A program made the position numbers and the translations under genes. The notes beneath the pieces were generated by a model. It saw nothing but the letters and a program-made list of their open reading frames with translations. It was not told the origin of the DNA and searched no databases. This document shows, in pieces, positions 1 through 64,000 of a DNA stretch of 64,000 nt. The DNA is taken from the IMG/VR virus record IMGVR_UViG_3300025413_001239; one strand, given 5' to 3'. This stretch comes from a virus. Lineage: Duplodnaviria; Caudoviricetes. The stretch's first letter is position 1. Each line of letters opens with the position of its first letter.

Positions 1-2
1 GT

Positions 3-836
3 GGTGGTGGTGGTGGTGGCCCTACTGTAGGTGGTGGTTTAGGTGTTAGTGCCGCTAATGCAGCTACAACAGCTGAACAAGAAGGTATGATATTTGCTGA
101 GGGTCAAGCTGCTAGAAATGTTACAAATATTAGTAACGATATAGGAGAAACTGGAACAAATACAATTAATAAAGTTGGTGGGGTTACAACACAAAGTGTT
201 CAAAATGTTGAAAAAGCATCTACTAGTGTAATATCTAAAATTGGTAACGTTGCAAAAGGTACTTTAGGTGCTATTGGTGGTACTGTAACTGGTGGTCTTT
301 TAGGTAGTGGTGCTTATGAGATGACTAGTGGAAAACAAGCTAATAAAGGTGGTACATTTGGTGCGATAGCTGGTGGTGCTTTAGGTACTATTGGTGCTCT
401 TTTATTAGCACAACCAGAATTAATCCCACTTTTTTCAACACTTGGTTCTTCAGCTGGTTCATATATTGGTAATAAAATTGGTGAGGTTAATGATGGGGTT
501 GTATTTAATCCTAACGATAAATTTATGAAGGTTAATGATGGTACGATGATTGCTGGTACTAATGTTAATGGTAATAAAGATTTAGCTAGAGTATTGGGTT
601 CACAACAAGTTAACGCACCATCAACACCTATTAATTCATTACCAGGTAATTTAAATGTACAATTAGGTGATTTAAAAATAAATGGCTCAATTGAATTAAA
701 ATTAGGTAATAATATAACTCAAGAATTGGGTACTCAATTGATAAATGACCCATCATTTATCAGAAATATATCAAGATTAGTTAACCAGGCTACTCAAACA
801 TCTGTTTCTGGTAAACCTGGTTTAGTTAAAAGCTAA
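3..836 (+). CDS. C-terminal part of a probable tail tape-measure protein (5'-truncated by the window)
   Basis: The frame is open from position 3 (GGGGGGPTVGGG...) into the ORF called at 87. It has Gly/Ala-rich hydrophobic GAIAGGALG-type segments and lies directly upstream of tube-initiator and hub genes. Confidence 0.6.
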   Translation, partial: GGGGGGPTVGGGLGVSAANAATTAEQEGMIFAEGQAARNVTNISNDIGETGTNTINKVGGVTTQSVQNVEKASTSVISKIGNVAKGTLGAIGGTVTGGLLGSGAYEMTSGKQANKGGTFGAIAGGALGTIGALLLAQPELIPLFSTLGSSAGSYIGNKIGEVNDGVVFNPNDKFMKVNDGTMIAGTNVNGNKDLARVLGSQQVNAPSTPINSLPGNLNVQLGDLKINGSIELKLGNNITQELGTQLINDPSFIRNISRLVNQATQTSVSGKPGLVKS

Positions 837-866
837 TAAATATTTAAAAAAATAATTAAAAATAAG

Positions 867-897
867 TTGATTTTATAATTTTTTTTACGTATATTTG
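867..897 (+). promoter_or_regulatory. Bacteroidota-type housekeeping promoter (TTG-N20-TATATTTG)
   Basis: TTG at 867-869 and TATATTTG at 890-897 match the -33 TTG / -7 TAnnTTTG consensus. No ORF lies between it and the next hairpin. Confidence 0.7.
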
Positions 898-900
898 CAT

Positions 901-991
901 ATAATATATTAAATAACAACTATTAAATAACTATATAATTATAGATTATAATTATTATTATAATTACAATAAAAAATATAAAATAAAATAT
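901..991. repeat. About 95% AT tract with short direct repeats
   Basis: Only 5 G/C in 91 nt. TATTAAATAAC x2 (907-917, 921-931) and TATAATTA x3 (934-941, 947-954, 959-966). Confidence 0.8.
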
Positions 992-1020
992 AGGCCCTAA
1001 ATGGGTCTATTTTATTTTAT
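978..1020. terminator. Intrinsic, probably bidirectional, terminator hairpin
   Basis: TAGGCCC-taaat-GGGTCTA stem (one G-U pair) extended by pairing of the flanking A-rich and T-rich arms. Confidence 0.7.
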
Positions 1021-1056
1021 ACAACCTTTATTTTGTTAAATTTTTTTATATAATAC

Positions 1057-1064
1057 TATTTATA
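1057..1064 (+). promoter_or_regulatory. Putative late-promoter motif TATTTATA
   Basis: Ends 16 nt before the ATG at 1081. The same motif recurs upstream of many structural genes. Confidence 0.5.
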
Positions 1065-1080
1065 TAAAAAGATTTATACT

Positions 1081-4000
1081 ATGCCATTGTATTATAATAC
1101 ATCAATACCAACAGATAGTACTCGTAATACTATAAATAGTGTTACTGTTGGTACAGTAACTGGTAATGATATTCGTGACTTCTTATTAAGTAAAAATATC
1201 ATAAACCCTATTAAATATCCACAGAAAGCTATATTTCAAGGAACTGGACCACTTGGTGGTGAACCAGTATTAGATACATTTGCTAATAATGGTGATTCGG
1301 TAATTAATCAATTACCAATCGAATCTGAGACTTTTCGTTATGAAAATAATGTTATTAATAATAGATTTGTTAATTCTGATGGGTTACCACCAACATTTGT
1401 TAAAATTGAATACCAACTAATAGAATCTAATCCAGATTATCCAACATCACCAAATCCAGATAATGGTACAACTGATTATTATAAAGAAGATAGAAATAAA
1501 TATGGTATTTTACCTAAATCTAATTTATTATCGTATAGAGAAAAATCTACATTAAAGAATTTATATGTTGATAATACTAAACAAGTTGATGTATCAGATT
1601 ATATTGTACTTCAACCAATTAATACTAATTCTCAAATAAGTGGTGGTTATTTAGATAAATATGGTGGGATAAACTTAGGTCAAGGTGTAGCAGTTCAAGC
1701 CGCTAATATTTTAGGTAGTGCAATTAATGGTCAAGGTATTGGTATTTCAAATCTTAATGGTGGATTATCAAATAGTTTTGATATTAGAAGTTCTTTAGCT
1801 GGTAGAGCTTTAACAGCAGCTGGCATACTTAAAGATACTAAATTAGGTGTTATTGGTGGTCAACAATTAGCTTTAGCCTTAGCTAATAACGCAGCGTTTA
1901 ATACACAAAAGCAAATATTAGGTTTATTTGATGTTAGTACAGATATTACTAATATTATTCAAGGTAAAGGTTTAAATGGTTTTAGAAAAAATTATACAAT
2001 TACTGTTCCTTCTAATACTAAACCATTAACATATGTTGAAAAAGTATTAGGTTTTTATACACCGAATTCTTTTTTAAGTAGTGATGGTTCACCATTCTCA
2101 AATGAAAATGGTTATGTAACCGACATGCAATGGACTAACAGTATGCTTATTAATACTGGTGATGGACAAATTGATTCACTTACAGCTAATATTAAAGCTA
2201 ATCTTGGTTTAGGTAAAAATGTTTCTAATGGATATAATCAAGACGATACACCATTTAGAAGTGGTTATTCACCAGGTTATACTGACCATAAACGTAAATT
2301 TATAGTAAACCCTAATGGTTACGCATTTATGACAACTAAGGGTGATTTATACCCATTTGTTAATGCTTTAACAACAACAACTGGTGGTACTACTACCACA
2401 AATAAAGTAATTCCAGATTTAAATTGGAATAGAGAGGCGATTGTTGTTGATTATGGTTTTGTTAGTCCAGAAGATGGTAATATCCATTATAATGTTGACG
2501 ATGGTGCACCATTCAAAACTAATTTTACTTGGATTACTAATAATGGTGATGCTTTAAATTCAAATAAAGGTGGAATCACGTTTCAAGGTGATTTAGCCAC
2601 ACCTTCAAATAATAAAAAATCACTATTATGGAAAACCCAATTATTATTTAACGATAAAGGTATGAAAAATATCGTATCTGTTAAGGGTGATATGGGTATT
2701 AAAAAGAGTACACAAATACAAACAGTATCTTCAGTTGGTGGTATATCTAAGGGTTCAGCTGTCTTAACTAATTGGATGTTTAATCCAAAAGATGGGTCAA
2801 TAATGAAAAATGCTACTGGGCAAACTGCCGATAATACTTTTTGTAGGGCTTGGACACCATATAATAGATATGATTCATTAAGTAAATTAATAAGAAGTGC
2901 TGGTATCAATCAAGCTGAAACACCTGGTAATGGAAATACAATACAAAATAGGTGGAGGTTAAATTATCAAGGTTCTGTATTAGATGATAATGGTTTTGTT
3001 AAAATTGTTCCATATAAGACTGATAAAGATATTGATAGAAGTGGAACTTATGGTGGTGGAATACCAACCTCACCTAAGAAATATATGTTTTCAATAGAAA
3101 ATTTAGCTTGGGCTGGTCAAGCGGCATCTAACTTATTACCAATTGAACAAGGACCTGGTGACCTTTTAACGGGTAAGTTTGGTAGAATAATGTGGTTTCC
3201 ACCTTATGATTTAACTTTTAGTGAAACAAGTAACGTTAGTCTTGAAACAACAAATTTTATTGGTAGAGGTGAGCCAATATATACATATAATAACACTGAA
3301 AGAACAGGTAATTTATCGTTTAAAATATTTGCTGACCATTCTAGTATTATGAATACTTTTGCTGGTAAAAATGGGCCAAGTGAAGATTTTGTTCGTTCAT
3401 TTTTATCTGGTTGTATTGATTTAGAAGCAAGTTGGGGAAATAAATTTACATATGATGAAATGCATCAAGTAAAAATTAAAACGGTGACTGAAGTACCAAA
3501 ACAACAAGTCGTAAAACCACCAATATATATCTTTAGTTTTTATTTTCCAAATGATGTTTATGACATTAATTATACCCGTAATCTTAATGATGGTACCTTA
3601 GTTAAATTTTATGAACATAATAGCAAACACGAAAATAAAAATGGTGATTCTGTTGATGGTATTGGTGTTTATGCTGGACAAGAGGGTAATAATTGGGTTG
3701 ATAATACCAATTATGATTTTAATCTTGGTGTTGAAGGTCCAACAGGTAAAAAATATGATTCAGTTTTTAGTCCAAATTTTATTTCTGATTTAAATACTTG
3801 GTTAAATACAGAAATAAAGGATGGTGGTTGTAAGGGTTGTACAGCTAGAATTAGTGGTAAGGCAAGTAGTCAGACTGTTGCTAATAATATTAATTCACAA
3901 CTAGCACAAGAAAGAGCTAAAAGTTTAAACGAGTTTATTACTTCTAATTTTCCAAATGTAAAATGTAAAATAACAAAAACAAATGTTGGTACTGGTAACA

Positions 4001-5760
4001 ATCCTTATGGTACTTATTCAAAAGATGGTTCTACTGATTCTCAGGCTGCTAAATTTGACAGAATAGCTTCAGTTACCTTTACTATTGACCCAGAAAAAAT
4101 ACCAATTGAACAACCAAAAATCACACCTATTAATGGTAGTATACCAAGTAGTTTTAGTAATGGGTTTTTAAAAAGATTTTATACTGAATTAGATTTTTTT
4201 GAAAAATTACAAAAAGGTGACCCAGCTAATGGGATTCCAGCAGATACATTTATTTTTGATAAATTTAGGGAAAAAATAAGATATTTTCACCCATCATTTC
4301 ATTCTATTACACCTGAAGGATTTAATTCTAGATTAACATTTTTATTACAGTGTACAAGACAAGGTGCAACACAAAATTCAACTGGTGACCCACAAAATTT
4401 AGCATTTGGTCAACCACCAGTTTGTATTTTAAGAATTGGTGATTTTTATAACACAAAAATAATGATTGATAATGTTACCTTTAATTTTGATGATAACCTG
4501 TGGGATTTAAATCCTGAGGGTATAGGTGTTCAACCGATGATTACAACTGTTAATATATCATTTAAATATATTGGTGGTTCAACGCTTTATGGACCTATTA
4601 ATAAGCTTCAAAATGCTTTATCTTTTAATTATTTTGCAAATGCTCAAGTTTATGACCCAAGAGCTGATTTTATCACTAAATCACCAGATATTGTTGTAAA
4701 AGGTGAGACTCCTTCTGACCCAGATACTAAAAATCAACAAACAGCTTTTGATGCTCAAAAGTATCAATTAAATACTGGTTTAAATCCTTTAACACAATCA
4801 ATGGGTAAAATTACAGATGCTGAAATTGAAAAATTATTTGGTCCATCACAAAGTGATATACAACCAATAAATGCTCAAATTGCTGCAAATCCTAATACTA
4901 GCTTAACTGATATACAAAGACTAGAACTTTATAATTTATCGGCAGATACAACATCATGGTATTTCAATATTGGTAGGAAAGATTTAACCGATGATGGTTC
5001 GTTAAAACAAGATTACCCTTTATCTGTTAATATTATTGATGGTACAAACACATATAATATTGATTTAACAACTTACTTAGCTGATGATACACCATTAAAA
5101 AGTAATGAAACAAGTCAAGATTTTTCATTTCCATTTACATACTTAATACCTAATTTTACTGGTATAACACCTAATATAAATTATACTTTTAATGTAAAAG
5201 TTGGTGATGCTGGTACTTTAACAGGAAATTATAGTGGTGATACACTAATCAATTCTTCAAGTGCATCATCATCTGATAAAGCACCAAAAATTGTTGGGTT
5301 TAAAAGTTATGAAATTCATTCAACTCTTTATGATTATGTTTATACATTTAATGTTAGTATAAATACAGAAAATATTTATATCATATGTGGCAATACTATT
5401 ACTCAAATAATAAGTGATTCAGAATTACAAAGTTTTGTAAATAAAGGTATAAAAATAACACTCGAAAATTCTGTTAATCCAAGTGATTTTTCAGAATCGT
5501 TAATTATTAATTATCCAGTATACACCCCAATTAATGGAGATATAAATAATGGTTCTATTTGTACAAAAAATTGTGATAACCCATTAGGTCAAGCTGTTGG
5601 TAGTATTGGCGTTTATCTTGGTTCACCAATAGGGTCTAACCCTACAGTTAAATTAGTTGATGGAACTTATGTGTTGAAATTATGGTATAATGGAACAATA
5701 ATACAAAAATCAATGGTTCAAATACCTTTTGATGGTTCTAGTCAAACTAAATATTTTTAA
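1081..5760 (+). CDS. Baseplate/tail-tube initiator-like protein (two gp48/gp54-like tube domains flanking an OmpA-like domain)
   Basis: Tube-like motifs GRIMWFPPYDLTFSE...IGRGEPIYTYNNTERTGNLSF and PPVCILRIGDFYNTKIMIDNVTF...PMITTVNISF. OmpA-like core ISGKAS...NSQLAQERAKSL...DRIASVTF. Sits next to the LysM and hub genes. Confidence 0.65.
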   Translation: MPLYYNTSIPTDSTRNTINSVTVGTVTGNDIRDFLLSKNIINPIKYPQKAIFQGTGPLGGEPVLDTFANNGDSVINQLPIESETFRYENNVINNRFVNSDGLPPTFVKIEYQLIESNPDYPTSPNPDNGTTDYYKEDRNKYGILPKSNLLSYREKSTLKNLYVDNTKQVDVSDYIVLQPINTNSQISGGYLDKYGGINLGQGVAVQAANILGSAINGQGIGISNLNGGLSNSFDIRSSLAGRALTAAGILKDTKLGVIGGQQLALALANNAAFNTQKQILGLFDVSTDITNIIQGKGLNGFRKNYTITVPSNTKPLTYVEKVLGFYTPNSFLSSDGSPFSNENGYVTDMQWTNSMLINTGDGQIDSLTANIKANLGLGKNVSNGYNQDDTPFRSGYSPGYTDHKRKFIVNPNGYAFMTTKGDLYPFVNALTTTTGGTTTTNKVIPDLNWNREAIVVDYGFVSPEDGNIHYNVDDGAPFKTNFTWITNNGDALNSNKGGITFQGDLATPSNNKKSLLWKTQLLFNDKGMKNIVSVKGDMGIKKSTQIQTVSSVGGISKGSAVLTNWMFNPKDGSIMKNATGQTADNTFCRAWTPYNRYDSLSKLIRSAGINQAETPGNGNTIQNRWRLNYQGSVLDDNGFVKIVPYKTDKDIDRSGTYGGGIPTSPKKYMFSIENLAWAGQAASNLLPIEQGPGDLLTGKFGRIMWFPPYDLTFSETSNVSLETTNFIGRGEPIYTYNNTERTGNLSFKIFADHSSIMNTFAGKNGPSEDFVRSFLSGCIDLEASWGNKFTYDEMHQVKIKTVTEVPKQQVVKPPIYIFSFYFPNDVYDINYTRNLNDGTLVKFYEHNSKHENKNGDSVDGIGVYAGQEGNNWVDNTNYDFNLGVEGPTGKKYDSVFSPNFISDLNTWLNTEIKDGGCKGCTARISGKASSQTVANNINSQLAQERAKSLNEFITSNFPNVKCKITKTNVGTGNNPYGTYSKDGSTDSQAAKFDRIASVTFTIDPEKIPIEQPKITPINGSIPSSFSNGFLKRFYTELDFFEKLQKGDPANGIPADTFIFDKFREKIRYFHPSFHSITPEGFNSRLTFLLQCTRQGATQNSTGDPQNLAFGQPPVCILRIGDFYNTKIMIDNVTFNFDDNLWDLNPEGIGVQPMITTVNISFKYIGGSTLYGPINKLQNALSFNYFANAQVYDPRADFITKSPDIVVKGETPSDPDTKNQQTAFDAQKYQLNTGLNPLTQSMGKITDAEIEKLFGPSQSDIQPINAQIAANPNTSLTDIQRLELYNLSADTTSWYFNIGRKDLTDDGSLKQDYPLSVNIIDGTNTYNIDLTTYLADDTPLKSNETSQDFSFPFTYLIPNFTGITPNINYTFNVKVGDAGTLTGNYSGDTLINSSSASSSDKAPKIVGFKSYEIHSTLYDYVYTFNVSINTENIYIICGNTITQIISDSELQSFVNKGIKITLENSVNPSDFSESLIINYPVYTPINGDINNGSICTKNCDNPLGQAVGSIGVYLGSPIGSNPTVKLVDGTYVLKLWYNGTIIQKSMVQIPFDGSSQTKYF

Positions 5761-5763
5761 TAT

Positions 5764-6084
5764 ATGGCATATTTTGATAGATATAATAATTTTAGGGTTA
5801 ATGGTGCAATGAAACCAATACCAGGTTTAATTTTACCACCACTTTCATCAGATAAACAAATTATTTATGAATTAGGTAAATCAAGACTTGACATTATAAG
5901 TAATCAATACTATAATAGTCCTTATTATGGTTGGCTTATTTTATTGGCCAATCAAGAATTTGGTGGTTTAGAATTTAATATTAAAGACCAATCAATTTTA
6001 ACAATCCCATTTCCATTTGAAAGTGCGATAGAAAGATATATAACATCGATTAATACATACAAGTCTTTATATGGCGAACAATAG
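5764..6084 (+). CDS. LysM-like baseplate wedge protein (T4 gp53 / P2 gpX-like)
   Basis: RLDIISNQYYNSPYYGWLILLAN...LTIP motif, 106 aa, canonical position before the hub gene. Confidence 0.75.
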   Translation: MAYFDRYNNFRVNGAMKPIPGLILPPLSSDKQIIYELGKSRLDIISNQYYNSPYYGWLILLANQEFGGLEFNIKDQSILTIPFPFESAIERYITSINTYKSLYGEQ

Positions 6085-9000
6085 TCAAAAAATAATTAAA
6101 CCAATTGGTACTAGATTAAATTTAGTTGACCCAAATAATTTTGAGTATCAATATGCTGGTAATTCATTTGATGATAATAGTCAATTTAACATGTCTGTGC
6201 CAAACGAAGATTTGTGTATTATAGTTGAACTTAAAACAAATCAAACTAGCAGAACAGTTTTAAATAGTAATAATTCTAATTTTACAGTTAATAATACTAA
6301 TGCTGGTAATTCAAAAATCTTAGTTAATTTTATCGGTGGTAAAAATGATTCAACAGTTACTAATGACCCAAAAAGTAGTTATTTAACGACAAGTTATACT
6401 GATGTATCAGATATATCAACCAATAATAATGCTGTTGATGAAGCATTGGGTATAACTAGTATTGACATTGAATTTAATTCACAATATGCACCCATGATTA
6501 ATATCAACTTTATTGATATTAGAGGTGCGGCTATATTTCAAAATGGCGCAAAATCAAAATATGGTGTTTTTTTTAAATTACCATATCCAATTTTTCAATT
6601 AAAAATTAAGGGGTATTATGGTAAACCAGTTGTATATTGCTTACATATGATTAAATGTACAACTAAATTTAATTCTCAAACTGGTAATTTTGAAATAGCG
6701 GCACAATTTGTTGGTTATACATACGCAATGCTATCTGATATGATTTTAGGTTATATGAGAGCAGCTGAAGAAACTACTAGGGGTAAAGAATTATTATCAT
6801 CAAATTATAGTGGTATACCATCAATTAATAAATTATTATCAGATATTGGAAATATTGATAGGGGTGGTAGTGGTACTGATATACCACCAGAATTAGATAA
6901 AAAGATTAAGGCTTTACCAACTATTCAATCAGATGTTAGTTCAATAAAAACTTTAATAACTTCAACAATTAATTCTTTTAATACGTCAAATACAAGTTTA
7001 TTAAATAGTGGTAATGCTAATGACCCTAGCAATAGCAATACTTATAATATTTCAATATTAAATGGTGCTGTTGATGATAAAACATTACAAACTTTTAGTA
7101 CTGATTTTAATAAATTATTATTAACTTTTGATACTGACGTTAGAACAAATAAATTTTTGGATAATTTACAATATTCTGATACAACAAGTGATAAAAAACC
7201 AAATGTATTAAATATTAAATTAAATGATTTAATAAACCCAACAAATAAAGTTGATTTATATAATACAATAAGTTCAGCATATAACGTTGATTCTAAATCA
7301 ACCGATATTTTAGATGAAATAATAAAAAATTTAATTAACGTTTCCAATAGCATTTCAGATAAAAATTCAACCGTATTTTTTTATGATTTTAACTCTTTAT
7401 TATCAATATATGTTAATAATAAAAATAGTGCTATTGATTCATTAAATAAAGATTTAAATCTTCAATTAGTTTCAGCCGCTGAAACAAATTTAAAAAGTTT
7501 AAACGTTGATACCTCAATAAGAGGTATGCTAAGTGTTTTTACAACTGGTATTGAAATATTCTTACAACAATTAATCGAAACATCACAAAGATATCAAGAA
7601 AATAATAGAGTTAAAGAATTATTGGGTTTAGGTATAGAAAATTTAGATATATTAAATAATAAAAATAATAAAAATAATAATTCATCAAATAACCCAACTG
7701 TAATATATCCTTGGCCAGAATATGTTTTAAATGGTGAAGAAACATATATTGGTGGACCAAATGGTGTTAAAAATCCAGATAATGTACCAGAAATTCAATT
7801 AGTTAATGCATTATATCAAGGTTTTAAAGAAAATGAATTAGTTAATAATTCAAGTGTTGGTGGACCAAATACAGCCAATTGGTTTGCCAGTAACCCAGTT
7901 GATTCATCAATAAATTTTATTGGTTTTAATGAAACCAATGAAACAAATCCATATAATAGATTAGGGAATAATGCAACAAATTTAGATATAATAAATTATA
8001 TAGTTATTAGAGCTGTTACCTTTTTAGGGTTTTCAAATAGACTTATATCAGAAGCTGAAATAACTAACAGTAATGGTGATGGCTTTGCAGATAAAGAAGC
8101 GGCAAATTTCATATCCGCTTATCAAAATAATAATAATTTAATATCGGCAGTTAACTTACAATTAAATTCAATCATCTCAACAAATAGTATTTTAGATTTA
8201 AAAATAAATGATGTACAAATATTTGATTCAAATAATAATTTTAGGGGTAGTTTTGTACCAATAAAGTCAAAACCAAAAACTACCTCAAATGTTAATACTT
8301 CAAATACTAGTCAAACAGTTACTGCGAATTTTTTTGAAGATTATCATTTAATAAGTAGTGATATTACCAATGAAGATATTAAAAAAAATGATTTTTATTT
8401 AAATAATCTATTTGGACCAGCATTATCAGCTGATAAACTTGATAAATCACCATTTGATGGTGGTATTGGTTATGACCCTAACACAATACCCAGATATTTA
8501 GATTTTATAGATAAAAACCAATATGATACACAAACACCTAATGTAATAAAAGCAGCAAAACCAATTAATTTTAAAAAATTATCTGATTTAAAGTTAACAC
8601 CAACACCAACACCTGATAATTTAATTGATGTTGGTTTTTTAGCTAATGCTGGTAAATATGGTGTTCAAGAATTTACAACAATTGATTATTCTAATTCAAT
8701 ATATACTTTAAAAAATAATGCAACGACTTTATATTTTTATAGTTTATTTTTTGATAATGCAATTAACCCAAATACTAACATTGGTTACTTAACGTATCCA
8801 AGAAATTATGATGGTGTTGGTTATACAACTGATTATGATATTAAAAATAATAATTTTAAAGAAATAACTTCTAGTTCACCTTATGTTACAATAGACGAAT
8901 TAAATAGTATTTTCATTGCTGGACCAAATAAATCACAAAATACAACCCCTAATTATAATACTAGGCAAAATTTTGGTGCAAATATACAATTAATATCTGA

Positions 9001-12000
9001 TTTAAATAATGCTGAATACCCATATGCTACATTCAGTACCGCATCAAACATACTGAATAATAATGAACCTGAAACTCAAGAAACATTGATTAGTTTATTT
9101 GGTTCTCGTTTGTATAATAAACAAAGCATAACTGGACAAACATTTTTATTTTTACATTCACTACCATGGAGAGGTTTAATTTATTCAAGTAAACCAGGCG
9201 CATTTAAATTTGGTATTTTTAATGATGATAAAATACGAAGTATTTTTAAATATAGGACTGGTTTTATTCAAGTACCTAAATTATTCCCAGCATTTATCGG
9301 TGGTTTATTACTTAGATATCAAGAAGGTTTACTTGGTAAAGATATAATAGATTGGGGACCAAGTAATGATAACTATATACCAGTTTTTAATAGTGATTCA
9401 AATGGTCACATTCCAAAAACCGATGAATATCTAAGAGTTGATATTAAAGATATTTTATCTTCAATGGCTTTTGGTGCTAAAGAATTTTCTAATTATGCTA
9501 AATTAGAAGACACTTTACTAAATTTACCACAATCCGTTAAGGATTCGTTTATTCAAGAATTTTTAAATTTTTCTCTAACATATGATAATGATGTGAATCA
9601 ATATTGTCAAATAAAACCTAAATCTACTTGGGAAAATTCATTTAAAAATATTGTAAATGGAACTAAAAATGTTGATACAATTTTAAATAATTTTGACTTA
9701 CCAAAAAATGGTAAAATAACTGATTATAAAGTTATCACATATGCAAATACTGTTAATGATGCTAATAATAATGTTGATTATTGGGTTGGCTATTCATTAT
9801 TTTTAGAATATGCTGATGGCAGCTCACAATCAAAAATATTAAAAAATTTAATTTTTGATTATACGTATATATCAAATGATTCATATTTAATATGGAGCGA
9901 TGATATTTTTAATGATAATTATAATAATGGTGTTACTATTAATTATACAATTAATATACCTAGTTCTGTAATCATTAATTATTTAAAAGCATTTAAAGGT
10001 ATTACTAATACTAATGTTACCAATACACAAAGTTCTTCAGTTTCACAAACACAAGAATTAGCAATTAAATTTGAAACTTATAGAACATTAAAAAAAATAT
10101 ATGAGAAGTGGATTAACGTTTTAGAAAACAAATATACTAATGGTTCTAACGATGTAATATTTCAGTGCTGTACTCAAGGTACTTCAGTTGGTGATAGATT
10201 AAAAAAAGATACTGATATAGCTAAAAATCTCGGTGGTTATAATACACCAAGATTAATAGATAGTTTCAGATTTTTAGATAAAAATTTTAATGATATTAGT
10301 AAATTATTTAATATTAATCCATTAAGTTTTTATAAAATGATTATAAATAGCCCTAATATAAATTTTTATGATATGGCTGGTCGAATACTTACAGATAATC
10401 ATTTTAATTTTATTGCATTACCATCATTTGTTGACTATAATAATCCAGATGAGGTTGTTAATATGTTTACACCCTATACATATTACGAGGCTTCAACTAG
10501 GACAGTACAAGGACCATCATTTGTTTGCGTTTATGTTGGTCAAACATCAACTAAATTAGATTTTGATAATGACCAAGATTATGGTCATCCAAATGATGGG
10601 TTTGATTTAAATGGTAAGAATTTACCACAAGATTTCTCAAATTTAGCTAAAGATTGGGAAGATGTACATGCTGCTTTTGTTGTTAGATATGGTCAACAAA
10701 ATCAAAATATATTTAAGGATGTAAAATTAGACCAAGCTGAGTTTAGTGAAACGGCCGAATCATTATTAGTTGTTGATAATATAGCAAATAGTCTTGGTAA
10801 AACAAATCTTACATATGCTGGTCAAAATCTTTATGACGTTTATTCAGTTAGAAGTTATAAAGCTGAAGTTGAAATGCTTGGTAATGCCATGATTCAACCA
10901 ATGATGTATTTTCAATTAGAAAATATACCATTATTTCATGGTGCTTATTTAATTACAAAAGTTACACATTCGATTAAACCAAACCATATGTCAACAACAT
11001 TTAATGGTACTAGGATAAAATCTGGAAAAACACCACTTCTTACACAATCAGAAATTGTTGCCGATTTATTAACTAGTTATGGTTATAGTGTTCAACCACA
11101 AAGCATAGACTTAACAAAAAATTATGTTGATAAGTATCACGCAATACTGTATAGAAATTTACCAAGTAATAATACTATTGTTCGTACAACTGGTACACCT
11201 ATTTCAACAAATTTAGAAACAAATGTACCAAAAACAGCTTTAGCTGAGTATAAAACATTTGGTAATGGTACATACACAACACCTAAAATGAATAATAGAA
11301 TTAATGATTATTTTAATAAAATAGGTTCACCAGATTATACACAATGGAGTGCGGCTTTTATATCGTATGTAATGTATTCTGCTGATAATACTTTTCCAAT
11401 AAATGAATCACATTGTGGTTATGTAACACAGGCAATGAATGGTGAGAGTGGTTATGAGGTTTTTCCACTTAATTCTGGTTTAAAAATAAAAGCAGAGGTT
11501 GGTGACATTTTAACTTTTTCTAGACCTGGTGGTTTTTATAAATCACATTCCAATGTGATATATGAAGTTAACGGTAATGTCGCTAAATTAATGGGTGGTA
11601 ACGTTAGGGGTGTAAATGGTAATACTGTAAATATTAGTACAATTACATTGGATGATGGGTTTATCACAGATAATGTTAAATTTCCAGTTGGAAATGATTA
11701 CAAATTATTAACTAAAAATACTGGTGGTGTATATTACGACCATAAAACTAACTTATCTGATTACCCAATAGATTCAGTAAATCAAATTACATCAATTAAT
11801 ACAAAACAAACTAGTAAACAATTAAGTGCTAATCAATTAACTGTTAAAAATTTCTTTAAAGATTATTTTACGTCTTATGAAAATGGTAAATATTCTAGTA
11901 AAGCAAAAGAAATTACAGCTGGTATTATGGGAAATATTCAAGCAGAATCTGATTTTAATCCGACTCAAATAACCGCAGATTCAAATCATCAATATGCTTT

Positions 12001-12355
12001 TGGTTTAATTCAATGGAACGGTATTCAAGATATATTCAAACAAATTGGTAATGTTCCAACTAGTCGAGATAAAGCTACAGCAGCATCACAAATGGGTAGT
12101 ATTGTTGGTAATGATACTAGTTCTCAATTAAATTCTATTGTAAATAATAATGGTAAAAATCCAGACTTTAAAAATTATGTTAAACAACTTAGTATAATAA
12201 ATTCAGCAAATGATTCAGCATTTTTCTGGGCTAATAAAGTAGAAATATGTGATAATTGTAAAAGAAGAGATTCACCAGTTATAATAAAAAGACAAGGATT
12301 TGCTAATGATTTTTTCAATAGATTTAATAATCAAAGTGACCCACTAGCTTGGTAA
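6071..12355 (+). CDS. Baseplate hub / tail-associated lysin (gp27/VgrG-like hub with C-terminal CHAP-like DUF2272 and phage tail lysozyme domains)
   Basis: Hub-type motifs (GITSIDIEFN...; RSYKAEVEMLGNAMIQPMMYFQLENIPLFHGAYLITKVTHSI). QWSAAFISYVM...VGDIL...SHSNVI...GGNV resembles DUF2272. AGIMGNIQAESDFNP...FGLIQWNG resembles Phage_lysozyme2. Confidence 0.75.
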   Translation: MANNSQKIIKPIGTRLNLVDPNNFEYQYAGNSFDDNSQFNMSVPNEDLCIIVELKTNQTSRTVLNSNNSNFTVNNTNAGNSKILVNFIGGKNDSTVTNDPKSSYLTTSYTDVSDISTNNNAVDEALGITSIDIEFNSQYAPMININFIDIRGAAIFQNGAKSKYGVFFKLPYPIFQLKIKGYYGKPVVYCLHMIKCTTKFNSQTGNFEIAAQFVGYTYAMLSDMILGYMRAAEETTRGKELLSSNYSGIPSINKLLSDIGNIDRGGSGTDIPPELDKKIKALPTIQSDVSSIKTLITSTINSFNTSNTSLLNSGNANDPSNSNTYNISILNGAVDDKTLQTFSTDFNKLLLTFDTDVRTNKFLDNLQYSDTTSDKKPNVLNIKLNDLINPTNKVDLYNTISSAYNVDSKSTDILDEIIKNLINVSNSISDKNSTVFFYDFNSLLSIYVNNKNSAIDSLNKDLNLQLVSAAETNLKSLNVDTSIRGMLSVFTTGIEIFLQQLIETSQRYQENNRVKELLGLGIENLDILNNKNNKNNNSSNNPTVIYPWPEYVLNGEETYIGGPNGVKNPDNVPEIQLVNALYQGFKENELVNNSSVGGPNTANWFASNPVDSSINFIGFNETNETNPYNRLGNNATNLDIINYIVIRAVTFLGFSNRLISEAEITNSNGDGFADKEAANFISAYQNNNNLISAVNLQLNSIISTNSILDLKINDVQIFDSNNNFRGSFVPIKSKPKTTSNVNTSNTSQTVTANFFEDYHLISSDITNEDIKKNDFYLNNLFGPALSADKLDKSPFDGGIGYDPNTIPRYLDFIDKNQYDTQTPNVIKAAKPINFKKLSDLKLTPTPTPDNLIDVGFLANAGKYGVQEFTTIDYSNSIYTLKNNATTLYFYSLFFDNAINPNTNIGYLTYPRNYDGVGYTTDYDIKNNNFKEITSSSPYVTIDELNSIFIAGPNKSQNTTPNYNTRQNFGANIQLISDLNNAEYPYATFSTASNILNNNEPETQETLISLFGSRLYNKQSITGQTFLFLHSLPWRGLIYSSKPGAFKFGIFNDDKIRSIFKYRTGFIQVPKLFPAFIGGLLLRYQEGLLGKDIIDWGPSNDNYIPVFNSDSNGHIPKTDEYLRVDIKDILSSMAFGAKEFSNYAKLEDTLLNLPQSVKDSFIQEFLNFSLTYDNDVNQYCQIKPKSTWENSFKNIVNGTKNVDTILNNFDLPKNGKITDYKVITYANTVNDANNNVDYWVGYSLFLEYADGSSQSKILKNLIFDYTYISNDSYLIWSDDIFNDNYNNGVTINYTINIPSSVIINYLKAFKGITNTNVTNTQSSSVSQTQELAIKFETYRTLKKIYEKWINVLENKYTNGSNDVIFQCCTQGTSVGDRLKKDTDIAKNLGGYNTPRLIDSFRFLDKNFNDISKLFNINPLSFYKMIINSPNINFYDMAGRILTDNHFNFIALPSFVDYNNPDEVVNMFTPYTYYEASTRTVQGPSFVCVYVGQTSTKLDFDNDQDYGHPNDGFDLNGKNLPQDFSNLAKDWEDVHAAFVVRYGQQNQNIFKDVKLDQAEFSETAESLLVVDNIANSLGKTNLTYAGQNLYDVYSVRSYKAEVEMLGNAMIQPMMYFQLENIPLFHGAYLITKVTHSIKPNHMSTTFNGTRIKSGKTPLLTQSEIVADLLTSYGYSVQPQSIDLTKNYVDKYHAILYRNLPSNNTIVRTTGTPISTNLETNVPKTALAEYKTFGNGTYTTPKMNNRINDYFNKIGSPDYTQWSAAFISYVMYSADNTFPINESHCGYVTQAMNGESGYEVFPLNSGLKIKAEVGDILTFSRPGGFYKSHSNVIYEVNGNVAKLMGGNVRGVNGNTVNISTITLDDGFITDNVKFPVGNDYKLLTKNTGGVYYDHKTNLSDYPIDSVNQITSINTKQTSKQLSANQLTVKNFFKDYFTSYENGKYSSKAKEITAGIMGNIQAESDFNPTQITADSNHQYAFGLIQWNGIQDIFKQIGNVPTSRDKATAASQMGSIVGNDTSSQLNSIVNNNGKNPDFKNYVKQLSIINSANDSAFFWANKVEICDNCKRRDSPVIIKRQGFANDFFNRFNNQSDPLAW

Positions 12356-12378
12356 TTAAAAATTATTTCGTATATTTG
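12349..12378 (+). promoter_or_regulatory. Bacteroidota-type promoter (TTG-N19-TATATTTG)
   Basis: TTG at 12349-12351, TATATTTG at 12371-12378, ATG 5 nt downstream. Confidence 0.7.
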
Positions 12379-12383
12379 CCGAC

Positions 12384-12977
12384 ATGAAGATTGGTAATAT
12401 TGTTTCAACAACAAATATAAGTGTTTCTGAAGATTTTAATGTGGTTCAATCCTTGGATAAAATTATTCAAGGATTACCTACATTAATTATTGGGTGGGAT
12501 TACGTAAGACAAAACTACCCAGACTATGATATAATAGATAAAAAACTATCTGATAATCTTTTTTGGACATTTAAAAAAACAGAAAGAAGAAATGTTCACG
12601 AAGAAGATATTTATTACTTCATACAAAATTGCTATAATAATCTTATTAAGGATATCGTCTATCATTTTATAGACCCATTCGCATTAACACCCAAATCAAT
12701 AAAGAAATTACTTAAAAAAATAAGCTCAAGTAAATCAATAAGCTATCACCATGAAAATATGGTTTATATTTACATTGAAAATTTTATACTAGGTGTTGAT
12801 ATTTCCTTACTAGAATTTATGGGTTTTAGCCGTGAAAAAATATTATCAAAAATAAAAACAAAAACAAGTATCTTTTTGAATAAAGATATGATATTTATAG
12901 AATATAAACATAGGGTTGAAGTATTTGAAAATCAAATCAAGTACATACCTTTTTTATATTCGATAGAACATGGATAA
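12384..12977 (+). CDS. Hypothetical protein (early-type promoter)
   Basis: 197-aa ORF with its own promoter, overlapping the next ORF. No recognised motif. Confidence 0.6.
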   Translation: MKIGNIVSTTNISVSEDFNVVQSLDKIIQGLPTLIIGWDYVRQNYPDYDIIDKKLSDNLFWTFKKTERRNVHEEDIYYFIQNCYNNLIKDIVYHFIDPFALTPKSIKKLLKKISSSKSISYHHENMVYIYIENFILGVDISLLEFMGFSREKILSKIKTKTSIFLNKDMIFIEYKHRVEVFENQIKYIPFLYSIEHG

Positions 12978-13371
12978 AACATTATTATTAGCATCATTTA
13001 TTTTCCCAGAAAGAGTTGATTGGTTCCTAAATTACCTAGAAAATAAATTTGAAATTCCAAGGAATAAAGTTTTTAGATACGATAACGTTGATGATGAATC
13101 TAAAGTCATCTTAACATTCAGATTGAATTTACCAGATGGTAAACGATTAGATTTAAAAGAATTATTTCCTAACGCTATAATTATCCATAAAAAGGGTGAT
13201 GCGTTATATACAATAAATGCTCTTAATAGTCTAATAGATTCCGAATACCCTGAGTCTAAGGGTAACATTGATTATAAATCAATTAAAATCAATTGGTCAA
13301 AATATCAAAACAAATTTATTCTCGTGGATAATAAAGAATTGGTTTTTTTAAACATAAAACGAATTTTTTAA
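12970..13371 (+). CDS. Hypothetical protein
   Basis: 133-aa ORF coupled to the upstream ORF by an 8-nt overlap. Confidence 0.6.
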   Translation: MDKTLLLASFIFPERVDWFLNYLENKFEIPRNKVFRYDNVDDESKVILTFRLNLPDGKRLDLKELFPNAIIIHKKGDALYTINALNSLIDSEYPESKGNIDYKSIKINWSKYQNKFILVDNKELVFLNIKRIF

Positions 13372-13382
13372 TTAATTTAAGA

Positions 13383-13390
13383 TATTTATA
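13383..13390 (+). promoter_or_regulatory. Putative late-promoter motif TATTTATA
   Basis: Intergenic, upstream of 13418. Confidence 0.5.
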
Positions 13391-13417
13391 TAGTATAATA
13401 TAAATAAATTTTTCACC

Positions 13418-13609
13418 ATGAATACACAAACAAATGAAAAAAATGTTAAAAAAGCCATAGATGCTTTTTTAAATCAACCAACAACAAATGAACAAAATCA
13501 AGAAATGGATTGCAGTTCAGGTACTTGCATTATTAAAAATGATAAGAGTATTGTTGAAAGAATCAATAAAAAGATAATCGTTGAAGACGGTAGACAACTA
13601 TTAATTTAA
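13418..13609 (+). CDS. Small hypothetical protein
   Basis: 63-aa ORF with an A-rich leader, 2 nt from the next ATG. Confidence 0.55.
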   Translation: MNTQTNEKNVKKAIDAFLNQPTTNEQNQEMDCSSGTCIIKNDKSIVERINKKIIVEDGRQLLI

Positions 13610-13611
13610 TT

Positions 13612-14409
13612 ATGGCAAAAAAAACAGACCCAAAAATGTTACAAGAAGCTTTAAAGAGATTTAGACTTCTTTCTGAATACAGTTTTTATACTGAAGAACC
13701 TAAAAATGATGATAACCTTATCTTAGGTAATGTTGATGAAGCTGACGAAGAATCAAATGATGCTGATATAGATTTTGGTGGTGATGCAAATACTGTTCCA
13801 CCAGCAGATGCTAAACCAGCCGATGATTCAAAGACAGCTAATCCAGAACCAGCACCACAAGATGCTGCCGCTGGACCTAACGCTACAGCTGATGATGAAA
13901 GTGGTGTTGACGATATGGAAACAGCTGATACAAACGATATGGAAACAGCTGATACTGAAGCACCAGAAGAAGATGAGGTTGATGTTGACGTAACACAATT
14001 GGTTGATAACACTAAAGATGCCAAAAAAGCTGCTGATGTAGCTGGTCATAAAGCTAGTAAGCTTATGAATAAGTTTAGCGAATTAGAAAGAAAAATCGAT
14101 TCAATGGCTAGTATTAGTCATAAAATTGATTCACTTGAAAAAGAAATCGCTAAAAGAAACCCAACACCTAATGAAAAATTAGAACTTAGGTCTTTAGATT
14201 CAGCACCATTTAATATAAAACTAAAAGATTATTGGAAAGATGTTGATGGTTATGATACTGGTGTTACCGATAAAAAACACAAAGAATATATTCTAACTAA
14301 AAGCGATATTGATGACGAATTTTTAGATAGTAATGTAAAGAATTCATTTAATGTTCCAGATGAAGAAGAAGATGAAAGAAACGATTACGAAGAAGAAGAT
14401 ATCTACTAA
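13612..14409 (+). CDS. Acidic low-complexity/coiled-coil protein, possible prohead core or internal protein
   Basis: N-terminal LQEALKRFRLLSEY motif, D/E/A/P-rich disordered middle, coiled coil (FSELERKIDSM...), acidic tail. Confidence 0.5.
   Translation: MAKKTDPKMLQEALKRFRLLSEYSFYTEEPKNDDNLILGNVDEADEESNDADIDFGGDANTVPPADAKPADDSKTANPEPAPQDAAAGPNATADDESGVDDMETADTNDMETADTEAPEEDEVDVDVTQLVDNTKDAKKAADVAGHKASKLMNKFSELERKIDSMASISHKIDSLEKEIAKRNPTPNEKLELRSLDSAPFNIKLKDYWKDVDGYDTGVTDKKHKEYILTKSDIDDEFLDSNVKNSFNVPDEEEDERNDYEEEDIY
13910..13955 (+). repeat. In-frame tandem repeat (22-nt unit, 24-nt period; DMETADT x2)
   Basis: acgatatggaaacagctgatac at 13910-13931 and 13934-13955. Confidence 0.9.
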
Positions 14410-14424
14410 TCAAAATAAAATATA

Positions 14425-14453
14425 AAAAAGAGGTGCTTAATAGCACCTTTTTT
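14425..14453 (+). terminator. Intrinsic terminator
   Basis: AGGTGCT-taat-AGCACCT followed by a T run and preceded by an A run. Confidence 0.85.
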
Positions 14454-14481
14454 ATTTAATATATTTTTTTTTTAATAAAGG

Positions 14482-14512
14482 TTGTGTTCTTAAATTTTAT
14501 GGTGTATATTTG
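14482..14512 (+). promoter_or_regulatory. Bacteroidota-type promoter (TTG-N20-TATATTTG) for the gp32-uvsX block
   Basis: TTG at 14482-14484 and TATATTTG at 14505-14512. A relaxed second copy (TTG 14546, N19, TATATTAA 14568) follows. Confidence 0.7.
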
Positions 14513-14620
14513 CATATATTTACTCGGAAAAACAAAAAAAATAGCTTGACTTTTTTAAAATTTTCCTTATATTAAAGATACAAAATAGTAAATAATACTT
14601 AAATATAAATTTAGAAAACA

Positions 14621-15520
14621 ATGAGTACAAACAGTGCACTTATGGCTATGTTAGGTCAGTATGAAAACAACGCTAACGGCTATGCAGAAAAAAAGGAAAA
14701 CTCCTTTAACGAAAACAATTACTTCGGAACTTATCTTAAAGACAAAGAAAAGACTGGTACGAAGACAGTAAGAATCCTACCAACAAAAGATGGTTCAACA
14801 CCATTCGTTGAGGTTTGGGCACACAGAATCCAAGTTGATGGTAATTGGCCAACATTCGTGTGTTTGAAGCATGCTAAGGGTGAAGATTGTCCGTTTTGTG
14901 AAGCACGCCAAGCTTTATTGGCTAGTGGTAATGAAACAGACAAAGACCTAGCTAAGAAGTATTCAGCTAGGAAAATGTATGTAGTTAAAGTTATCGATAG
15001 AGATAACGAAGACCACGGTGTTAAATTTTGGAGATTTTATCATGATTTCCGTAAGACTGGTGTTTTTGATAAAATCTATGGTATCCTACAAACAATTAAG
15101 AAAGACATCACAGATGTTAACACTGGTCGTGATTTAGCTATCTCAATTGCTAGAGACCAAAATGGTAATCCAGTTGTTCAAACAATTACGCAATTAGACC
15201 CTACACCACTATCAGAAGATTCTAGTCTTTCACAAGAATGGGCTAATGATAGCAGAACTTGGCAAGATGTTTATAGCCTAAAACCGTATGAATATCTTGA
15301 AATCATTGTAAAAGGTGGTGTTCCAGTTTATTCTAAGGAAGAAAAAAGATTTGTTGACAAGAATTTAGTTACAGCTAAAGAAGCTAACGCACCTTTAGAT
15401 ACTGAATTAAGTTTGGGTGTTGCTAATGTTAAGAGCAATGTTACAGCAGCTAAATCTACACCAGTGACTAGTTTAGTTACTTCTGATGATTCCGATGATT
15501 CCGATGATTTACCATTTTAG
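14621..15520 (+). CDS. Single-stranded DNA-binding protein (T4 gp32-like)
   Basis: VRILP...PFVEVWAH...CLKHAKGEDCPFCE (Zn site), KMYVVKVIDRDNEDHGVKFW, TGRDLAI, acidic C-terminus ending DDLPF. Confidence 0.85.
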   Translation: MSTNSALMAMLGQYENNANGYAEKKENSFNENNYFGTYLKDKEKTGTKTVRILPTKDGSTPFVEVWAHRIQVDGNWPTFVCLKHAKGEDCPFCEARQALLASGNETDKDLAKKYSARKMYVVKVIDRDNEDHGVKFWRFYHDFRKTGVFDKIYGILQTIKKDITDVNTGRDLAISIARDQNGNPVVQTITQLDPTPLSEDSSLSQEWANDSRTWQDVYSLKPYEYLEIIVKGGVPVYSKEEKRFVDKNLVTAKEANAPLDTELSLGVANVKSNVTAAKSTPVTSLVTSDDSDDSDDLPF

Positions 15521-15565
15521 AATGGTAAACTAAATATAAATGGGTAGTAATTACTACCCATTTAT
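15508..15565. terminator. Two adjacent hairpins after gp32: one over the stop codon, then a perfect 30-bp palindrome followed by a T run
   Basis: TTTACCATT-ttag-AATGGTAAA (15508-15529) and ATAAATGGGTAGTAA|TTACTACCCATTTAT (15536-15565). Confidence 0.75.
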
Positions 15566-15596
15566 TTTTTATCTTAAAAATACTAATAAAAAAAAT

Positions 15597-16697
15597 ATGG
15601 CAAAAAAACCAGAGAAGAAAATTATTCCTAAAAAGGAATTTAACTTAGATGACTTTATCACTACACAAGGGTTAGATGCTACTGTCACTGAAAAAGAATT
15701 AAAATGGATACCATTATCTGAAGCATTTCATGATGCGGTAAAGGTACCAGGTATTCCTATGGGTTATTTTGTTAGTTTTAGGGGTTACTCAAACACTGGT
15801 AAATCAACAGCTATTTATGAAGCTATAGCTGGTTGTCAAAAACTTGGTGTTTTGGCGGTAATCTTTGAAACTGAAGGTAACTGGAATTGGGAACACGCAA
15901 AAAACATTGGTGTTGAACTTAGAGAAGTTCCAGATGAAGAAACTGGTGAGCTTAAGTATAAGCCAAAGGACTTTATTTTATTACAAGGTCCAGACTTATT
16001 AAGACTCTACCAAAACTATGACCACCAACATAGTAAAATGGGTACCAAGGCCTTAAGGTACGAACCAGTTGTTGAAGATATATCAGCATTTATGAATGAT
16101 ATTTTGGATAAACAACAAGAAGGTGTGATTCAACAAGATGTTGCTTTCTTTTGGGATTCAGTTGGTTCTATTAACTGCTTCAAGGGTGCGACATCTAAAA
16201 CAACAAATAATCAATGGACGGCTGGTGCTTTAGCTACTTGCTTCAAGTCATTGATTAATTACCGAATTCCTTCATCAAGAAGAACCGATTGTGAATATAC
16301 AGCAACATTTGCCGTAGTTCAACAAATTTGGTTGGATAATGAGAACAAGGTTATTAAGCACAAGGGTGGTGAAGCCTTTTTCTATTCACCAAGAATGATA
16401 TTCCATTTCGGTGGTATATTAACACACAGTACTGAAAAGCTTAAAGCAACTTACAGAGGTGAAGAATATCAATTTGGTGTTACAACAAAAGTAAGATGTG
16501 AAAAGAATCAAGTTAACGGTATTGAACAAAAGGGTTCTATTGCCTCTACACCACATGGTTATTGGAATCCCGATAAGATTGACGAGTACAAAGAAAAGTA
16601 CAAGGATTTTATCAAAGAAAAACTTAACACAGAGTTTGATGATTTTATCATTGAAACTGAAGCAATGTCACTCAGCAGTGAGGACATGAGAATGTAA
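15597..16697 (+). CDS. uvsX: RecA/UvsX-like recombinase
   Basis: Walker A GYSNTGKST, FETE, Walker B FFWDSVGS, KHKGGEAFFY, KVRCEKNQV. The ATG at 15597 is preferred because the ATG at 15540 lies inside the palindrome. Confidence 0.85.
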   Translation: MAKKPEKKIIPKKEFNLDDFITTQGLDATVTEKELKWIPLSEAFHDAVKVPGIPMGYFVSFRGYSNTGKSTAIYEAIAGCQKLGVLAVIFETEGNWNWEHAKNIGVELREVPDEETGELKYKPKDFILLQGPDLLRLYQNYDHQHSKMGTKALRYEPVVEDISAFMNDILDKQQEGVIQQDVAFFWDSVGSINCFKGATSKTTNNQWTAGALATCFKSLINYRIPSSRRTDCEYTATFAVVQQIWLDNENKVIKHKGGEAFFYSPRMIFHFGGILTHSTEKLKATYRGEEYQFGVTTKVRCEKNQVNGIEQKGSIASTPHGYWNPDKIDEYKEKYKDFIKEKLNTEFDDFIIETEAMSLSSEDMRM

Positions 16698-16729
16698 ACA
16701 TTTTTTTTTAACTAGTAAATTCAAGTGAA

Positions 16730-17803
16730 TTGAATAAAAGACCACCAAAAAGCGGTGAAAGAATAAAGATTAAAAATACACTCTTGGTTGACGGAAATGC
16801 CTTATTTAAATTAGGTTATTTGGGTGCCAAGAGTGAGTTTAATCATCGGGGTGAACACATCGGTGGGATTTATCAATTCCTAACGATTCTACGCAAACTA
16901 TTAACTGAGGACTTATATCATAGAGTCTACGTATTCTGGGATGGCAAATTAAGCGGCCAATTAAGATTTAAAATTTACGAAGCTTATAAGGGTAATCGAA
17001 ATAAGGATTATATCAACGGGACTCATCCTATTGATGAATCTGAGTTGAAACAAAAGATGATGATTTGGAATTATCTCGATAACCTTTGTATTCGACAATT
17101 ACAAGATGAAGTTGTGGAAAGTGATGATTTCATTGCTTATTATACCAATAATAAGGATGAGAATGAAAAGATAACTATCTGCACTACTGACCGAGATATG
17201 GCCCAACTTATCAAGGATAATGTAAGAATTTATTTTTGTGATTTACGAACTTATATCGATACAACAAATTATTCAAATTATTTCTCACATTACCACGAGA
17301 ATGCAGCACTAATCAAAACAATCATAGGTGATAACAGTGACTGTATTAAGGGTGTTAAGGGTGTTAAAGAACCTACATTATTGTCATTTTTCCCAGAGTT
17401 AAAAGAACGTAAGGTTACACTTGATGAAATAATTAAAAAAGCAGGTGAATTACAAAATGAAAGACTTTCAGCTAAAAAACCACCACTAAAGAGCCTTACA
17501 AATATCATCAATGGTGTTACAGATGGTATTCAAGGTGATAAACTATACGAAATAAATTCTAAATTGGTTAACCTTAAAGAACCTATGTTAACCGAAAATG
17601 CTGTTGAAGAATTAAACTTCATTATTGAAGCTGAATTTGATACAACTGATAGAAGCGTTAAAAATGTTTATTCTAAGATGAAAATTGATGGAATAGACAG
17701 AACAATTGGTGCGAATAGATATCCAGATTACTTAGTACCTTTTAAACAACTAATGGAAAGAGAATTAAAACAAACAAAATTAAACGATGAGTACAACAAT
17801 TAA
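16730..17803 (+). CDS. 5'-3' exonuclease / flap endonuclease (T4 RNase H or PolI 5'-nuclease family)
   Basis: LLVDGNAL, VFWDG, YKGNR, ESDDFIA, TTDRDMAQL and GDNSDCIKGVKGV motifs. TTG start. Confidence 0.9.
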   Translation: MNKRPPKSGERIKIKNTLLVDGNALFKLGYLGAKSEFNHRGEHIGGIYQFLTILRKLLTEDLYHRVYVFWDGKLSGQLRFKIYEAYKGNRNKDYINGTHPIDESELKQKMMIWNYLDNLCIRQLQDEVVESDDFIAYYTNNKDENEKITICTTDRDMAQLIKDNVRIYFCDLRTYIDTTNYSNYFSHYHENAALIKTIIGDNSDCIKGVKGVKEPTLLSFFPELKERKVTLDEIIKKAGELQNERLSAKKPPLKSLTNIINGVTDGIQGDKLYEINSKLVNLKEPMLTENAVEELNFIIEAEFDTTDRSVKNVYSKMKIDGIDRTIGANRYPDYLVPFKQLMERELKQTKLNDEYNN

Positions 17804-18272
17804 AAAAATCGAAGAACAACGTTTTGAATTCTTGTTATATATTAACAAGAATATCATTTGTCAAAGATACTTTAGTATCAAAGACTTTAACCTAGATTCA
17901 ATTTATTCAATTGAATTGAAAGAATTAATGGATAGACTAGTAGGTATGAACAATGGTAATTTTGGTTCATTAGGTCTTATTACAAGAAATTTAAAGAATA
18001 AGGCTGTAGATTATCTTTGGAGAAATTATAACCCACATCAATTTAAAAATGATGAACCAAAGAACAATTATGAAAAGGAAGATATCTTTGAATTTGAAAT
18101 CAGAGTTGATAAAAATATAATTGCTAAGAGTTATTTCTCTGGTAATCATTTTCCTCAACAAGTTAGATATCAAGTTGATATTAAGGATATTATACCTAAG
18201 ATTATAACAGATATCAAAGACACATTAAGTCAAAAAATATATAATCACTATTACGGTGATTTGGCACTTTAA
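17787..18272 (+). CDS. Hypothetical protein in the replication block
   Basis: 161-aa ORF overlapping the exonuclease stop codon. Confidence 0.6.
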   Translation: MSTTIKKIEEQRFEFLLYINKNIICQRYFSIKDFNLDSIYSIELKELMDRLVGMNNGNFGSLGLITRNLKNKAVDYLWRNYNPHQFKNDEPKNNYEKEDIFEFEIRVDKNIIAKSYFSGNHFPQQVRYQVDIKDIIPKIITDIKDTLSQKIYNHYYGDLAL

Positions 18273-18313
18273 GGATATTTATTATAATTAACACTTTTCA
18301 ACAAAAATTAAAA

Positions 18314-19744
18314 ATGACAAAAATAAAAAGAAATGATTTCAGTTATTTGGGTGCAGACTTTCAAGTTAGGTTAGTAGCACAAATTATAATTGATAATAAA
18401 TTTGGTGAGTCCATTATTGATATTTTAGACCCGAATTATTTTAGTGCTGAGAATAGTTTAAAAATTATTGTTTCAACAATTATTGACGCTTATAATGATT
18501 ATAATATCATTCCAGATATGGGTAGTCTTGAATTTAGATTACTTGATAAAGTTAAGCTTGATATTGATAGACAATATACGATTAAGCAATTAAAGTTAAT
18601 AAAAGAGGCTAACTTAAATGATGGTCTCGAAGTACAAGAAAAAGCCATGTTGTTTTGTAAACAACAAGAGCTACAAAAATCAATAAAGGAAATTCAATCA
18701 ATTATTGATAAGGGTGATTTTGATAGGTACGAAGAATGTGAAGAAATACTTAAAAAAGCATTAGACCATGGTAATCCTAAGGATAATGGTATTGATGTTT
18801 TTGAAAACATAGAATCTGTATTAGTTGACGACTTTAGAAACCCAATACCTACTGGTATTAAGGGTCTTGATGAGGTTATGGATGGTGGGCTTGCACCAAG
18901 TGAATTGGGTATTATACTAGCACCATATGGTGTTGGTAAAACAACAATGATTACCAAAATAGCTAATACAGCTAAGAATTTAGGTAAGAATGTTTTACAA
19001 GTCTTTTTTGAAGATATGCCAAAGGTTATTCAAAGAAAACATTTAGCATGTTGGTCTGGATATGCTCTAAATGACTTATCTTTGCATAGGGAAGAATTAA
19101 TTGAGTTGGCAAACGTTAAAAACAATGAACAAGGATATTTAAAATTAAAGAAATTTCCTAGTGATGGTACCACAATACCAATCATTAAACAATATGTTAA
19201 AAAGTTGATAGCGCAAGGACTAAAACCTGATGTTATACTATTGGATTACATCGATTGTGTTCAACCTACAAGACAATTTGACGATTCATATGCTGGTGAA
19301 GGACAAGTAATGAGGCAATTTGAAACCCTATTATCTGAGTTTAATATAGCTGGATGGACAGCCGTACAAGGTAATAGAAGTTCAATAGGTGCCGCGGTAG
19401 TACAATCCGACCAGATGGGTGGTTCAATTAAGAAAGGTCAAATAGGTCACTTCGTTGTATCAATAGCTAAAACCCTTGAACAAAAAGAAAATGGAACAGC
19501 TAATATGGCCATTCTAAAATCTAGATTTGGGAAGGACGGTATCGTATTCGAAAATATTACATTTGATAACGGCAGAATTCAAATCGATATGTCGGCCGCA
19601 ATGGTTGGTAAGAGTCAAGGTGAATACAAGAAAGAACAAGAAGTTTCAAATGTTCAACGTGTTGCTAAAGCATTAGAAGAACAGCAAAAATATAAGAGAT
19701 TGATTAGTGGTTTTGCGCAAGAAAATAGCGCAATTAACACATAG
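18314..19744 (+). CDS. dnaB: Replicative DNA helicase (DnaB / T4 gp41-like)
   Basis: IPTGIKGLDEVMDGG, Walker A APYGVGKTT, LLDYID, VQGNR, ILKSRFGKDG. Confidence 0.9.
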   Translation: MTKIKRNDFSYLGADFQVRLVAQIIIDNKFGESIIDILDPNYFSAENSLKIIVSTIIDAYNDYNIIPDMGSLEFRLLDKVKLDIDRQYTIKQLKLIKEANLNDGLEVQEKAMLFCKQQELQKSIKEIQSIIDKGDFDRYEECEEILKKALDHGNPKDNGIDVFENIESVLVDDFRNPIPTGIKGLDEVMDGGLAPSELGIILAPYGVGKTTMITKIANTAKNLGKNVLQVFFEDMPKVIQRKHLACWSGYALNDLSLHREELIELANVKNNEQGYLKLKKFPSDGTTIPIIKQYVKKLIAQGLKPDVILLDYIDCVQPTRQFDDSYAGEGQVMRQFETLLSEFNIAGWTAVQGNRSSIGAAVVQSDQMGGSIKKGQIGHFVVSIAKTLEQKENGTANMAILKSRFGKDGIVFENITFDNGRIQIDMSAAMVGKSQGEYKKEQEVSNVQRVAKALEEQQKYKRLISGFAQENSAINT

Positions 19745-19779
19745 GAAAAATAATAATAAATAATAAAAAACAATAAAAA

Positions 19780-20754
19780 ATGGGGGTCTTTGATAAAAGA
19801 ACAAATTTTAAACCTTTTGAGTATCCAGAATTATATGATTTTGTTGATGCAATCAATCATAGTTACTGGATACATACAGAATTTTCGTATGATGGTGACA
19901 TTCAAGATTATCATGTTAATCTTAATAAAACACATCAGAATGCTGTTAAACGTGCGATGCTTGCAATTTCTCAAATTGAAATTAATGTAAAAAGGTTTTG
20001 GTCAAACTTATACAATCAGTTTCCTAAGCCAGAGTTTGATGCTTTAGGTAGTACATTTGGTGAAAGTGAAGTTAGACATAGCAGAAGTTATGCTCATGTC
20101 CTAGAATTACTAGGTTTAAACGAAGAGTTTAATGAACTAGTTAATAATCCAGTAATACAAGGTAGAATCGATTACTTAAATAAATATTTAAAGAATGCTG
20201 GTAGTAATAATAAGGAATTATATACACTCACATTAGCGTTATTTAGCTTATTTATTGAGAATTGTAGTCTATTCAGTCAATTTTTAATTATTAAGTCGTT
20301 TAATAAGTATCAAAACTACTTTAAGGGTATCGATAATGTTATTCAAGCAACAATGAAAGAAGAAACTCTTCATGGAATGGCTGGTGCTTATATTATTAAC
20401 TTAGTTAAAAATGAAAATCCAGAATGGTTTAATGAAGAATTTTATAAAACAATTGAAAGAGCTTGTAAAAAAGCCTATCTTGCTGAAGAAAAAATCATTG
20501 ATTGGATATTTGAAGGTGGTGAACTAGATTTCTTAGATAAAGCAACTGTATTAGAATTCACAAAAAATAGATTTAATAAATCTATGGATATGATTGGTTG
20601 TGAAAAAATATTTGAAGTGGATAAAGAACTATTGAAAAAAACAAATTGGTTTGATGTTGAGGTATCTTCAGAAACTCACACCGATTTTTTCAATAAAACT
20701 CCAACTAATTACAGTAAAAAAACACAATCAATAACAGCTGACGATTTATTTTAA
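19780..20754 (+). CDS. nrdB: Ribonucleotide reductase class I small (beta) subunit
   Basis: Di-metal ligands SQIE, ESEVRHSRSY (includes the radical Tyr), IENCSLFSQF and KEETLHG. C-terminal DFF...NYSKK. Confidence 0.95.
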   Translation: MGVFDKRTNFKPFEYPELYDFVDAINHSYWIHTEFSYDGDIQDYHVNLNKTHQNAVKRAMLAISQIEINVKRFWSNLYNQFPKPEFDALGSTFGESEVRHSRSYAHVLELLGLNEEFNELVNNPVIQGRIDYLNKYLKNAGSNNKELYTLTLALFSLFIENCSLFSQFLIIKSFNKYQNYFKGIDNVIQATMKEETLHGMAGAYIINLVKNENPEWFNEEFYKTIERACKKAYLAEEKIIDWIFEGGELDFLDKATVLEFTKNRFNKSMDMIGCEKIFEVDKELLKKTNWFDVEVSSETHTDFFNKTPTNYSKKTQSITADDLF

Positions 20755-20773
20755 ATATATAAAAAAACACAAT

Positions 20774-23545
20774 ATGGGTATAAGATGGTTAAATAAAAAT
20801 AGTGAGTCCTTTTTAAAAAAGGATTATCTATTATTGGGTCAAACGGTTGAGGAAAGAATTAAAATTATTGCGGATAACGCTGAAAGAATACTTACTGAGA
20901 CTAAGAAGAATAATGATTACGATTTTACTGGTTTTTCAAATAAATTAGTTGATTACGTGTCTAAGGGTTGGATTAGTTTCTCAACACCAATATGGACAAA
21001 TTTTGGTACAGAAAGAGGGTTACCAATTAGTTGTTTCAATAGTCATTTTTCTGATAGTGTATCTTCAATATTATACACAAATGCTGAAATTGGTATGATG
21101 ACCAAATTAGGTGGTGGTACCAGTGGCTACTTTGGTAGTATTAGAGGTAGAGGTTCATTAATAAAGGATAATGGGTTCAGTAACGGTACTTATCCGTTTC
21201 TAGCATACACACAGTCCACAACCTCTGTAATAAGTCAAGGAAGCACTAGGAGAGGCTATTTTGCTGGGTATATAGATATCTATCACCAAGACATAGAAGA
21301 GTGGCTAAATATAAGAAAAGAAGGTGATGCAATACAACATGTTACTTGGGGTGTTTGTGTTCCTTCTAATTGGATAGAAGAAATGAAAAATGGTGATGCT
21401 AAGAAAAGAGAATTATGGGCTAGAGTGGTAACAAAGAGATTTGAAACTGGTTTACCATATATATTCTTTACAGATAATGCAAATTATGGAGAAAGTGTTC
21501 CAGAGATTTATAAAGGAAGAATTAAATCTAGTAATTTGTGTGTTATTGGTTCCGATATGGCTGTTACATCCAATGGTTTAGTTAAAGTAAGTGAACTTTA
21601 TGATTTGGGTGAAAATCTTGTTTTATTTGACAACGAAAAAACAGTAAACGCATCACCAATGAGACTTGTTGAGAAAGATGTTGATGTCTATAAAGTAACA
21701 TTAGAAAATGGTATGTCTCACACAATTACTGATTATCATAAGTTAAAAATATATGATAATGAATCATATACTATGAAAGAGTGTAAAGACTTAGTTATTG
21801 GTGATAAAGTATGTGTTCAAACTAATAAGGGTTTATTTGGTAAAATTGAAATGGAAGATGAGGCTTACTTATTAGGTTTATATCAATCTGATGGTACACA
21901 ATATGAAGATACAATAATGATTGATTTATGGGAAAATGACTTTGATTTAATTGACGATATAGAAAATAAATTTAACAATATTCACTATAAATATAATTGT
22001 GATACAATTACTGTTAAAAATCAATTTGGTACGTTTGGTACTAAAAAATCTCCACCAGCTAAATTTAGTGACTGCCAAGTTGCTCAATCATTGGTTAAAA
22101 AGAAAAGGTTATCATCTAAAACTTTAGATAAAGCTTTAAATTTTAAAAAAGGTTTTGTACCTGAATGGATTTTTAAGGGTAGTGAAAAAACACAATGGGC
22201 TTATATTAAGGGTTTATTGGAAGCTGATGGTACTGTTTTCTTAGGCGATAAAAATAATATTCAGTTATCGTATAGTGATATAAATAAAGAGTTTCTTGAA
22301 CAATTACAGTTAGTGTTTAATAATTTAGGTTTAAATTCAAAAATAAAAATTCTTAGATACGCTGGTGAAACTAATTTACCTGATGGTAAGGGTGGGCACA
22401 AGATGTATCTAACAAAAGATTGTTGGAGGCTATATGTATCAAACATGCCAGATTGTTTAGAAGTAGAAAGAAATACAGGGTTCCTGTCTAGAAAAGGTGT
22501 TATATTGGAAAATAGGGATTATAGAGATAATACAAAAAAATCTTTTAAAATAGAATCAATTGAACATGTTGGTAAAGAAGATGTTTATTGTACAACTGTT
22601 AACAGCAATGAACATTTATGGGTTTGTAATGGTTTTATAACATCAAACTGTACAGAAATCATGGAACCATCTGACGAGAACGAATCATTTGTTTGTGATT
22701 TATCATCAATAAATGATTTATATTATGATGAGTGGAAAGATACAGATTGTGTAGAAGTGGTAACATTTTTATTGGATGCTGTAACAACTGAATTTATTGA
22801 GAAAGCTTCTAAGTATGAATTTATGGAAAGGTCTATTAGATTTGCCACAAGACACAGAGCTTTAGGTATAGGTAGACTTGGTTATCATTCTTTGTTAAAA
22901 AGCAAAATGATAGCGTTTGAATCACTAGCAGCTAGAAATATAAACATTCAAATTCAAAAACACATTCAGCAAGAGTCAATAAAAGCTAGTGAAAAATTAG
23001 CACATATATTTGGTGAATGTGAAGAAACTAAAGGCTTAGGAAGAAGAAATGCGGTACTACAAGCTATCGCCCCAACAACTTCTAGCGCATTTATTATGCA
23101 AGTATCTCAAAGCATTGAACCAGATATGTCTAACTTGATGGTAAAGGATTTAGCTAAGGGTAAATTCACTATTAAAGATAAGTATTTAACTGCTTTATTA
23201 GAGAGTAAAGGACAGAATACAGATGATGTATGGGATGATATCTTAAAGCATGGTGGTAGTGTATTACACTTGGATATACTAACAGATGATGAAAAATCTG
23301 TATTTAAAACTTCAAGAGAAATTTCACAAGAAGAAATAATAGTTCAAGCTGGCCATAGACAAAAATACATTGACCAAGGTCAATCTTTAAATTTGTTTAT
23401 TACAGCAGATACTAAAGCTAAGGATGTTAATAAGTTATTATTAATGGCTAACGATTTAGGCCTTAAATCACTTTATTACCAACACAATGTTTCAGCAGCA
23501 TCTGAATTTGCTAAAAAATTCCAGAATTGTATGAGTTGCGAGTAA
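20774..23545 (+). CDS. nrdA: Ribonucleotide reductase class I large (alpha) subunit, intein-containing, no N-terminal ATP cone
   Basis: LPISCF, SNL|C-T-E, VCDLSS, APTTSS, QGQSLN, LYY and C-terminal CMSCE. Confidence 0.95.
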   Translation: MGIRWLNKNSESFLKKDYLLLGQTVEERIKIIADNAERILTETKKNNDYDFTGFSNKLVDYVSKGWISFSTPIWTNFGTERGLPISCFNSHFSDSVSSILYTNAEIGMMTKLGGGTSGYFGSIRGRGSLIKDNGFSNGTYPFLAYTQSTTSVISQGSTRRGYFAGYIDIYHQDIEEWLNIRKEGDAIQHVTWGVCVPSNWIEEMKNGDAKKRELWARVVTKRFETGLPYIFFTDNANYGESVPEIYKGRIKSSNLCVIGSDMAVTSNGLVKVSELYDLGENLVLFDNEKTVNASPMRLVEKDVDVYKVTLENGMSHTITDYHKLKIYDNESYTMKECKDLVIGDKVCVQTNKGLFGKIEMEDEAYLLGLYQSDGTQYEDTIMIDLWENDFDLIDDIENKFNNIHYKYNCDTITVKNQFGTFGTKKSPPAKFSDCQVAQSLVKKKRLSSKTLDKALNFKKGFVPEWIFKGSEKTQWAYIKGLLEADGTVFLGDKNNIQLSYSDINKEFLEQLQLVFNNLGLNSKIKILRYAGETNLPDGKGGHKMYLTKDCWRLYVSNMPDCLEVERNTGFLSRKGVILENRDYRDNTKKSFKIESIEHVGKEDVYCTTVNSNEHLWVCNGFITSNCTEIMEPSDENESFVCDLSSINDLYYDEWKDTDCVEVVTFLLDAVTTEFIEKASKYEFMERSIRFATRHRALGIGRLGYHSLLKSKMIAFESLAARNINIQIQKHIQQESIKASEKLAHIFGECEETKGLGRRNAVLQAIAPTTSSAFIMQVSQSIEPDMSNLMVKDLAKGKFTIKDKYLTALLESKGQNTDDVWDDILKHGGSVLHLDILTDDEKSVFKTSREISQEEIIVQAGHRQKYIDQGQSLNLFITADTKAKDVNKLLLMANDLGLKSLYYQHNVSAASEFAKKFQNCMSCE
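21539..22648 (+). mobile_element. Intein (370 aa) with a LAGLIDADG homing endonuclease in the NrdA active-site loop
   Basis: Starts CVIGSDMAVTSNG after SSNL and ends HLWVCNGFITSN before CTEIMEP. Block B HTITDYH. LAGLIDADG motifs LLGLYQSDG and IKGLLEADG. Confidence 0.95.
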
Positions 23546-23575
23546 TAAGTTAATTACCCAATAAAAACCAAAAAT

Positions 23576-23603
23576 AAAAAGCACCTTAATTGGTGCTTTT
23601 TTT
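23576..23603 (+). terminator. Intrinsic terminator after nrdA
   Basis: AAAAAGCACC-ttaatt-GGTGCTTTTTTT. Confidence 0.85.
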
Positions 23604-23658
23604 ATTTGTTTACTTATAAAAAATGATTATTATAATATTTATGTAAAAATAAGTTATT

Positions 23659-24045
23659 ATGCCAGTTAAAAAATACATAAATATTGATTTTCCATTTAAA
23701 GATAGTCCAGATGGTTTTTTATTAAATTTAAATTCTGATACACAACGTGCCATAAAAGCTGATTTAATGCACTTATTATTGACTAGAAAGGGTCAAAGAC
23801 TTTATAATCCAAATTTTGGTACGGATTTATTAAAGTTTATTTTTGAACCAAATGATGGTATTTCACTTAATGAAATTAGAGAAGAAATAGCTGCAAGTAT
23901 AAAAAAATACTTACCAAATTTACAAATAAATAGTTTAACCGTAAACCCAGACCCAAACACTGAATATCTAGCTGTAGTAAATTTAAGTTATACGATTACA
24001 GAAGGTGTCTTTGCGATAGATGATTCAATTACTATAAATATATAA
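23659..24045 (+). CDS. Baseplate wedge / sheath initiator (T4 gp25-like)
   Basis: IKADLMHLLLTRKGQRLYNPNFGTDLLKFIFEP. Confidence 0.9.
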   Translation: MPVKKYINIDFPFKDSPDGFLLNLNSDTQRAIKADLMHLLLTRKGQRLYNPNFGTDLLKFIFEPNDGISLNEIREEIAASIKKYLPNLQINSLTVNPDPNTEYLAVVNLSYTITEGVFAIDDSITINI

Positions 24046-24128
24046 AGATTAATATAGTTTTTATAAAAGAATAAATATTTGAAAATATGTTAGAAATAAT
24101 GTAATTTACAATTTTTTCTTTATGTTTA

Positions 24129-24136
24129 TATTTATA
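24129..24136 (+). promoter_or_regulatory. Putative late-promoter motif TATTTATA
   Basis: 13 nt upstream of the ATG at 24150. A TATTTAT copy also lies at 23636-23642, before gp25. Confidence 0.5.
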
Positions 24137-24149
24137 ATAAAATATATTC

Positions 24150-25979
24150 ATGGCACAAGCAAATATTTCACAAAGAGTTAATTATACTAGTAGGAATTTC
24201 TCAGATATAAGAACTGATTTAGTTAATATGGTTAAACAATACTACCCAAGTATTTTTAATGATTTTAACGATGCTTCAATCGGTATGATGCTTTTAGAAC
24301 TTAATGCTGCCGTAGGAGACATGTTATCTTTTAATACGGATAGAATGTTTCAAGAAGCACAAATTGACTATGCACAACAAAAAAGTTCAGTACTTTCTAT
24401 GGCTAGGACATTTGGTTTAAAAATTCCAAATACACGTCCATCAGCAACAATTGTAGATTTTACCGTAACGTTACCAGTATTCGGAACAACTTTTGACGTT
24501 TCATACGCACCAATTATTCAAGCTGGTGCACAAGTTAATGGTGCTGGTAAAACATTTGAGACTCAGTATGATATTGATTTCTCATCACCATTTAATCTTA
24601 GTGGTGTACCTAATAGAACAATTATCCCAAATTATGATTCTAATAATAATCTAATAAATTATTCCGTAACAAAAAGAGAAATTGTTATTAATGGTTACAC
24701 AAAAATATATAGACAAGTTATTACACCAAGCAATGTCGTTCCATTTTTTGAAGTTTTTTTACCAGATAATAATGTTTTATCTGTAACCTCAGTTATTACT
24801 CTTAATGGTACTAATTACACTTCAGACCCGACACCACAACAATTTCTAAATGAAAATAATACTTGGTATGAGGTTGATGCGTTAGCTGAAGATACTCTTT
24901 TTGTTCCAGACTATAATAAAATTAGTGATAACCCATCAATTATACCTGGTAAATACATTACAACAAATAAAAAATTTATTACTGAATATACAGATTTAGG
25001 ATTTATGAAAATGATATTTGGTGGTGGTAATCAAGACACAAGCTCATTATATAGTTTTGGTATTAGTGCTGACATCATCAACCAAATTGGTGACTTTATA
25101 AATAATTTATCTTTAGGTACAACACTTAGTCCAAATACCACATTATTTGTTAAATATAGAGTTGGTGGTGGTGCTGATACAAATATTGGTCAAGGTATAA
25201 TAAATAACGTTGGTTTAATTAATATGACAGTCAATGGTGCTAATCAAACGACCAATAATGCTGTTAAATCATCATTAAAAGTAAACAATCCTATTCCAGC
25301 TTTAGGTGGTCGTGATACCCCATCTGTTGAAGAAATAAGGAACTTAGTTAGATATAATTTTTCTGCCCAAAATAGAGCTGTAACCATTAAAGACTATCAA
25401 TCAAGAATAGCACTTATGAATGGTCAATTTGGTGCACCATTTAGAACTGGTGTTGTTGAATTACAAAATAAGATTCAAATTTATATCTTAGGTCTTAATG
25501 CTAACGGTAACCTTGATAATTCATCAACTAGTACACTTTTAAAGAATATAGCGACATATCTTTCTGACTATAGAATGATGAATGATTATATTGAAGTAAC
25601 CAATGCTAGGATTATTAACCTGAAATTTCAAGTTAATATTTATATTGATAAAACATATCCACAATCACAAATAATTGCAAATGTAGTTAATGATATTAAA
25701 ACTTATATGGATATTAATAATTTTCAAATGGGTGAAAATATTTATTTATCTAATTTAATACAAACTATAAATAGTGTTGCTGGTGTTTTAAATGTTATTA
25801 ATTTAAATGTTTATAATTTAGTTGGTGGGGATTATTCATCAAATCAAATTTCACAACCACTTTTAGATGCAACAACTGGTCAAATTGATATAAGTCAACA
25901 ATACACTCTTTTTGGTGAACCTGACTGTATGTATGAAATTAAATATCCTAATAAGGATATAACTGTAAGTGTTTCATAA
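24150..25979 (+). CDS. Baseplate wedge protein (T4 gp6 / baseplate J-like)
   Basis: YTSRNFSDIRTDL...DFNDASIGMMLLE, VKYRVGGGADTN, GGRD...EEIR...QNRAVTIKDY. Confidence 0.85.
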   Translation: MAQANISQRVNYTSRNFSDIRTDLVNMVKQYYPSIFNDFNDASIGMMLLELNAAVGDMLSFNTDRMFQEAQIDYAQQKSSVLSMARTFGLKIPNTRPSATIVDFTVTLPVFGTTFDVSYAPIIQAGAQVNGAGKTFETQYDIDFSSPFNLSGVPNRTIIPNYDSNNNLINYSVTKREIVINGYTKIYRQVITPSNVVPFFEVFLPDNNVLSVTSVITLNGTNYTSDPTPQQFLNENNTWYEVDALAEDTLFVPDYNKISDNPSIIPGKYITTNKKFITEYTDLGFMKMIFGGGNQDTSSLYSFGISADIINQIGDFINNLSLGTTLSPNTTLFVKYRVGGGADTNIGQGIINNVGLINMTVNGANQTTNNAVKSSLKVNNPIPALGGRDTPSVEEIRNLVRYNFSAQNRAVTIKDYQSRIALMNGQFGAPFRTGVVELQNKIQIYILGLNANGNLDNSSTSTLLKNIATYLSDYRMMNDYIEVTNARIINLKFQVNIYIDKTYPQSQIIANVVNDIKTYMDINNFQMGENIYLSNLIQTINSVAGVLNVINLNVYNLVGGDYSSNQISQPLLDATTGQIDISQQYTLFGEPDCMYEIKYPNKDITVSVS

Positions 25980-26027
25980 ATTATTATTTTCTTTTAATAT
26001 AAAGTTAATATATTGTTATAAAAAAAT

Positions 26028-26339
26028 ATGGGTTGTAATTGTAAAAATACTGGTACTATAGAATTACCAGAAAATGAAAAATTATCATTAACGTCAATAA
26101 TTCTTGATTATACAATTAGATTTATTTTATATTTAATTTTATTACCATTTATTATACCAATAACAATTATTGTTTTATTTTATACAATAGTTATAAATAA
26201 GGGTAATTTAAACGGTTCTGGTATGATGAAAATTGTTGGTAAGTTATTAAAAAATGCTTATAAAGAAGAGGAAGAAGATGAATTTCTTGATGAAGAATTT
26301 AATGATGAAGATTACGAATTAGATGAAATAATAAATTAA
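26028..26339 (+). CDS. Small membrane protein with an N-terminal CxC motif and acidic tail
   Basis: MGCNCK start, a hydrophobic stretch of about 35 aa, E/D-rich C-terminus. Confidence 0.55.
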   Translation: MGCNCKNTGTIELPENEKLSLTSIILDYTIRFILYLILLPFIIPITIIVLFYTIVINKGNLNGSGMMKIVGKLLKNAYKEEEEDEFLDEEFNDEDYELDEIIN

Positions 26340-26340
26340 A

Positions 26341-29300
26341 ATGTCAGATACAATAAGAATTAAAACAACACCAAATGGTTCAGATAAGTATTTAAATGTT
26401 AAAATTGAGCAAGATTTTGATTTTATTCAAGTACTTTCTTTAAAAATAACACAAGATAATGTTTATCAAAATTTTTGTGCCGATTATGGTGTTGTTGTTG
26501 GTAGAGTTGTAATTAATTCTGGATTTGGTGTTCCAAATGTTAAGGTTTCTATTTTTATACCCTTAGATGACACAGATAGTACAGACCCAATAATTAGTGG
26601 GTTATACCCATATACAACGGTTAATGATAAAAATAGTGATGGTATTAGGTATAATTTATTGCCTAGTATTTCAGATAGTCAAGACCCTTGTTATACAACA
26701 GTAGGTACCTTCCCAACTAAAAGAGAAATCTTAGATAACGATGATATGCTTTATGTTTATAAAAAGTATTATCAATTTACAAGCATAACAAATTATGCTG
26801 GTGATTTTATGATTTTTGGTGTTCCATTAGGTAACCATACCGTACATGTCGATATGGATATATCAAACATTGGAATTGCATCACAAAGACCTTATGACCT
26901 TATTAGTCAAGGAGCACCACCATCAATGTTTTATAGTCCAACTAAATTTAAAGCAAACACAAATTTAAATTCATTACCACAAATAAAAACAGCTAATGCT
27001 TCAGTTAATGTTCAACCATTTTGGGGTGACCAAAATAATTGTCAAATTGGTATAAATCGTTTAGATTTTGACATGAATTATAACATAACCCCAGCAGCTA
27101 TCTTTATGGGTGGTATCTTTGGTGACCATGAAAAAAACAGTGTTGATAAACGTTGTATACCTAGAAAAAAAATGGGTATAATGTGCCAACAAGAGACTGG
27201 GCCTGGGATGATTGAAATGATTAGAAAAACACAAGAAAATCAAATTGAATCATTCGATGTTAATGGTGGACAAGTTATTGATAATAATGGTGCTTGGGCG
27301 TATCAAATACCGATGAATTTAGATTATGTTGTTACAGCTGAAGATGGTAGTCTTATTCCATCATCTGACCCAAATATTGGTATCCCAACAAGAAGTAGAG
27401 TTAGGTTTAGAATAAGTATGAATGAAAGTGGTGATTTAGGTCGTTTAAGGACTAGAGCTAATTACTTAGTACCTAATAATCCAGCTAGTTATAATGAGTT
27501 AGATTTAAATTTTGACCAAACAACTAAGGATTCTAGCTTTACTGATTTATATTGGAATAAAATATACACAGTAAAGAATTTTATACCTAAATACTATAGA
27601 AATAATGAAAATAGATTTTTAGGTATAAAAGATACTGATAAATGTGAATCAAATAATCTTTTCCCATATAATAACTATTCAACATATAAAATTGGTTTTA
27701 ATTTTATATTGTTTAGTATAATATGTTTAATTTCTAAATATGTAACATTTTTAGTTGCAACAGTTAACTCTAGCCTTGGTATTTTTTTAGTTATTCAAAA
27801 TATTTTTAATACTATTTTATGCCCTCATTTTTTAGGTATTACGCCTTGGTGTTTAACTAATATAGATATAGTTCCTGTTATAAAATTAAAATGTGATATT
27901 GATGATAATTCTAGTGGATACGCCCCAACATTATTTGACTATGTAAATGGTAAAGCCAACGATTGGTCAAATTGTATTGCTGTTGGTATGGCAACTAATT
28001 TTGATGTTTATCAAATGGATTTTTATAATGATTGGATTAATGGTGCATTGTATAGTTACTTATTAAAATATAAACATAAAAATAACGGTAGAAATAAGTA
28101 TTGTGATGCTAATTGCGTTAACGATAGTAATCCATGTGTTGATGGTACTATTTCATATTCAATACCAAATGGAACTTCAGAACCAATTAATAGTTCAGAA
28201 ATAATAAATCAAGGATTAATTATTGCTGATACTAATAATACTTTATATTATAGTCCTATTACAACAACTGGTAGAAAACTATTTGCTACTGATATGACAA
28301 ATTTAGGTGCAATATTTAATTGTGATTGGCAATCATTTCCAAAAATAATTAATTATTTATCACCAACTAGTTATAAAATTCCACCAATTATTGTTGATAG
28401 TAATTTTGATTATGTAAACATTGTAAAAACTTATACGAGTGGTATGTTTAGCACAGATTCTGGTACTGGTTTATTTTTTAAAGTTGATTGTGGTGGTGTT
28501 TCCCCAATAGATGATTTTTCCCAAATTAATATGAAGAGGATTTCAGAATTTGGTGTTGATATACCAGAATCAACAGCAACAACAATTACACAACTTTCCA
28601 TAAATCAAATATATGACTTAACAGAACCACCACAAGCTAGTATACATAAGTATATTAGGGATTCATACACTCTTTTAAATATTAACGGTTCTGGTATAAG
28701 CACATTCCCAACAAATTTAATATCTAGTTTATCAGCACCAAGTGATGGTACTTCATTTGGCGTTGACGCAAATCCATATATAAACGGTGGTTTATATTCC
28801 AAATATGCAAATTATAATAATTTGCTTGGTGGTTCATATTATATGTATTTCGGTCTTGTTAAGGGTAAAACAGCTTATGATAAGCTTAAAAGTAATTTCT
28901 TAACAGCTTGTCCACCAAATATAAATGATAATTTTGATATTAGAGTTGATATTTATCCGTCATCCACACCTACAGCATCTGACGGTGGGTTCAATTTTAG
29001 TTTTGTTGGTGGTACCCCACCATTCAGTACAATTATAGTTGGTCCTAATGTTCCAAACAATACATATATAAGTACAACACAAAGTCAAACACAAAGTGTT
29101 TCTGGTTTAATAGATGGTCAATATGAAATAGTTGCAACAGATAGTCTTGGAACCGTAGTAACTAGAAAAGTTATTATTTCTGGCCCACAAAGACTTACGA
29201 TGTATTATAGTGTGTTTAATAACCCATCAACTAGTACTTCAAATGATGGTATTGTATTAATCGATTATTTAAGTGGTGGTACCGAACCATATACTATTTC

Positions 29301-30012
29301 TTTAACAAATACAAAAACTAATCAATCATTTACACCAACAACAAATTTACAAGGTGGTAAATTTACAAATTTAAATGTTGGTACATATGTATTAAAAGTT
29401 GTTGATAAGAGTTCACCAAAACAAAGTGAAACGGTTAATTTTGAATTAACCGCACCACCACCATTAACTGTTATATTATCTAAAACAGATAGTAGTGCAA
29501 CTAGTTGTGTACCTAGTGGTTCAATTGTACCAAACATTAACGGTGGTAAGGCACCTTATATACTTAGTGCTACAAGTACCGATGGTTATTTGAGTGGCGG
29601 TAGTTCCGATGTAATATATTCATTTAATGATTTATATGCTGGGGATTATACGGTTACAGTTAAAGACTCCGTTGGTACGATAGTTACAGAAAATATAACA
29701 ATTAATGGTTCTAAACAAATGAAATTTATCGGTGATGTACAAACAAAAACAATTGGTGGTAATAAAACTAATGCACAAATAACAGTAATAAAATATATTG
29801 CCGAAAATAATTTAGTAACTGGTGGGGTACCTAATTATATTTTATCAGCTAAAGGTGAAACGAGAACACCAACTTATACGTGGAATATATCACCATATGC
29901 CTTAAATAACCTTAACGGTATTTTTGGTTGGGAAAATATACCAACTGATGGTTCGTTTACGTTAACAGCAACTGATACAAATGGTTGTACCGTAACAAAA
30001 ACATTTTATTAA
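26341..30012 (+). CDS. Large baseplate/tail structural protein with an internal hydrophobic segment and C-terminal SprB-like repeats
   Basis: N-terminal transthyretin/carboxypeptidase-regulatory-like motif (GRVVINSGFGVPNVKVSIF; GDFMIFGVPLG). Repeats of the form DG.I....GGT.PY...L..G.Y.V.V.D..GC at about 28950-30009. Confidence 0.6.
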   Translation: MSDTIRIKTTPNGSDKYLNVKIEQDFDFIQVLSLKITQDNVYQNFCADYGVVVGRVVINSGFGVPNVKVSIFIPLDDTDSTDPIISGLYPYTTVNDKNSDGIRYNLLPSISDSQDPCYTTVGTFPTKREILDNDDMLYVYKKYYQFTSITNYAGDFMIFGVPLGNHTVHVDMDISNIGIASQRPYDLISQGAPPSMFYSPTKFKANTNLNSLPQIKTANASVNVQPFWGDQNNCQIGINRLDFDMNYNITPAAIFMGGIFGDHEKNSVDKRCIPRKKMGIMCQQETGPGMIEMIRKTQENQIESFDVNGGQVIDNNGAWAYQIPMNLDYVVTAEDGSLIPSSDPNIGIPTRSRVRFRISMNESGDLGRLRTRANYLVPNNPASYNELDLNFDQTTKDSSFTDLYWNKIYTVKNFIPKYYRNNENRFLGIKDTDKCESNNLFPYNNYSTYKIGFNFILFSIICLISKYVTFLVATVNSSLGIFLVIQNIFNTILCPHFLGITPWCLTNIDIVPVIKLKCDIDDNSSGYAPTLFDYVNGKANDWSNCIAVGMATNFDVYQMDFYNDWINGALYSYLLKYKHKNNGRNKYCDANCVNDSNPCVDGTISYSIPNGTSEPINSSEIINQGLIIADTNNTLYYSPITTTGRKLFATDMTNLGAIFNCDWQSFPKIINYLSPTSYKIPPIIVDSNFDYVNIVKTYTSGMFSTDSGTGLFFKVDCGGVSPIDDFSQINMKRISEFGVDIPESTATTITQLSINQIYDLTEPPQASIHKYIRDSYTLLNINGSGISTFPTNLISSLSAPSDGTSFGVDANPYINGGLYSKYANYNNLLGGSYYMYFGLVKGKTAYDKLKSNFLTACPPNINDNFDIRVDIYPSSTPTASDGGFNFSFVGGTPPFSTIIVGPNVPNNTYISTTQSQTQSVSGLIDGQYEIVATDSLGTVVTRKVIISGPQRLTMYYSVFNNPSTSTSNDGIVLIDYLSGGTEPYTISLTNTKTNQSFTPTTNLQGGKFTNLNVGTYVLKVVDKSSPKQSETVNFELTAPPPLTVILSKTDSSATSCVPSGSIVPNINGGKAPYILSATSTDGYLSGGSSDVIYSFNDLYAGDYTVTVKDSVGTIVTENITINGSKQMKFIGDVQTKTIGGNKTNAQITVIKYIAENNLVTGGVPNYILSAKGETRTPTYTWNISPYALNNLNGIFGWENIPTDGSFTLTATDTNGCTVTKTFY

Positions 30013-30014
30013 TT

Positions 30015-31688
30015 ATGGATAATAGGATTTCTCAATTATTAGGTTCTAGTGAATCTAAAACATCTGTTAATACAGATGTATATACCAATATTGAAATTAA
30101 TGGTAGTGGAAAACTTATACCTGATAATGATATAAATAGTGTTTTAGACCTTACAACTCAGTTTAATACTGAAAGACAAGCATGTACCTATTATAGACTT
30201 TTAGGTAAAATAAACCCAATAATATCAAATGTTTTATTTAATATTACTGGCCCAGATTCATGGGAAATATTTAATTCACCAGTATTTATTGATATTAATT
30301 TAGCTGTAAGTGATACAAATTTGACATATCCAGAATCATTAAGTAATAATTTAAAAGAAATTGAGGGTTGGTATGGTTATTATAATACTGGTTTTACAAG
30401 TGCTTCTTTATGTCAATTTATTGATATGGAACCTAAACGTGAAAGATTTTCATTCTTACCAGACATGACAAATCATGGTATTAATAATTGGTATTTAACA
30501 ATAACCTATCCATATTCAGCTGACACAACACATTATTTAATTAATGGTGGTTTATTGATTGTTACGGCAACAAATGTAATTGTAGGTGGTAAGCCAATGA
30601 CAGCACTTTATGTACCAGTTTCACATAACTTATCAGTTGGTGATTCTGTTCAATTATCTGGTACAACCAATGATGGAATTTATGATATTAAAAGAGTTGG
30701 TTTAGATGACGGTTCATATAAAAATAATTTTTTCTGTATTGATATAATTGATATTTCTGTTGGTCAAAATAGCAGAATGTCAAAAATTTATAATGATGTT
30801 CCATCAACTTATTATTTTAGGAAATTTAAAAAAGTTAATACGAAAGCTGGTAAACAAGTTGAATTCGGTGATTACGACATTTATAAATTAGGATTTTCTG
30901 AAACCATATTTACTGATGAAATTACACAATTTATTTTTAATGAAGAAATTGATGTAAATGGCCTTAATGATAATTTAGGTAGACCATTAAGTCAATTATA
31001 CTTAACAACTATTAAAACGGATTCAAACGGTATTTTTTCTAATATTTCATCAGGACTTGAGGTACCATTTATTGACGTTTTTAATAGTGTTATACCATAT
31101 CTATCAGCTGTTACTGTTGTACAAAAAATACATAATGTAAGTGATTGGAAAGTATCATCATCAGCGTCATTAGAATCAAATGTATTAATATCAAATTCAG
31201 ATTTTTATGGTGATGTTGTTGAATATAATACAACGACCATTCAAGAAGTAATTTTAAGCGATGTTCAATATAGATTTAATACAATAAATAGAGAAACAAC
31301 AAATGGGATTATTGCTGGTGGTCCAAGACCAGAAGGTTATTATTATAAGGCGCATAACATAATTAATATAAGACAATTTAGTAGTTATGTTGAACAAGGT
31401 AATTCTGGTTCAACAACTGGTATTCCAATTTATGCTGAAAGTTTAAGTGATGGTAGATACATTTGGCGAGACTTTTTAGACATCGGTTATATTGATATTA
31501 ATCAACCAGTATTAAATTATCCGTTTTTAAATGGTAATCATTATATATATCAAAATTATGAATTTATTATAAGAAGACAAGATGCTTTTGATGAATGGGG
31601 TTTATTTTATTCTACATTTCCAGCAGACCCAATAGGTAAAGCAACACCACCACATTTTAAAATAAAATCAGCAGAAACAATATGTTAA
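30015..31688 (+). CDS. Putative baseplate/tail structural protein
   Basis: Long ORF within the baseplate block. The ATG at 30015, just after the upstream stop, is preferred over 29985. Confidence 0.5.
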   Translation: MDNRISQLLGSSESKTSVNTDVYTNIEINGSGKLIPDNDINSVLDLTTQFNTERQACTYYRLLGKINPIISNVLFNITGPDSWEIFNSPVFIDINLAVSDTNLTYPESLSNNLKEIEGWYGYYNTGFTSASLCQFIDMEPKRERFSFLPDMTNHGINNWYLTITYPYSADTTHYLINGGLLIVTATNVIVGGKPMTALYVPVSHNLSVGDSVQLSGTTNDGIYDIKRVGLDDGSYKNNFFCIDIIDISVGQNSRMSKIYNDVPSTYYFRKFKKVNTKAGKQVEFGDYDIYKLGFSETIFTDEITQFIFNEEIDVNGLNDNLGRPLSQLYLTTIKTDSNGIFSNISSGLEVPFIDVFNSVIPYLSAVTVVQKIHNVSDWKVSSSASLESNVLISNSDFYGDVVEYNTTTIQEVILSDVQYRFNTINRETTNGIIAGGPRPEGYYYKAHNIINIRQFSSYVEQGNSGSTTGIPIYAESLSDGRYIWRDFLDIGYIDINQPVLNYPFLNGNHYIYQNYEFIIRRQDAFDEWGLFYSTFPADPIGKATPPHFKIKSAETIC

Positions 31689-32551
31689 AATATCAAATAA
31701 ATCCAAGTATATTTGCTAGTGGTACGACAGCAAGTACGATTAATATACCAATTACATTAAAATTTGAACCTATTGATAATAGTGAAGCTATTCAAAATAA
31801 TTTTGTTAATGAACAAGTTCAAGAATCAATTAATCCAATTTTAGATTATGAAAAGATTAAATTTAAACCATTTTCAAATGTTCAAAATAATACTGGACCT
31901 GTTAATCAAATAACATATACGGTAAATTTTTTAACTGGTAATACAATATTATCACCAACATATTATTCAAATATTGACTTCACTGATGATGATATTAAAT
32001 ACGAAAGAAATTACTTTTTACAAAGTTATTTGTATTTAGGTTTTTATGATAGTGATAATACGTTAACACAAAATTTAGTTACTGAAATTGAAATGTATTG
32101 TGGTTTAAATAAAGGAAATAATGGTGATTTTTTAGATTCAACAGCTGCTCAGTCAATTAATTATTCAGTTGGTCATCCAAAATTAGCTTCAGCAATTCCA
32201 GTAAGATTAATAGTTTCTAACCCTTTAAAAATAAATAATGGATTTTATGAAGGTTATAATATTTATGATTATAAGAGTGATTATTATTTAACACCATCAA
32301 AATACTTGTATATGAAAGCTAGTTTTTTTAACGCTAAAAATGGTAAAACAATTAACTTAATGACTGAAAAAAAGCCATATACAATTGATGAGTTGGTTAA
32401 TAAATTATACACTAGATATAAGCTTTATAAAAACGAATTTGGTTATTATTATGAAATTGATAATACTTACTCAAGTAATGTATTTATTAACAATAATATA
32501 CCTAATTTACCAAATATTACTGTAAATCTTTATCAAATACAATCGTTGTAA
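31682..32551 (+). CDS. Putative virion structural protein
   Basis: Overlap-coupled ORF in the baseplate block with N/T/Y-rich, beta-type composition. Confidence 0.45.
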   Translation: MLKYQINPSIFASGTTASTINIPITLKFEPIDNSEAIQNNFVNEQVQESINPILDYEKIKFKPFSNVQNNTGPVNQITYTVNFLTGNTILSPTYYSNIDFTDDDIKYERNYFLQSYLYLGFYDSDNTLTQNLVTEIEMYCGLNKGNNGDFLDSTAAQSINYSVGHPKLASAIPVRLIVSNPLKINNGFYEGYNIYDYKSDYYLTPSKYLYMKASFFNAKNGKTINLMTEKKPYTIDELVNKLYTRYKLYKNEFGYYYEIDNTYSSNVFINNNIPNLPNITVNLYQIQSL

Positions 32552-33294
32552 TGGAATTAATAAAAAGACAAATATCGTTAGAAGAATCGACAGATAGAAA
32601 TTATAATAGTCCAACCTATGGAACTATTACAGCAACTTCTTTCTATATTAATGTAATGTTAACTCAAGACATTGAAAATTTAGGTATTTTTACAGATATT
32701 GATTATATTTCTAGTAGTTCATATACACAAAACATAAACGACTATAATGTAAAAAAAGTTGGTGTTAAAGTTTATGATTTTTATACAACAAATAATAAAT
32801 TAGTTACTGGTCGTACAGAATCACATTTAACAGATGTTAGAACATATAGTTCAAAATCCCCATATCAGGTTGGTTTTAATGTAAATTCTGAGACATATAT
32901 TGATTTTAAGGGTAATACAATTAACGGTGTTGATAGGGTAACGTCCATTTCGGACCCAATAACATATGTATTTGGTACCGATAAAGATGACCCAAATATT
33001 GGTAATACTAATCAAAAAAGTGGTCTTTTATATCAAGACTATAGTGCCACAAATTTAACACATATATCATATATTGGACAAGGATGGAATGAAACAAATA
33101 TATCATTATCAGCATTAACAAAAATAAATGATTACACATTTGGAATAACTTCTGTACCAGTAGTTAATAGTGATGTTTTTATTGACAGAGGAATAACAAA
33201 CGTATTTGAACCACACTTAAAATTATCTGAAGTAACTAATTTAGGCGAATTGGAAAGGTATGGTAACGGATATTTTAATTTAACAACAACATAA
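32551..33294 (+). CDS. Putative virion structural protein
   Basis: Coupled to the upstream gene by a TAATG overlap, in the baseplate block. Confidence 0.45.
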   Translation: MELIKRQISLEESTDRNYNSPTYGTITATSFYINVMLTQDIENLGIFTDIDYISSSSYTQNINDYNVKKVGVKVYDFYTTNNKLVTGRTESHLTDVRTYSSKSPYQVGFNVNSETYIDFKGNTINGVDRVTSISDPITYVFGTDKDDPNIGNTNQKSGLLYQDYSATNLTHISYIGQGWNETNISLSALTKINDYTFGITSVPVVNSDVFIDRGITNVFEPHLKLSEVTNLGELERYGNGYFNLTTT

Positions 33295-33314
33295 AAAAAT
33301 AAAAAAAATAAAAT

Positions 33315-34223
33315 ATGGCAACAGGAACTTATGGCATAGTTAGACCATCGGATGTATCAACAGATGATATCGAAGTCTTTTATACTTATACCCCTTCAAG
33401 GGACAAACAAAGCAATGGATTAACTAAAATAGCTAATTCAAGTGATGTTTTAATAAAGGTTAATAATCCAAATAATACAAATGGTGGGTTTGAAATGTTT
33501 GGTGGGTTATATACACTTAAATTACCAGTATCAATATTTAATACTGCTGGTATTTATACGGTTATAATTAAACCAATTGAAATTAGAACAACAATCACGG
33601 ATGTTGGTGTTTTGTCAGCATATCCAGATGTTAGAGGTTTAGTATTTGATTCATCAATTATACCAACAAATTTAGCTAATAGATTTGCAAATAATGGTCT
33701 TATTGGTTATAGAATTGAATATTTAGATACAACAAAATCTGATAGTAAAGTTAATAATACCTTTACGATTATAACATCTAATAATCGTGCTGAAGTTGTA
33801 AATCAAAACTTAACTAATTCAAACCAAAAGGCTGTTAGATATCGTTTTAATGATAATTCAACATTAGTTTTTTGTACTATTACCCCAAATTCAGCATCAA
33901 GTGTAAATCCGAATGTATTTCCATTTATTGGACAACCAAATCAAAATGTAATTATTACTAATACATTTTTTAACCCTATTATGGTTGAAATTGAATTAGT
34001 TAATTATGATATTGAAACACTTGCCTACGGTATATTTGGTAATCAAAGTAAATCCACAGAAGATGGAATTTATACAATATATAACTTTAATAATCAAATC
34101 TTTGCACAATATGACCTATATGAAATTAAAGATGCTTTCACTGGTGTACCTTTATTTGATATTAGAGAACAAAGAAATAATATAGATTTCACAAAGAATT
34201 TTAATTCGGTAACAAAAGTTTAA
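33315..34223 (+). CDS. Putative baseplate structural protein
   Basis: 302-aa ORF in the structural block. Confidence 0.45.
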   Translation: MATGTYGIVRPSDVSTDDIEVFYTYTPSRDKQSNGLTKIANSSDVLIKVNNPNNTNGGFEMFGGLYTLKLPVSIFNTAGIYTVIIKPIEIRTTITDVGVLSAYPDVRGLVFDSSIIPTNLANRFANNGLIGYRIEYLDTTKSDSKVNNTFTIITSNNRAEVVNQNLTNSNQKAVRYRFNDNSTLVFCTITPNSASSVNPNVFPFIGQPNQNVIITNTFFNPIMVEIELVNYDIETLAYGIFGNQSKSTEDGIYTIYNFNNQIFAQYDLYEIKDAFTGVPLFDIREQRNNIDFTKNFNSVTKV

Positions 34224-34225
34224 TT

Positions 34226-36280
34226 ATGGCTAGTAATAGAATAAAAGTTTTAGGTTATGCTCAAAAAGTAGTATATGAGGACCAAGTCCAATATACACCA
34301 TACACCCCAGATTTAGTTGGTTTTCAATTAGCTAGTAATGGTGGTACCCCTCTATTTACGATGGGTAACTTTTATGTTACAACAAACCTTGAGCCAAAAG
34401 TTAATAAAGTATTTGTAACCAATAATCAATCTAATTATAAGTCATTAAATGATATTAATTCTACTGGACAAGATATTCAAGTATTATTAGATAATAATAA
34501 TATTGTTGTTTTAAATCTTGATAAAACAAATTTATCTAATTATGCATTATTTAATTCACTTTCTGAATATGTTAGGGTTGCATTAGAAAATATTATCACA
34601 AATTGGCCAGCTGCTTTATATGTTAAACCATTATATGCGTTACCACCAAATTATTCAACTCAAAGTGGTGTTACATTTCAAAATTATTCATTCAATAATC
34701 TTACAAGTGTTTCCACTTTTGCCATTAATACAAATGTAATAGTTAATAATTTTCAAATAAACTATTTAGCTAGTGGTTCATTAGAAAAAACTTTTAACTC
34801 AACTAATTCATTAAGAAATATTGCGTTAAATTATTCACAATATTCAATTTTACTTAATGGGGTAGAGTACCCTATTTTAGGTTTTACTGGTTCCACACAA
34901 ATATCTAATGATTATATATATCTTTCAGTTAGTGGTGATGTATTTTCTGGTGCTGTTAGTGGATATAATACGTATCACATTAAACCAAATACTACACAAG
35001 AAAATTTATTTTATAATTCATTACCAAATTTTGAATATTATTTATTAAATAGATTATCAAATCCTTTATTTACAGCAACTTTTAGTTTTTCAGTTAAAAC
35101 CGATTCTGGTGGTATAGCTTATACAACAAATAGTGTTACTTGGCCAACTAGTGATGGGTACAATATTGATTTTGATTCAGATGCTTATACAGATTATGCA
35201 ACCAATTTATTAAATATTTCAACAAGTTATGATGATACAACTGGTAATTTAATGGTTAGATTCCTTGTAACAGAATCAATAACTGAATTTGATACATCAA
35301 GTGTTTATTTAGGTGATTTAGACCAAGATTCTACCGACCAAAAAATGAATAAGACACTAACCATCTATGGTGTTGAATACGATGAAATAAATAATTACAT
35401 ACAAGGTATTAGATTTGTTAATACTGTATCATATGATAAAAATAATAATACACCAGATATCTATTTAAAAAGTATTGCGAATATTTTAGGTTGGGACTTA
35501 GTTTCATCTATTTTAGAGAATGACTTATTAAGAAGTTATGTAACCCCTAACAAATCAACATATGCTGGGCATGGTGTTGGTTTAACGTTACAAGAAGCTG
35601 ATACTGAACTATGGAGAAGAATTATATTAAATTCACCTTGGATATGGAAATCAAAGGGTACTAGAAAAGCTATTGAATTTTTATTTAAGTTTATAGGTAC
35701 ACCTTCTGGTCTAATCACATTTAATGAATACGTTTATGCCGCTGAAGAATCAATTGATGTTGATTTATTTAAAAGTGTTTTAGCTTTAAATAAATTAAGT
35801 ACTGATATATCAAATTATCCTATAGATTTAAACGGAAACCCTAAACCATTAATTAACACATCATCAATTTACTTTCAAAGTAATGGGTTATGGTATAGGG
35901 AAACTGGGGGTGCCAATTCAATGTTAGATATAACAACAGGTAACAATCCACATATTGGACCATATGACGGTGGTTCAACATATTTAAATCAATTTAAAAC
36001 ACTTATACCTAATTTTAGTGCTGTAACCGTAAGTTCACAAACTGTTACAACAGTCACTCTTAATATGTTTACAAATTATAATTCTGGTACGTTTGACTTT
36101 TATAGTGGTGATACTTATATTAAGGTAATTGATTCAAAAAATATTGATATAACAGCATCTGGTACTACTATATCAATAATTGATGACCCATATAATCGTT
36201 TAGAATTTAACTGTAACGAGTGTCCAATACCTAATGATACAAAATCATTAAGTATTCTAATAAAAGGTAATAAAAGGTAA
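34226..36280 (+). CDS. Baseplate wedge protein with a P2 gpI / T4 gp7-like motif
   Basis: YLKSIANILGWD...WRRIILNSPWIWKSKGTRKAIEFLFKFIG. Confidence 0.65.
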   Translation: MASNRIKVLGYAQKVVYEDQVQYTPYTPDLVGFQLASNGGTPLFTMGNFYVTTNLEPKVNKVFVTNNQSNYKSLNDINSTGQDIQVLLDNNNIVVLNLDKTNLSNYALFNSLSEYVRVALENIITNWPAALYVKPLYALPPNYSTQSGVTFQNYSFNNLTSVSTFAINTNVIVNNFQINYLASGSLEKTFNSTNSLRNIALNYSQYSILLNGVEYPILGFTGSTQISNDYIYLSVSGDVFSGAVSGYNTYHIKPNTTQENLFYNSLPNFEYYLLNRLSNPLFTATFSFSVKTDSGGIAYTTNSVTWPTSDGYNIDFDSDAYTDYATNLLNISTSYDDTTGNLMVRFLVTESITEFDTSSVYLGDLDQDSTDQKMNKTLTIYGVEYDEINNYIQGIRFVNTVSYDKNNNTPDIYLKSIANILGWDLVSSILENDLLRSYVTPNKSTYAGHGVGLTLQEADTELWRRIILNSPWIWKSKGTRKAIEFLFKFIGTPSGLITFNEYVYAAEESIDVDLFKSVLALNKLSTDISNYPIDLNGNPKPLINTSSIYFQSNGLWYRETGGANSMLDITTGNNPHIGPYDGGSTYLNQFKTLIPNFSAVTVSSQTVTTVTLNMFTNYNSGTFDFYSGDTYIKVIDSKNIDITASGTTISIIDDPYNRLEFNCNECPIPNDTKSLSILIKGNKR

Positions 36281-36288
36281 TAATTAAA

Positions 36289-39200
36289 ATGATAAATTTA
36301 TATAATAACACAAACTTAAATTATAACCCACCATTTAATATCATTTTAAATCCAAATGGTAATAGTGGTGAAATGTTTATTGTTACACCAGATGAAACAT
36401 GTACATTAAATATTTCATTTGATTATCTTTTCAAATTTGATTGTGCTGATTTACTTAGTTATACCAGAACTGGCAATAATTTATTAAGTTTGTTTGAATC
36501 AATAGGTGCATCAGTATCACTTAATTTATTAACAACAAATGATAAAAAAGTTACATCAACATCAGTATATAATGAAACATTTTTTAAACCAATTGGTGTT
36601 GGAAATATGTTTAATTACCTTAATAATTTAAATGGTGCATCTTCTGGATTTTTCTTATGTGGTGAAATTGGTAATGACCCAACGTGCCATCCGTTAACTA
36701 TTGATAATGCTAGTTCAACAACTTGTTCATTAGTTTTACCATCCATATATACAAGTTTACAAAATGAATATGGTTCTAAAATAACAAAAAGTTTTAACCC
36801 CTTAATTATTTCTGGTTTATCATCTACTTGGTCTAAATATAGTAAAGATATAACAGATTCAGCCATAATTAATAAAATTATTAATAAAAATATTAATATA
36901 AGTGTTGAAGTTAGTGGTACCGTTATTAATACATATGTTTTATTGGATAATATAGTAATTAAAAGAAATTGTACACATATTAGTGAAAATGATATTTTTG
37001 TATCTAAATCTCCAGGTTTTAATCTTAAAAAAGTTGTTGATAATAAAAAATCTTGGGTTTTAAATAAAAATGCTGAGGAAAGAGCGTTCAATGTTCCAAA
37101 TATTACCAATTTATTAACAAAAAGAGAAACTGATTATACAATAAATAATGGTTCACTTGTTCTTAATTCAAAAGAAATTGATTTAAATCTTGATATTTCT
37201 AAAGCTGTTGAAACAGATGTTTGGACATATATTGTTAATAATCCATGTATTTTAACTGGGTATAATGTTGACACAAAAATTGTCACTAAACAAGTCAGCA
37301 CACCAATTTATTCATCTGGAACTATTATATGTAGTGCACAATCGGTTAGTGTTTGTATTAGTGATGGTTGTGGTGATAAACCAATTAATATTAATGCGTT
37401 AACAACACAACCATTAAGCTTGGTGAAAACGGTTGAAAATTTTGAAGCATATGTTGAATCAGAATTGGTTGACGGTAAAAATAGAAAAATAATTTCATCA
37501 TATCCAACACTTAGATTACTCTATGATAGGTATATAAATAGTTTAGATTATTGCGGTACAAAATCAAATAATTTTGATTATTTTAAAATGATTAATTTCA
37601 CTAATCTTATTGGTAATTATTGGGTTGACTTAATTGAACAAGTAATGCCAGCAACAACCATTTGGAATTCAACAAAGGTTTATGGTAATACAATATTTGA
37701 TTCACAAAAATTTCAATATAAACCAAATACATTATTTTTTGGTACCGCTAGTACTTATAATCAAGTATTAAGTCCATGTACAGGTGTAACTTGTGGTGTT
37801 GATGTTAAAACAAGTGTAATCTTAAGTGGGTCAAGTAATATTTCAGAATTCTTAAGTCCAAAAACAAATAATGATTTTAGTAATGCTTATTTAATACAAT
37901 ATAATAGTGGTTCAGAATTTATTGGTTCTGTAACTAAAACAGTTAATTTCACATGTAATATTGAATTATCAACAAACACTACAAATGCTTTACCTAATAA
38001 TACAGGTGGTATTTGTAATACAATCCTAAGTAGTCCAAATGGTGCTGTTAACTATTCATTAAGTGCTAAATCATCAAATTCAATCATACAAAGTGGTCAG
38101 GGTGTAATGGTTCTTCCAATATTTAATAATTTATCAGCTGATACTTACACATTAACTGTTACGGATATTTATGGTTGTCACCAAAACTCAACATTTGTTA
38201 TTTCATATAACCCTTGTGTATTAACATTTACATCGGTTAACACTAATTCATTTAAGGGTATGAATAATGGTTTCGTTACTATTTCAAATATTAACGATAC
38301 TGGATTAGTAACTGGTTATACATTAACAAGTGGTGCGACAACAATAAGTGCTGGTACATTTAATAACCAAAACAATAACCAACAATTATCTTTAACAATT
38401 GCTAATTTATCAGCTGGAACTTATTCACTAACACTAACTGATAATTATGGTTGTAACGTAACTAGTGGTGTAACAATTAATGAAAATCCTTGTATTTTAA
38501 GTACTACAGCATTATCTGTACCATTTACACAATTTGATGATGGTACTGGAACTGGTTCCATAACTCTTAATGTTACTAATGCTTACGGTATACCTAGTTC
38601 AATACCAGCTGGTAACCCTCAACCAACATCAATCCAATCACCTAATTTAGGTGTATCATATACTGTAAGTGGTATAACAACAAATAAAACTGGGACAATT
38701 AATGATGTTAATAATCATACCGAAGGTAATTTAAGTGCTGGTGCTTATAATGTTAAATTTATCGATAATTCAGCTATAGGTTGTTATTCTAGTACGACAC
38801 TATCCATACCAAAAATAACATATAGTGGTTATGCTGGTTATTGTGAAATTGCAACCGCTGACTTTAAACTTAGGGAGTTTATAACTGGGTTTAGTTCACC
38901 AGTTTTATCATATTGGTTTCCAACAACTAAAAATGGTGGTAAAAATAGAATTTATGTTTTATTTAACGTCAATTCTAATTCAACTAATACTATTACTTCT
39001 AATATTTATTATCTTGACAATTCAAATGATTTTATTAAATCAACAACACCATACACACCATATTTTACTAGTTCAGATTTTAAACCAATTGGTACATATA
39101 ATGGGAATACGGTTAATAATTTTTATAAAAACGCTATATTTGATGAAAATAATAACAATATATATTTTTGTGGCGAAAATAGCATAAATCCAAATAGTGG

Positions 39201-40767
39201 TGCTAATAGCATAAATCCAAATAATGGTGGTTTGGATGTTTATGATATTGATACAGATACATGGGTTGGTACAATACCTTATGGTTCAAATGATACTAAT
39301 GATAGACAAGTTTTATATTCATACTCAACAAATGTAAATAATAAAACAATTAAATTCATTGTTGTAAATAATTCAAAAATAGACCGTGGTGGTGGTGCTT
39401 ATGGTGGTGGCTTTACCGTTTACCAAGCTAATACAATAAAACCTTATTTACAGAATCCAACAAAAAATAGTTTAGTATCATTTGATATTGTCTTAGATGC
39501 AGGTAATAATATTACCTATAAGGATTATTTTTATAATGGTTCACTTTATCTTGGTTTGTTCATAAAAGTTGGTGACTATTACTGGAGTTGTCCTGGTGGT
39601 AGTGTTAATAACGCTGGTATACTTATTTTCGCTTTAGAGGCTAGTGATAGTGCTAATAATATTAAACCAGTTAACCCAGCTGACCCAGCACTTCTCCCAA
39701 ATCAATCAAAATTTATAAATGGGAAGTATTGGGGTTCTATTTTTTATGATGAATCATACCATAAAGTTTATTTTTCTGATTTTGGCTCTCAAACAATATC
39801 AGTTTATGATGTTACAAATGGAAATAATATTGGTGGTGGTGGTAAACTTTTGAAAGAGATAGACATTAGTAAATATAATTCTGGTTATAATTCCGATTTC
39901 TCTAATCTTAATTATGTTCCAATTACTTATGTAACTTTAGACCCAATTGATAATAATACTTTATATTGTACAGTTCAAATGAATGACCCATCAGATGAAG
40001 AAACTCCAAGGTGGAGTAATACATATGTAATTGATAGAGATAAATCAGTTTTTAAAAGACTTATCAAAGGTTTTTATGCTTTAAATACTTCAGTTGTAGA
40101 TGATGGTTATGATACTAAGAGTCTTATGTCTGTTAATAATGGTGAGGGTACATTAAGTATTTATAATAATAGATATAGTGGTTATACAACTGGTAATTAT
40201 ATTTATACATCAATGATGAGGTATAAAAATGGTACACCAGATACTAGTCTTTCTGATAAGGGTATTCTTAATAAAATTAATCAAATAGATGCGTATGGTA
40301 CAACAGCAACAACTGTAAATACAAATATTTTTGAGGTTACTAATCAATATAAAAATAAAATTAGTGCACCAAAAGTCATAAGTGGTGCTTGTCTTACTAC
40401 GTCTTTTGCTAGTGCAAGTACTAATACGATAGCTAATACTACTACTCAACAAAGTGTAAATTTCCAAATGCAATTTGACCCAACTGTTTACAATAATAGT
40501 AAAATATCGAATTTTGTTGTATCACTATATGATGCTTCTAACGGACCAATCGGTTCCCCATCAACTGGTGTAACATACAGTTATTCAACAGTAAATTATA
40601 ATGGTGGATATATTGATGATATTCTAACTTCAAGTACACAATATTTTACATCGAATACAGTTGCTTATAAAATACATTTGGATTATTATAGTGGAAGTAC
40701 TATTACACCTAGTAATAAAATAACTGGTTATACATATAATGGTCCGACAAATACCAAAAATCCATAA
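36289..40767 (+). CDS. Large tail/receptor-binding protein: conserved N-terminal half, three SprB-like repeats, beta-propeller
   Basis: NLSADTYTLTVTDIYGC, NLSAGTYSLTLTDNYGC and NLSAGAYNVKFID repeats. Blade-like motifs (IFDENNNNIYF, FYDESYHKVYFSDFGSQTISVYD, TLDPIDNNTLY). Confidence 0.55.
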   Translation: MINLYNNTNLNYNPPFNIILNPNGNSGEMFIVTPDETCTLNISFDYLFKFDCADLLSYTRTGNNLLSLFESIGASVSLNLLTTNDKKVTSTSVYNETFFKPIGVGNMFNYLNNLNGASSGFFLCGEIGNDPTCHPLTIDNASSTTCSLVLPSIYTSLQNEYGSKITKSFNPLIISGLSSTWSKYSKDITDSAIINKIINKNINISVEVSGTVINTYVLLDNIVIKRNCTHISENDIFVSKSPGFNLKKVVDNKKSWVLNKNAEERAFNVPNITNLLTKRETDYTINNGSLVLNSKEIDLNLDISKAVETDVWTYIVNNPCILTGYNVDTKIVTKQVSTPIYSSGTIICSAQSVSVCISDGCGDKPININALTTQPLSLVKTVENFEAYVESELVDGKNRKIISSYPTLRLLYDRYINSLDYCGTKSNNFDYFKMINFTNLIGNYWVDLIEQVMPATTIWNSTKVYGNTIFDSQKFQYKPNTLFFGTASTYNQVLSPCTGVTCGVDVKTSVILSGSSNISEFLSPKTNNDFSNAYLIQYNSGSEFIGSVTKTVNFTCNIELSTNTTNALPNNTGGICNTILSSPNGAVNYSLSAKSSNSIIQSGQGVMVLPIFNNLSADTYTLTVTDIYGCHQNSTFVISYNPCVLTFTSVNTNSFKGMNNGFVTISNINDTGLVTGYTLTSGATTISAGTFNNQNNNQQLSLTIANLSAGTYSLTLTDNYGCNVTSGVTINENPCILSTTALSVPFTQFDDGTGTGSITLNVTNAYGIPSSIPAGNPQPTSIQSPNLGVSYTVSGITTNKTGTINDVNNHTEGNLSAGAYNVKFIDNSAIGCYSSTTLSIPKITYSGYAGYCEIATADFKLREFITGFSSPVLSYWFPTTKNGGKNRIYVLFNVNSNSTNTITSNIYYLDNSNDFIKSTTPYTPYFTSSDFKPIGTYNGNTVNNFYKNAIFDENNNNIYFCGENSINPNSGANSINPNNGGLDVYDIDTDTWVGTIPYGSNDTNDRQVLYSYSTNVNNKTIKFIVVNNSKIDRGGGAYGGGFTVYQANTIKPYLQNPTKNSLVSFDIVLDAGNNITYKDYFYNGSLYLGLFIKVGDYYWSCPGGSVNNAGILIFALEASDSANNIKPVNPADPALLPNQSKFINGKYWGSIFYDESYHKVYFSDFGSQTISVYDVTNGNNIGGGGKLLKEIDISKYNSGYNSDFSNLNYVPITYVTLDPIDNNTLYCTVQMNDPSDEETPRWSNTYVIDRDKSVFKRLIKGFYALNTSVVDDGYDTKSLMSVNNGEGTLSIYNNRYSGYTTGNYIYTSMMRYKNGTPDTSLSDKGILNKINQIDAYGTTATTVNTNIFEVTNQYKNKISAPKVISGACLTTSFASASTNTIANTTTQQSVNFQMQFDPTVYNNSKISNFVVSLYDASNGPIGSPSTGVTYSYSTVNYNGGYIDDILTSSTQYFTSNTVAYKIHLDYYSGSTITPSNKITGYTYNGPTNTKNP

Positions 40768-40789
40768 TAAAATAATTAAACTTAATACA

Positions 40790-40797
40790 TATTTATA
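40790..40797 (+). promoter_or_regulatory. Putative late-promoter motif TATTTATA
   Basis: Directly upstream of the ATG at 40802. Confidence 0.45.
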
Positions 40798-40801
40798 ATA
40801 T

Positions 40802-41044
40802 ATGCCATTAGTAATAAAAAAAATAGAAGGTAAGTTTTTGGATAATTATGTAAGTAATATACCAATATATAGTATGTTATCCGCCACAATACAAAATAGC
40901 GATTATATAAATGTTAATGGTGAAATATTTTTTTTACAAAACTATTCAAAAGTTAATACGTTAACACAAGGAAAAACCTTATTAAGTTATGGTTTAAAAA
41001 ATAATTATAATTTACCAACCTCAGTTTTACAATTGTCATACTAA
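40802..41044 (+). CDS. Small hypothetical protein
   Basis: 80-aa ORF coupled to the next gene by a TAATG overlap. Confidence 0.5.
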   Translation: MPLVIKKIEGKFLDNYVSNIPIYSMLSATIQNSDYINVNGEIFFLQNYSKVNTLTQGKTLLSYGLKNNYNLPTSVLQLSY

Positions 41045-43719
41045 TGAGATATCAAGAAAGAATATATGAACAAACAAATACCTTTGCTAGAAATAAAAGC
41101 GTTAATATCGTTAATACTAGTTCAGATATTTCTGTATTTTATGCACCACAATTTGATATAAGTGGTGCAACTAAGGTACAATGCGGTGATGTTCAATTTA
41201 CACTTAGTGGATTCCCATATAATTCATATTTAACAGCTGCAACAAATTCATGTATTGGTGTAAATCTACCAATTAGTTGTTTCACGGGTTCTACTTGGAA
41301 TACAAATATATACACAGATAACTCACTAGCTTATAGTGGAACTTTTTATACAAGTAACACAATCACTGGTGTACCAACCGATAATCAATTCGTTCAATCC
41401 GTTCAGGATGGTTTTAATAGTTTAGGTTATCAATACACACTTAGTGGATACACATTTGACTTAGCTAAAATTTATGGTGTTCAAAACGTTAAAATAGACA
41501 TAGATGTTTTCGCTAATTATAACTATGTGGCACCATTTACATGTCCATCAAATTATGTTACAAACCCTAGCAATGATGGTTGTCAACAAGTAAATGTCTA
41601 TACAAATGGACCATCATATAATGGTTCTGGTTCGACAATACAATCTGGTTCCACAGATGCAACATATTGTAGAGATGGTGCTTATTTTTATGATGATATT
41701 GCAAATTTAGGACCATACCCATTATCATATAACCCTAGTGGTAATTTAATTAATAGTACTGGTGGTACAATTACGGCTTTAAATATTAGTAATGGTGTAC
41801 AAAGTAACAGTTTTTGGTATAATTCTGGTAATCCAACAGATGGTAGACTTAATAAAATAGGTTTATCAGCAACAACTAATTCATTTGTTGGTTTCAGTAA
41901 GTGTTTAAATATTCTTAGTGGTGGTACATACTATATTGGCCTTGCTGCCGATAATGATGCTCAATTTAGACTTAATGGTCAATTAATTGTTAATCTTACA
42001 GGTACAACACTACAAAATTTTAAAAGGTGGAGTGTTTTTAAAGTTAATTTACTTTCTGGACAAAACATAATTGAGATGCTTGGTGAGAATCTAGATGCTG
42101 GTTCGGCATCTTCTTTTGGTGCTGAAGTTTATTACCCAACAAATTATGCAACTTTAACTGGTGCTACGACCACTGGTTCAACACAAGCAAATGCAATCTT
42201 TTCAACTAGTAGTTATGTTGGTAAAACTTGGGATATAGGCACTAATTTAGGTTATTCATGTCCAAGTGGTTTTGCTTTAAATACATGTGCAACCGCTTAT
42301 ACGTGTACTCAAATTTTAAGGGCACCTTACTCACAGATATGTACTGGTAATTGTGCTGGTGATGAATTTCAAATATTAAGCCAAGATTTACCATCAATAA
42401 ATAATGCGAGTAATGGTGTTTATATTTTAGACCCAACAACTGGTACAACAATACCATTCACATTTAATTTTACTGGAAATACAAATACATTCATAACTAA
42501 TAATGCAACATTTAATTATGAAATTTATCCATTCAACCCAACTTTAAATTTATTTACTGTACCACCAATTTATTCAAGCTCTAACATATCCTATTCAGCA
42601 TTCTCTGGAACAAATGTTTTAACACAAAGTATAAACTTTAGTGCCTCAAGTGATGGTGATTACTTAGTTAAGGGTTATACAATTGGTGATGCTGGTACAA
42701 AATACTTAAATGCTTTAGGTAAAAAAATAAACACAATGGATTATGTTAGTAGCAAAACATCTAATTTTTATAATCCACAAGTTGATTTTTATTTTGTTGC
42801 AATTTATAATGCTGATACACCTAATTTTACACAATCACAAGCACAATTAATTGATAATGCGACCACTGGTAGTTTAGCATTATCACAACAAGTAATAATT
42901 GTTGGTCAAAATAATAATAACTATACAAATACTGGTAGTACCTTTACATTAACAAATACTTATAATGGTCAACCAATTATTACATTAAATGGTTTAGTTT
43001 TAGCTAGTAGTTATGATTACATACTTAGTGGTCAAGTTTTAACTTTTCTTGGTACTATATTAAATGGTGATGTTATTACAGTAACATATAACACAACTAA
43101 CTCTATTGTTTTAACTTCAGATTCATTATACTTAAACACAACAATACCTAGTGGTAGAACTGGAAATCAAGGCAATAATAAATACTATTATAACACAACA
43201 ACTGGTAAGTATGAAATTTATACACAAAACGTTCCAGTTGTTGGTTCAACAATAATGGTTATACTAAATGGTGTCACATTAGTAAATAATATAGATTATT
43301 ATCAATCCACAACAAACCCAAATAGAATAATCCTTAATGGTATTATTATGAAAGGTGATTTAATTGTAATAATATATAATCCAAAGGCCAGTATTGTTAA
43401 CGGAATTTACCAAAATAATAATATATTAAATTGGTCAATTGCACACGGCCCAATGGGTAATTATGGTCAATTTGATATACAATATAGTAGCAATATTACC
43501 TTTACAACATATACAACTAGTAGTACAATACCTTATAATACTAATGTAACAGCTTATAGTGGTGTTTTATCACTAACTGGTAATGCTGGTACTAATTTAT
43601 ATTATAGGGTTAAAAACACAAAGAGTTACCCATCTAAATGTGGTGACCCAATAGTTAGTGTTGCTTATAGTGAAACAGTACCAATAACAATTTTAAGTAA
43701 TGGATTAAATAGTTACTAA
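41044..43719 (+). CDS. Tail-fibre/adhesin-like protein (Cys modules, PA14/lectin-like domain, NG..L..DY repeats, FN3-like end)
   Basis: YYIGLAADNDAQFRLNGQLI resembles PA14/galactose-binding folds. Paired repeats ITLNGLVLASSYDY and VILNGVTLVNNIDY. Confidence 0.5.
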   Translation: MRYQERIYEQTNTFARNKSVNIVNTSSDISVFYAPQFDISGATKVQCGDVQFTLSGFPYNSYLTAATNSCIGVNLPISCFTGSTWNTNIYTDNSLAYSGTFYTSNTITGVPTDNQFVQSVQDGFNSLGYQYTLSGYTFDLAKIYGVQNVKIDIDVFANYNYVAPFTCPSNYVTNPSNDGCQQVNVYTNGPSYNGSGSTIQSGSTDATYCRDGAYFYDDIANLGPYPLSYNPSGNLINSTGGTITALNISNGVQSNSFWYNSGNPTDGRLNKIGLSATTNSFVGFSKCLNILSGGTYYIGLAADNDAQFRLNGQLIVNLTGTTLQNFKRWSVFKVNLLSGQNIIEMLGENLDAGSASSFGAEVYYPTNYATLTGATTTGSTQANAIFSTSSYVGKTWDIGTNLGYSCPSGFALNTCATAYTCTQILRAPYSQICTGNCAGDEFQILSQDLPSINNASNGVYILDPTTGTTIPFTFNFTGNTNTFITNNATFNYEIYPFNPTLNLFTVPPIYSSSNISYSAFSGTNVLTQSINFSASSDGDYLVKGYTIGDAGTKYLNALGKKINTMDYVSSKTSNFYNPQVDFYFVAIYNADTPNFTQSQAQLIDNATTGSLALSQQVIIVGQNNNNYTNTGSTFTLTNTYNGQPIITLNGLVLASSYDYILSGQVLTFLGTILNGDVITVTYNTTNSIVLTSDSLYLNTTIPSGRTGNQGNNKYYYNTTTGKYEIYTQNVPVVGSTIMVILNGVTLVNNIDYYQSTTNPNRIILNGIIMKGDLIVIIYNPKASIVNGIYQNNNILNWSIAHGPMGNYGQFDIQYSSNITFTTYTTSSTIPYNTNVTAYSGVLSLTGNAGTNLYYRVKNTKSYPSKCGDPIVSVAYSETVPITILSNGLNSY

Positions 43720-43745
43720 TATTTACAAATAAACAAAAACAAATA

Positions 43746-43753
43746 TATTTATA
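43746..43753 (+). promoter_or_regulatory. Putative late-promoter motif TATTTATA
   Basis: 16 nt upstream of the ATG at 43770. Confidence 0.5.
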
Positions 43754-43769
43754 ATAAAAAAGAATAGTT

Positions 43770-45926
43770 ATGTCATATATAATACCAAGTACTTCACCAT
43801 TTGTTTCAATTAAATTAACCGATGTTGGACGTTCACAACTAGCACAAGGTCAATTAACTTTTTCATCTTGGGCGATTGGTGATTCAGAATTAGATTATAG
43901 TAGAGAAGCATTAGTTAACGCAAACCCAAGTGACCCAATTCTATCATTACCTTCTAAAGTTTTTAGGACTTTTGATTTACAACCAAATATTAAATCTTTT
44001 ATCACAACAGAAGGTGGTTCAAATTTAAATCCTATAACATCGGCAAACTTAAATGTTGTCGTTGCAACTGTTAATAATCAAGCCACAGAAAGAGGATTCT
44101 TTGTAAATAATACGACATACTACTCAACACAAACTGGTTCACCATATACCCTTGATGTTACAACTATACCAAATTCTGGAATAACTGGTGGTACTTCTGT
44201 TATTGTGAATTATGGTTTAAATATTTCAACTGGTAATTTTGTTAGACTTAAATTATCAACTAATATCGGTACAGCACAATATGATTCATTAACAAGAAAT
44301 ACGCACCCAGCTGCAAATCTATGGTATAAGATTCAATCAACTGGTATTACAAATACTGGTAATGTTATTTTAAATTTAGATAGAACTTTACCTAATTTTT
44401 CAATATATAGTGGTAATTCATTTGCTTATTTTTACCCTAATGGTGAAGTTGCTGATACTTTTGGTAGTTCAAATTCAACAGCTTATTGGGATAGTGGTAC
44501 ACTTTCTTTTGATTCAGCAACAAACATTACATGTTCAGATGTTAAAGTTTGGAATATGAATAATGTTTGGACTGAAAATTTAGCTGGTGTAACTGGTCTT
44601 TCAACAACTCAATTATATGAAGACTATACTAGGTTTGGTTCATATACATATACTGGAACTAAAAACCCATATTTAGAGTATTTAACAGTTACTAGTAATT
44701 CAACAACTAATTCGATTAACTGTAATGGTATAGGTAATAGTTATTTAGATACTATCAGTAAATCATTATCAATAATACATTACACAAATAATACGATTTC
44801 TAATTTATACGGTGACTTCTTTTTTATTGACACTATAAATAATAAAGTTGTTAATATTACAATACCAGATTTAATGTACCATAATATTGGATACAGTTCT
44901 GCCTCTGGTAAAACAATGGGAATGTCATTTGTATCTAGTGGTACAACACAAACGATTGGGAATAGCGATATCCAATATATGACATTAATCGAAAACCCAA
45001 CCTATCTTAGCGGTTCATCAGCACCACAAGTTGTTGGTAAAGTTTTCCCACAATTAAAAATGGTTGTAATTGATAATGATGAAATTGTCGCCGCATTATC
45101 CTATAAGTCAAATAGAAACTGGACACTTCCACCATTAGCGGCCACACTTACAGCACCAGTTGGTGCCACAGGCGTATTAGGAATTGGTGAAACAATGTAC
45201 TTAACATATGCACTAGATAATACTTCTGGAAGTGGATATACACCAACATTACCATGTCAATCCTACATAAAGATTACAAATAGTACTACAACATCAAGAG
45301 ACGTACAATTTCATATTTCACAACAAGGTTTATTACCTTATATGAGAAAAATTGAAAATGCTGGATATGATGGTTTAGGTTTTTATGCAACAAACTTTAA
45401 GTTGGTTTATCAAATGATTGATGACCCTAATGCAAGACCTGACCCAGCAATGTGGCAAGTTTACGATTTCACATCAACAGCAATTACTAGTGTTGCAGGT
45501 CAAACAATTGACCCAATATTATTAGAAAATCCAATACCGTTAGCTAATGGTTTTATATTAACCGCAGCAATTAATACGGCATCAACGACTTATGATATAA
45601 CGCAAAGTCTAGGTATGGCACCAAATTCTAATTCAAATATTTTACAATTTGGTGATGAAAGATTCTTCTATGGTAATTTAACAACATATATTGGTTCAAA
45701 TATATATAAAACAATATTTGATATTAGCATAAATTCAGCACAATTTTCTGAAACTACGAATCCTACTAGAAGTAAGCTACCATCAACTAATCCACCACCA
45801 ATTGAAGTTTCTGAAGTTGGTATATATGATAATAACAATAATTTGGTTGTAATTGGTAAATTAAGCGAACCAGTACAATTAACTAAAAACGATACAGTAA
45901 TGTTCGAATTGTCGCTAGATTTCTAA
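43770..45926 (+). CDS. Tail-fibre attachment-type protein (DUF3751 / P2 gpH-N-like termini with a large insert)
   Basis: N-terminal LTDVGRSQLAQG...WAIGDSELDY and C-terminal VSEVGIYDNNNNLVVIGKL...LDF. Confidence 0.55.
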   Translation: MSYIIPSTSPFVSIKLTDVGRSQLAQGQLTFSSWAIGDSELDYSREALVNANPSDPILSLPSKVFRTFDLQPNIKSFITTEGGSNLNPITSANLNVVVATVNNQATERGFFVNNTTYYSTQTGSPYTLDVTTIPNSGITGGTSVIVNYGLNISTGNFVRLKLSTNIGTAQYDSLTRNTHPAANLWYKIQSTGITNTGNVILNLDRTLPNFSIYSGNSFAYFYPNGEVADTFGSSNSTAYWDSGTLSFDSATNITCSDVKVWNMNNVWTENLAGVTGLSTTQLYEDYTRFGSYTYTGTKNPYLEYLTVTSNSTTNSINCNGIGNSYLDTISKSLSIIHYTNNTISNLYGDFFFIDTINNKVVNITIPDLMYHNIGYSSASGKTMGMSFVSSGTTQTIGNSDIQYMTLIENPTYLSGSSAPQVVGKVFPQLKMVVIDNDEIVAALSYKSNRNWTLPPLAATLTAPVGATGVLGIGETMYLTYALDNTSGSGYTPTLPCQSYIKITNSTTTSRDVQFHISQQGLLPYMRKIENAGYDGLGFYATNFKLVYQMIDDPNARPDPAMWQVYDFTSTAITSVAGQTIDPILLENPIPLANGFILTAAINTASTTYDITQSLGMAPNSNSNILQFGDERFFYGNLTTYIGSNIYKTIFDISINSAQFSETTNPTRSKLPSTNPPPIEVSEVGIYDNNNNLVVIGKLSEPVQLTKNDTVMFELSLDF

Positions 45927-45939
45927 ATAAATTAATAAC

Positions 45940-47133
45940 ATGGGATATAATAATAGTTCAACAAATTTAAGTTTAAACGCAAAATTAACACCGTTAGGTA
46001 GACAAAAAATAATAACTAATGATAATGGTCTTATAACTTATTTTAGTCTTGGTGATTCTGATGCAAACTATAACGCAGCACTACCATTAGTGTCTGGTCA
46101 AGTACCAACATCTGGTGGTAATATAGGTGCAAATTCATCATCAACCAACAGTGTTGGTTTTAACTATATGATAAATAGCATGCTTATAGTTGATTCTACT
46201 GGTGCGACACAAAAAATGGTTGAACCACAATCTTCTGGTGTTACATTAACTTATAATTCAGTTGGTTTTAACACAATTACTTCTAATAATTTAACAACAA
46301 ATATTATTAATAGAAATAATAATAACACCGACCCATTAGTTAATTTATATTATAGCTTTAATTTATCATTAAATTCTACAAGTGATACAACATTAACTGG
46401 CGTAACATCAGCTGATGGTGGTTACTCAGATACAGCATTAAGTGGTTTAGCGGTATCAAATATTTTAGCAATTGGAATTAATAATTCACAATATGGTGAA
46501 ATGCTTGACGGTAAAGCAATTAGACTTACCCTAAATACACCATCCACAGCATTTACTATTTATAGTACTTTTGAAAATATAAATATTCCATTAGCTACTC
46601 AAGATGCTAATTATTCAGACCCATCAAATGATGCCGAATTATTTGGTAATATTGCATTTTTAGTTTCTGATAATATTATGAAACCTAATGGTGGTAATTC
46701 ATCATTAAGTTGGGCAACTGGTTTTAATACGGTAAAACCATTTAGTGTTAATAATAAGAGTCTTTTAAATAGAAGCACAAATACCAATATAAATTTAACT
46801 GCGGATACTATTGTTGGTATTGCTTATTTAGATAAGGGCTTTTTGGTTATTACACACCCAACAATAGTTAATAGTTTTAGTGCTGTAACATCAACAACGG
46901 TTAGTTTTAATAGTGTTTCAACATCTGTTCAGCAAAATATCACATGCATAGCTGGTAGAGGTGAATTTGGTGCTTCAAATAATACAACATTTACTATTGC
47001 GGATACACCTAGAATTACCGAAGTTGGGTTATATGATTTAGAAAATAATCTGATAGCTATAGCAAAAACAGATAGACAATTAGTTAAAAATACCAACGAT
47101 TTCTTTGCGTTATCAATAAATTTAACATTATAA
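45940..47133 (+). CDS. Paralogous tail-fibre attachment-type protein (DUF3751-like termini)
   Basis: N-terminal LTPLGRQKII...FSLGDSDANY and C-terminal ITEVGLYDLENNLIAIAK. Confidence 0.55.
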   Translation: MGYNNSSTNLSLNAKLTPLGRQKIITNDNGLITYFSLGDSDANYNAALPLVSGQVPTSGGNIGANSSSTNSVGFNYMINSMLIVDSTGATQKMVEPQSSGVTLTYNSVGFNTITSNNLTTNIINRNNNNTDPLVNLYYSFNLSLNSTSDTTLTGVTSADGGYSDTALSGLAVSNILAIGINNSQYGEMLDGKAIRLTLNTPSTAFTIYSTFENINIPLATQDANYSDPSNDAELFGNIAFLVSDNIMKPNGGNSSLSWATGFNTVKPFSVNNKSLLNRSTNTNINLTADTIVGIAYLDKGFLVITHPTIVNSFSAVTSTTVSFNSVSTSVQQNITCIAGRGEFGASNNTTFTIADTPRITEVGLYDLENNLIAIAKTDRQLVKNTNDFFALSINLTL

Positions 47134-47175
47134 ACTTTATTTTTTTAAATAAGGTTTTATATTGACTTAAAAATT

Positions 47176-47829
47176 ATGCAAGAAAATATAAATGAAAACA
47201 ATCTAATTCTTGGTTTAGATGTTTCAACTAAAACAATTGGTATAGCTCTTTTTGAAGATAAAGACGGTAAAGGTGATTTAAAATTATTACATCATGTAAC
47301 CCCAAAAGTGAAACTTGAAAAAGATTCAAAAATGGAAGAGTTATTTGAGAAAGCAAGAATTTTTGAAAAAGAATTCTTAAATGATTATGCCGATATGGGT
47401 ATAACTAGGGTTATTATTGAAGAACCTCTACTTCAGTCAAATAATGTTTACACAGTAGCAACACTTCTTAGATTTAATGGTATGATAGCTAGGTCGGTTT
47501 ATGAAACCCTTAATATTGTACCAGATTTTATTTCATCAAATGATGCAAGAAGATATGCTTTCCCACAACTATTAGCTGTTAGAACAACCAAAAAAGATGG
47601 AACAAAAAAATTAGATAAAGAAATTTCTAAGGGTACACCAGTATTATTTGGTGGTCATGATTTTGATGCTGATAAAAAGATGATTATTTGGGAACTAGTA
47701 TCCGACCTTGAACCACAAATTGGTTGGCTTTACGACAAGAAAAACAAATTAAAAAAAGAAAACTTTGATATGGCTGATGCTTTTTGTTCAGTACTTGGTT
47801 ACATGAAAAGAGAAGGACTGTGGAAATAA
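47176..47829 (+). CDS. ruvC: RuvC-like Holliday junction resolvase
   Basis: ILGLDVSTKTIG (D), VIIEEP (E) and FDMADA (DxxD) form the RNase H-fold catalytic set. Confidence 0.85.
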   Translation: MQENINENNLILGLDVSTKTIGIALFEDKDGKGDLKLLHHVTPKVKLEKDSKMEELFEKARIFEKEFLNDYADMGITRVIIEEPLLQSNNVYTVATLLRFNGMIARSVYETLNIVPDFISSNDARRYAFPQLLAVRTTKKDGTKKLDKEISKGTPVLFGGHDFDADKKMIIWELVSDLEPQIGWLYDKKNKLKKENFDMADAFCSVLGYMKREGLWK

Positions 47830-47868
47830 AAATACGCAAGTAAAAGAATCTTTTCTCACATTTTCGTA

Positions 47869-47876
47869 TATTTATA
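47869..47876 (+). promoter_or_regulatory. Putative late-promoter motif TATTTATA for the homing endonuclease
   Basis: ttcgtaTATTTATAatat immediately precedes the ATG at 47881. Confidence 0.5.
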
Positions 47877-47880
47877 ATAT

Positions 47881-48669
47881 ATGGAAAATAAATTTTTAAG
47901 AATTTTAAGTAAAGAACCAATTTGTTGCGTGTATTCAGTAACTAATAAAATAAATGGTAAGATTTATATTGGCCAATCAATTGATGTTGAACGCAGATGG
48001 TCTCAACATAAATATGGTAAAGGTAATTTAATATTAAAAAATGCTATAAAAAAATATGGTATTGATAATTTTGAATTTACAATTTTAGAGAAAGTTGATA
48101 TTGATAATAAAAGTAAAAATGATATTATTGAACTATTAACAATCATAGAACAAAAATGGTTTGATTTAAAAAAACCTTACTTAAAGGAAAATGGTTATAA
48201 TATTCAAAAGACATCCAAACCAAATTTAACACCTAATAAAGATTATAATTTTGGTCAAAAAATAAGTAAAATTAAAATCGACAATAACCATACTGGTAAA
48301 CCTTTAAATCAATATAATTTAAACGGTGATTTAATAAAAGAATGGAAATCAGCGGCTGAAATTGAAAGAGTCTTGGGGTTTAATGCTGAAAATATATCAG
48401 CATGTTGTTTAGGTAAAAGTAAAACATCAAATGGCTTTATTTGGAAATTTGTTGGTATTAAATTAACTGAACTTGAAATAATTAATTCAAAAGTTAAAAT
48501 AAGAAAAAAGAAAAAAGTTGCAAAATATTCATTAACTGGTGAATTAATTGAAGTATTCGATTCATTAATAGATGCAGCTAAAAATGTTGGTTGTCCACAA
48601 TATCAAATTTCAAAAGTTTGTACTGGTGTACAAAAAACATGTAGAAATTATAAATGGGTTTTTATATAA
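47881..48669 (+). CDS. GIY-YIG homing endonuclease with two NUMOD1/IENR1-like DNA-binding repeats
   Basis: CVYSVTNKINGKIYIGQS...RRWSQH, IEQKW, GYNI. Two repeats: QYNLNGDLIKEWKSAAE...FIWKF and KYSLTGELIEVFDS...YKWVF. Confidence 0.92.
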   Translation: MENKFLRILSKEPICCVYSVTNKINGKIYIGQSIDVERRWSQHKYGKGNLILKNAIKKYGIDNFEFTILEKVDIDNKSKNDIIELLTIIEQKWFDLKKPYLKENGYNIQKTSKPNLTPNKDYNFGQKISKIKIDNNHTGKPLNQYNLNGDLIKEWKSAAEIERVLGFNAENISACCLGKSKTSNGFIWKFVGIKLTELEIINSKVKIRKKKKVAKYSLTGELIEVFDSLIDAAKNVGCPQYQISKVCTGVQKTCRNYKWVFI

Positions 48670-48679
48670 TAAATCGGTT

Positions 48680-48739
48680 ATGGCTGATGCACTAACGTGT
48701 GTTGTTGGATATATGCGTAAAAATAATTTTTGGAAATAA
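48680..48739 (+). pseudogene. Displaced second copy of the ruvC 3' end (MADALTCVVGYMRKNNFWK*)
   Basis: Exactly 60 nt, matching 47770-47829 (MADAFCSVLGYMKREGLWK*). 10 of 19 aa are identical and the stop is at the same position. Confidence 0.85.
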
Positions 48740-48740
48740 T

Positions 48741-48771
48741 TTGTTTTTATTTATTATTTCCCGTAACTTTG
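48741..48771 (+). promoter_or_regulatory. Bacteroidota-type promoter (TTG-N20-TAACTTTG)
   Basis: TTG at 48741-48743, TAACTTTG at 48764-48771, GTG start 4 nt downstream. Confidence 0.7.
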
Positions 48772-48775
48772 CCTT

Positions 48776-49744
48776 GTGGCATACTTAATAGATATATTTG
48801 AATCATTTTTAGGTGAATACAGAAAGTATAACGAAGATTCTCAGCAGGCATCTTTCGATTGTCCCTCATGTTCAATCGATAAAGGTATGCCAGATGGTGA
48901 TGGTAAAGGCAACCTAGAATTAAATTACCAAAAAAACGTATTTAAATGCTGGGTATGTAAGGACACTCACTATATGAGTGGTTCCATCATAAAATTAATT
49001 AAAAAATACGGTTCTGAAAAAAATCTAAGAGATTATAAACTCTTTAGACCAGATGCTTTTATAACTAATGAAGATAAAGAACACATTAGTATAACCCTAC
49101 CCGAAGGATATAAAAAATTATCCGAATGCAATTCAAAAGACTTTAAGTCAACATTAGCCCTAAATTACTTAAAAGAACGTAATATAACCGATGATATTAT
49201 CAAAAAATTTGATATAGGTTATACTTATAGGGGTAAATTTTTTAATAGAATCATAATACCATCATATGATGAGGATGGTGTATTAAATTACTTTATAGCT
49301 AGATGGTTTGATAAACAATACGGTGCTATGAAGTATTTAAACCCAACCGTTGAAAAACAATCAATTATCTTTAATGAACAAAAGATAAATTGGGATGCGA
49401 ATATCTACTTAGTAGAAGGTGTTACCGACCATATTGTGGTACCAAATTCAATTCCAATGTTAGGGAAATTTATATCCCCAAATTTACATTATAAATTATA
49501 CGAAAAAGCCAAAGCAAATATTATTATTCTATTGGATGGTGATGCTGTTGATGATGCGATTAATTTGTATAAAAAACTTGATTTTGGTGATTTAACTGGT
49601 AGGATAAGAATTTGTTTCCCACCAGAAGATTATGACCCAAGTCTTATTAATGAAAAATTTGGTAAACGTGGAATAATTAAACTTTTAAGCTATTCTGATA
49701 AGCTTGAAAAAGCTATCCAACTTGAAATACTTGGAAGTAAGTAA
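48776..49744 (+). CDS. DNA primase (Zn finger + TOPRIM)
   Basis: CPSC...FKCWVC zinc finger, NRIIIPSYD, KYLNP, YLVEGVTD, LLDGDA. GTG start. Confidence 0.9.
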   Translation: MAYLIDIFESFLGEYRKYNEDSQQASFDCPSCSIDKGMPDGDGKGNLELNYQKNVFKCWVCKDTHYMSGSIIKLIKKYGSEKNLRDYKLFRPDAFITNEDKEHISITLPEGYKKLSECNSKDFKSTLALNYLKERNITDDIIKKFDIGYTYRGKFFNRIIIPSYDEDGVLNYFIARWFDKQYGAMKYLNPTVEKQSIIFNEQKINWDANIYLVEGVTDHIVVPNSIPMLGKFISPNLHYKLYEKAKANIIILLDGDAVDDAINLYKKLDFGDLTGRIRICFPPEDYDPSLINEKFGKRGIIKLLSYSDKLEKAIQLEILGSK

Positions 49745-49761
49745 AAAATTTCGTATATTTG
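49731..49761 (+). promoter_or_regulatory. Bacteroidota-type promoter (TTG-N20-TATATTTG)
   Basis: TTG at 49731-49733 and TATATTTG at 49754-49761. Confidence 0.7.
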
Positions 49762-49777
49762 CAATAAATTTAAATAA

Positions 49778-50560
49778 ATGAGTAATGCAAAAGTTTGGGA
49801 TTCGATAATTTATCTTGAACCCATTCAACACAAATACCACCATAGAGTAACTGGTAAAATTTATAAATCAGTTACCACAACCCTTTCGTCAATAGAACCA
49901 CACTTTGATGCTGAGGCTGTATCGTTAGCTATAACTAAACAATTAGATACCGTTAAGCAAGAAAGATACATCGGTATGAGCCAACAACAAATTCTTGATT
50001 ATTGGCAAATGCTTAATGATGAAGCTAATGAGTATGGAACAAAGGTCCATAACATTATGGAAAATTACTTATTAGCCAATAAATGGTATTTTCCAAAGGA
50101 TGATGAAGAAGGTAGATTTGAACAAAGAGTTATTGATTCATTTAATGAGTTAAAAATCGATGAAGGTCAAACTATGTGGCCAGAAAGAATCCTCTTCAGT
50201 GAACAATATGAATTGGCTGGTATGAGTGATTTAATTGTTGATATTGATGATGTTTTTTTTGATATTGGTGATTATAAAACAAATAGGGTTTTTAATTTTT
50301 ATAACCCATACGGTTACGAAACCCTACACCCACCTTTCCAATATATGCAAAACTGTCAATGGAGCATTTATACACTTCAATTATCTGTTTATGCTAGAAT
50401 GTATGAATTAGAATTCCCTAAACGTAAGTGTAGGCAAATCTATGTTATGTATTGGGATAAGGAAAAAATGACGTTCCAAAAAATACAAATAATGTATATG
50501 AGATTAGAAGCACAGAAGCTAATCGAAATGCACCACTATAACTTAATGAAATCGATTTAA
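49778..50560 (+). CDS. PD-(D/E)xK family exonuclease (RecB/lambda-exonuclease-like)
   Basis: SVTTTL, YGTKVHNIME, AGMSDLIVD...IGDYKTN, YTLQLSVYA. Confidence 0.8.
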   Translation: MSNAKVWDSIIYLEPIQHKYHHRVTGKIYKSVTTTLSSIEPHFDAEAVSLAITKQLDTVKQERYIGMSQQQILDYWQMLNDEANEYGTKVHNIMENYLLANKWYFPKDDEEGRFEQRVIDSFNELKIDEGQTMWPERILFSEQYELAGMSDLIVDIDDVFFDIGDYKTNRVFNFYNPYGYETLHPPFQYMQNCQWSIYTLQLSVYARMYELEFPKRKCRQIYVMYWDKEKMTFQKIQIMYMRLEAQKLIEMHHYNLMKSI

Positions 50561-50563
50561 ACT

Positions 50564-50821
50564 ATGATAAAAAACAATAACCCTATTCTTGGTGAGGTTA
50601 AAGAAGAAAAAATAATTGATAATAGAGGTGTTAGATATGACCCTTTTAATTTAAATGAAAATACACCAATGTTTAACCCAATTTCATTAAAATTAGTTAA
50701 TGAATGGAAGGATGGTTTTTATTTACATGATGATTTGATACATGGTTTAGAAAAACAAACATTAATGCGTGTTGTAAATAATGAAATAGTTGAATTTTAT
50801 AAATTAGAGAAAGTAAAATGA
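50564..50821 (+). CDS. Hypothetical protein
   Basis: 85-aa ORF coupled to both neighbours. Confidence 0.5.
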   Translation: MIKNNNPILGEVKEEKIIDNRGVRYDPFNLNENTPMFNPISLKLVNEWKDGFYLHDDLIHGLEKQTLMRVVNNEIVEFYKLEKVK

Positions 50822-51636
50822 GTAAAATTAAAGTTATTATACATGTGGCTGATATTCACATTAGGACATATAGGTTCCATGATGAATATAAGACCGTTTT
50901 TAAGAGGTTTATTGACCAAGTAAAGGATTTGGTCAAGGATTACACTAGAGACGAAATTAGGGTGGTTATTGCAGGTGATTTGGTGCATCAGAAGATTGTT
51001 ATATCCAACGAACAACTTATACTTGGTACTTGGTTTATAAGACAACTAGAAATGATTGCACCAGTTGTAATTATTGCTGGTAATCACGATTTGCTTGAGA
51101 ATAATAAGGATAGGGTTGATAGTCTTACACCCATGGTACAGTTCTTACCAGATTCAGAAGTTAATTACTTTAAGGAAAGTAAATGTTACTTAGACAATAA
51201 TATTGTTTGGTGTATTTATAGTATATTTGATGGTAATGCTAGACCAGACATAGAATCTGCTAAGGAACAATTTGGTAATGACAAGACTTATGTTGGCTTA
51301 TTCCATGCACCGCTTTTAAATGCTAAAACAGACATCGGATATGAAATTGACCATGGTGCATCGTTAGAGATATTTGGGGGTTGTGATATGGCTCTTTTGG
51401 GTGATATTCATAAGAGGCAATCATTTAATCATAATGGTATTCAAATTGCTTATCCAAGTTCATTAATTCAACAGAATTTTGGTGAGAATGTATCAAAGCA
51501 TGGATTCCTTTTATGGGATGTTGAAAGTAAGCGGTTTACTGAGCATGATGTTGACAATGAAAATTCATTTTATAACTTTAAAATCAAATCCTTAGATGAT
51601 TTGGATAATAATGCTGAAATAATAACCAATTTATAA
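50818..51636 (+). CDS. sbcD: SbcD/Mre11 (T4 gp47-like) nuclease, catalytic domain only
   Basis: HVADIH, IAGDLVH, IAGNHD, FH, LGDIHK and YPSSLIQQNFGE metallophosphoesterase motifs. Confidence 0.88.
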   Translation: MSKIKVIIHVADIHIRTYRFHDEYKTVFKRFIDQVKDLVKDYTRDEIRVVIAGDLVHQKIVISNEQLILGTWFIRQLEMIAPVVIIAGNHDLLENNKDRVDSLTPMVQFLPDSEVNYFKESKCYLDNNIVWCIYSIFDGNARPDIESAKEQFGNDKTYVGLFHAPLLNAKTDIGYEIDHGASLEIFGGCDMALLGDIHKRQSFNHNGIQIAYPSSLIQQNFGENVSKHGFLLWDVESKRFTEHDVDNENSFYNFKIKSLDDLDNNAEIITNL

Positions 51637-51638
51637 AA

Positions 51639-52010
51639 ATGGAAATACCTAAGGAACTTAGAAATGAGATATACATGTACTGTAATACAAATAAGATTAC
51701 AGACTATGATGCTTTTATACTAAAGTGTATAAAACAAGGTTTCACGGTTGAAAAATATGGTGCTGCACCAGCCTTTAAAGAAAAAATAGTTGAGAAGATT
51801 GTTGAAGTAGAAGTTGAAAAAGTTGTTGAAAGGGTTGTTGAAGTACCTATTAATGTTATAGACTCAGAATTGGGTGAAAAGTATAAACAATTACTTGATG
51901 AATTTGAAAAGTTTCGTGAAGAAAGTGTTAAGTTATCAAATGAAAATGAATCACTAAAAGTTCAATTAACAGAAAAAAATAAGAAAAAAGCAGACATTTA
52001 TGGAGAATAA
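51639..52010 (+). CDS. Hypothetical coiled-coil protein with EKIVE/EKVVE repeats
   Basis: KEKIVEKIVEVEVEKVVERVVEVP followed by a heptad-like tail. Confidence 0.6.
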   Translation: MEIPKELRNEIYMYCNTNKITDYDAFILKCIKQGFTVEKYGAAPAFKEKIVEKIVEVEVEKVVERVVEVPINVIDSELGEKYKQLLDEFEKFREESVKLSNENESLKVQLTEKNKKKADIYGE

Positions 52011-54354
52011 GATAAGTATATCACCGTATTCAAAAATTAAGGTTCAATGGTCTGATAGACCTGAAAACTATAGTAAAGAAGGTAAAAATAAAATAAAAAA
52101 TCACTTTGCTAAGAAGTATGGGTTAAATAAAAATAATATTGATGTTATTTATAATCCTGTTAAGTTTAATGAATCTGGTGATGCAATTGAAATAACTGGT
52201 GCAAACATTGAGAATATCATGGACACAACTTATCAACGTGAGTTGATGAAAGAGTGGCTTAAACGTGAAAATAAAACTATTGATTTTAATAGGATATTGA
52301 ATCTTGATGATAAAGTTAATGGTGAGTTAAACCTTGATGATACCAGCACTCGACATAACACTTGGTCCATCAAGTGGCTTATGATTAACAACTTCTTATC
52401 TTTTGGTGAAGAAAATTATGTTCCCTTTAACAAGTTAAGGGGTTTAACGGTTGTTAATTCAATCCCATCAAATACTGGTGGAAAAACTTCATTAACTATT
52501 GATTCATTAAAGTTCTTACTACACGGTAACACAACCAAAACAGATAAGAATGAAGAAATCTTTAATACCTATTCTGATAAGAATGACCTTGTTGTTAGGG
52601 GTATGATAGAAATTGGTGGTGAAGAAATCATTATCGAAAGAAAAATGAAAAGAACCGCTAAAAAAGGTGGTGGGTGGACCGTAACCAATAGGGTTAATTA
52701 CTATGAGTTGTTACCAGATGGTGAGGAAAAGGCTCTTAATGAAGAGGATGCAACTAGAACAACAGCAAAATTAAGAGCTACTATTGGTAGTGAAAAGGAT
52801 TTTGAAATGCTTGTATTAGCAACTGAGAAAAATTTGGATGACCTTATTGGCTTAACAACAACTGAAAGTGGTAAAGTACTTACTAGACTTATCGGTCTTG
52901 AGGTTATTGAAATGAAAGAAGCTGTTGTTAGGAAGATGTATAATGAATTTGATAAAAAGAAAAAATCAAATGAACATGATGTTATTACATTAAATGATGA
53001 TATTAACGAACACCTTCAAAAAATTGAAATTTGTGAGGGTATTAAAGAAACATTAACCAATAGACATCAAGAAACGCTAGATAAGATTGAAAGCTTACGA
53101 ACTGAAAATGATAGACTTTTAAATAGTAAGATTACTGTTGATGTTGTCATAAGCGCATTAAACCCATCAAAACTTCAAAATGAGGTTGACCAAATAACTG
53201 AGTCTGGTAAAACTATTAAATCTAAAGCGGATGATTTAAAAAATAGAATTAATGAGATTGGTAATCCAGACTTTGATGAAGATTATTATCATAAGTTAAC
53301 ACTTGAAAGAAATAAGGTACTTATTGACTTAGGTTTAAAAAAAGGTGAAATTACTAGGTTAGAGAATAATATTAAGAATCTAATTGATGGTGGTATTTGT
53401 AAGTCATGTAATCGTAAACTTGATGATGTTGACAACACAGAACACATAGAAGCACATAAGAAATCAATTGAAGATTTAACGATTGTTGTCAATGAGTTAT
53501 TATCTAAAGAAACGGTTGTTAAGGATGAGTTATCTGGGATGGTTGAAGTTAAGACTTTAGTTGATACTAAAATTAAACTTGAACTTGAAAAAGATAGGGC
53601 TGAAGTTGAGGTTGGTTCATTGAGAAATAAGGTTGTTGATAAGATGAATGACCTTAAAAAGTATAAGCTTAATGAACAAGCTATTGAATTTAATAGGAGT
53701 GTTGATGCTGAGGTATCAATGGTTAAAACCAACATTCAAGTTGAAGAAAAAACAAGAGATGATATTTTCTCTAAATTAGAGAAAATTAAGCAAGACATTA
53801 ATCTTAACATCCAATCAATCGATGCTAAAAACAAATTAATAGAACAAATTAAGAAAGAAGAAGAAATTGATAAAATATTTAAGGTTTATATTGAACTATT
53901 TGGTAAAAAAGGCATTAGCAAGTTAGTACTTAGGTCAGTGTTACCAATTATAAATTCTGAGGTTGCAAGGCTTCTTGAGGATGTTTGTGAATTTGAGGTT
54001 GAAATATTTATTGATGATAAGAACGATGTACAATTCTTATTAATTAAAGATGGTGTGTCCAAATTGCTTAAATCTGGTAGTGGGTTTGAAAAGACAGCAG
54101 CTAGTTTAGCGTTAAGAGGTGTTTTAGGTAAGATATCAACATTACCAATGCCTAATTTTATAACGTTTGATGAGATTTTAGGTAAAGTTGCTAATGAAAA
54201 CATTGACAAGTTAAAGCCACTATTTGACAAGATATCAAATATGTATGAGATAGTATTTTTAATTACACATAACGATATAATTAAGGATTGGGCCACTAAA
54301 ATTCTAACAGTTATTAAAGAAGGCAACATATCAAAGGTTAATTTATTAAAGTAA
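52000..54354 (+). CDS. sbcC: SbcC/Rad50 (T4 gp46-like) SMC ATPase with an N-terminal extension of about 125 aa
   Basis: IKWLMINNFLSFG, Walker A-like SNTGGKTS, long coiled coil, zinc hook CKSC, signature SGSGFE, Walker B ITFDE, H-loop LITH. Confidence 0.88.
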   Translation: MENKISISPYSKIKVQWSDRPENYSKEGKNKIKNHFAKKYGLNKNNIDVIYNPVKFNESGDAIEITGANIENIMDTTYQRELMKEWLKRENKTIDFNRILNLDDKVNGELNLDDTSTRHNTWSIKWLMINNFLSFGEENYVPFNKLRGLTVVNSIPSNTGGKTSLTIDSLKFLLHGNTTKTDKNEEIFNTYSDKNDLVVRGMIEIGGEEIIIERKMKRTAKKGGGWTVTNRVNYYELLPDGEEKALNEEDATRTTAKLRATIGSEKDFEMLVLATEKNLDDLIGLTTTESGKVLTRLIGLEVIEMKEAVVRKMYNEFDKKKKSNEHDVITLNDDINEHLQKIEICEGIKETLTNRHQETLDKIESLRTENDRLLNSKITVDVVISALNPSKLQNEVDQITESGKTIKSKADDLKNRINEIGNPDFDEDYYHKLTLERNKVLIDLGLKKGEITRLENNIKNLIDGGICKSCNRKLDDVDNTEHIEAHKKSIEDLTIVVNELLSKETVVKDELSGMVEVKTLVDTKIKLELEKDRAEVEVGSLRNKVVDKMNDLKKYKLNEQAIEFNRSVDAEVSMVKTNIQVEEKTRDDIFSKLEKIKQDINLNIQSIDAKNKLIEQIKKEEEIDKIFKVYIELFGKKGISKLVLRSVLPIINSEVARLLEDVCEFEVEIFIDDKNDVQFLLIKDGVSKLLKSGSGFEKTAASLALRGVLGKISTLPMPNFITFDEILGKVANENIDKLKPLFDKISNMYEIVFLITHNDIIKDWATKILTVIKEGNISKVNLLK

Positions 54355-54378
54355 ATTTTTTTATTTGATAAAAACATC

Positions 54379-54386
54379 TATATTTG
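54379..54386 (+). promoter_or_regulatory. Bacteroidota-type -7 box TATATTTG
   Basis: Intergenic, upstream of 54406. No TTG at the canonical spacing. Confidence 0.5.
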
Positions 54387-54405
54387 CATCTTAAAATTTG
54401 ATAAA

Positions 54406-54918
54406 ATGAAATTTAGAGATTACTGTTTAGTGCTTATGGGTAAGAATGATAATTTTTTACCAGAAATTATTAAGGTTTCCGAATCTAAACCAAACGTTTT
54501 AGATGCTACTGGGATTGTTATAGCAACCTTTACATCAGCGATGGAAGTTGAAGAACTTACAGATTATTTTAAAACAAACGATAGGAATTTTTTATTGTTT
54601 GATTTAGATAAAAACCATTCTGGTTTTCACATTACGAAGGATAAAGTACATCAAGGCTTATTTGGTTTTTTAGGTGGTGATAGAGAACAGTATCTAAAGG
54701 AAAAAAGTGAAGAATTGCTTCATGAATTAGAAGTTAATGGTGATGGTGTTACTACATATACAAACGAAAATGATATAAAATTAAAACTGCCAATTGATAA
54801 TATTGATGACTTGACACCCAAAGAAAAAGATGAATGGATTAATATCATAATAGATAAAGGTGTTGATAAACTCTCCGATTACGATAAGAAATTACTGGAT
54901 AAATTATCGAATGATTAG
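54406..54918 (+). CDS. Hypothetical protein with a C-terminal DUF6576-like motif
   Basis: INIIIDKGVDKLSDYDKKLL resembles the ILDKI..SG.ESLT..EK..L motif. Confidence 0.45.
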   Translation: MKFRDYCLVLMGKNDNFLPEIIKVSESKPNVLDATGIVIATFTSAMEVEELTDYFKTNDRNFLLFDLDKNHSGFHITKDKVHQGLFGFLGGDREQYLKEKSEELLHELEVNGDGVTTYTNENDIKLKLPIDNIDDLTPKEKDEWINIIIDKGVDKLSDYDKKLLDKLSND

Positions 54919-54940
54919 TAAATAAATACCAGGAAAAAGT

Positions 54941-54970
54941 TTGACTTTTCATAATTTTTTCGTATATTTG
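54941..54970 (+). promoter_or_regulatory. Bacteroidota-type promoter (TTG-N19-TATATTTG) upstream of the phage sigma factor
   Basis: TTG at 54941-54943 and TATATTTG at 54963-54970. Confidence 0.75.
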
Positions 54971-54996
54971 CATATCTGTAAGATAATAATAATATA

Positions 54997-55842
54997 TTGA
55001 AATATGAAAAATTAATGGTAAATAAGTTTGTGAATTTTGAAGATGAGGATTGTTTAGTAAAGTACTTTAAGGATGTTAGAAAATCTAAAATTTTAACTTT
55101 AGATGAAGAAGTTAAGATTGCTGAAGAGATAAAATCTGGGAATTTAGATTCGGTGGATATTTTGGTTAAGGCTAATTTAAAATTTGTTGTTTCTATAGCA
55201 AAAGAATACCAAAATCAAGGATTACCACTATCTGATTTAATTAGTGAGGGTAACTTTGGTTTAATAAAAGCGGCAACAAGATTTGACCACACTCGTGGGT
55301 TCCGATTTATATCCTATGCCGTTTGGTGGATAAGGCAATCAATCATTCAAAGCCTTAACGATAATGCTAGAATGGTACGTTTACCAGCAAACATAATTAA
55401 CAAATTGAATAGTCTTAAAAAAGAAATCGAAAAGTTTGAATCAGATAATGAACGTGAACCAATTTATGGTGATATATTAGATGAAAATTCTGAAGCTGTC
55501 GACTTAACCATTTATTCTAGGTGTTCATCATTAAACGATATTATCAACGAAGATGGTGATGAACTTATCGATTTAATATCATCACCTAACGATGATGATA
55601 AATTGATTGTTAATGATAAACTTAAAAATAAAATCAATGAAACTCTTTCAATACTAAGTGAAAGAGAACGAATCATAATTGAAAATTATTATGGTATAAA
55701 CACTGATTGTGAACCAATGACACTTGAGGTCATAGGTGAAAAGTTTTCATTAACTAAAGAAAGAATCAGACAAATTAAAGAAAAATCCCTAAGAAAATTA
55801 AGACACAATGCTCATAATTTATACAACTTAATTAATGAGTGA
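54997..55842 (+). CDS. rpoD: RNA polymerase sigma-70 factor, RpoD/SigA-like (short Bacteroidota type lacking region 1.1)
   Basis: ANLKFVVSIAKEYQNQGLPLSDLISEGNFGLIKAA.RFD..RGFRFISYAVWWIRQSI and region 4 TLEVIGEKFSLTKERIRQIKEK. Alternative ATG at 55015. Confidence 0.92.
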   Translation: MKYEKLMVNKFVNFEDEDCLVKYFKDVRKSKILTLDEEVKIAEEIKSGNLDSVDILVKANLKFVVSIAKEYQNQGLPLSDLISEGNFGLIKAATRFDHTRGFRFISYAVWWIRQSIIQSLNDNARMVRLPANIINKLNSLKKEIEKFESDNEREPIYGDILDENSEAVDLTIYSRCSSLNDIINEDGDELIDLISSPNDDDKLIVNDKLKNKINETLSILSERERIIIENYYGINTDCEPMTLEVIGEKFSLTKERIRQIKEKSLRKLRHNAHNLYNLINE

Positions 55843-55850
55843 TATTTATA
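55843..55850 (+). promoter_or_regulatory. Putative late-promoter motif TATTTATA
   Basis: Between the sigma stop codon and the ATG at 55855. Confidence 0.45.
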
Positions 55851-55854
55851 TAAT

Positions 55855-57150
55855 ATGAAATTTAAGTTTAGCTTTTTAGTTGCTTTAGCTGCCACACTTG
55901 TTGCAGGCTGTTCCGCTTACTATTCAGTTTTTGGTCTTAGTCAATTATTCGCTGGTGCCAGTCTTTCAGTTATACTTATGGCATCTAGTCTTGAATTTAG
56001 TAAAGTAATAGCTGTTAGTATTTTAGAGAAGTATTGGAATAAAATTGGTAAAACCTTAAGAGTTTATTTAATTATTGGTGTTACCATTTTAGTTTGTATA
56101 ACATCCGCAGGTATCTATGGTTTTCTATCCAATGCCTATCAAAAAACAGCTTCTAATGTCGAAATGTCAGATGCTGCTTTAGGTGTTCTTAATAATAAAA
56201 AATCACTATTTGAAAAAAATATTACAGATAACCAAAAAATAATTGAAACAAAATCCAATAGAGTATCACAACTATCAAACCTTAGAAATGTTCAAGAAGG
56301 TAGAATTGATGCGGCTATTACAAATTCAAATAAAAACAAAGCTAGAGCAGATATTGATGCATCTTCCAAAGAGGTTCAATTATTAAATAGCGAAATTGAC
56401 GTTTTAAACGCTAAAAACGCCGTGTTATCTGACTCAGTGAATGTTTATGCTAATAAGGCAATTGAGGTCAAATCTAAGGCTAATTCAACTAGTGAAATAG
56501 GTCCATTGAAGTACCTTGCTCAATTGACTGGTTACCCAATGGATAAAATCATCAACTGGTTTATCCTTCTTTTAATTTTTGTATTTGACCCATTAGCGGT
56601 TGCATTGGTTGTTGCGACTAATAAGGTCCTAGAAATTGAAAAAGAAAATACTGAGACTAAAGAAGACGATGGTATATATGGTGTAGACTTACAACCATGG
56701 CCACCCACGCCAATGCATGCGATACTAACAAAAAATACAACAAGAGAAGAACCGCCATTTGTAAGTGACGATTTTCAAATAGGTCCAGATGGTGCGTATG
56801 AATACATTGAAGAACCACCATTTGAAGAAGAAGCTATAGAAGAACCAATTATTGAAGAACCAATTATTGAAGAACCAATTATTGAAGAAGAAGCTATAGA
56901 AGAATTCATAGAAGAACCAACAATAGAACCAACAATAGAACCAATAATAGAACCAGCAATAGAGGAGCCAATTATTGAAACTAAAGTTGAAGAACCAGTG
57001 GTGTATAAGCCTGATTATGTCATTCCAAATGGTAAGATTAAACTTGAAGACATAAAAGAAAAAAAGTTAGAAACCAATAGAGGATTTTCTAAGGATATAC
57101 CAACAATTAAAAATACAGTAGAACACATTGGTGTTAATAAATATCGTTAA
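55855..57150 (+). CDS. Multi-pass membrane protein with a coiled coil and Glu/Pro-rich tail
   Basis: Three N-terminal hydrophobic helices, a coiled coil, a fourth TM segment (WFILLLIFVFDPLAVALVVA) and EEPII repeats. Confidence 0.7.
   Translation: MKFKFSFLVALAATLVAGCSAYYSVFGLSQLFAGASLSVILMASSLEFSKVIAVSILEKYWNKIGKTLRVYLIIGVTILVCITSAGIYGFLSNAYQKTASNVEMSDAALGVLNNKKSLFEKNITDNQKIIETKSNRVSQLSNLRNVQEGRIDAAITNSNKNKARADIDASSKEVQLLNSEIDVLNAKNAVLSDSVNVYANKAIEVKSKANSTSEIGPLKYLAQLTGYPMDKIINWFILLLIFVFDPLAVALVVATNKVLEIEKENTETKEDDGIYGVDLQPWPPTPMHAILTKNTTREEPPFVSDDFQIGPDGAYEYIEEPPFEEEAIEEPIIEEPIIEEPIIEEEAIEEFIEEPTIEPTIEPIIEPAIEEPIIETKVEEPVVYKPDYVIPNGKIKLEDIKEKKLETNRGFSKDIPTIKNTVEHIGVNKYR
56803..56980 (+). repeat. 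In-frame tandem repeats encoding EEPII / EPTI / EEEAI
   Basis: gaagaaccaattatt x3 at 56839-56883, plus related 12-15-nt units. Confidence 0.9.
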
Positions 57151-57164
57151 AATTTATCTTATAA

Positions 57165-57779
57165 ATGGAAATTAATAATCAATATGTGTTACCAGATAAT
57201 AATTACATAAAAACCGAAACAACTAAAAAATCAATTATCCTTGGTAATTTTTCTGCGAGTCCAGATAAAAATTACGTAAAGTGGACGAGTAGATATAACA
57301 GTAATTATAAAAAGACTGCTGCATTTACGATAGATATTAGTGGTTGTGTTTATAATCACTTTGACCCAATTTATTATTCAAATATCCTTGGAAATATTGA
57401 TTTAGATAAAAGAAATATTGTTATTTTACTGGAGAATGAAGGTTGGTTAACTAAAAATGTTAATGAAAATAAATTTATTGATTGGGTTGGTCATATTTAT
57501 AATAGAGATGGTGTTATAGTTGAAAAAAAATGGCGTGGACAATCATATTGGGCCCCTTATTCTGATGAACAAGTAGTTTCAACTATAAAATTAATCACTA
57601 AATTATGTGCTGATTATAACATAAATAAAGTTGCAATTCCACATAATACAAAAATAGATAACCCCGATGAATACGAAGGTATTTTTTATAAGAGTAATCT
57701 AGAAAAACATCATACTGATTTAAGTCCAGCTTGGTCGTGTGAAGATTTCAAAAGTAAATTAGAAGAATATGAAAAATAA
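57165..57779 (+). CDS. N-acetylmuramoyl-L-alanine amidase (Amidase_2) fold protein with degenerate Zn ligands
   Basis: Overall pattern IIL...AAFTIDISG...FDP...IVILLENEG...YSDEQV...LCADYNI...TDLSP, but the expected His ligands are missing. Confidence 0.65.
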   Translation: MEINNQYVLPDNNYIKTETTKKSIILGNFSASPDKNYVKWTSRYNSNYKKTAAFTIDISGCVYNHFDPIYYSNILGNIDLDKRNIVILLENEGWLTKNVNENKFIDWVGHIYNRDGVIVEKKWRGQSYWAPYSDEQVVSTIKLITKLCADYNINKVAIPHNTKIDNPDEYEGIFYKSNLEKHHTDLSPAWSCEDFKSKLEEYEK

Positions 57780-58221
57780 AGAATTGCTTAACGAGCATGA
57801 ACAAACCAAAATGATGCTTGAATTCATTAGAAGTAACAGTTCTAAAAGAATTATCCAAGAAAGTGACGATGTTATTTCACCATCAGAAAATGATTCAGTA
57901 TACACTGATGAATTAAAGAAATTATCTGATACGGTAGACCCAAGAGTTCAAATAAGTAAATTTAAAATTTACCCTAGAGATAGAGATGTTCAATTGGATG
58001 GTAGATTGGATTCTGGTGTTAATTTCTTCATGTCAACCAAGGCCATGAAATTAAAGATTTCAATAACAGATGACCAAGGTAAAACTGCTGAAATTTATTT
58101 AGATGATGAATTACTTTCAACTATTCAAAAGTTAAATGGTTATTATGAAAATTGGACTAGAGAATGGGCGACAAAGTTAACTACTGAATATAAACCAAAG
58201 AATAATACCAACCAAAATTAA
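57769..58221 (+). CDS. Hypothetical protein, possible head-associated protein
   Basis: N-terminal LLNEHEQTKMMLEFI and IIQES motifs. Confidence 0.45.
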   Translation: MKNKELLNEHEQTKMMLEFIRSNSSKRIIQESDDVISPSENDSVYTDELKKLSDTVDPRVQISKFKIYPRDRDVQLDGRLDSGVNFFMSTKAMKLKISITDDQGKTAEIYLDDELLSTIQKLNGYYENWTREWATKLTTEYKPKNNTNQN

Positions 58222-58225
58222 TCTT

Positions 58226-58612
58226 ATGCAAAATTTAAATATTAAAAGGTTATTGGTTGACATAATACTCATAGTTGGTATTTTTATTGCAATTTTTATT
58301 GGGTATAAAATATATAACAAATCTGATAATTCAACACCAGAACAACTTAAACAAACACTTATCGAAAATAAAAAAATTCAAGATAAGATAGATTCTATTA
58401 GTAGATATAATAAATCACTTATGAATAGAATATATAGTTTAGAGGTTGCTCAAACTGATGTTTATGATGTTATAAATCAAAATAATTCTTTAATAAAAGA
58501 AAATACTAATAAATTAGATAAATTAAAAAAATCATATGAAGAAAAAATTGATTCTGTTAACAACTATTCTATTTACCAGCTTGATAGCTTTTTCACAAAG
58601 CGATACCCTTAA
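58226..58612 (+). CDS. N-terminal TM anchor + coiled-coil protein (i-spanin-like)
   Basis: LLVDIILIVGIFIAIFIGY TM segment followed by a coiled coil. Confidence 0.5.
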   Translation: MQNLNIKRLLVDIILIVGIFIAIFIGYKIYNKSDNSTPEQLKQTLIENKKIQDKIDSISRYNKSLMNRIYSLEVAQTDVYDVINQNNSLIKENTNKLDKLKKSYEEKIDSVNNYSIYQLDSFFTKRYP

Positions 58613-58952
58613 GATAACTAAGAGAGCTGGTATTGGTGCTATTAAAGACATATTAAAAAAAGATATGTTAGAACATGAGGTTAATTCTTTAAATAAAAAT
58701 ATAAGCATTTACCAAGATAATTTAAAATTAAAGGATAGCATTATTACATCAAAAACAACTGAAATTAATCTATTTAAGTTAAGAGATACAATGTCTCAAA
58801 AAATTATTTCATTGAACGATGAACAAAAAAACAATCTAAATAAATCAATTAAAGAATTGAATGATGAACTTAAAAAAGAAAAGAAGAAAGTTACCATAAC
58901 AACAATTGGTGGTATCGCACTTGCTTTTTTAGTTTATATGATTGCGAAGTAA
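58536..58952 (+). CDS. Signal peptide + coiled coil + C-terminal TM protein, overlapping the upstream gene
   Basis: MKKKLILLTTILFTSLIAFS-Q signal, coiled coil, C-terminal TIGGIALAFLVYMIA. 77-nt overlap with 58226-58612. Confidence 0.55.
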   Translation: MKKKLILLTTILFTSLIAFSQSDTLKITKRAGIGAIKDILKKDMLEHEVNSLNKNISIYQDNLKLKDSIITSKTTEINLFKLRDTMSQKIISLNDEQKNNLNKSIKELNDELKKEKKKVTITTIGGIALAFLVYMIAK

Positions 58953-58974
58953 TAATATTTACGAATAAACTATT

Positions 58975-59002
58975 AAATGGGACTTAAAAAGTCTCATTTT
59001 TT
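58975..59002 (+). terminator. Intrinsic terminator
   Basis: AAATGGGACT-taaaa-AGTCTCATTT (one G-U pair) followed by a T run. Confidence 0.75.
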
Positions 59003-59015
59003 GTTTAAATACGTA

Positions 59016-59023
59016 TATTTATA
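59016..59023 (+). promoter_or_regulatory. Putative late-promoter motif TATTTATA
   Basis: After the terminator, 19 nt upstream of the ATG at 59043. Confidence 0.5.
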
Positions 59024-59042
59024 TAAAAACAAATATTTCTAA

Positions 59043-59279
59043 ATGAAAATTAAAGAAGATATAACAAAATCTGACATTGATAAGGGTATTAAAGTTTTTA
59101 TTGATAGTTCTGCATTCAAATCAAAAATTGAGAAAATTGTTAAAGATAGACTTAAAAATGAAAAAGAATTGGAGGACAAAGTTGTTGAAATAACAAAAAA
59201 TGTATTAACACAATTATATAAAACACTTTGGACCAAACGTGGTTTCTGGAAAAGTGGTCTTTCAAATAAAGCAGATTAA
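59043..59279 (+). CDS. Small basic hypothetical protein
   Basis: 78-aa ORF after a late motif, 2 nt from the next ATG. Confidence 0.55.
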   Translation: MKIKEDITKSDIDKGIKVFIDSSAFKSKIEKIVKDRLKNEKELEDKVVEITKNVLTQLYKTLWTKRGFWKSGLSNKAD

Positions 59280-59281
59280 AT

Positions 59282-60871
59282 ATGAAAAAGGTAAAAATAA
59301 CCGAATCACAGTATAATAAATTATTTACTAGTAATTTAGATGAATCAACAGAAGTTAAAGGTGGAATAAACAGAGTTAATAAACAATTTAAAAAAGCTTT
59401 CGCTGGTTCTGGTGTTAAGAATTTATCTGAAGATAACTTTGATATTAAAGCACCTATACCAGGTATTCCAAACTCAAAAATGAAAATGCAGAAAGAACCA
59501 TCAAGTCTTGATGAAAACATTTTAAATCCAGAGGTTCAACAAGCTGTTAGTCATCTTATCCATAACATATGGTTAAACCCATCACAACATGGCTTAAGTC
59601 CATTTTTTAAACAAAATGGTATAACTTGGGGTGATATTATGGATTATTTAACAGCTGTTGGTGTTGTTAGTGGTGTTGCTGGTGGTGGAATTAAATTAAG
59701 AAATTATTTTAATACAAAATTTAATAAAAACCCAAAAATCGCTGAAAAAGAAAAAGAACTTGAGGTTAAAAAAATAGCTGATGATATAGCTAAAGATAAA
59801 AAAGCACCTTGGAATAAAATAAATAATCAGGCTCCTTCTGCTAACACCTATAATCCAAATAGGTTTAAGCCACTTACATCAACATCTAATGATGAAAAAG
59901 CAGCAATGATGCCATACTTAGACCCAGATAATGAGGGTATGCCATTTTTGCCAGATGACCCAAACTATACAAATCGCTCAACCTCTAACGACCCAGAAGA
60001 TTTAAAGCCATACTTAGACCCAGATAATGAGGGTATGCCATTTAAAAATACTGACGAACAATTTAGTCCAGAATCGGAAAATAATCAAATGTTTAAACCA
60101 GTTGGGATGAATAAGGATATTGTGATTTTAAATGGACCAGATGGCTTATATGTATTTGATTACGATAATCTAAAATTAGATGGGTTAAACGCTAATCAAC
60201 TTGCACAATATGTTAATAAAAACTTTAAATCATTATCAAGAGGTAGAGGTTTAAAAGATTTAGATACTGGCATTGATTTAATTAAAATGGATGAAAAGTT
60301 AAGGGAAAAATTAGCTGTTATTTATGGTAAAGATAAACAATTCGTTCACTTATTAAATAGAGTTGAAGAAATGACTGGTGCTGCTAGTTCTGGTGCATTT
60401 ACTGGTCCTTTAGGTGGTTCTGGCAACGGCCCAAAGATTGATAAAAATAATACACCAGCAAATGCTTTAATTTCAGATGAGGAAGAATTTCTTGGTGGTA
60501 AAAAAATCGAAGAAATGACAACAGCCTCTACTGGTAATGCACAATCTAGTGCCTCTGGACAATATGTTCAACCAGCTATTTGGGCTAAAAATGAAAAGAA
60601 TTTTGCTGGTAATAAAAAAACTCAGTACCCTAACGGTGAAATGGTTAAATTTGACCCATGTACTAGACTTAACAATAATAAATCAGCCCAAAATGGTAAG
60701 TGTAGTCAAGGTGCGGTAGATAATGTTGTTAAAACATATAAAACGAAGGATTCTGTAATTTCAAAAGCAAATACAACAGTATATGAAACAATTGCAAAGA
60801 AGACTGGTAAAAGTGTAAAAGAAGTTAAAAGAATTATTGAAACAAAAGTTCTTAAGAACAAACCTTTATAA
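59282..60871 (+). CDS. Putative internal head protein
   Basis: MKKVKITESQYNKLF start and repeated [LIV]xE-[SDNM] sites separating low-complexity segments. Confidence 0.45.
   Translation: MKKVKITESQYNKLFTSNLDESTEVKGGINRVNKQFKKAFAGSGVKNLSEDNFDIKAPIPGIPNSKMKMQKEPSSLDENILNPEVQQAVSHLIHNIWLNPSQHGLSPFFKQNGITWGDIMDYLTAVGVVSGVAGGGIKLRNYFNTKFNKNPKIAEKEKELEVKKIADDIAKDKKAPWNKINNQAPSANTYNPNRFKPLTSTSNDEKAAMMPYLDPDNEGMPFLPDDPNYTNRSTSNDPEDLKPYLDPDNEGMPFKNTDEQFSPESENNQMFKPVGMNKDIVILNGPDGLYVFDYDNLKLDGLNANQLAQYVNKNFKSLSRGRGLKDLDTGIDLIKMDEKLREKLAVIYGKDKQFVHLLNRVEEMTGAASSGAFTGPLGGSGNGPKIDKNNTPANALISDEEEFLGGKKIEEMTTASTGNAQSSASGQYVQPAIWAKNEKNFAGNKKTQYPNGEMVKFDPCTRLNNNKSAQNGKCSQGAVDNVVKTYKTKDSVISKANTTVYETIAKKTGKSVKEVKRIIETKVLKNKPL
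59911..60043 (+). repeat. Exact 37-nt in-frame direct repeat (PYLDPDNEGMPF x2), 96-nt period
   Basis: Copies at 59911-59947 and 60007-60043. Confidence 0.9.
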
Positions 60872-60903
60872 AAAACTTAGATATTTATTATAAAATAACA
60901 AAC

Positions 60904-62493
60904 ATGGATAAAAACATAATCAAGGATTATTTATCAAGTACTTTCTTAAGTGAAGCAAAAAAAGATGCTAAACCAAAAGATAATAATGGTAAATCAACTA
61001 AAGTTGTTAATATTGCTGAACCAACACAAGAAAAAAAAGCTGCTAAAGGAACACAAGGTGTACCTGGTGTTAAGGTTACTGATAAGTACAATAAACAAAG
61101 TGGTAAATCTAATAAAGAAGGTGTTGGTGCTATTGCTAAGGATATGAAAGCTTACGAAGCCCCATTAACTAAGCCAGATGCTAACGCTAGTGAAATGTCA
61201 CCTAACAAATTCAACTATAAAGACGATAAAGAAAAAACATATCATGATGAAGTCGAAATCATGAATGGTATGGAAATGCTTCAATACGATAGAACACCTG
61301 ATGATAACTTTAGAGATAGAGCTATGGAAGCAATTGAAGGTAGTTCAAGAATGGGTAATAACCCAGATTGGGCTAACGTTGTTGTTAAGGGTTGGGGTGG
61401 TGATAAAGAATTTGGTAAGAATCTTGTTAAGAGAATCAAAGCTTCTTCTAAGAAACGTTCAGAACAAACTCCAACTGCTTGGATGCAAGGTAAAAGTAAT
61501 GTTGTTGACGTAAAAGATAATGGTCATAAACCTTATGCACTTGAAAGTTTTAACAAAAAATCAACAATTAAAGAAGACATGAATAACCAATTACAAGCTT
61601 CTGAAATAGTAACAAATAAAAATGAAAATGCTCTACAAGAGTCAAATAAAAATAAAAAACAACCAATGAAAAGACTTAAATTTAAAAAAGAATTTAACGG
61701 CGTAGGAAACGCACTTAAATTAATCCCTGAAAGCTACAAAGTAGATAATAAGGTGTTTGAAATGACTGACGGTAACGAATCTTATAAAGTTCGTTGGGAA
61801 GGTTCATTAACTGAAGGTGCAGCTGTTATATTAACTGCTTCCGATAAAAAAGTTGTTAACGAAGACATTCAAAGAATGAAAGCTTTATTCAATTACAAAT
61901 CTGAAGACACTCTTGGTGTTGTTAAGGGCAAAGCTAGAGTTGATGAAAATGCTAAATTTACCGATGTTTGGAATAAAACAAAAAACCTTCTTAGCGAATC
62001 TTTTAATGATGATGAACTTGAAGGTCCAGAAGAATGGGAAGACGCTGTAAAACACGCCCCAGAAGCTAAAAAACACATGGTACAACCAAGTTCAATGGAA
62101 AATGGTCACCAAGCACCAGCACCAAAAGAAGGTATTTGGGGTAAAGAAAAAATGGCACATTCTCCAGAAGGTAAAAAACACATGGTACAACCAAGTTCAA
62201 TGGAAAATGGTCACCAAGCACCAGCACCAAAACAAGGTCATTGGGATGAAATCAAAATTAAAGGTACAACTGGTGTAAAAAATACTGCATCAAAAGAAAT
62301 TACAAGTCAAGCTAAAAAACAAACAACAGCTGAATTTGGTAGTGCTTTAAAACATGCACCAGAAGCAACTAAAAATATTCAAGGTTCAGCCCCAAAAGAT
62401 AAACAAGCATCTAAACCTAAAACAGGTGATTGGGATACAGCTAAAAAAGGTCAAGCTCCAGAAGCGAGTAAAAACTTAAAAAAAAAAGCATAA
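60904..62493 (+). CDS. Putative internal head protein with C-terminal HAPEA-type repeats
   Basis: FLSEA, TIKED, ALQES, SLTEG, VVNED and LLSES sites. K-rich composition. A TATTTAT motif lies at 60882. Confidence 0.45.
   Translation: MDKNIIKDYLSSTFLSEAKKDAKPKDNNGKSTKVVNIAEPTQEKKAAKGTQGVPGVKVTDKYNKQSGKSNKEGVGAIAKDMKAYEAPLTKPDANASEMSPNKFNYKDDKEKTYHDEVEIMNGMEMLQYDRTPDDNFRDRAMEAIEGSSRMGNNPDWANVVVKGWGGDKEFGKNLVKRIKASSKKRSEQTPTAWMQGKSNVVDVKDNGHKPYALESFNKKSTIKEDMNNQLQASEIVTNKNENALQESNKNKKQPMKRLKFKKEFNGVGNALKLIPESYKVDNKVFEMTDGNESYKVRWEGSLTEGAAVILTASDKKVVNEDIQRMKALFNYKSEDTLGVVKGKARVDENAKFTDVWNKTKNLLSESFNDDELEGPEEWEDAVKHAPEAKKHMVQPSSMENGHQAPAPKEGIWGKEKMAHSPEGKKHMVQPSSMENGHQAPAPKQGHWDEIKIKGTTGVKNTASKEITSQAKKQTTAEFGSALKHAPEATKNIQGSAPKDKQASKPKTGDWDTAKKGQAPEASKNLKKKA
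62067..62232 (+). repeat. Exact 61-nt in-frame direct repeat (KKHMVQPSSMENGHQAPAPK x2), 105-nt period
   Basis: Copies at 62067-62127 and 62172-62232. Confidence 0.9.
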
Positions 62494-62504
62494 GTGAAAA
62501 CCAA

Positions 62505-62786
62505 ATGGATGAAGCTTATAGACACAAAGTAAATAAAAAATATAAATACTTTGCGGTTAGAAAAGCTGATAATAAAATCTTAACAGGGTTTGAATTGATT
62601 AGTGATGTTGAAAGCCTTAAGTACTATGCTAAATTAGATATAATCGACTTAGAACAAAATCCAAAAGATTACAAACTACTATCAAAAGAATTCTTATTAA
62701 GAAATGGTATTGACCCATTTAATTGGGATAATTGGATTAAAACAGATGTTCCAAATAATGATGAAAATCCAGAAGTAACAAGTTAA
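62505..62786 (+). CDS. Hypothetical protein
   Basis: 93-aa ORF followed by a terminator. Confidence 0.55.
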   Translation: MDEAYRHKVNKKYKYFAVRKADNKILTGFELISDVESLKYYAKLDIIDLEQNPKDYKLLSKEFLLRNGIDPFNWDNWIKTDVPNNDENPEVTS

Positions 62787-62799
62787 AATATTTAAAATA

Positions 62800-62826
62800 A
62801 AAGCCCCAGAATTTCTGGGGTTTTTT
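62800..62826 (+). terminator. Intrinsic terminator
   Basis: GCCCCAGAA-t-TTCTGGGGT followed by TTTTT. Confidence 0.85.
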
Positions 62827-62893
62827 ATTTATTGTTGATATTTATTAAATGTATAGATATTGATTCTTTTTATGTCTGTAGTATACTAGTGTT

Positions 62894-63364
62894 ATGATAA
62901 ATAAAAATAAAACTTTAGAGCTCTTGAACTACATTAACAAACCGATGAGTAGAGAAAACATCGCAATACTATATACTAATAACAATATTAAGTATGAGAA
63001 ATGCGAGTTATTTAACGATTTTATACAATCGTTAATGATGCTTATTTTTGACACTTATATGGGTGATGACATAACTAACCCAACGGAACAAAAAAACCAT
63101 TTTAAATGGTGTTGGAATAAAAATGTGGATAACTTTAAAAAAGAAGGATTAATTATAGGTGATTACAAATCCTATAGTTATTTTATGGAATTTATGTGTG
63201 ATGTTTATTATCCAATAACCAAAAAAGAAAATCCACAATCAACTAAAAATTTACTAAAATTATGGGCCTTTATATTTGATTATAATAACCTTAAGAGTAA
63301 ATCAGATATTGATACACTAATCGAGGTTTATAAAATGTTAGATAATTCAATAACATTAAATTAA
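62894..63364 (+). CDS. Hypothetical protein
   Basis: 156-aa ORF. A relaxed TTG-N19-TATACT motif lies upstream (62860-62887). Confidence 0.55.
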   Translation: MINKNKTLELLNYINKPMSRENIAILYTNNNIKYEKCELFNDFIQSLMMLIFDTYMGDDITNPTEQKNHFKWCWNKNVDNFKKEGLIIGDYKSYSYFMEFMCDVYYPITKKENPQSTKNLLKLWAFIFDYNNLKSKSDIDTLIEVYKMLDNSITLN

Positions 63365-63411
63365 CCTATATAAACACTTGATTTTTTAAAATGTTTTAAT
63401 AAATTGTATTC

Positions 63412-63645
63412 ATGGATGCAAATAGAATTATTCAAATCGTGATAACAGAATTATCACTAGAAAACCTAAAACTTCAAGAATCTCTTGAAGTTGCAATAAA
63501 TAATGCTGAAACTATTGATGACAAAGTTAAAACTGTCAAAGAAATACTAGAAAAGATAGTAATTAATGAATCATCGTTAGTTAAGTTTCAAGCATTAGTT
63601 TCAAATAAAAATGATTTAAACCAAAAAGAAGATGGAAAAATTTAA
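63412..63645 (+). CDS. Small coiled-coil hypothetical protein
   Basis: 77-aa ORF overlapping the next gene. Confidence 0.55.
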   Translation: MDANRIIQIVITELSLENLKLQESLEVAINNAETIDDKVKTVKEILEKIVINESSLVKFQALVSNKNDLNQKEDGKI

Positions 63646-63817
63646 AGAATTAGAAGCAGCGGTTGCTTCAATGAAAGATGACGTAACTAAGTTTTACGAA
63701 AAGAATAACAGTTCAGCTGGTGTTAGAGTTAGAAAAACTCTTCAACTAGTTAAAGAACTTTCACAAGAAATAAGAAAGGAAATTTCTGAACAAAAAAGAG
63801 AAACAAAAACTGTATAG
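63632..63817 (+). CDS. Histone H1-like (Hc1 family) small DNA-binding protein
   Basis: KFYEKNNSSAGVRVRKTLQLVKELSQEIRKEI matches the short Bacteroidota Hc1 pattern KFY..GN.AAG.R.RK....LK..AQ.IR.E. Confidence 0.75.
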   Translation: MEKFKELEAAVASMKDDVTKFYEKNNSSAGVRVRKTLQLVKELSQEIRKEISEQKRETKTV

Positions 63818-63819
63818 TA

Positions 63820-64000
63820 ATGTTAATTAATGTTTTTGATAGAATACTAATAATTTTGTTTTTTATGGCATTTTTTAATTCTGTAAGACACACATATTAT
63901 TTTATTCAAGCTTGGGTGACCTCAACAAATGAGGAACCCGTTAAATATAAAATATCCGATAAATCATTGTTTTTGTTAGGTGTATCAATTGCTTATATAC
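63820..64000 (+). CDS. Membrane protein, 3'-truncated by the window
   Basis: ATG at 63820, frame open to the window end (MLINVFDRILIILFFMAFFNSVRH...LFLLGVSIAYI). Confidence 0.55.
   Translation, partial: MLINVFDRILIILFFMAFFNSVRHTYYFIQAWVTSTNEEPVKYKISDKSLFLLGVSIAYI

Follow-up and report, generated by a model that had tools for sequence, protein, structure and literature searches.

The window (i.e., the whole 64,000-nt stretch of DNA analyzed here) carries on its plus strand a RuvC-like resolvase gene whose 3' end is present on both sides of a homing endonuclease gene (HEG). The body of the resolvase gene (47176..47769; residues 1 to 198), recognized by its ORF, its PHROG 159 match, and its predicted RuvC fold, ends with the first Asp of the DxxD motif. 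The complete ORF (47176-47829) continues in frame into a first 3' end (tail A; 47770..47829), and its product ends in ENFD followed by MADAFCSVLGYMKREGLWK and the stop codon. Tail A carries the catalytic D201 and is predicted to be expressed. It is followed by the endonuclease leader (47830..47880) and a free-standing GIY-YIG homing endonuclease gene (47881..48669; 262 aa, with NUMOD DNA-binding modules). Ten nucleotides after the endonuclease stop codon, a displaced and still intact ruvC 3' end begins (tail B; 48680..48739; MADALTCVVGYMRKNNFWK plus a stop codon), which is predicted to be untranslated. A 55-codon ORF at 48572-48739 was considered as a small gene containing tail B and was rejected, since it only crosses the endonuclease 3' end in another frame and was judged mechanical. 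The native ruvC stop codon and a 36-nt spacer (48737..48775) lead to a DNA primase gene (48776..49744; Pfam DNAG_N, PHROG 47, and conserved gene order), which is the downstream neighbor of ruvC in all relatives. The spacer contains a promoter-like TTTG (48740-48743), N20, and TAACTTTG (48764-48771), a putative Bacteroidota-type promoter, and the TAATTTG...CGTAnnTTTGCC block is kept in HEG-free relatives.

A 12-nt direct repeat (TATGGCTGATGC) marks the left (47769..47780) and right (48679..48690) cassette junctions. Within the 64-kb window, this 12-mer is present only at positions 47769 and 48679 (i.e., a spacing of 910 nt); the families reported for the window by a repeat-finding program did not include it, and it was then confirmed by script. 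The repeat starts between D198 and M199 of the RuvC-like protein, and D201 therefore lies within the duplicated segment. Tails A and B are identical at 10/19 residues and 37/60 nt, with 13, 15, and 9 matches of 20 at codon positions 1, 2, and 3, respectively. The third positions are thus the most diverged, as expected between two coding alleles. The C-terminal 19 residues of 119 database homologues (the window being left out) were used to build a tail HMM. In a six-frame search of the window, this HMM matched tail B at 42.6 bits (E value, 4.5e-12) and tail A at 42.0 bits, with the next best match in the whole window at 6.7 bits; the likeness of the two tails is far beyond chance. In silico removal of one 910-nt unit restores a single open ruvC of 217 codons, with its stop codon 36 nt before the primase GTG. 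The sequence-only reading had described the two tails, the 12-nt repeat, the 910-nt unit, the 10/19 identity, and the intact ruvC obtained on deletion, and all of its coordinates hold.

The resolvase protein matched PHROG 159 (i.e., "RuvC-like Holliday junction resolvase") over residues 11 to 214 (E value, 9.5e-10). A Pfam search with this protein yielded no family and a profile search of PDB sequences yielded nothing meaningful, so a fold search was needed. The best Foldseek matches of its AlphaFold model (pLDDT, 83; pTM, 0.80) were RuvC of D. radiodurans, P. aeruginosa, T. thermophilus, and Lactococcus phage bIL67 (target TM-scores, 0.61 to 0.75), and the protein is predicted to have an RNase H-like fold closest to that of RuvC. 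RuvC-type enzymes have their catalytic acids on strand 1 (Asp), strand 4 (Glu), and the C-terminal helix (D..D). The model places D15 on strand 10-16, E82/E83 on strand 76-83, and D198/D201 on helix 194-212, and all of these residues are invariant across 23 homologues. By fold and sequence, the gene product is most probably a RuvC-like Holliday junction resolvase, for which junction cleavage is predicted. The terminal helix (residues 194 to 212; pLDDT above 90) carries D198 and D201 and includes part of the tail. Since the tail belongs to this confidently modeled helix, it is predicted to be needed.

Endonucleases at least 50% identical to that of the window were located between ruvC and primase at 13 of 13 loci, representing nine lineages including the window. 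The window protein matched the Pfam families GIY-YIG (3.2e-11), NUMOD1, and I-HmuI_NUMOD-like, as well as PHROG 314 and the I-TevI catalytic domain (1mk0; E value, 4.5e-6). In the 1mk0 alignment, the GIY, YIG, Arg, Glu, and Asn positions are aligned and retained as VY..YIG, RRW, E, and N. Given these retained positions and its full length in all nine lineages, the endonuclease looks functional. Its leader contains a TCTTTTCTCA box (47849-47858) and, immediately 5' of the ATG, a TATATTTATAATAT box (47867-47880). Relatives with the endonuclease unit in either orientation retain TCTTTTCTCA at the 5' edge of that unit. The "late-type motif" that had been reported upstream of the endonuclease amounts to a shared TATATTTATAAT box and nothing more; the box also precedes two large ORFs (at 40802 and 43770) and occurs in L002. 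An Rfam search of the region returned no intron RNA family at an E value of 1 or less, and the endonuclease ORF, with its own leader and its own stop codon, is out of frame with ruvC. Judged by these features, the endonuclease is carried in neither an intron nor an intein, and the arrangement involves no splicing.

The site shows presence/absence polymorphism between near-identical genomes. HEG-bearing L097 and HEG-free L096 have flanks that are ~96% identical, and the 1,181-nt insert of L097 starts and ends at TATGGCTGA, the repeat that also brackets the cassette of the window. The downstream tail of L097 differs from the L096 tail at 2 positions in ~60 nt, and the upstream and downstream tails of L097 match at 40/57 nt. 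In this pair, the resident tail is the downstream copy and the upstream tail is foreign; the expectation from the sequence-only reading that a HEG-free relative would end in a downstream-type tail is borne out in this sister lineage. The second pair (HEG-bearing L003 and HEG-free L084) has 2 mismatches over 667 nt on the left and none over 860 nt on the right, with the identical block common to both genomes limited to ruvC and primase. Only the stretch from ATGGCY GAT GCT TTY through the stop codon is replaced, by a foreign tail, an 80%-identical endonuclease, and a small ORF, with a right boundary that coincides exactly with the native stop codon. The foreign part of the L003 gene is thus the tail upstream of the endonuclease, and the tail was replaced without duplication. 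Both pairs, along with the Rfam result, support the earlier proposal of a nonspliced cassette that supplies a replacement 3' end and leaves the resident end downstream.

Second tails scoring at least 20 bits among 178 ruvC loci were confined to HEG-bearing loci (six of the nine lineages), with none at HEG-free loci. The loci with a strong second tail are the window, L097, L171-173, L174-176, L177/180, and L179, and decayed remnants are present in L169 and L140. Five diverged lineages have the start of the second tail at one and the same codon, and a sixth has it no more than two codons away. The second tail adjoins the endonuclease unit in either orientation and, where unit and ruvC point the same way, lies 0 to 10 nt from the stop codon. 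Because tail A and the unit occur in either relative orientation, they do not form a single rigid "tail A plus endonuclease" element, and an inversion or more than one origin is needed. Endonuclease divergence roughly follows host divergence, a pattern suggestive of prolonged residence in addition to recent moves. For the same reason, comovement of tail A with the endonuclease was dropped as a candidate finding. The motif YMNKIGKW, common to three cassette tails, was likewise dropped as a sign of such comovement, because it is also native in that clade. A BLASTN search of the region against GenBank phages returned no match.

On the basis of these results, we propose, with a probability of about 75%, that an I-TevI-like GIY-YIG cassette carrying a foreign version of the last 19 ruvC codons lies at the junction of ruvC and primase in this uncultivated giant phage. 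The first codon of the cassette is the one that follows the first Asp of the catalytic DxxD, and tail A, being in frame, leaves RuvC complete to the last catalytic Asp.

The two tails might instead be a scar of recombination around an endonuclease that is an ordinary intergenic resident, either inactive or with its cleavage site elsewhere. In that case, the DxxD joint would simply be the nearest conserved block suited to a crossover, and one-sided or illegitimate repair would have left the extra tail as a neutral by-product. Near the gene end, DNA conservation is indeed highest in the ...GARAAYTTYGAY ATG.C.GAT block, L003 is a plain replacement, the block shared by L003 and L084 extends over just two genes, and phage endonuclease genes often lie at exchange boundaries (PMC10448857). 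We consider this explanation unlikely in view of the near-constant starting codon of the second tail across diverged lineages, its adjacency to the endonuclease unit in either orientation, and the restriction of strong second tails to loci with this endonuclease.

The polarity of the window cassette calls for separate consideration. A near-identical HEG-free relative of the window phage was not found (the closest has 90% nucleotide identity over the ruvC body), and degenerate IMG/VR scans for the exact tails (GYMRKNNFWK and GYMKREGLWK, each with its stop codon) gave no matches. The polarity here therefore rests on analogy with the two pairs and on the position of tail B, which is in line with the stop codon, promoter-bearing spacer, and primase exactly as in HEG-free relatives. 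Tail B and the spacer align with the tail and spacer of seven relatives that lack this endonuclease, and tail A is followed by the endonuclease leader (i.e., cassette sequence) and not by the native spacer. From this analogy, we infer that tail A arrived with the cassette and that tail B is the resident end.

The opposite polarity, with tail A as the phage's own end and an incoming endonuclease plus tail B placed exactly behind the ruvC stop codon, has some arguments in its favor. The structure is symmetrical, with both tails ending in TGGAAATAA, and a joint is possible at either end. When each tail was scored against the 119 homologues ordered by body identity, no polarity signal emerged; tails A and B were equally similar to the tails of relatives. 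HEG-free relatives carry tails of both types, the tail of HEG-free L084 is identical to tail A at 15/19 residues, and L169 has a tail-B-like tail upstream of its endonuclease. We nevertheless regard this polarity as quite improbable, because the resident tail is downstream in L097/L096, the foreign part lies upstream of the endonuclease in L003/L084, and tail B is joined to native sequence. Apart from the direct-repeat layout itself, hardly anything speaks for tandem duplication in situ and subsequent divergence of the ruvC end, or for an assembly chimera of two strains: the L097 tails are far more diverged than the L097/L096 flanks, which excludes divergence in place, the tails differ most at third codon positions as two functional alleles do, corresponding layouts are present in independent assemblies (L171-173, L174-176, and L177/178/180), and an assembler would not be misled by a repeat of just 12 nt.

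Under the proposed cassette model, the endonuclease would cut HEG-free genomes at or near the conserved block in which GAAAAYTTYGAY meets ATGNCNGAT, and the break would be repaired from an occupied genome. The left crossover would fall within the ruvC body and the right crossover within tail B, so the tail of each new host would be retained in the downstream position. Tail B may then act chiefly as a homology arm and also preserve the position of the primase promoter. Cutting of the occupied allele is presumably inefficient, since the left half of the site is missing from tail B and tail A carries internal differences. Tail A retains the conserved core (ATG.C.GAT) of the presumed target, and the tail comparison revealed no consistent differences between cassette and native tails of the kind expected from recoding to escape cutting.

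A broader reading, which we offer tentatively and hold to be rather less probable than its negation, is that endonucleases of this phage group regularly live inside essential genes by carrying their own gene end, a third option in addition to introns and inteins. One GIY-YIG family, in either orientation, would bring a spare RuvC 3' end, and the displaced tail would provide its right arm for homing. In the same spacer, a second GIY-YIG family, which is antisense, would act in mirror image on the primase 5' end, immediately ahead of the zinc-finger codons. If so, the 36-nt spacer between ruvC and primase would act as a two-sided hotspot of homing, through which the catalytic ends of the two genes are reshuffled among phage lineages.

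The sequence-only reading had called the layout unusual, a description that no longer fits: it recurs in this phage group, and it is known from fungal mitochondria. Fungal mitochondrial mORFs with hybrid genes were described for atp6 of Allomyces macrogynus and for atp6, atp9 (GIY-YIG), cox2, and nad3 of Glomus sp. (PMC3630166). As in the window, the mORFs comprise a gene core, an in-frame foreign C terminus, an endonuclease ORF, and the native C terminus downstream (PMC3630166). The native copy matches close relatives and the inserted copy is much more diverged (PMC3630166), a pattern to which we liken the phage cassette. The nucleotide identity of the two copies is 63.5% for Glomus atp6 (PMC3630166) and 62% for the window tails, and the native end of Glomus atp9 is fully replaced (PMC3630166), as in L003. 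The layout of the window cassette is thus of a kind already worked out in fungal mitochondria (PMC3630166), now found in a phage group. The present case differs in its host, a giant phage of bacteria, and in its target, a RuvC-like resolvase with the joint within the catalytic DxxD. Furthermore, the phage endonuclease has its own leader, is not fused in frame, and is found in both orientations.

In the literature searched, we found no description of a gene-end-replacing endonuclease layout for phages. The natural occupied/empty pairs show how a spare gene end lets a phage endonuclease reside within catalytic codons of a recombination enzyme when neither an intron nor an intein is present. Hybrid genes and short pseudo-ends overlooked by annotation pipelines arise from such cassettes, which also transfer catalytic segments from one lineage to another and mark recombination boundaries in giant-phage genomes.

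The closest phage parallels are the "intronless homing" Seg (GIY-YIG) and Mob (HNH) endonucleases of T4-like phages, which likewise lie between conserved DNA metabolism genes (PMC2988022; MobE, PMC2790892). Their genes were described as intergenic, with coconversion of the flanks (PMC2988022; PMC2790892). The I-TevI-like GIY-YIG and NUMOD protein of the window resembles Seg and Mob in its presence or absence at a fixed site and in the replacement of flanks in occupied genomes. To our knowledge, the Seg and Mob descriptions include no retained duplicate of the end of the target gene. I-TevI in td and I-Bth0305I in recA (PMC3239194) are similar in that the endonuclease sits at catalytically important conserved codons and the DNA metabolism gene stays functional. 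In contrast to such intron- and intein-borne endonucleases, the window cassette appears to involve neither splicing nor in-frame fusion, and RuvC function would be preserved by a spare gene end.

The 139.9-kb IMG/VR virus record to which the window belongs has an estimated completeness of ~40%, so its source is a giant phage. Three genes follow one another on the plus strand, namely, a 217-codon ruvC-like ORF (47176 to 47829), a 262-codon endonuclease ORF (47881 to 48669), and a 322-codon ORF encoding a DnaG-type primase (48776 to 49744). The first ends in ...ENFD-MADAFCSVLGYMKREGLWK* (tail A; 47770 to 47829), and a second copy of this ruvC end (ATG GCT GAT GC... = MADALTCVVGYMRKNNFWK*; tail B; 48680 to 48739, plus strand) starts 10 nt past the stop codon of the endonuclease ORF. 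The two 60-nt tails are identical at 37 nt and at 10 of 19 residues; codon positions 1, 2, and 3 contribute 13, 15, and 9 matches (of 20 each), which, judged from sequence, is the pattern of two alleles diverging under coding constraint. Within the window, the 12-mer TATGGCTGATGC occurs only at positions 47769 and 48679 (spacing, 910 nt), and removal of one 910-nt unit leaves a single open ruvC with its stop codon 36 nt 5' of the primase start. A tail HMM built from the C-terminal 19 residues of 119 database homologues (the window's own protein was left out) was searched against all stop-to-stop pieces in the six frames of the window. Tail B scored 42.6 bits (E = 4.5e-12) and tail A scored 42.0 bits, while the third-best piece reached 6.7 bits; thus, the downstream copy is a complete, undecayed member of the family C-terminus. 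The sequence-only reading had described this second copy, the repeat bracketing a 910-nt unit, and the intact gene restored by deletion of one unit, all of which are confirmed here.

The 217-codon ORF matched no Pfam family and, by sequence, no PDB entry; it matched PHROG 159 ("RuvC-like Holliday junction resolvase"; E = 9.5e-10), and its metagenome relatives number in the thousands. The best Foldseek matches of its AlphaFold model (alignment of 23 homologues; pLDDT, 83; pTM, 0.80) were bacterial and phage RuvC proteins (7xhj, 6lw3, 4ld0, and Lactococcus phage 67 RuvC, 4ktw), followed by Ydc2 and poxvirus resolvases. Residues D15, E82/E83, D198, and D201 are invariant in the homologues and are placed by the model on strands 1 and 4 and the terminal helix (194 to 212). 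The catalytic carboxylates of Escherichia coli RuvC are D7, E66, D138, and D141, whose places the invariant acids of the modelled protein presumably occupy. The repeat begins between the D198 and M199 codons; the duplicated segment therefore holds the last predicted catalytic Asp and the remainder of the confidently modelled helix. The 262-codon ORF carries GIY-YIG, NUMOD1, and I-HmuI-NUMOD-like domains and retains the conserved positions of the I-TevI catalytic domain (1mk0; E = 4.5e-6). No Rfam family, and hence no known intron, matched across 47000 to 49000.

We sampled 160 ruvC loci from IMG/VR and JGI metagenomes (plus a few more obtained by exact protein look-up) and 80 loci encoding relatives of the endonuclease. 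The ruvC-to-primase gap in the window's clade is normally 29 to 80 nt. All endonucleases at least 50% identical to that of the window (loci L168 to L180) are located between ruvC and primase, which indicates that the endonuclease is site specific in the genomic sense. Together with L097, L140, and the window, these loci represent nine distinct endonuclease lineages, co-oriented with ruvC in the window, L003, L169, L171, and L177 and antisense to it in L097, L174, L179, and L140. When the tail profile was applied to 178 ruvC-carrying loci, second tails (at least 20 bits) were found only in endonuclease-bearing loci (i.e., the window, L097, L171 to L173, L174 to L176, L177/L180, and L179). L169 has a decayed second-tail end (AATAATTTATGGAAATAATTT, versus ...AATAATTTTTGGAAATAATTT in the window), L140 has an "RKDAY" stub, and no second tail was found in L003. 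The second copy begins with the Met after the first Asp in five lineages and with the second Asp in L174. It lies 0 to 10 nt past the endonuclease stop in co-oriented cassettes and adjoins the endonuclease leader in antisense ones; in five of six lineages, it has a higher family-profile score than the expressed tail.

Two occupied/empty pairs reveal which tail is foreign in those genomes. L097, with an antisense endonuclease, and the endonuclease-free L096 have flanks of ~96% identity (1.4 kb on the left and 1.3 kb on the right), and the extra 1,181 nt of L097 start and end with TATGGCTGA, which equals the first nine bases of the 12-nt repeat in the window. As the sequence-only reading had predicted of endonuclease-free relatives, L096, in a sister lineage, ends in the downstream-type tail (2 mismatches in ~60 nt with the L097 downstream copy); within L097, the expressed upstream tail and the downstream copy agree at only 40 of 57 nt. 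This marine sister lineage carries a gene for a thioredoxin-like protein with a WCGPC motif between ruvC and primase (L097, 5330 to 5670; also in L096), so the displaced tail of L097 precedes that gene, not primase.

L003, whose endonuclease is 80% identical to that of the window, differs from the endonuclease-free L084 by 2 mismatches in 667 nt on the left and by none in 860 nt on the right. Within this block, the two loci otherwise differ only in the segment running from ATGGCY GAT GCT TTY to the stop, in place of which L003 has a different tail, the endonuclease, and a small ORF; identity restarts precisely at the native stop (T/TAATTTG). Thus, the foreign part of L003 includes the tail 5' of the endonuclease, and here, too, the DxxD codons form the left boundary. 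In-place divergence of the two tails is excluded, since tails that differ by ~30 to 40% lie between nearly identical flanks. Outside this block, which comprises ruvC and primase, the two loci are only ~75% identical, and the endonuclease site therefore lies inside a recently exchanged patch. At the right end of the L003 cassette (4520 to 4545; ruvC on the plus strand), the native stop is directly preceded by the codons usually found 5' of the joint (AATTTTGAT; NFD), which may be the leftover of a longer duplication with a deleted tail or a chance occurrence.

Among the relatives sampled, none was a near-identical empty counterpart of the window phage, and exact-tail scans with both tails gave no match; the closest ruvC body (L083; 90% nucleotide identity) bears a different endonuclease. 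Similarity to the tails of 119 relatives does not discriminate between tails A and B, and endonuclease-free genomes carry both types (the L084 tail is identical to tail A at 15 of 19 residues, and that of the homologous protein P0016 to tail B at 16 of 19). Tail B leads without a break into the native stop codon and, via the conserved spacer (TAATTTG ... CGTAnnTTTGCC), into primase, exactly as in seven relatives lacking this endonuclease; tail A leads into the leader of the endonuclease gene, which contains the TCTTTTCTCA box common to all cassettes. On the basis of this native context and by analogy to the joints and repeats of L097/L096 and L003/L084, we consider tail B to be the resident ruvC end of the window phage with a probability of about 0.8. 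The proposal that the endonuclease entered without splicing and supplied a replacement 3' end is supported by the pairs of relatives and the lack of an Rfam intron, with the polarity in the window suggested by analogy.

The comparison establishes that the site is fixed, that the endonuclease is present in some genomes and absent from others, that the joint lies at DxxD without an intron, and, in the pairs of relatives, that the expressed tail is foreign and any displaced tail resident. We propose that empty genomes would be cut at or near the best-conserved DNA block of the ruvC end (...GARAAYTTYGAY/ATG.C.GAT) and that repair from an occupied genome would copy tail A and the endonuclease. One crossover within the ruvC body and another within tail B would account for a downstream copy that resembles the local native tail and stays intact. 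Initial assembly of such a cassette requires a single illegitimate joining event, and the existence of both orientations requires either an inversion or two separate origins. With regard to a possible immunity of the occupied allele, the left half of any joint-spanning site is missing from tail B, but tail A retains the conserved core of the presumed target, and no consistent recoding of it was seen.

A putative Bacteroidota-type promoter, as we take it to be (TTTG-N20-TAACTTTG), stands in the spacer immediately 5' of the primase GTG and is undisturbed by the cassette boundaries in the window and L003. The motif previously called late-type upstream of the endonuclease gene does recur: the TATATTTATAAT box of the leader also precedes two ORFs of the window (at 40802 and 43770) and a single gene in another part of the genome, a distribution compatible with a shared, possibly late, promoter class. 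The TCTTTTCTCA box (47849 to 47858 in the window; also in L003, L169, L171, L177, L174, L179, and L140) stands at the 5' edge of the endonuclease unit whichever way the unit is oriented, and in antisense cassettes its complement TGAGAAAAGA adjoins the displaced tail; an operator, a boundary, and a target remnant are candidate roles. The endonuclease leader and start (TATATTTATAATATATGGAA) also precede another small gene in L002 (G000:C1:133937-133970), and a 373-codon ORF near the end of the record (G000:C1:139141-139872) has NUMOD-like repeats weakly similar to the DNA-binding part of the endonuclease.

A second, antisense GIY-YIG endonuclease (~30% identical to that of the window) lies between ruvC and primase in L083 (3650 to 5400), L169 (3380 to 4533), and L171 (3340 to 4559). 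It is preceded by a primase N-terminus stub (e.g., VAYISDILESFLGDSRKHNEDTGQISFD; behind the native spacer in L083) that ends right before the zinc-finger codons, and a complete primase with a different N-terminus lies farther downstream. The arrangement mirrors that of the ruvC cassette, with the 5' end of the gene duplicated. Two large Asn/Ser/Thr-rich ORFs 5' of ruvC (718 and 397 aa; 43770 to 47133 in the window) matched no PHROG family and are syntenic with ruvC in relatives, diverging much faster (~57% versus 85% identity in L003).

The window endonuclease can be placed with the Seg-type, free-standing endonucleases that T4-like phages encode (PMC2988022). The layout of the ruvC cassette is that of fungal mitochondrial mobile endonuclease ORFs, in which a core gene, an inserted C-terminus, an endonuclease, and the native C-terminus follow one another in Allomyces atp6 and in Glomus atp6, atp9, cox2, and nad3 (PMC3630166). 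There, the two C-terminus copies are ~63% identical at the nucleotide level, the native copy matches close relatives, and the native end of atp9 is fully replaced (PMC3630166). In the literature that we searched, we found neither a phage cassette that carries a gene end nor a report of ruvC as a target. The ruvC case offers clean pairs of occupied and empty genomes, a cassette that recurs in either orientation, and a target within a catalytic motif.
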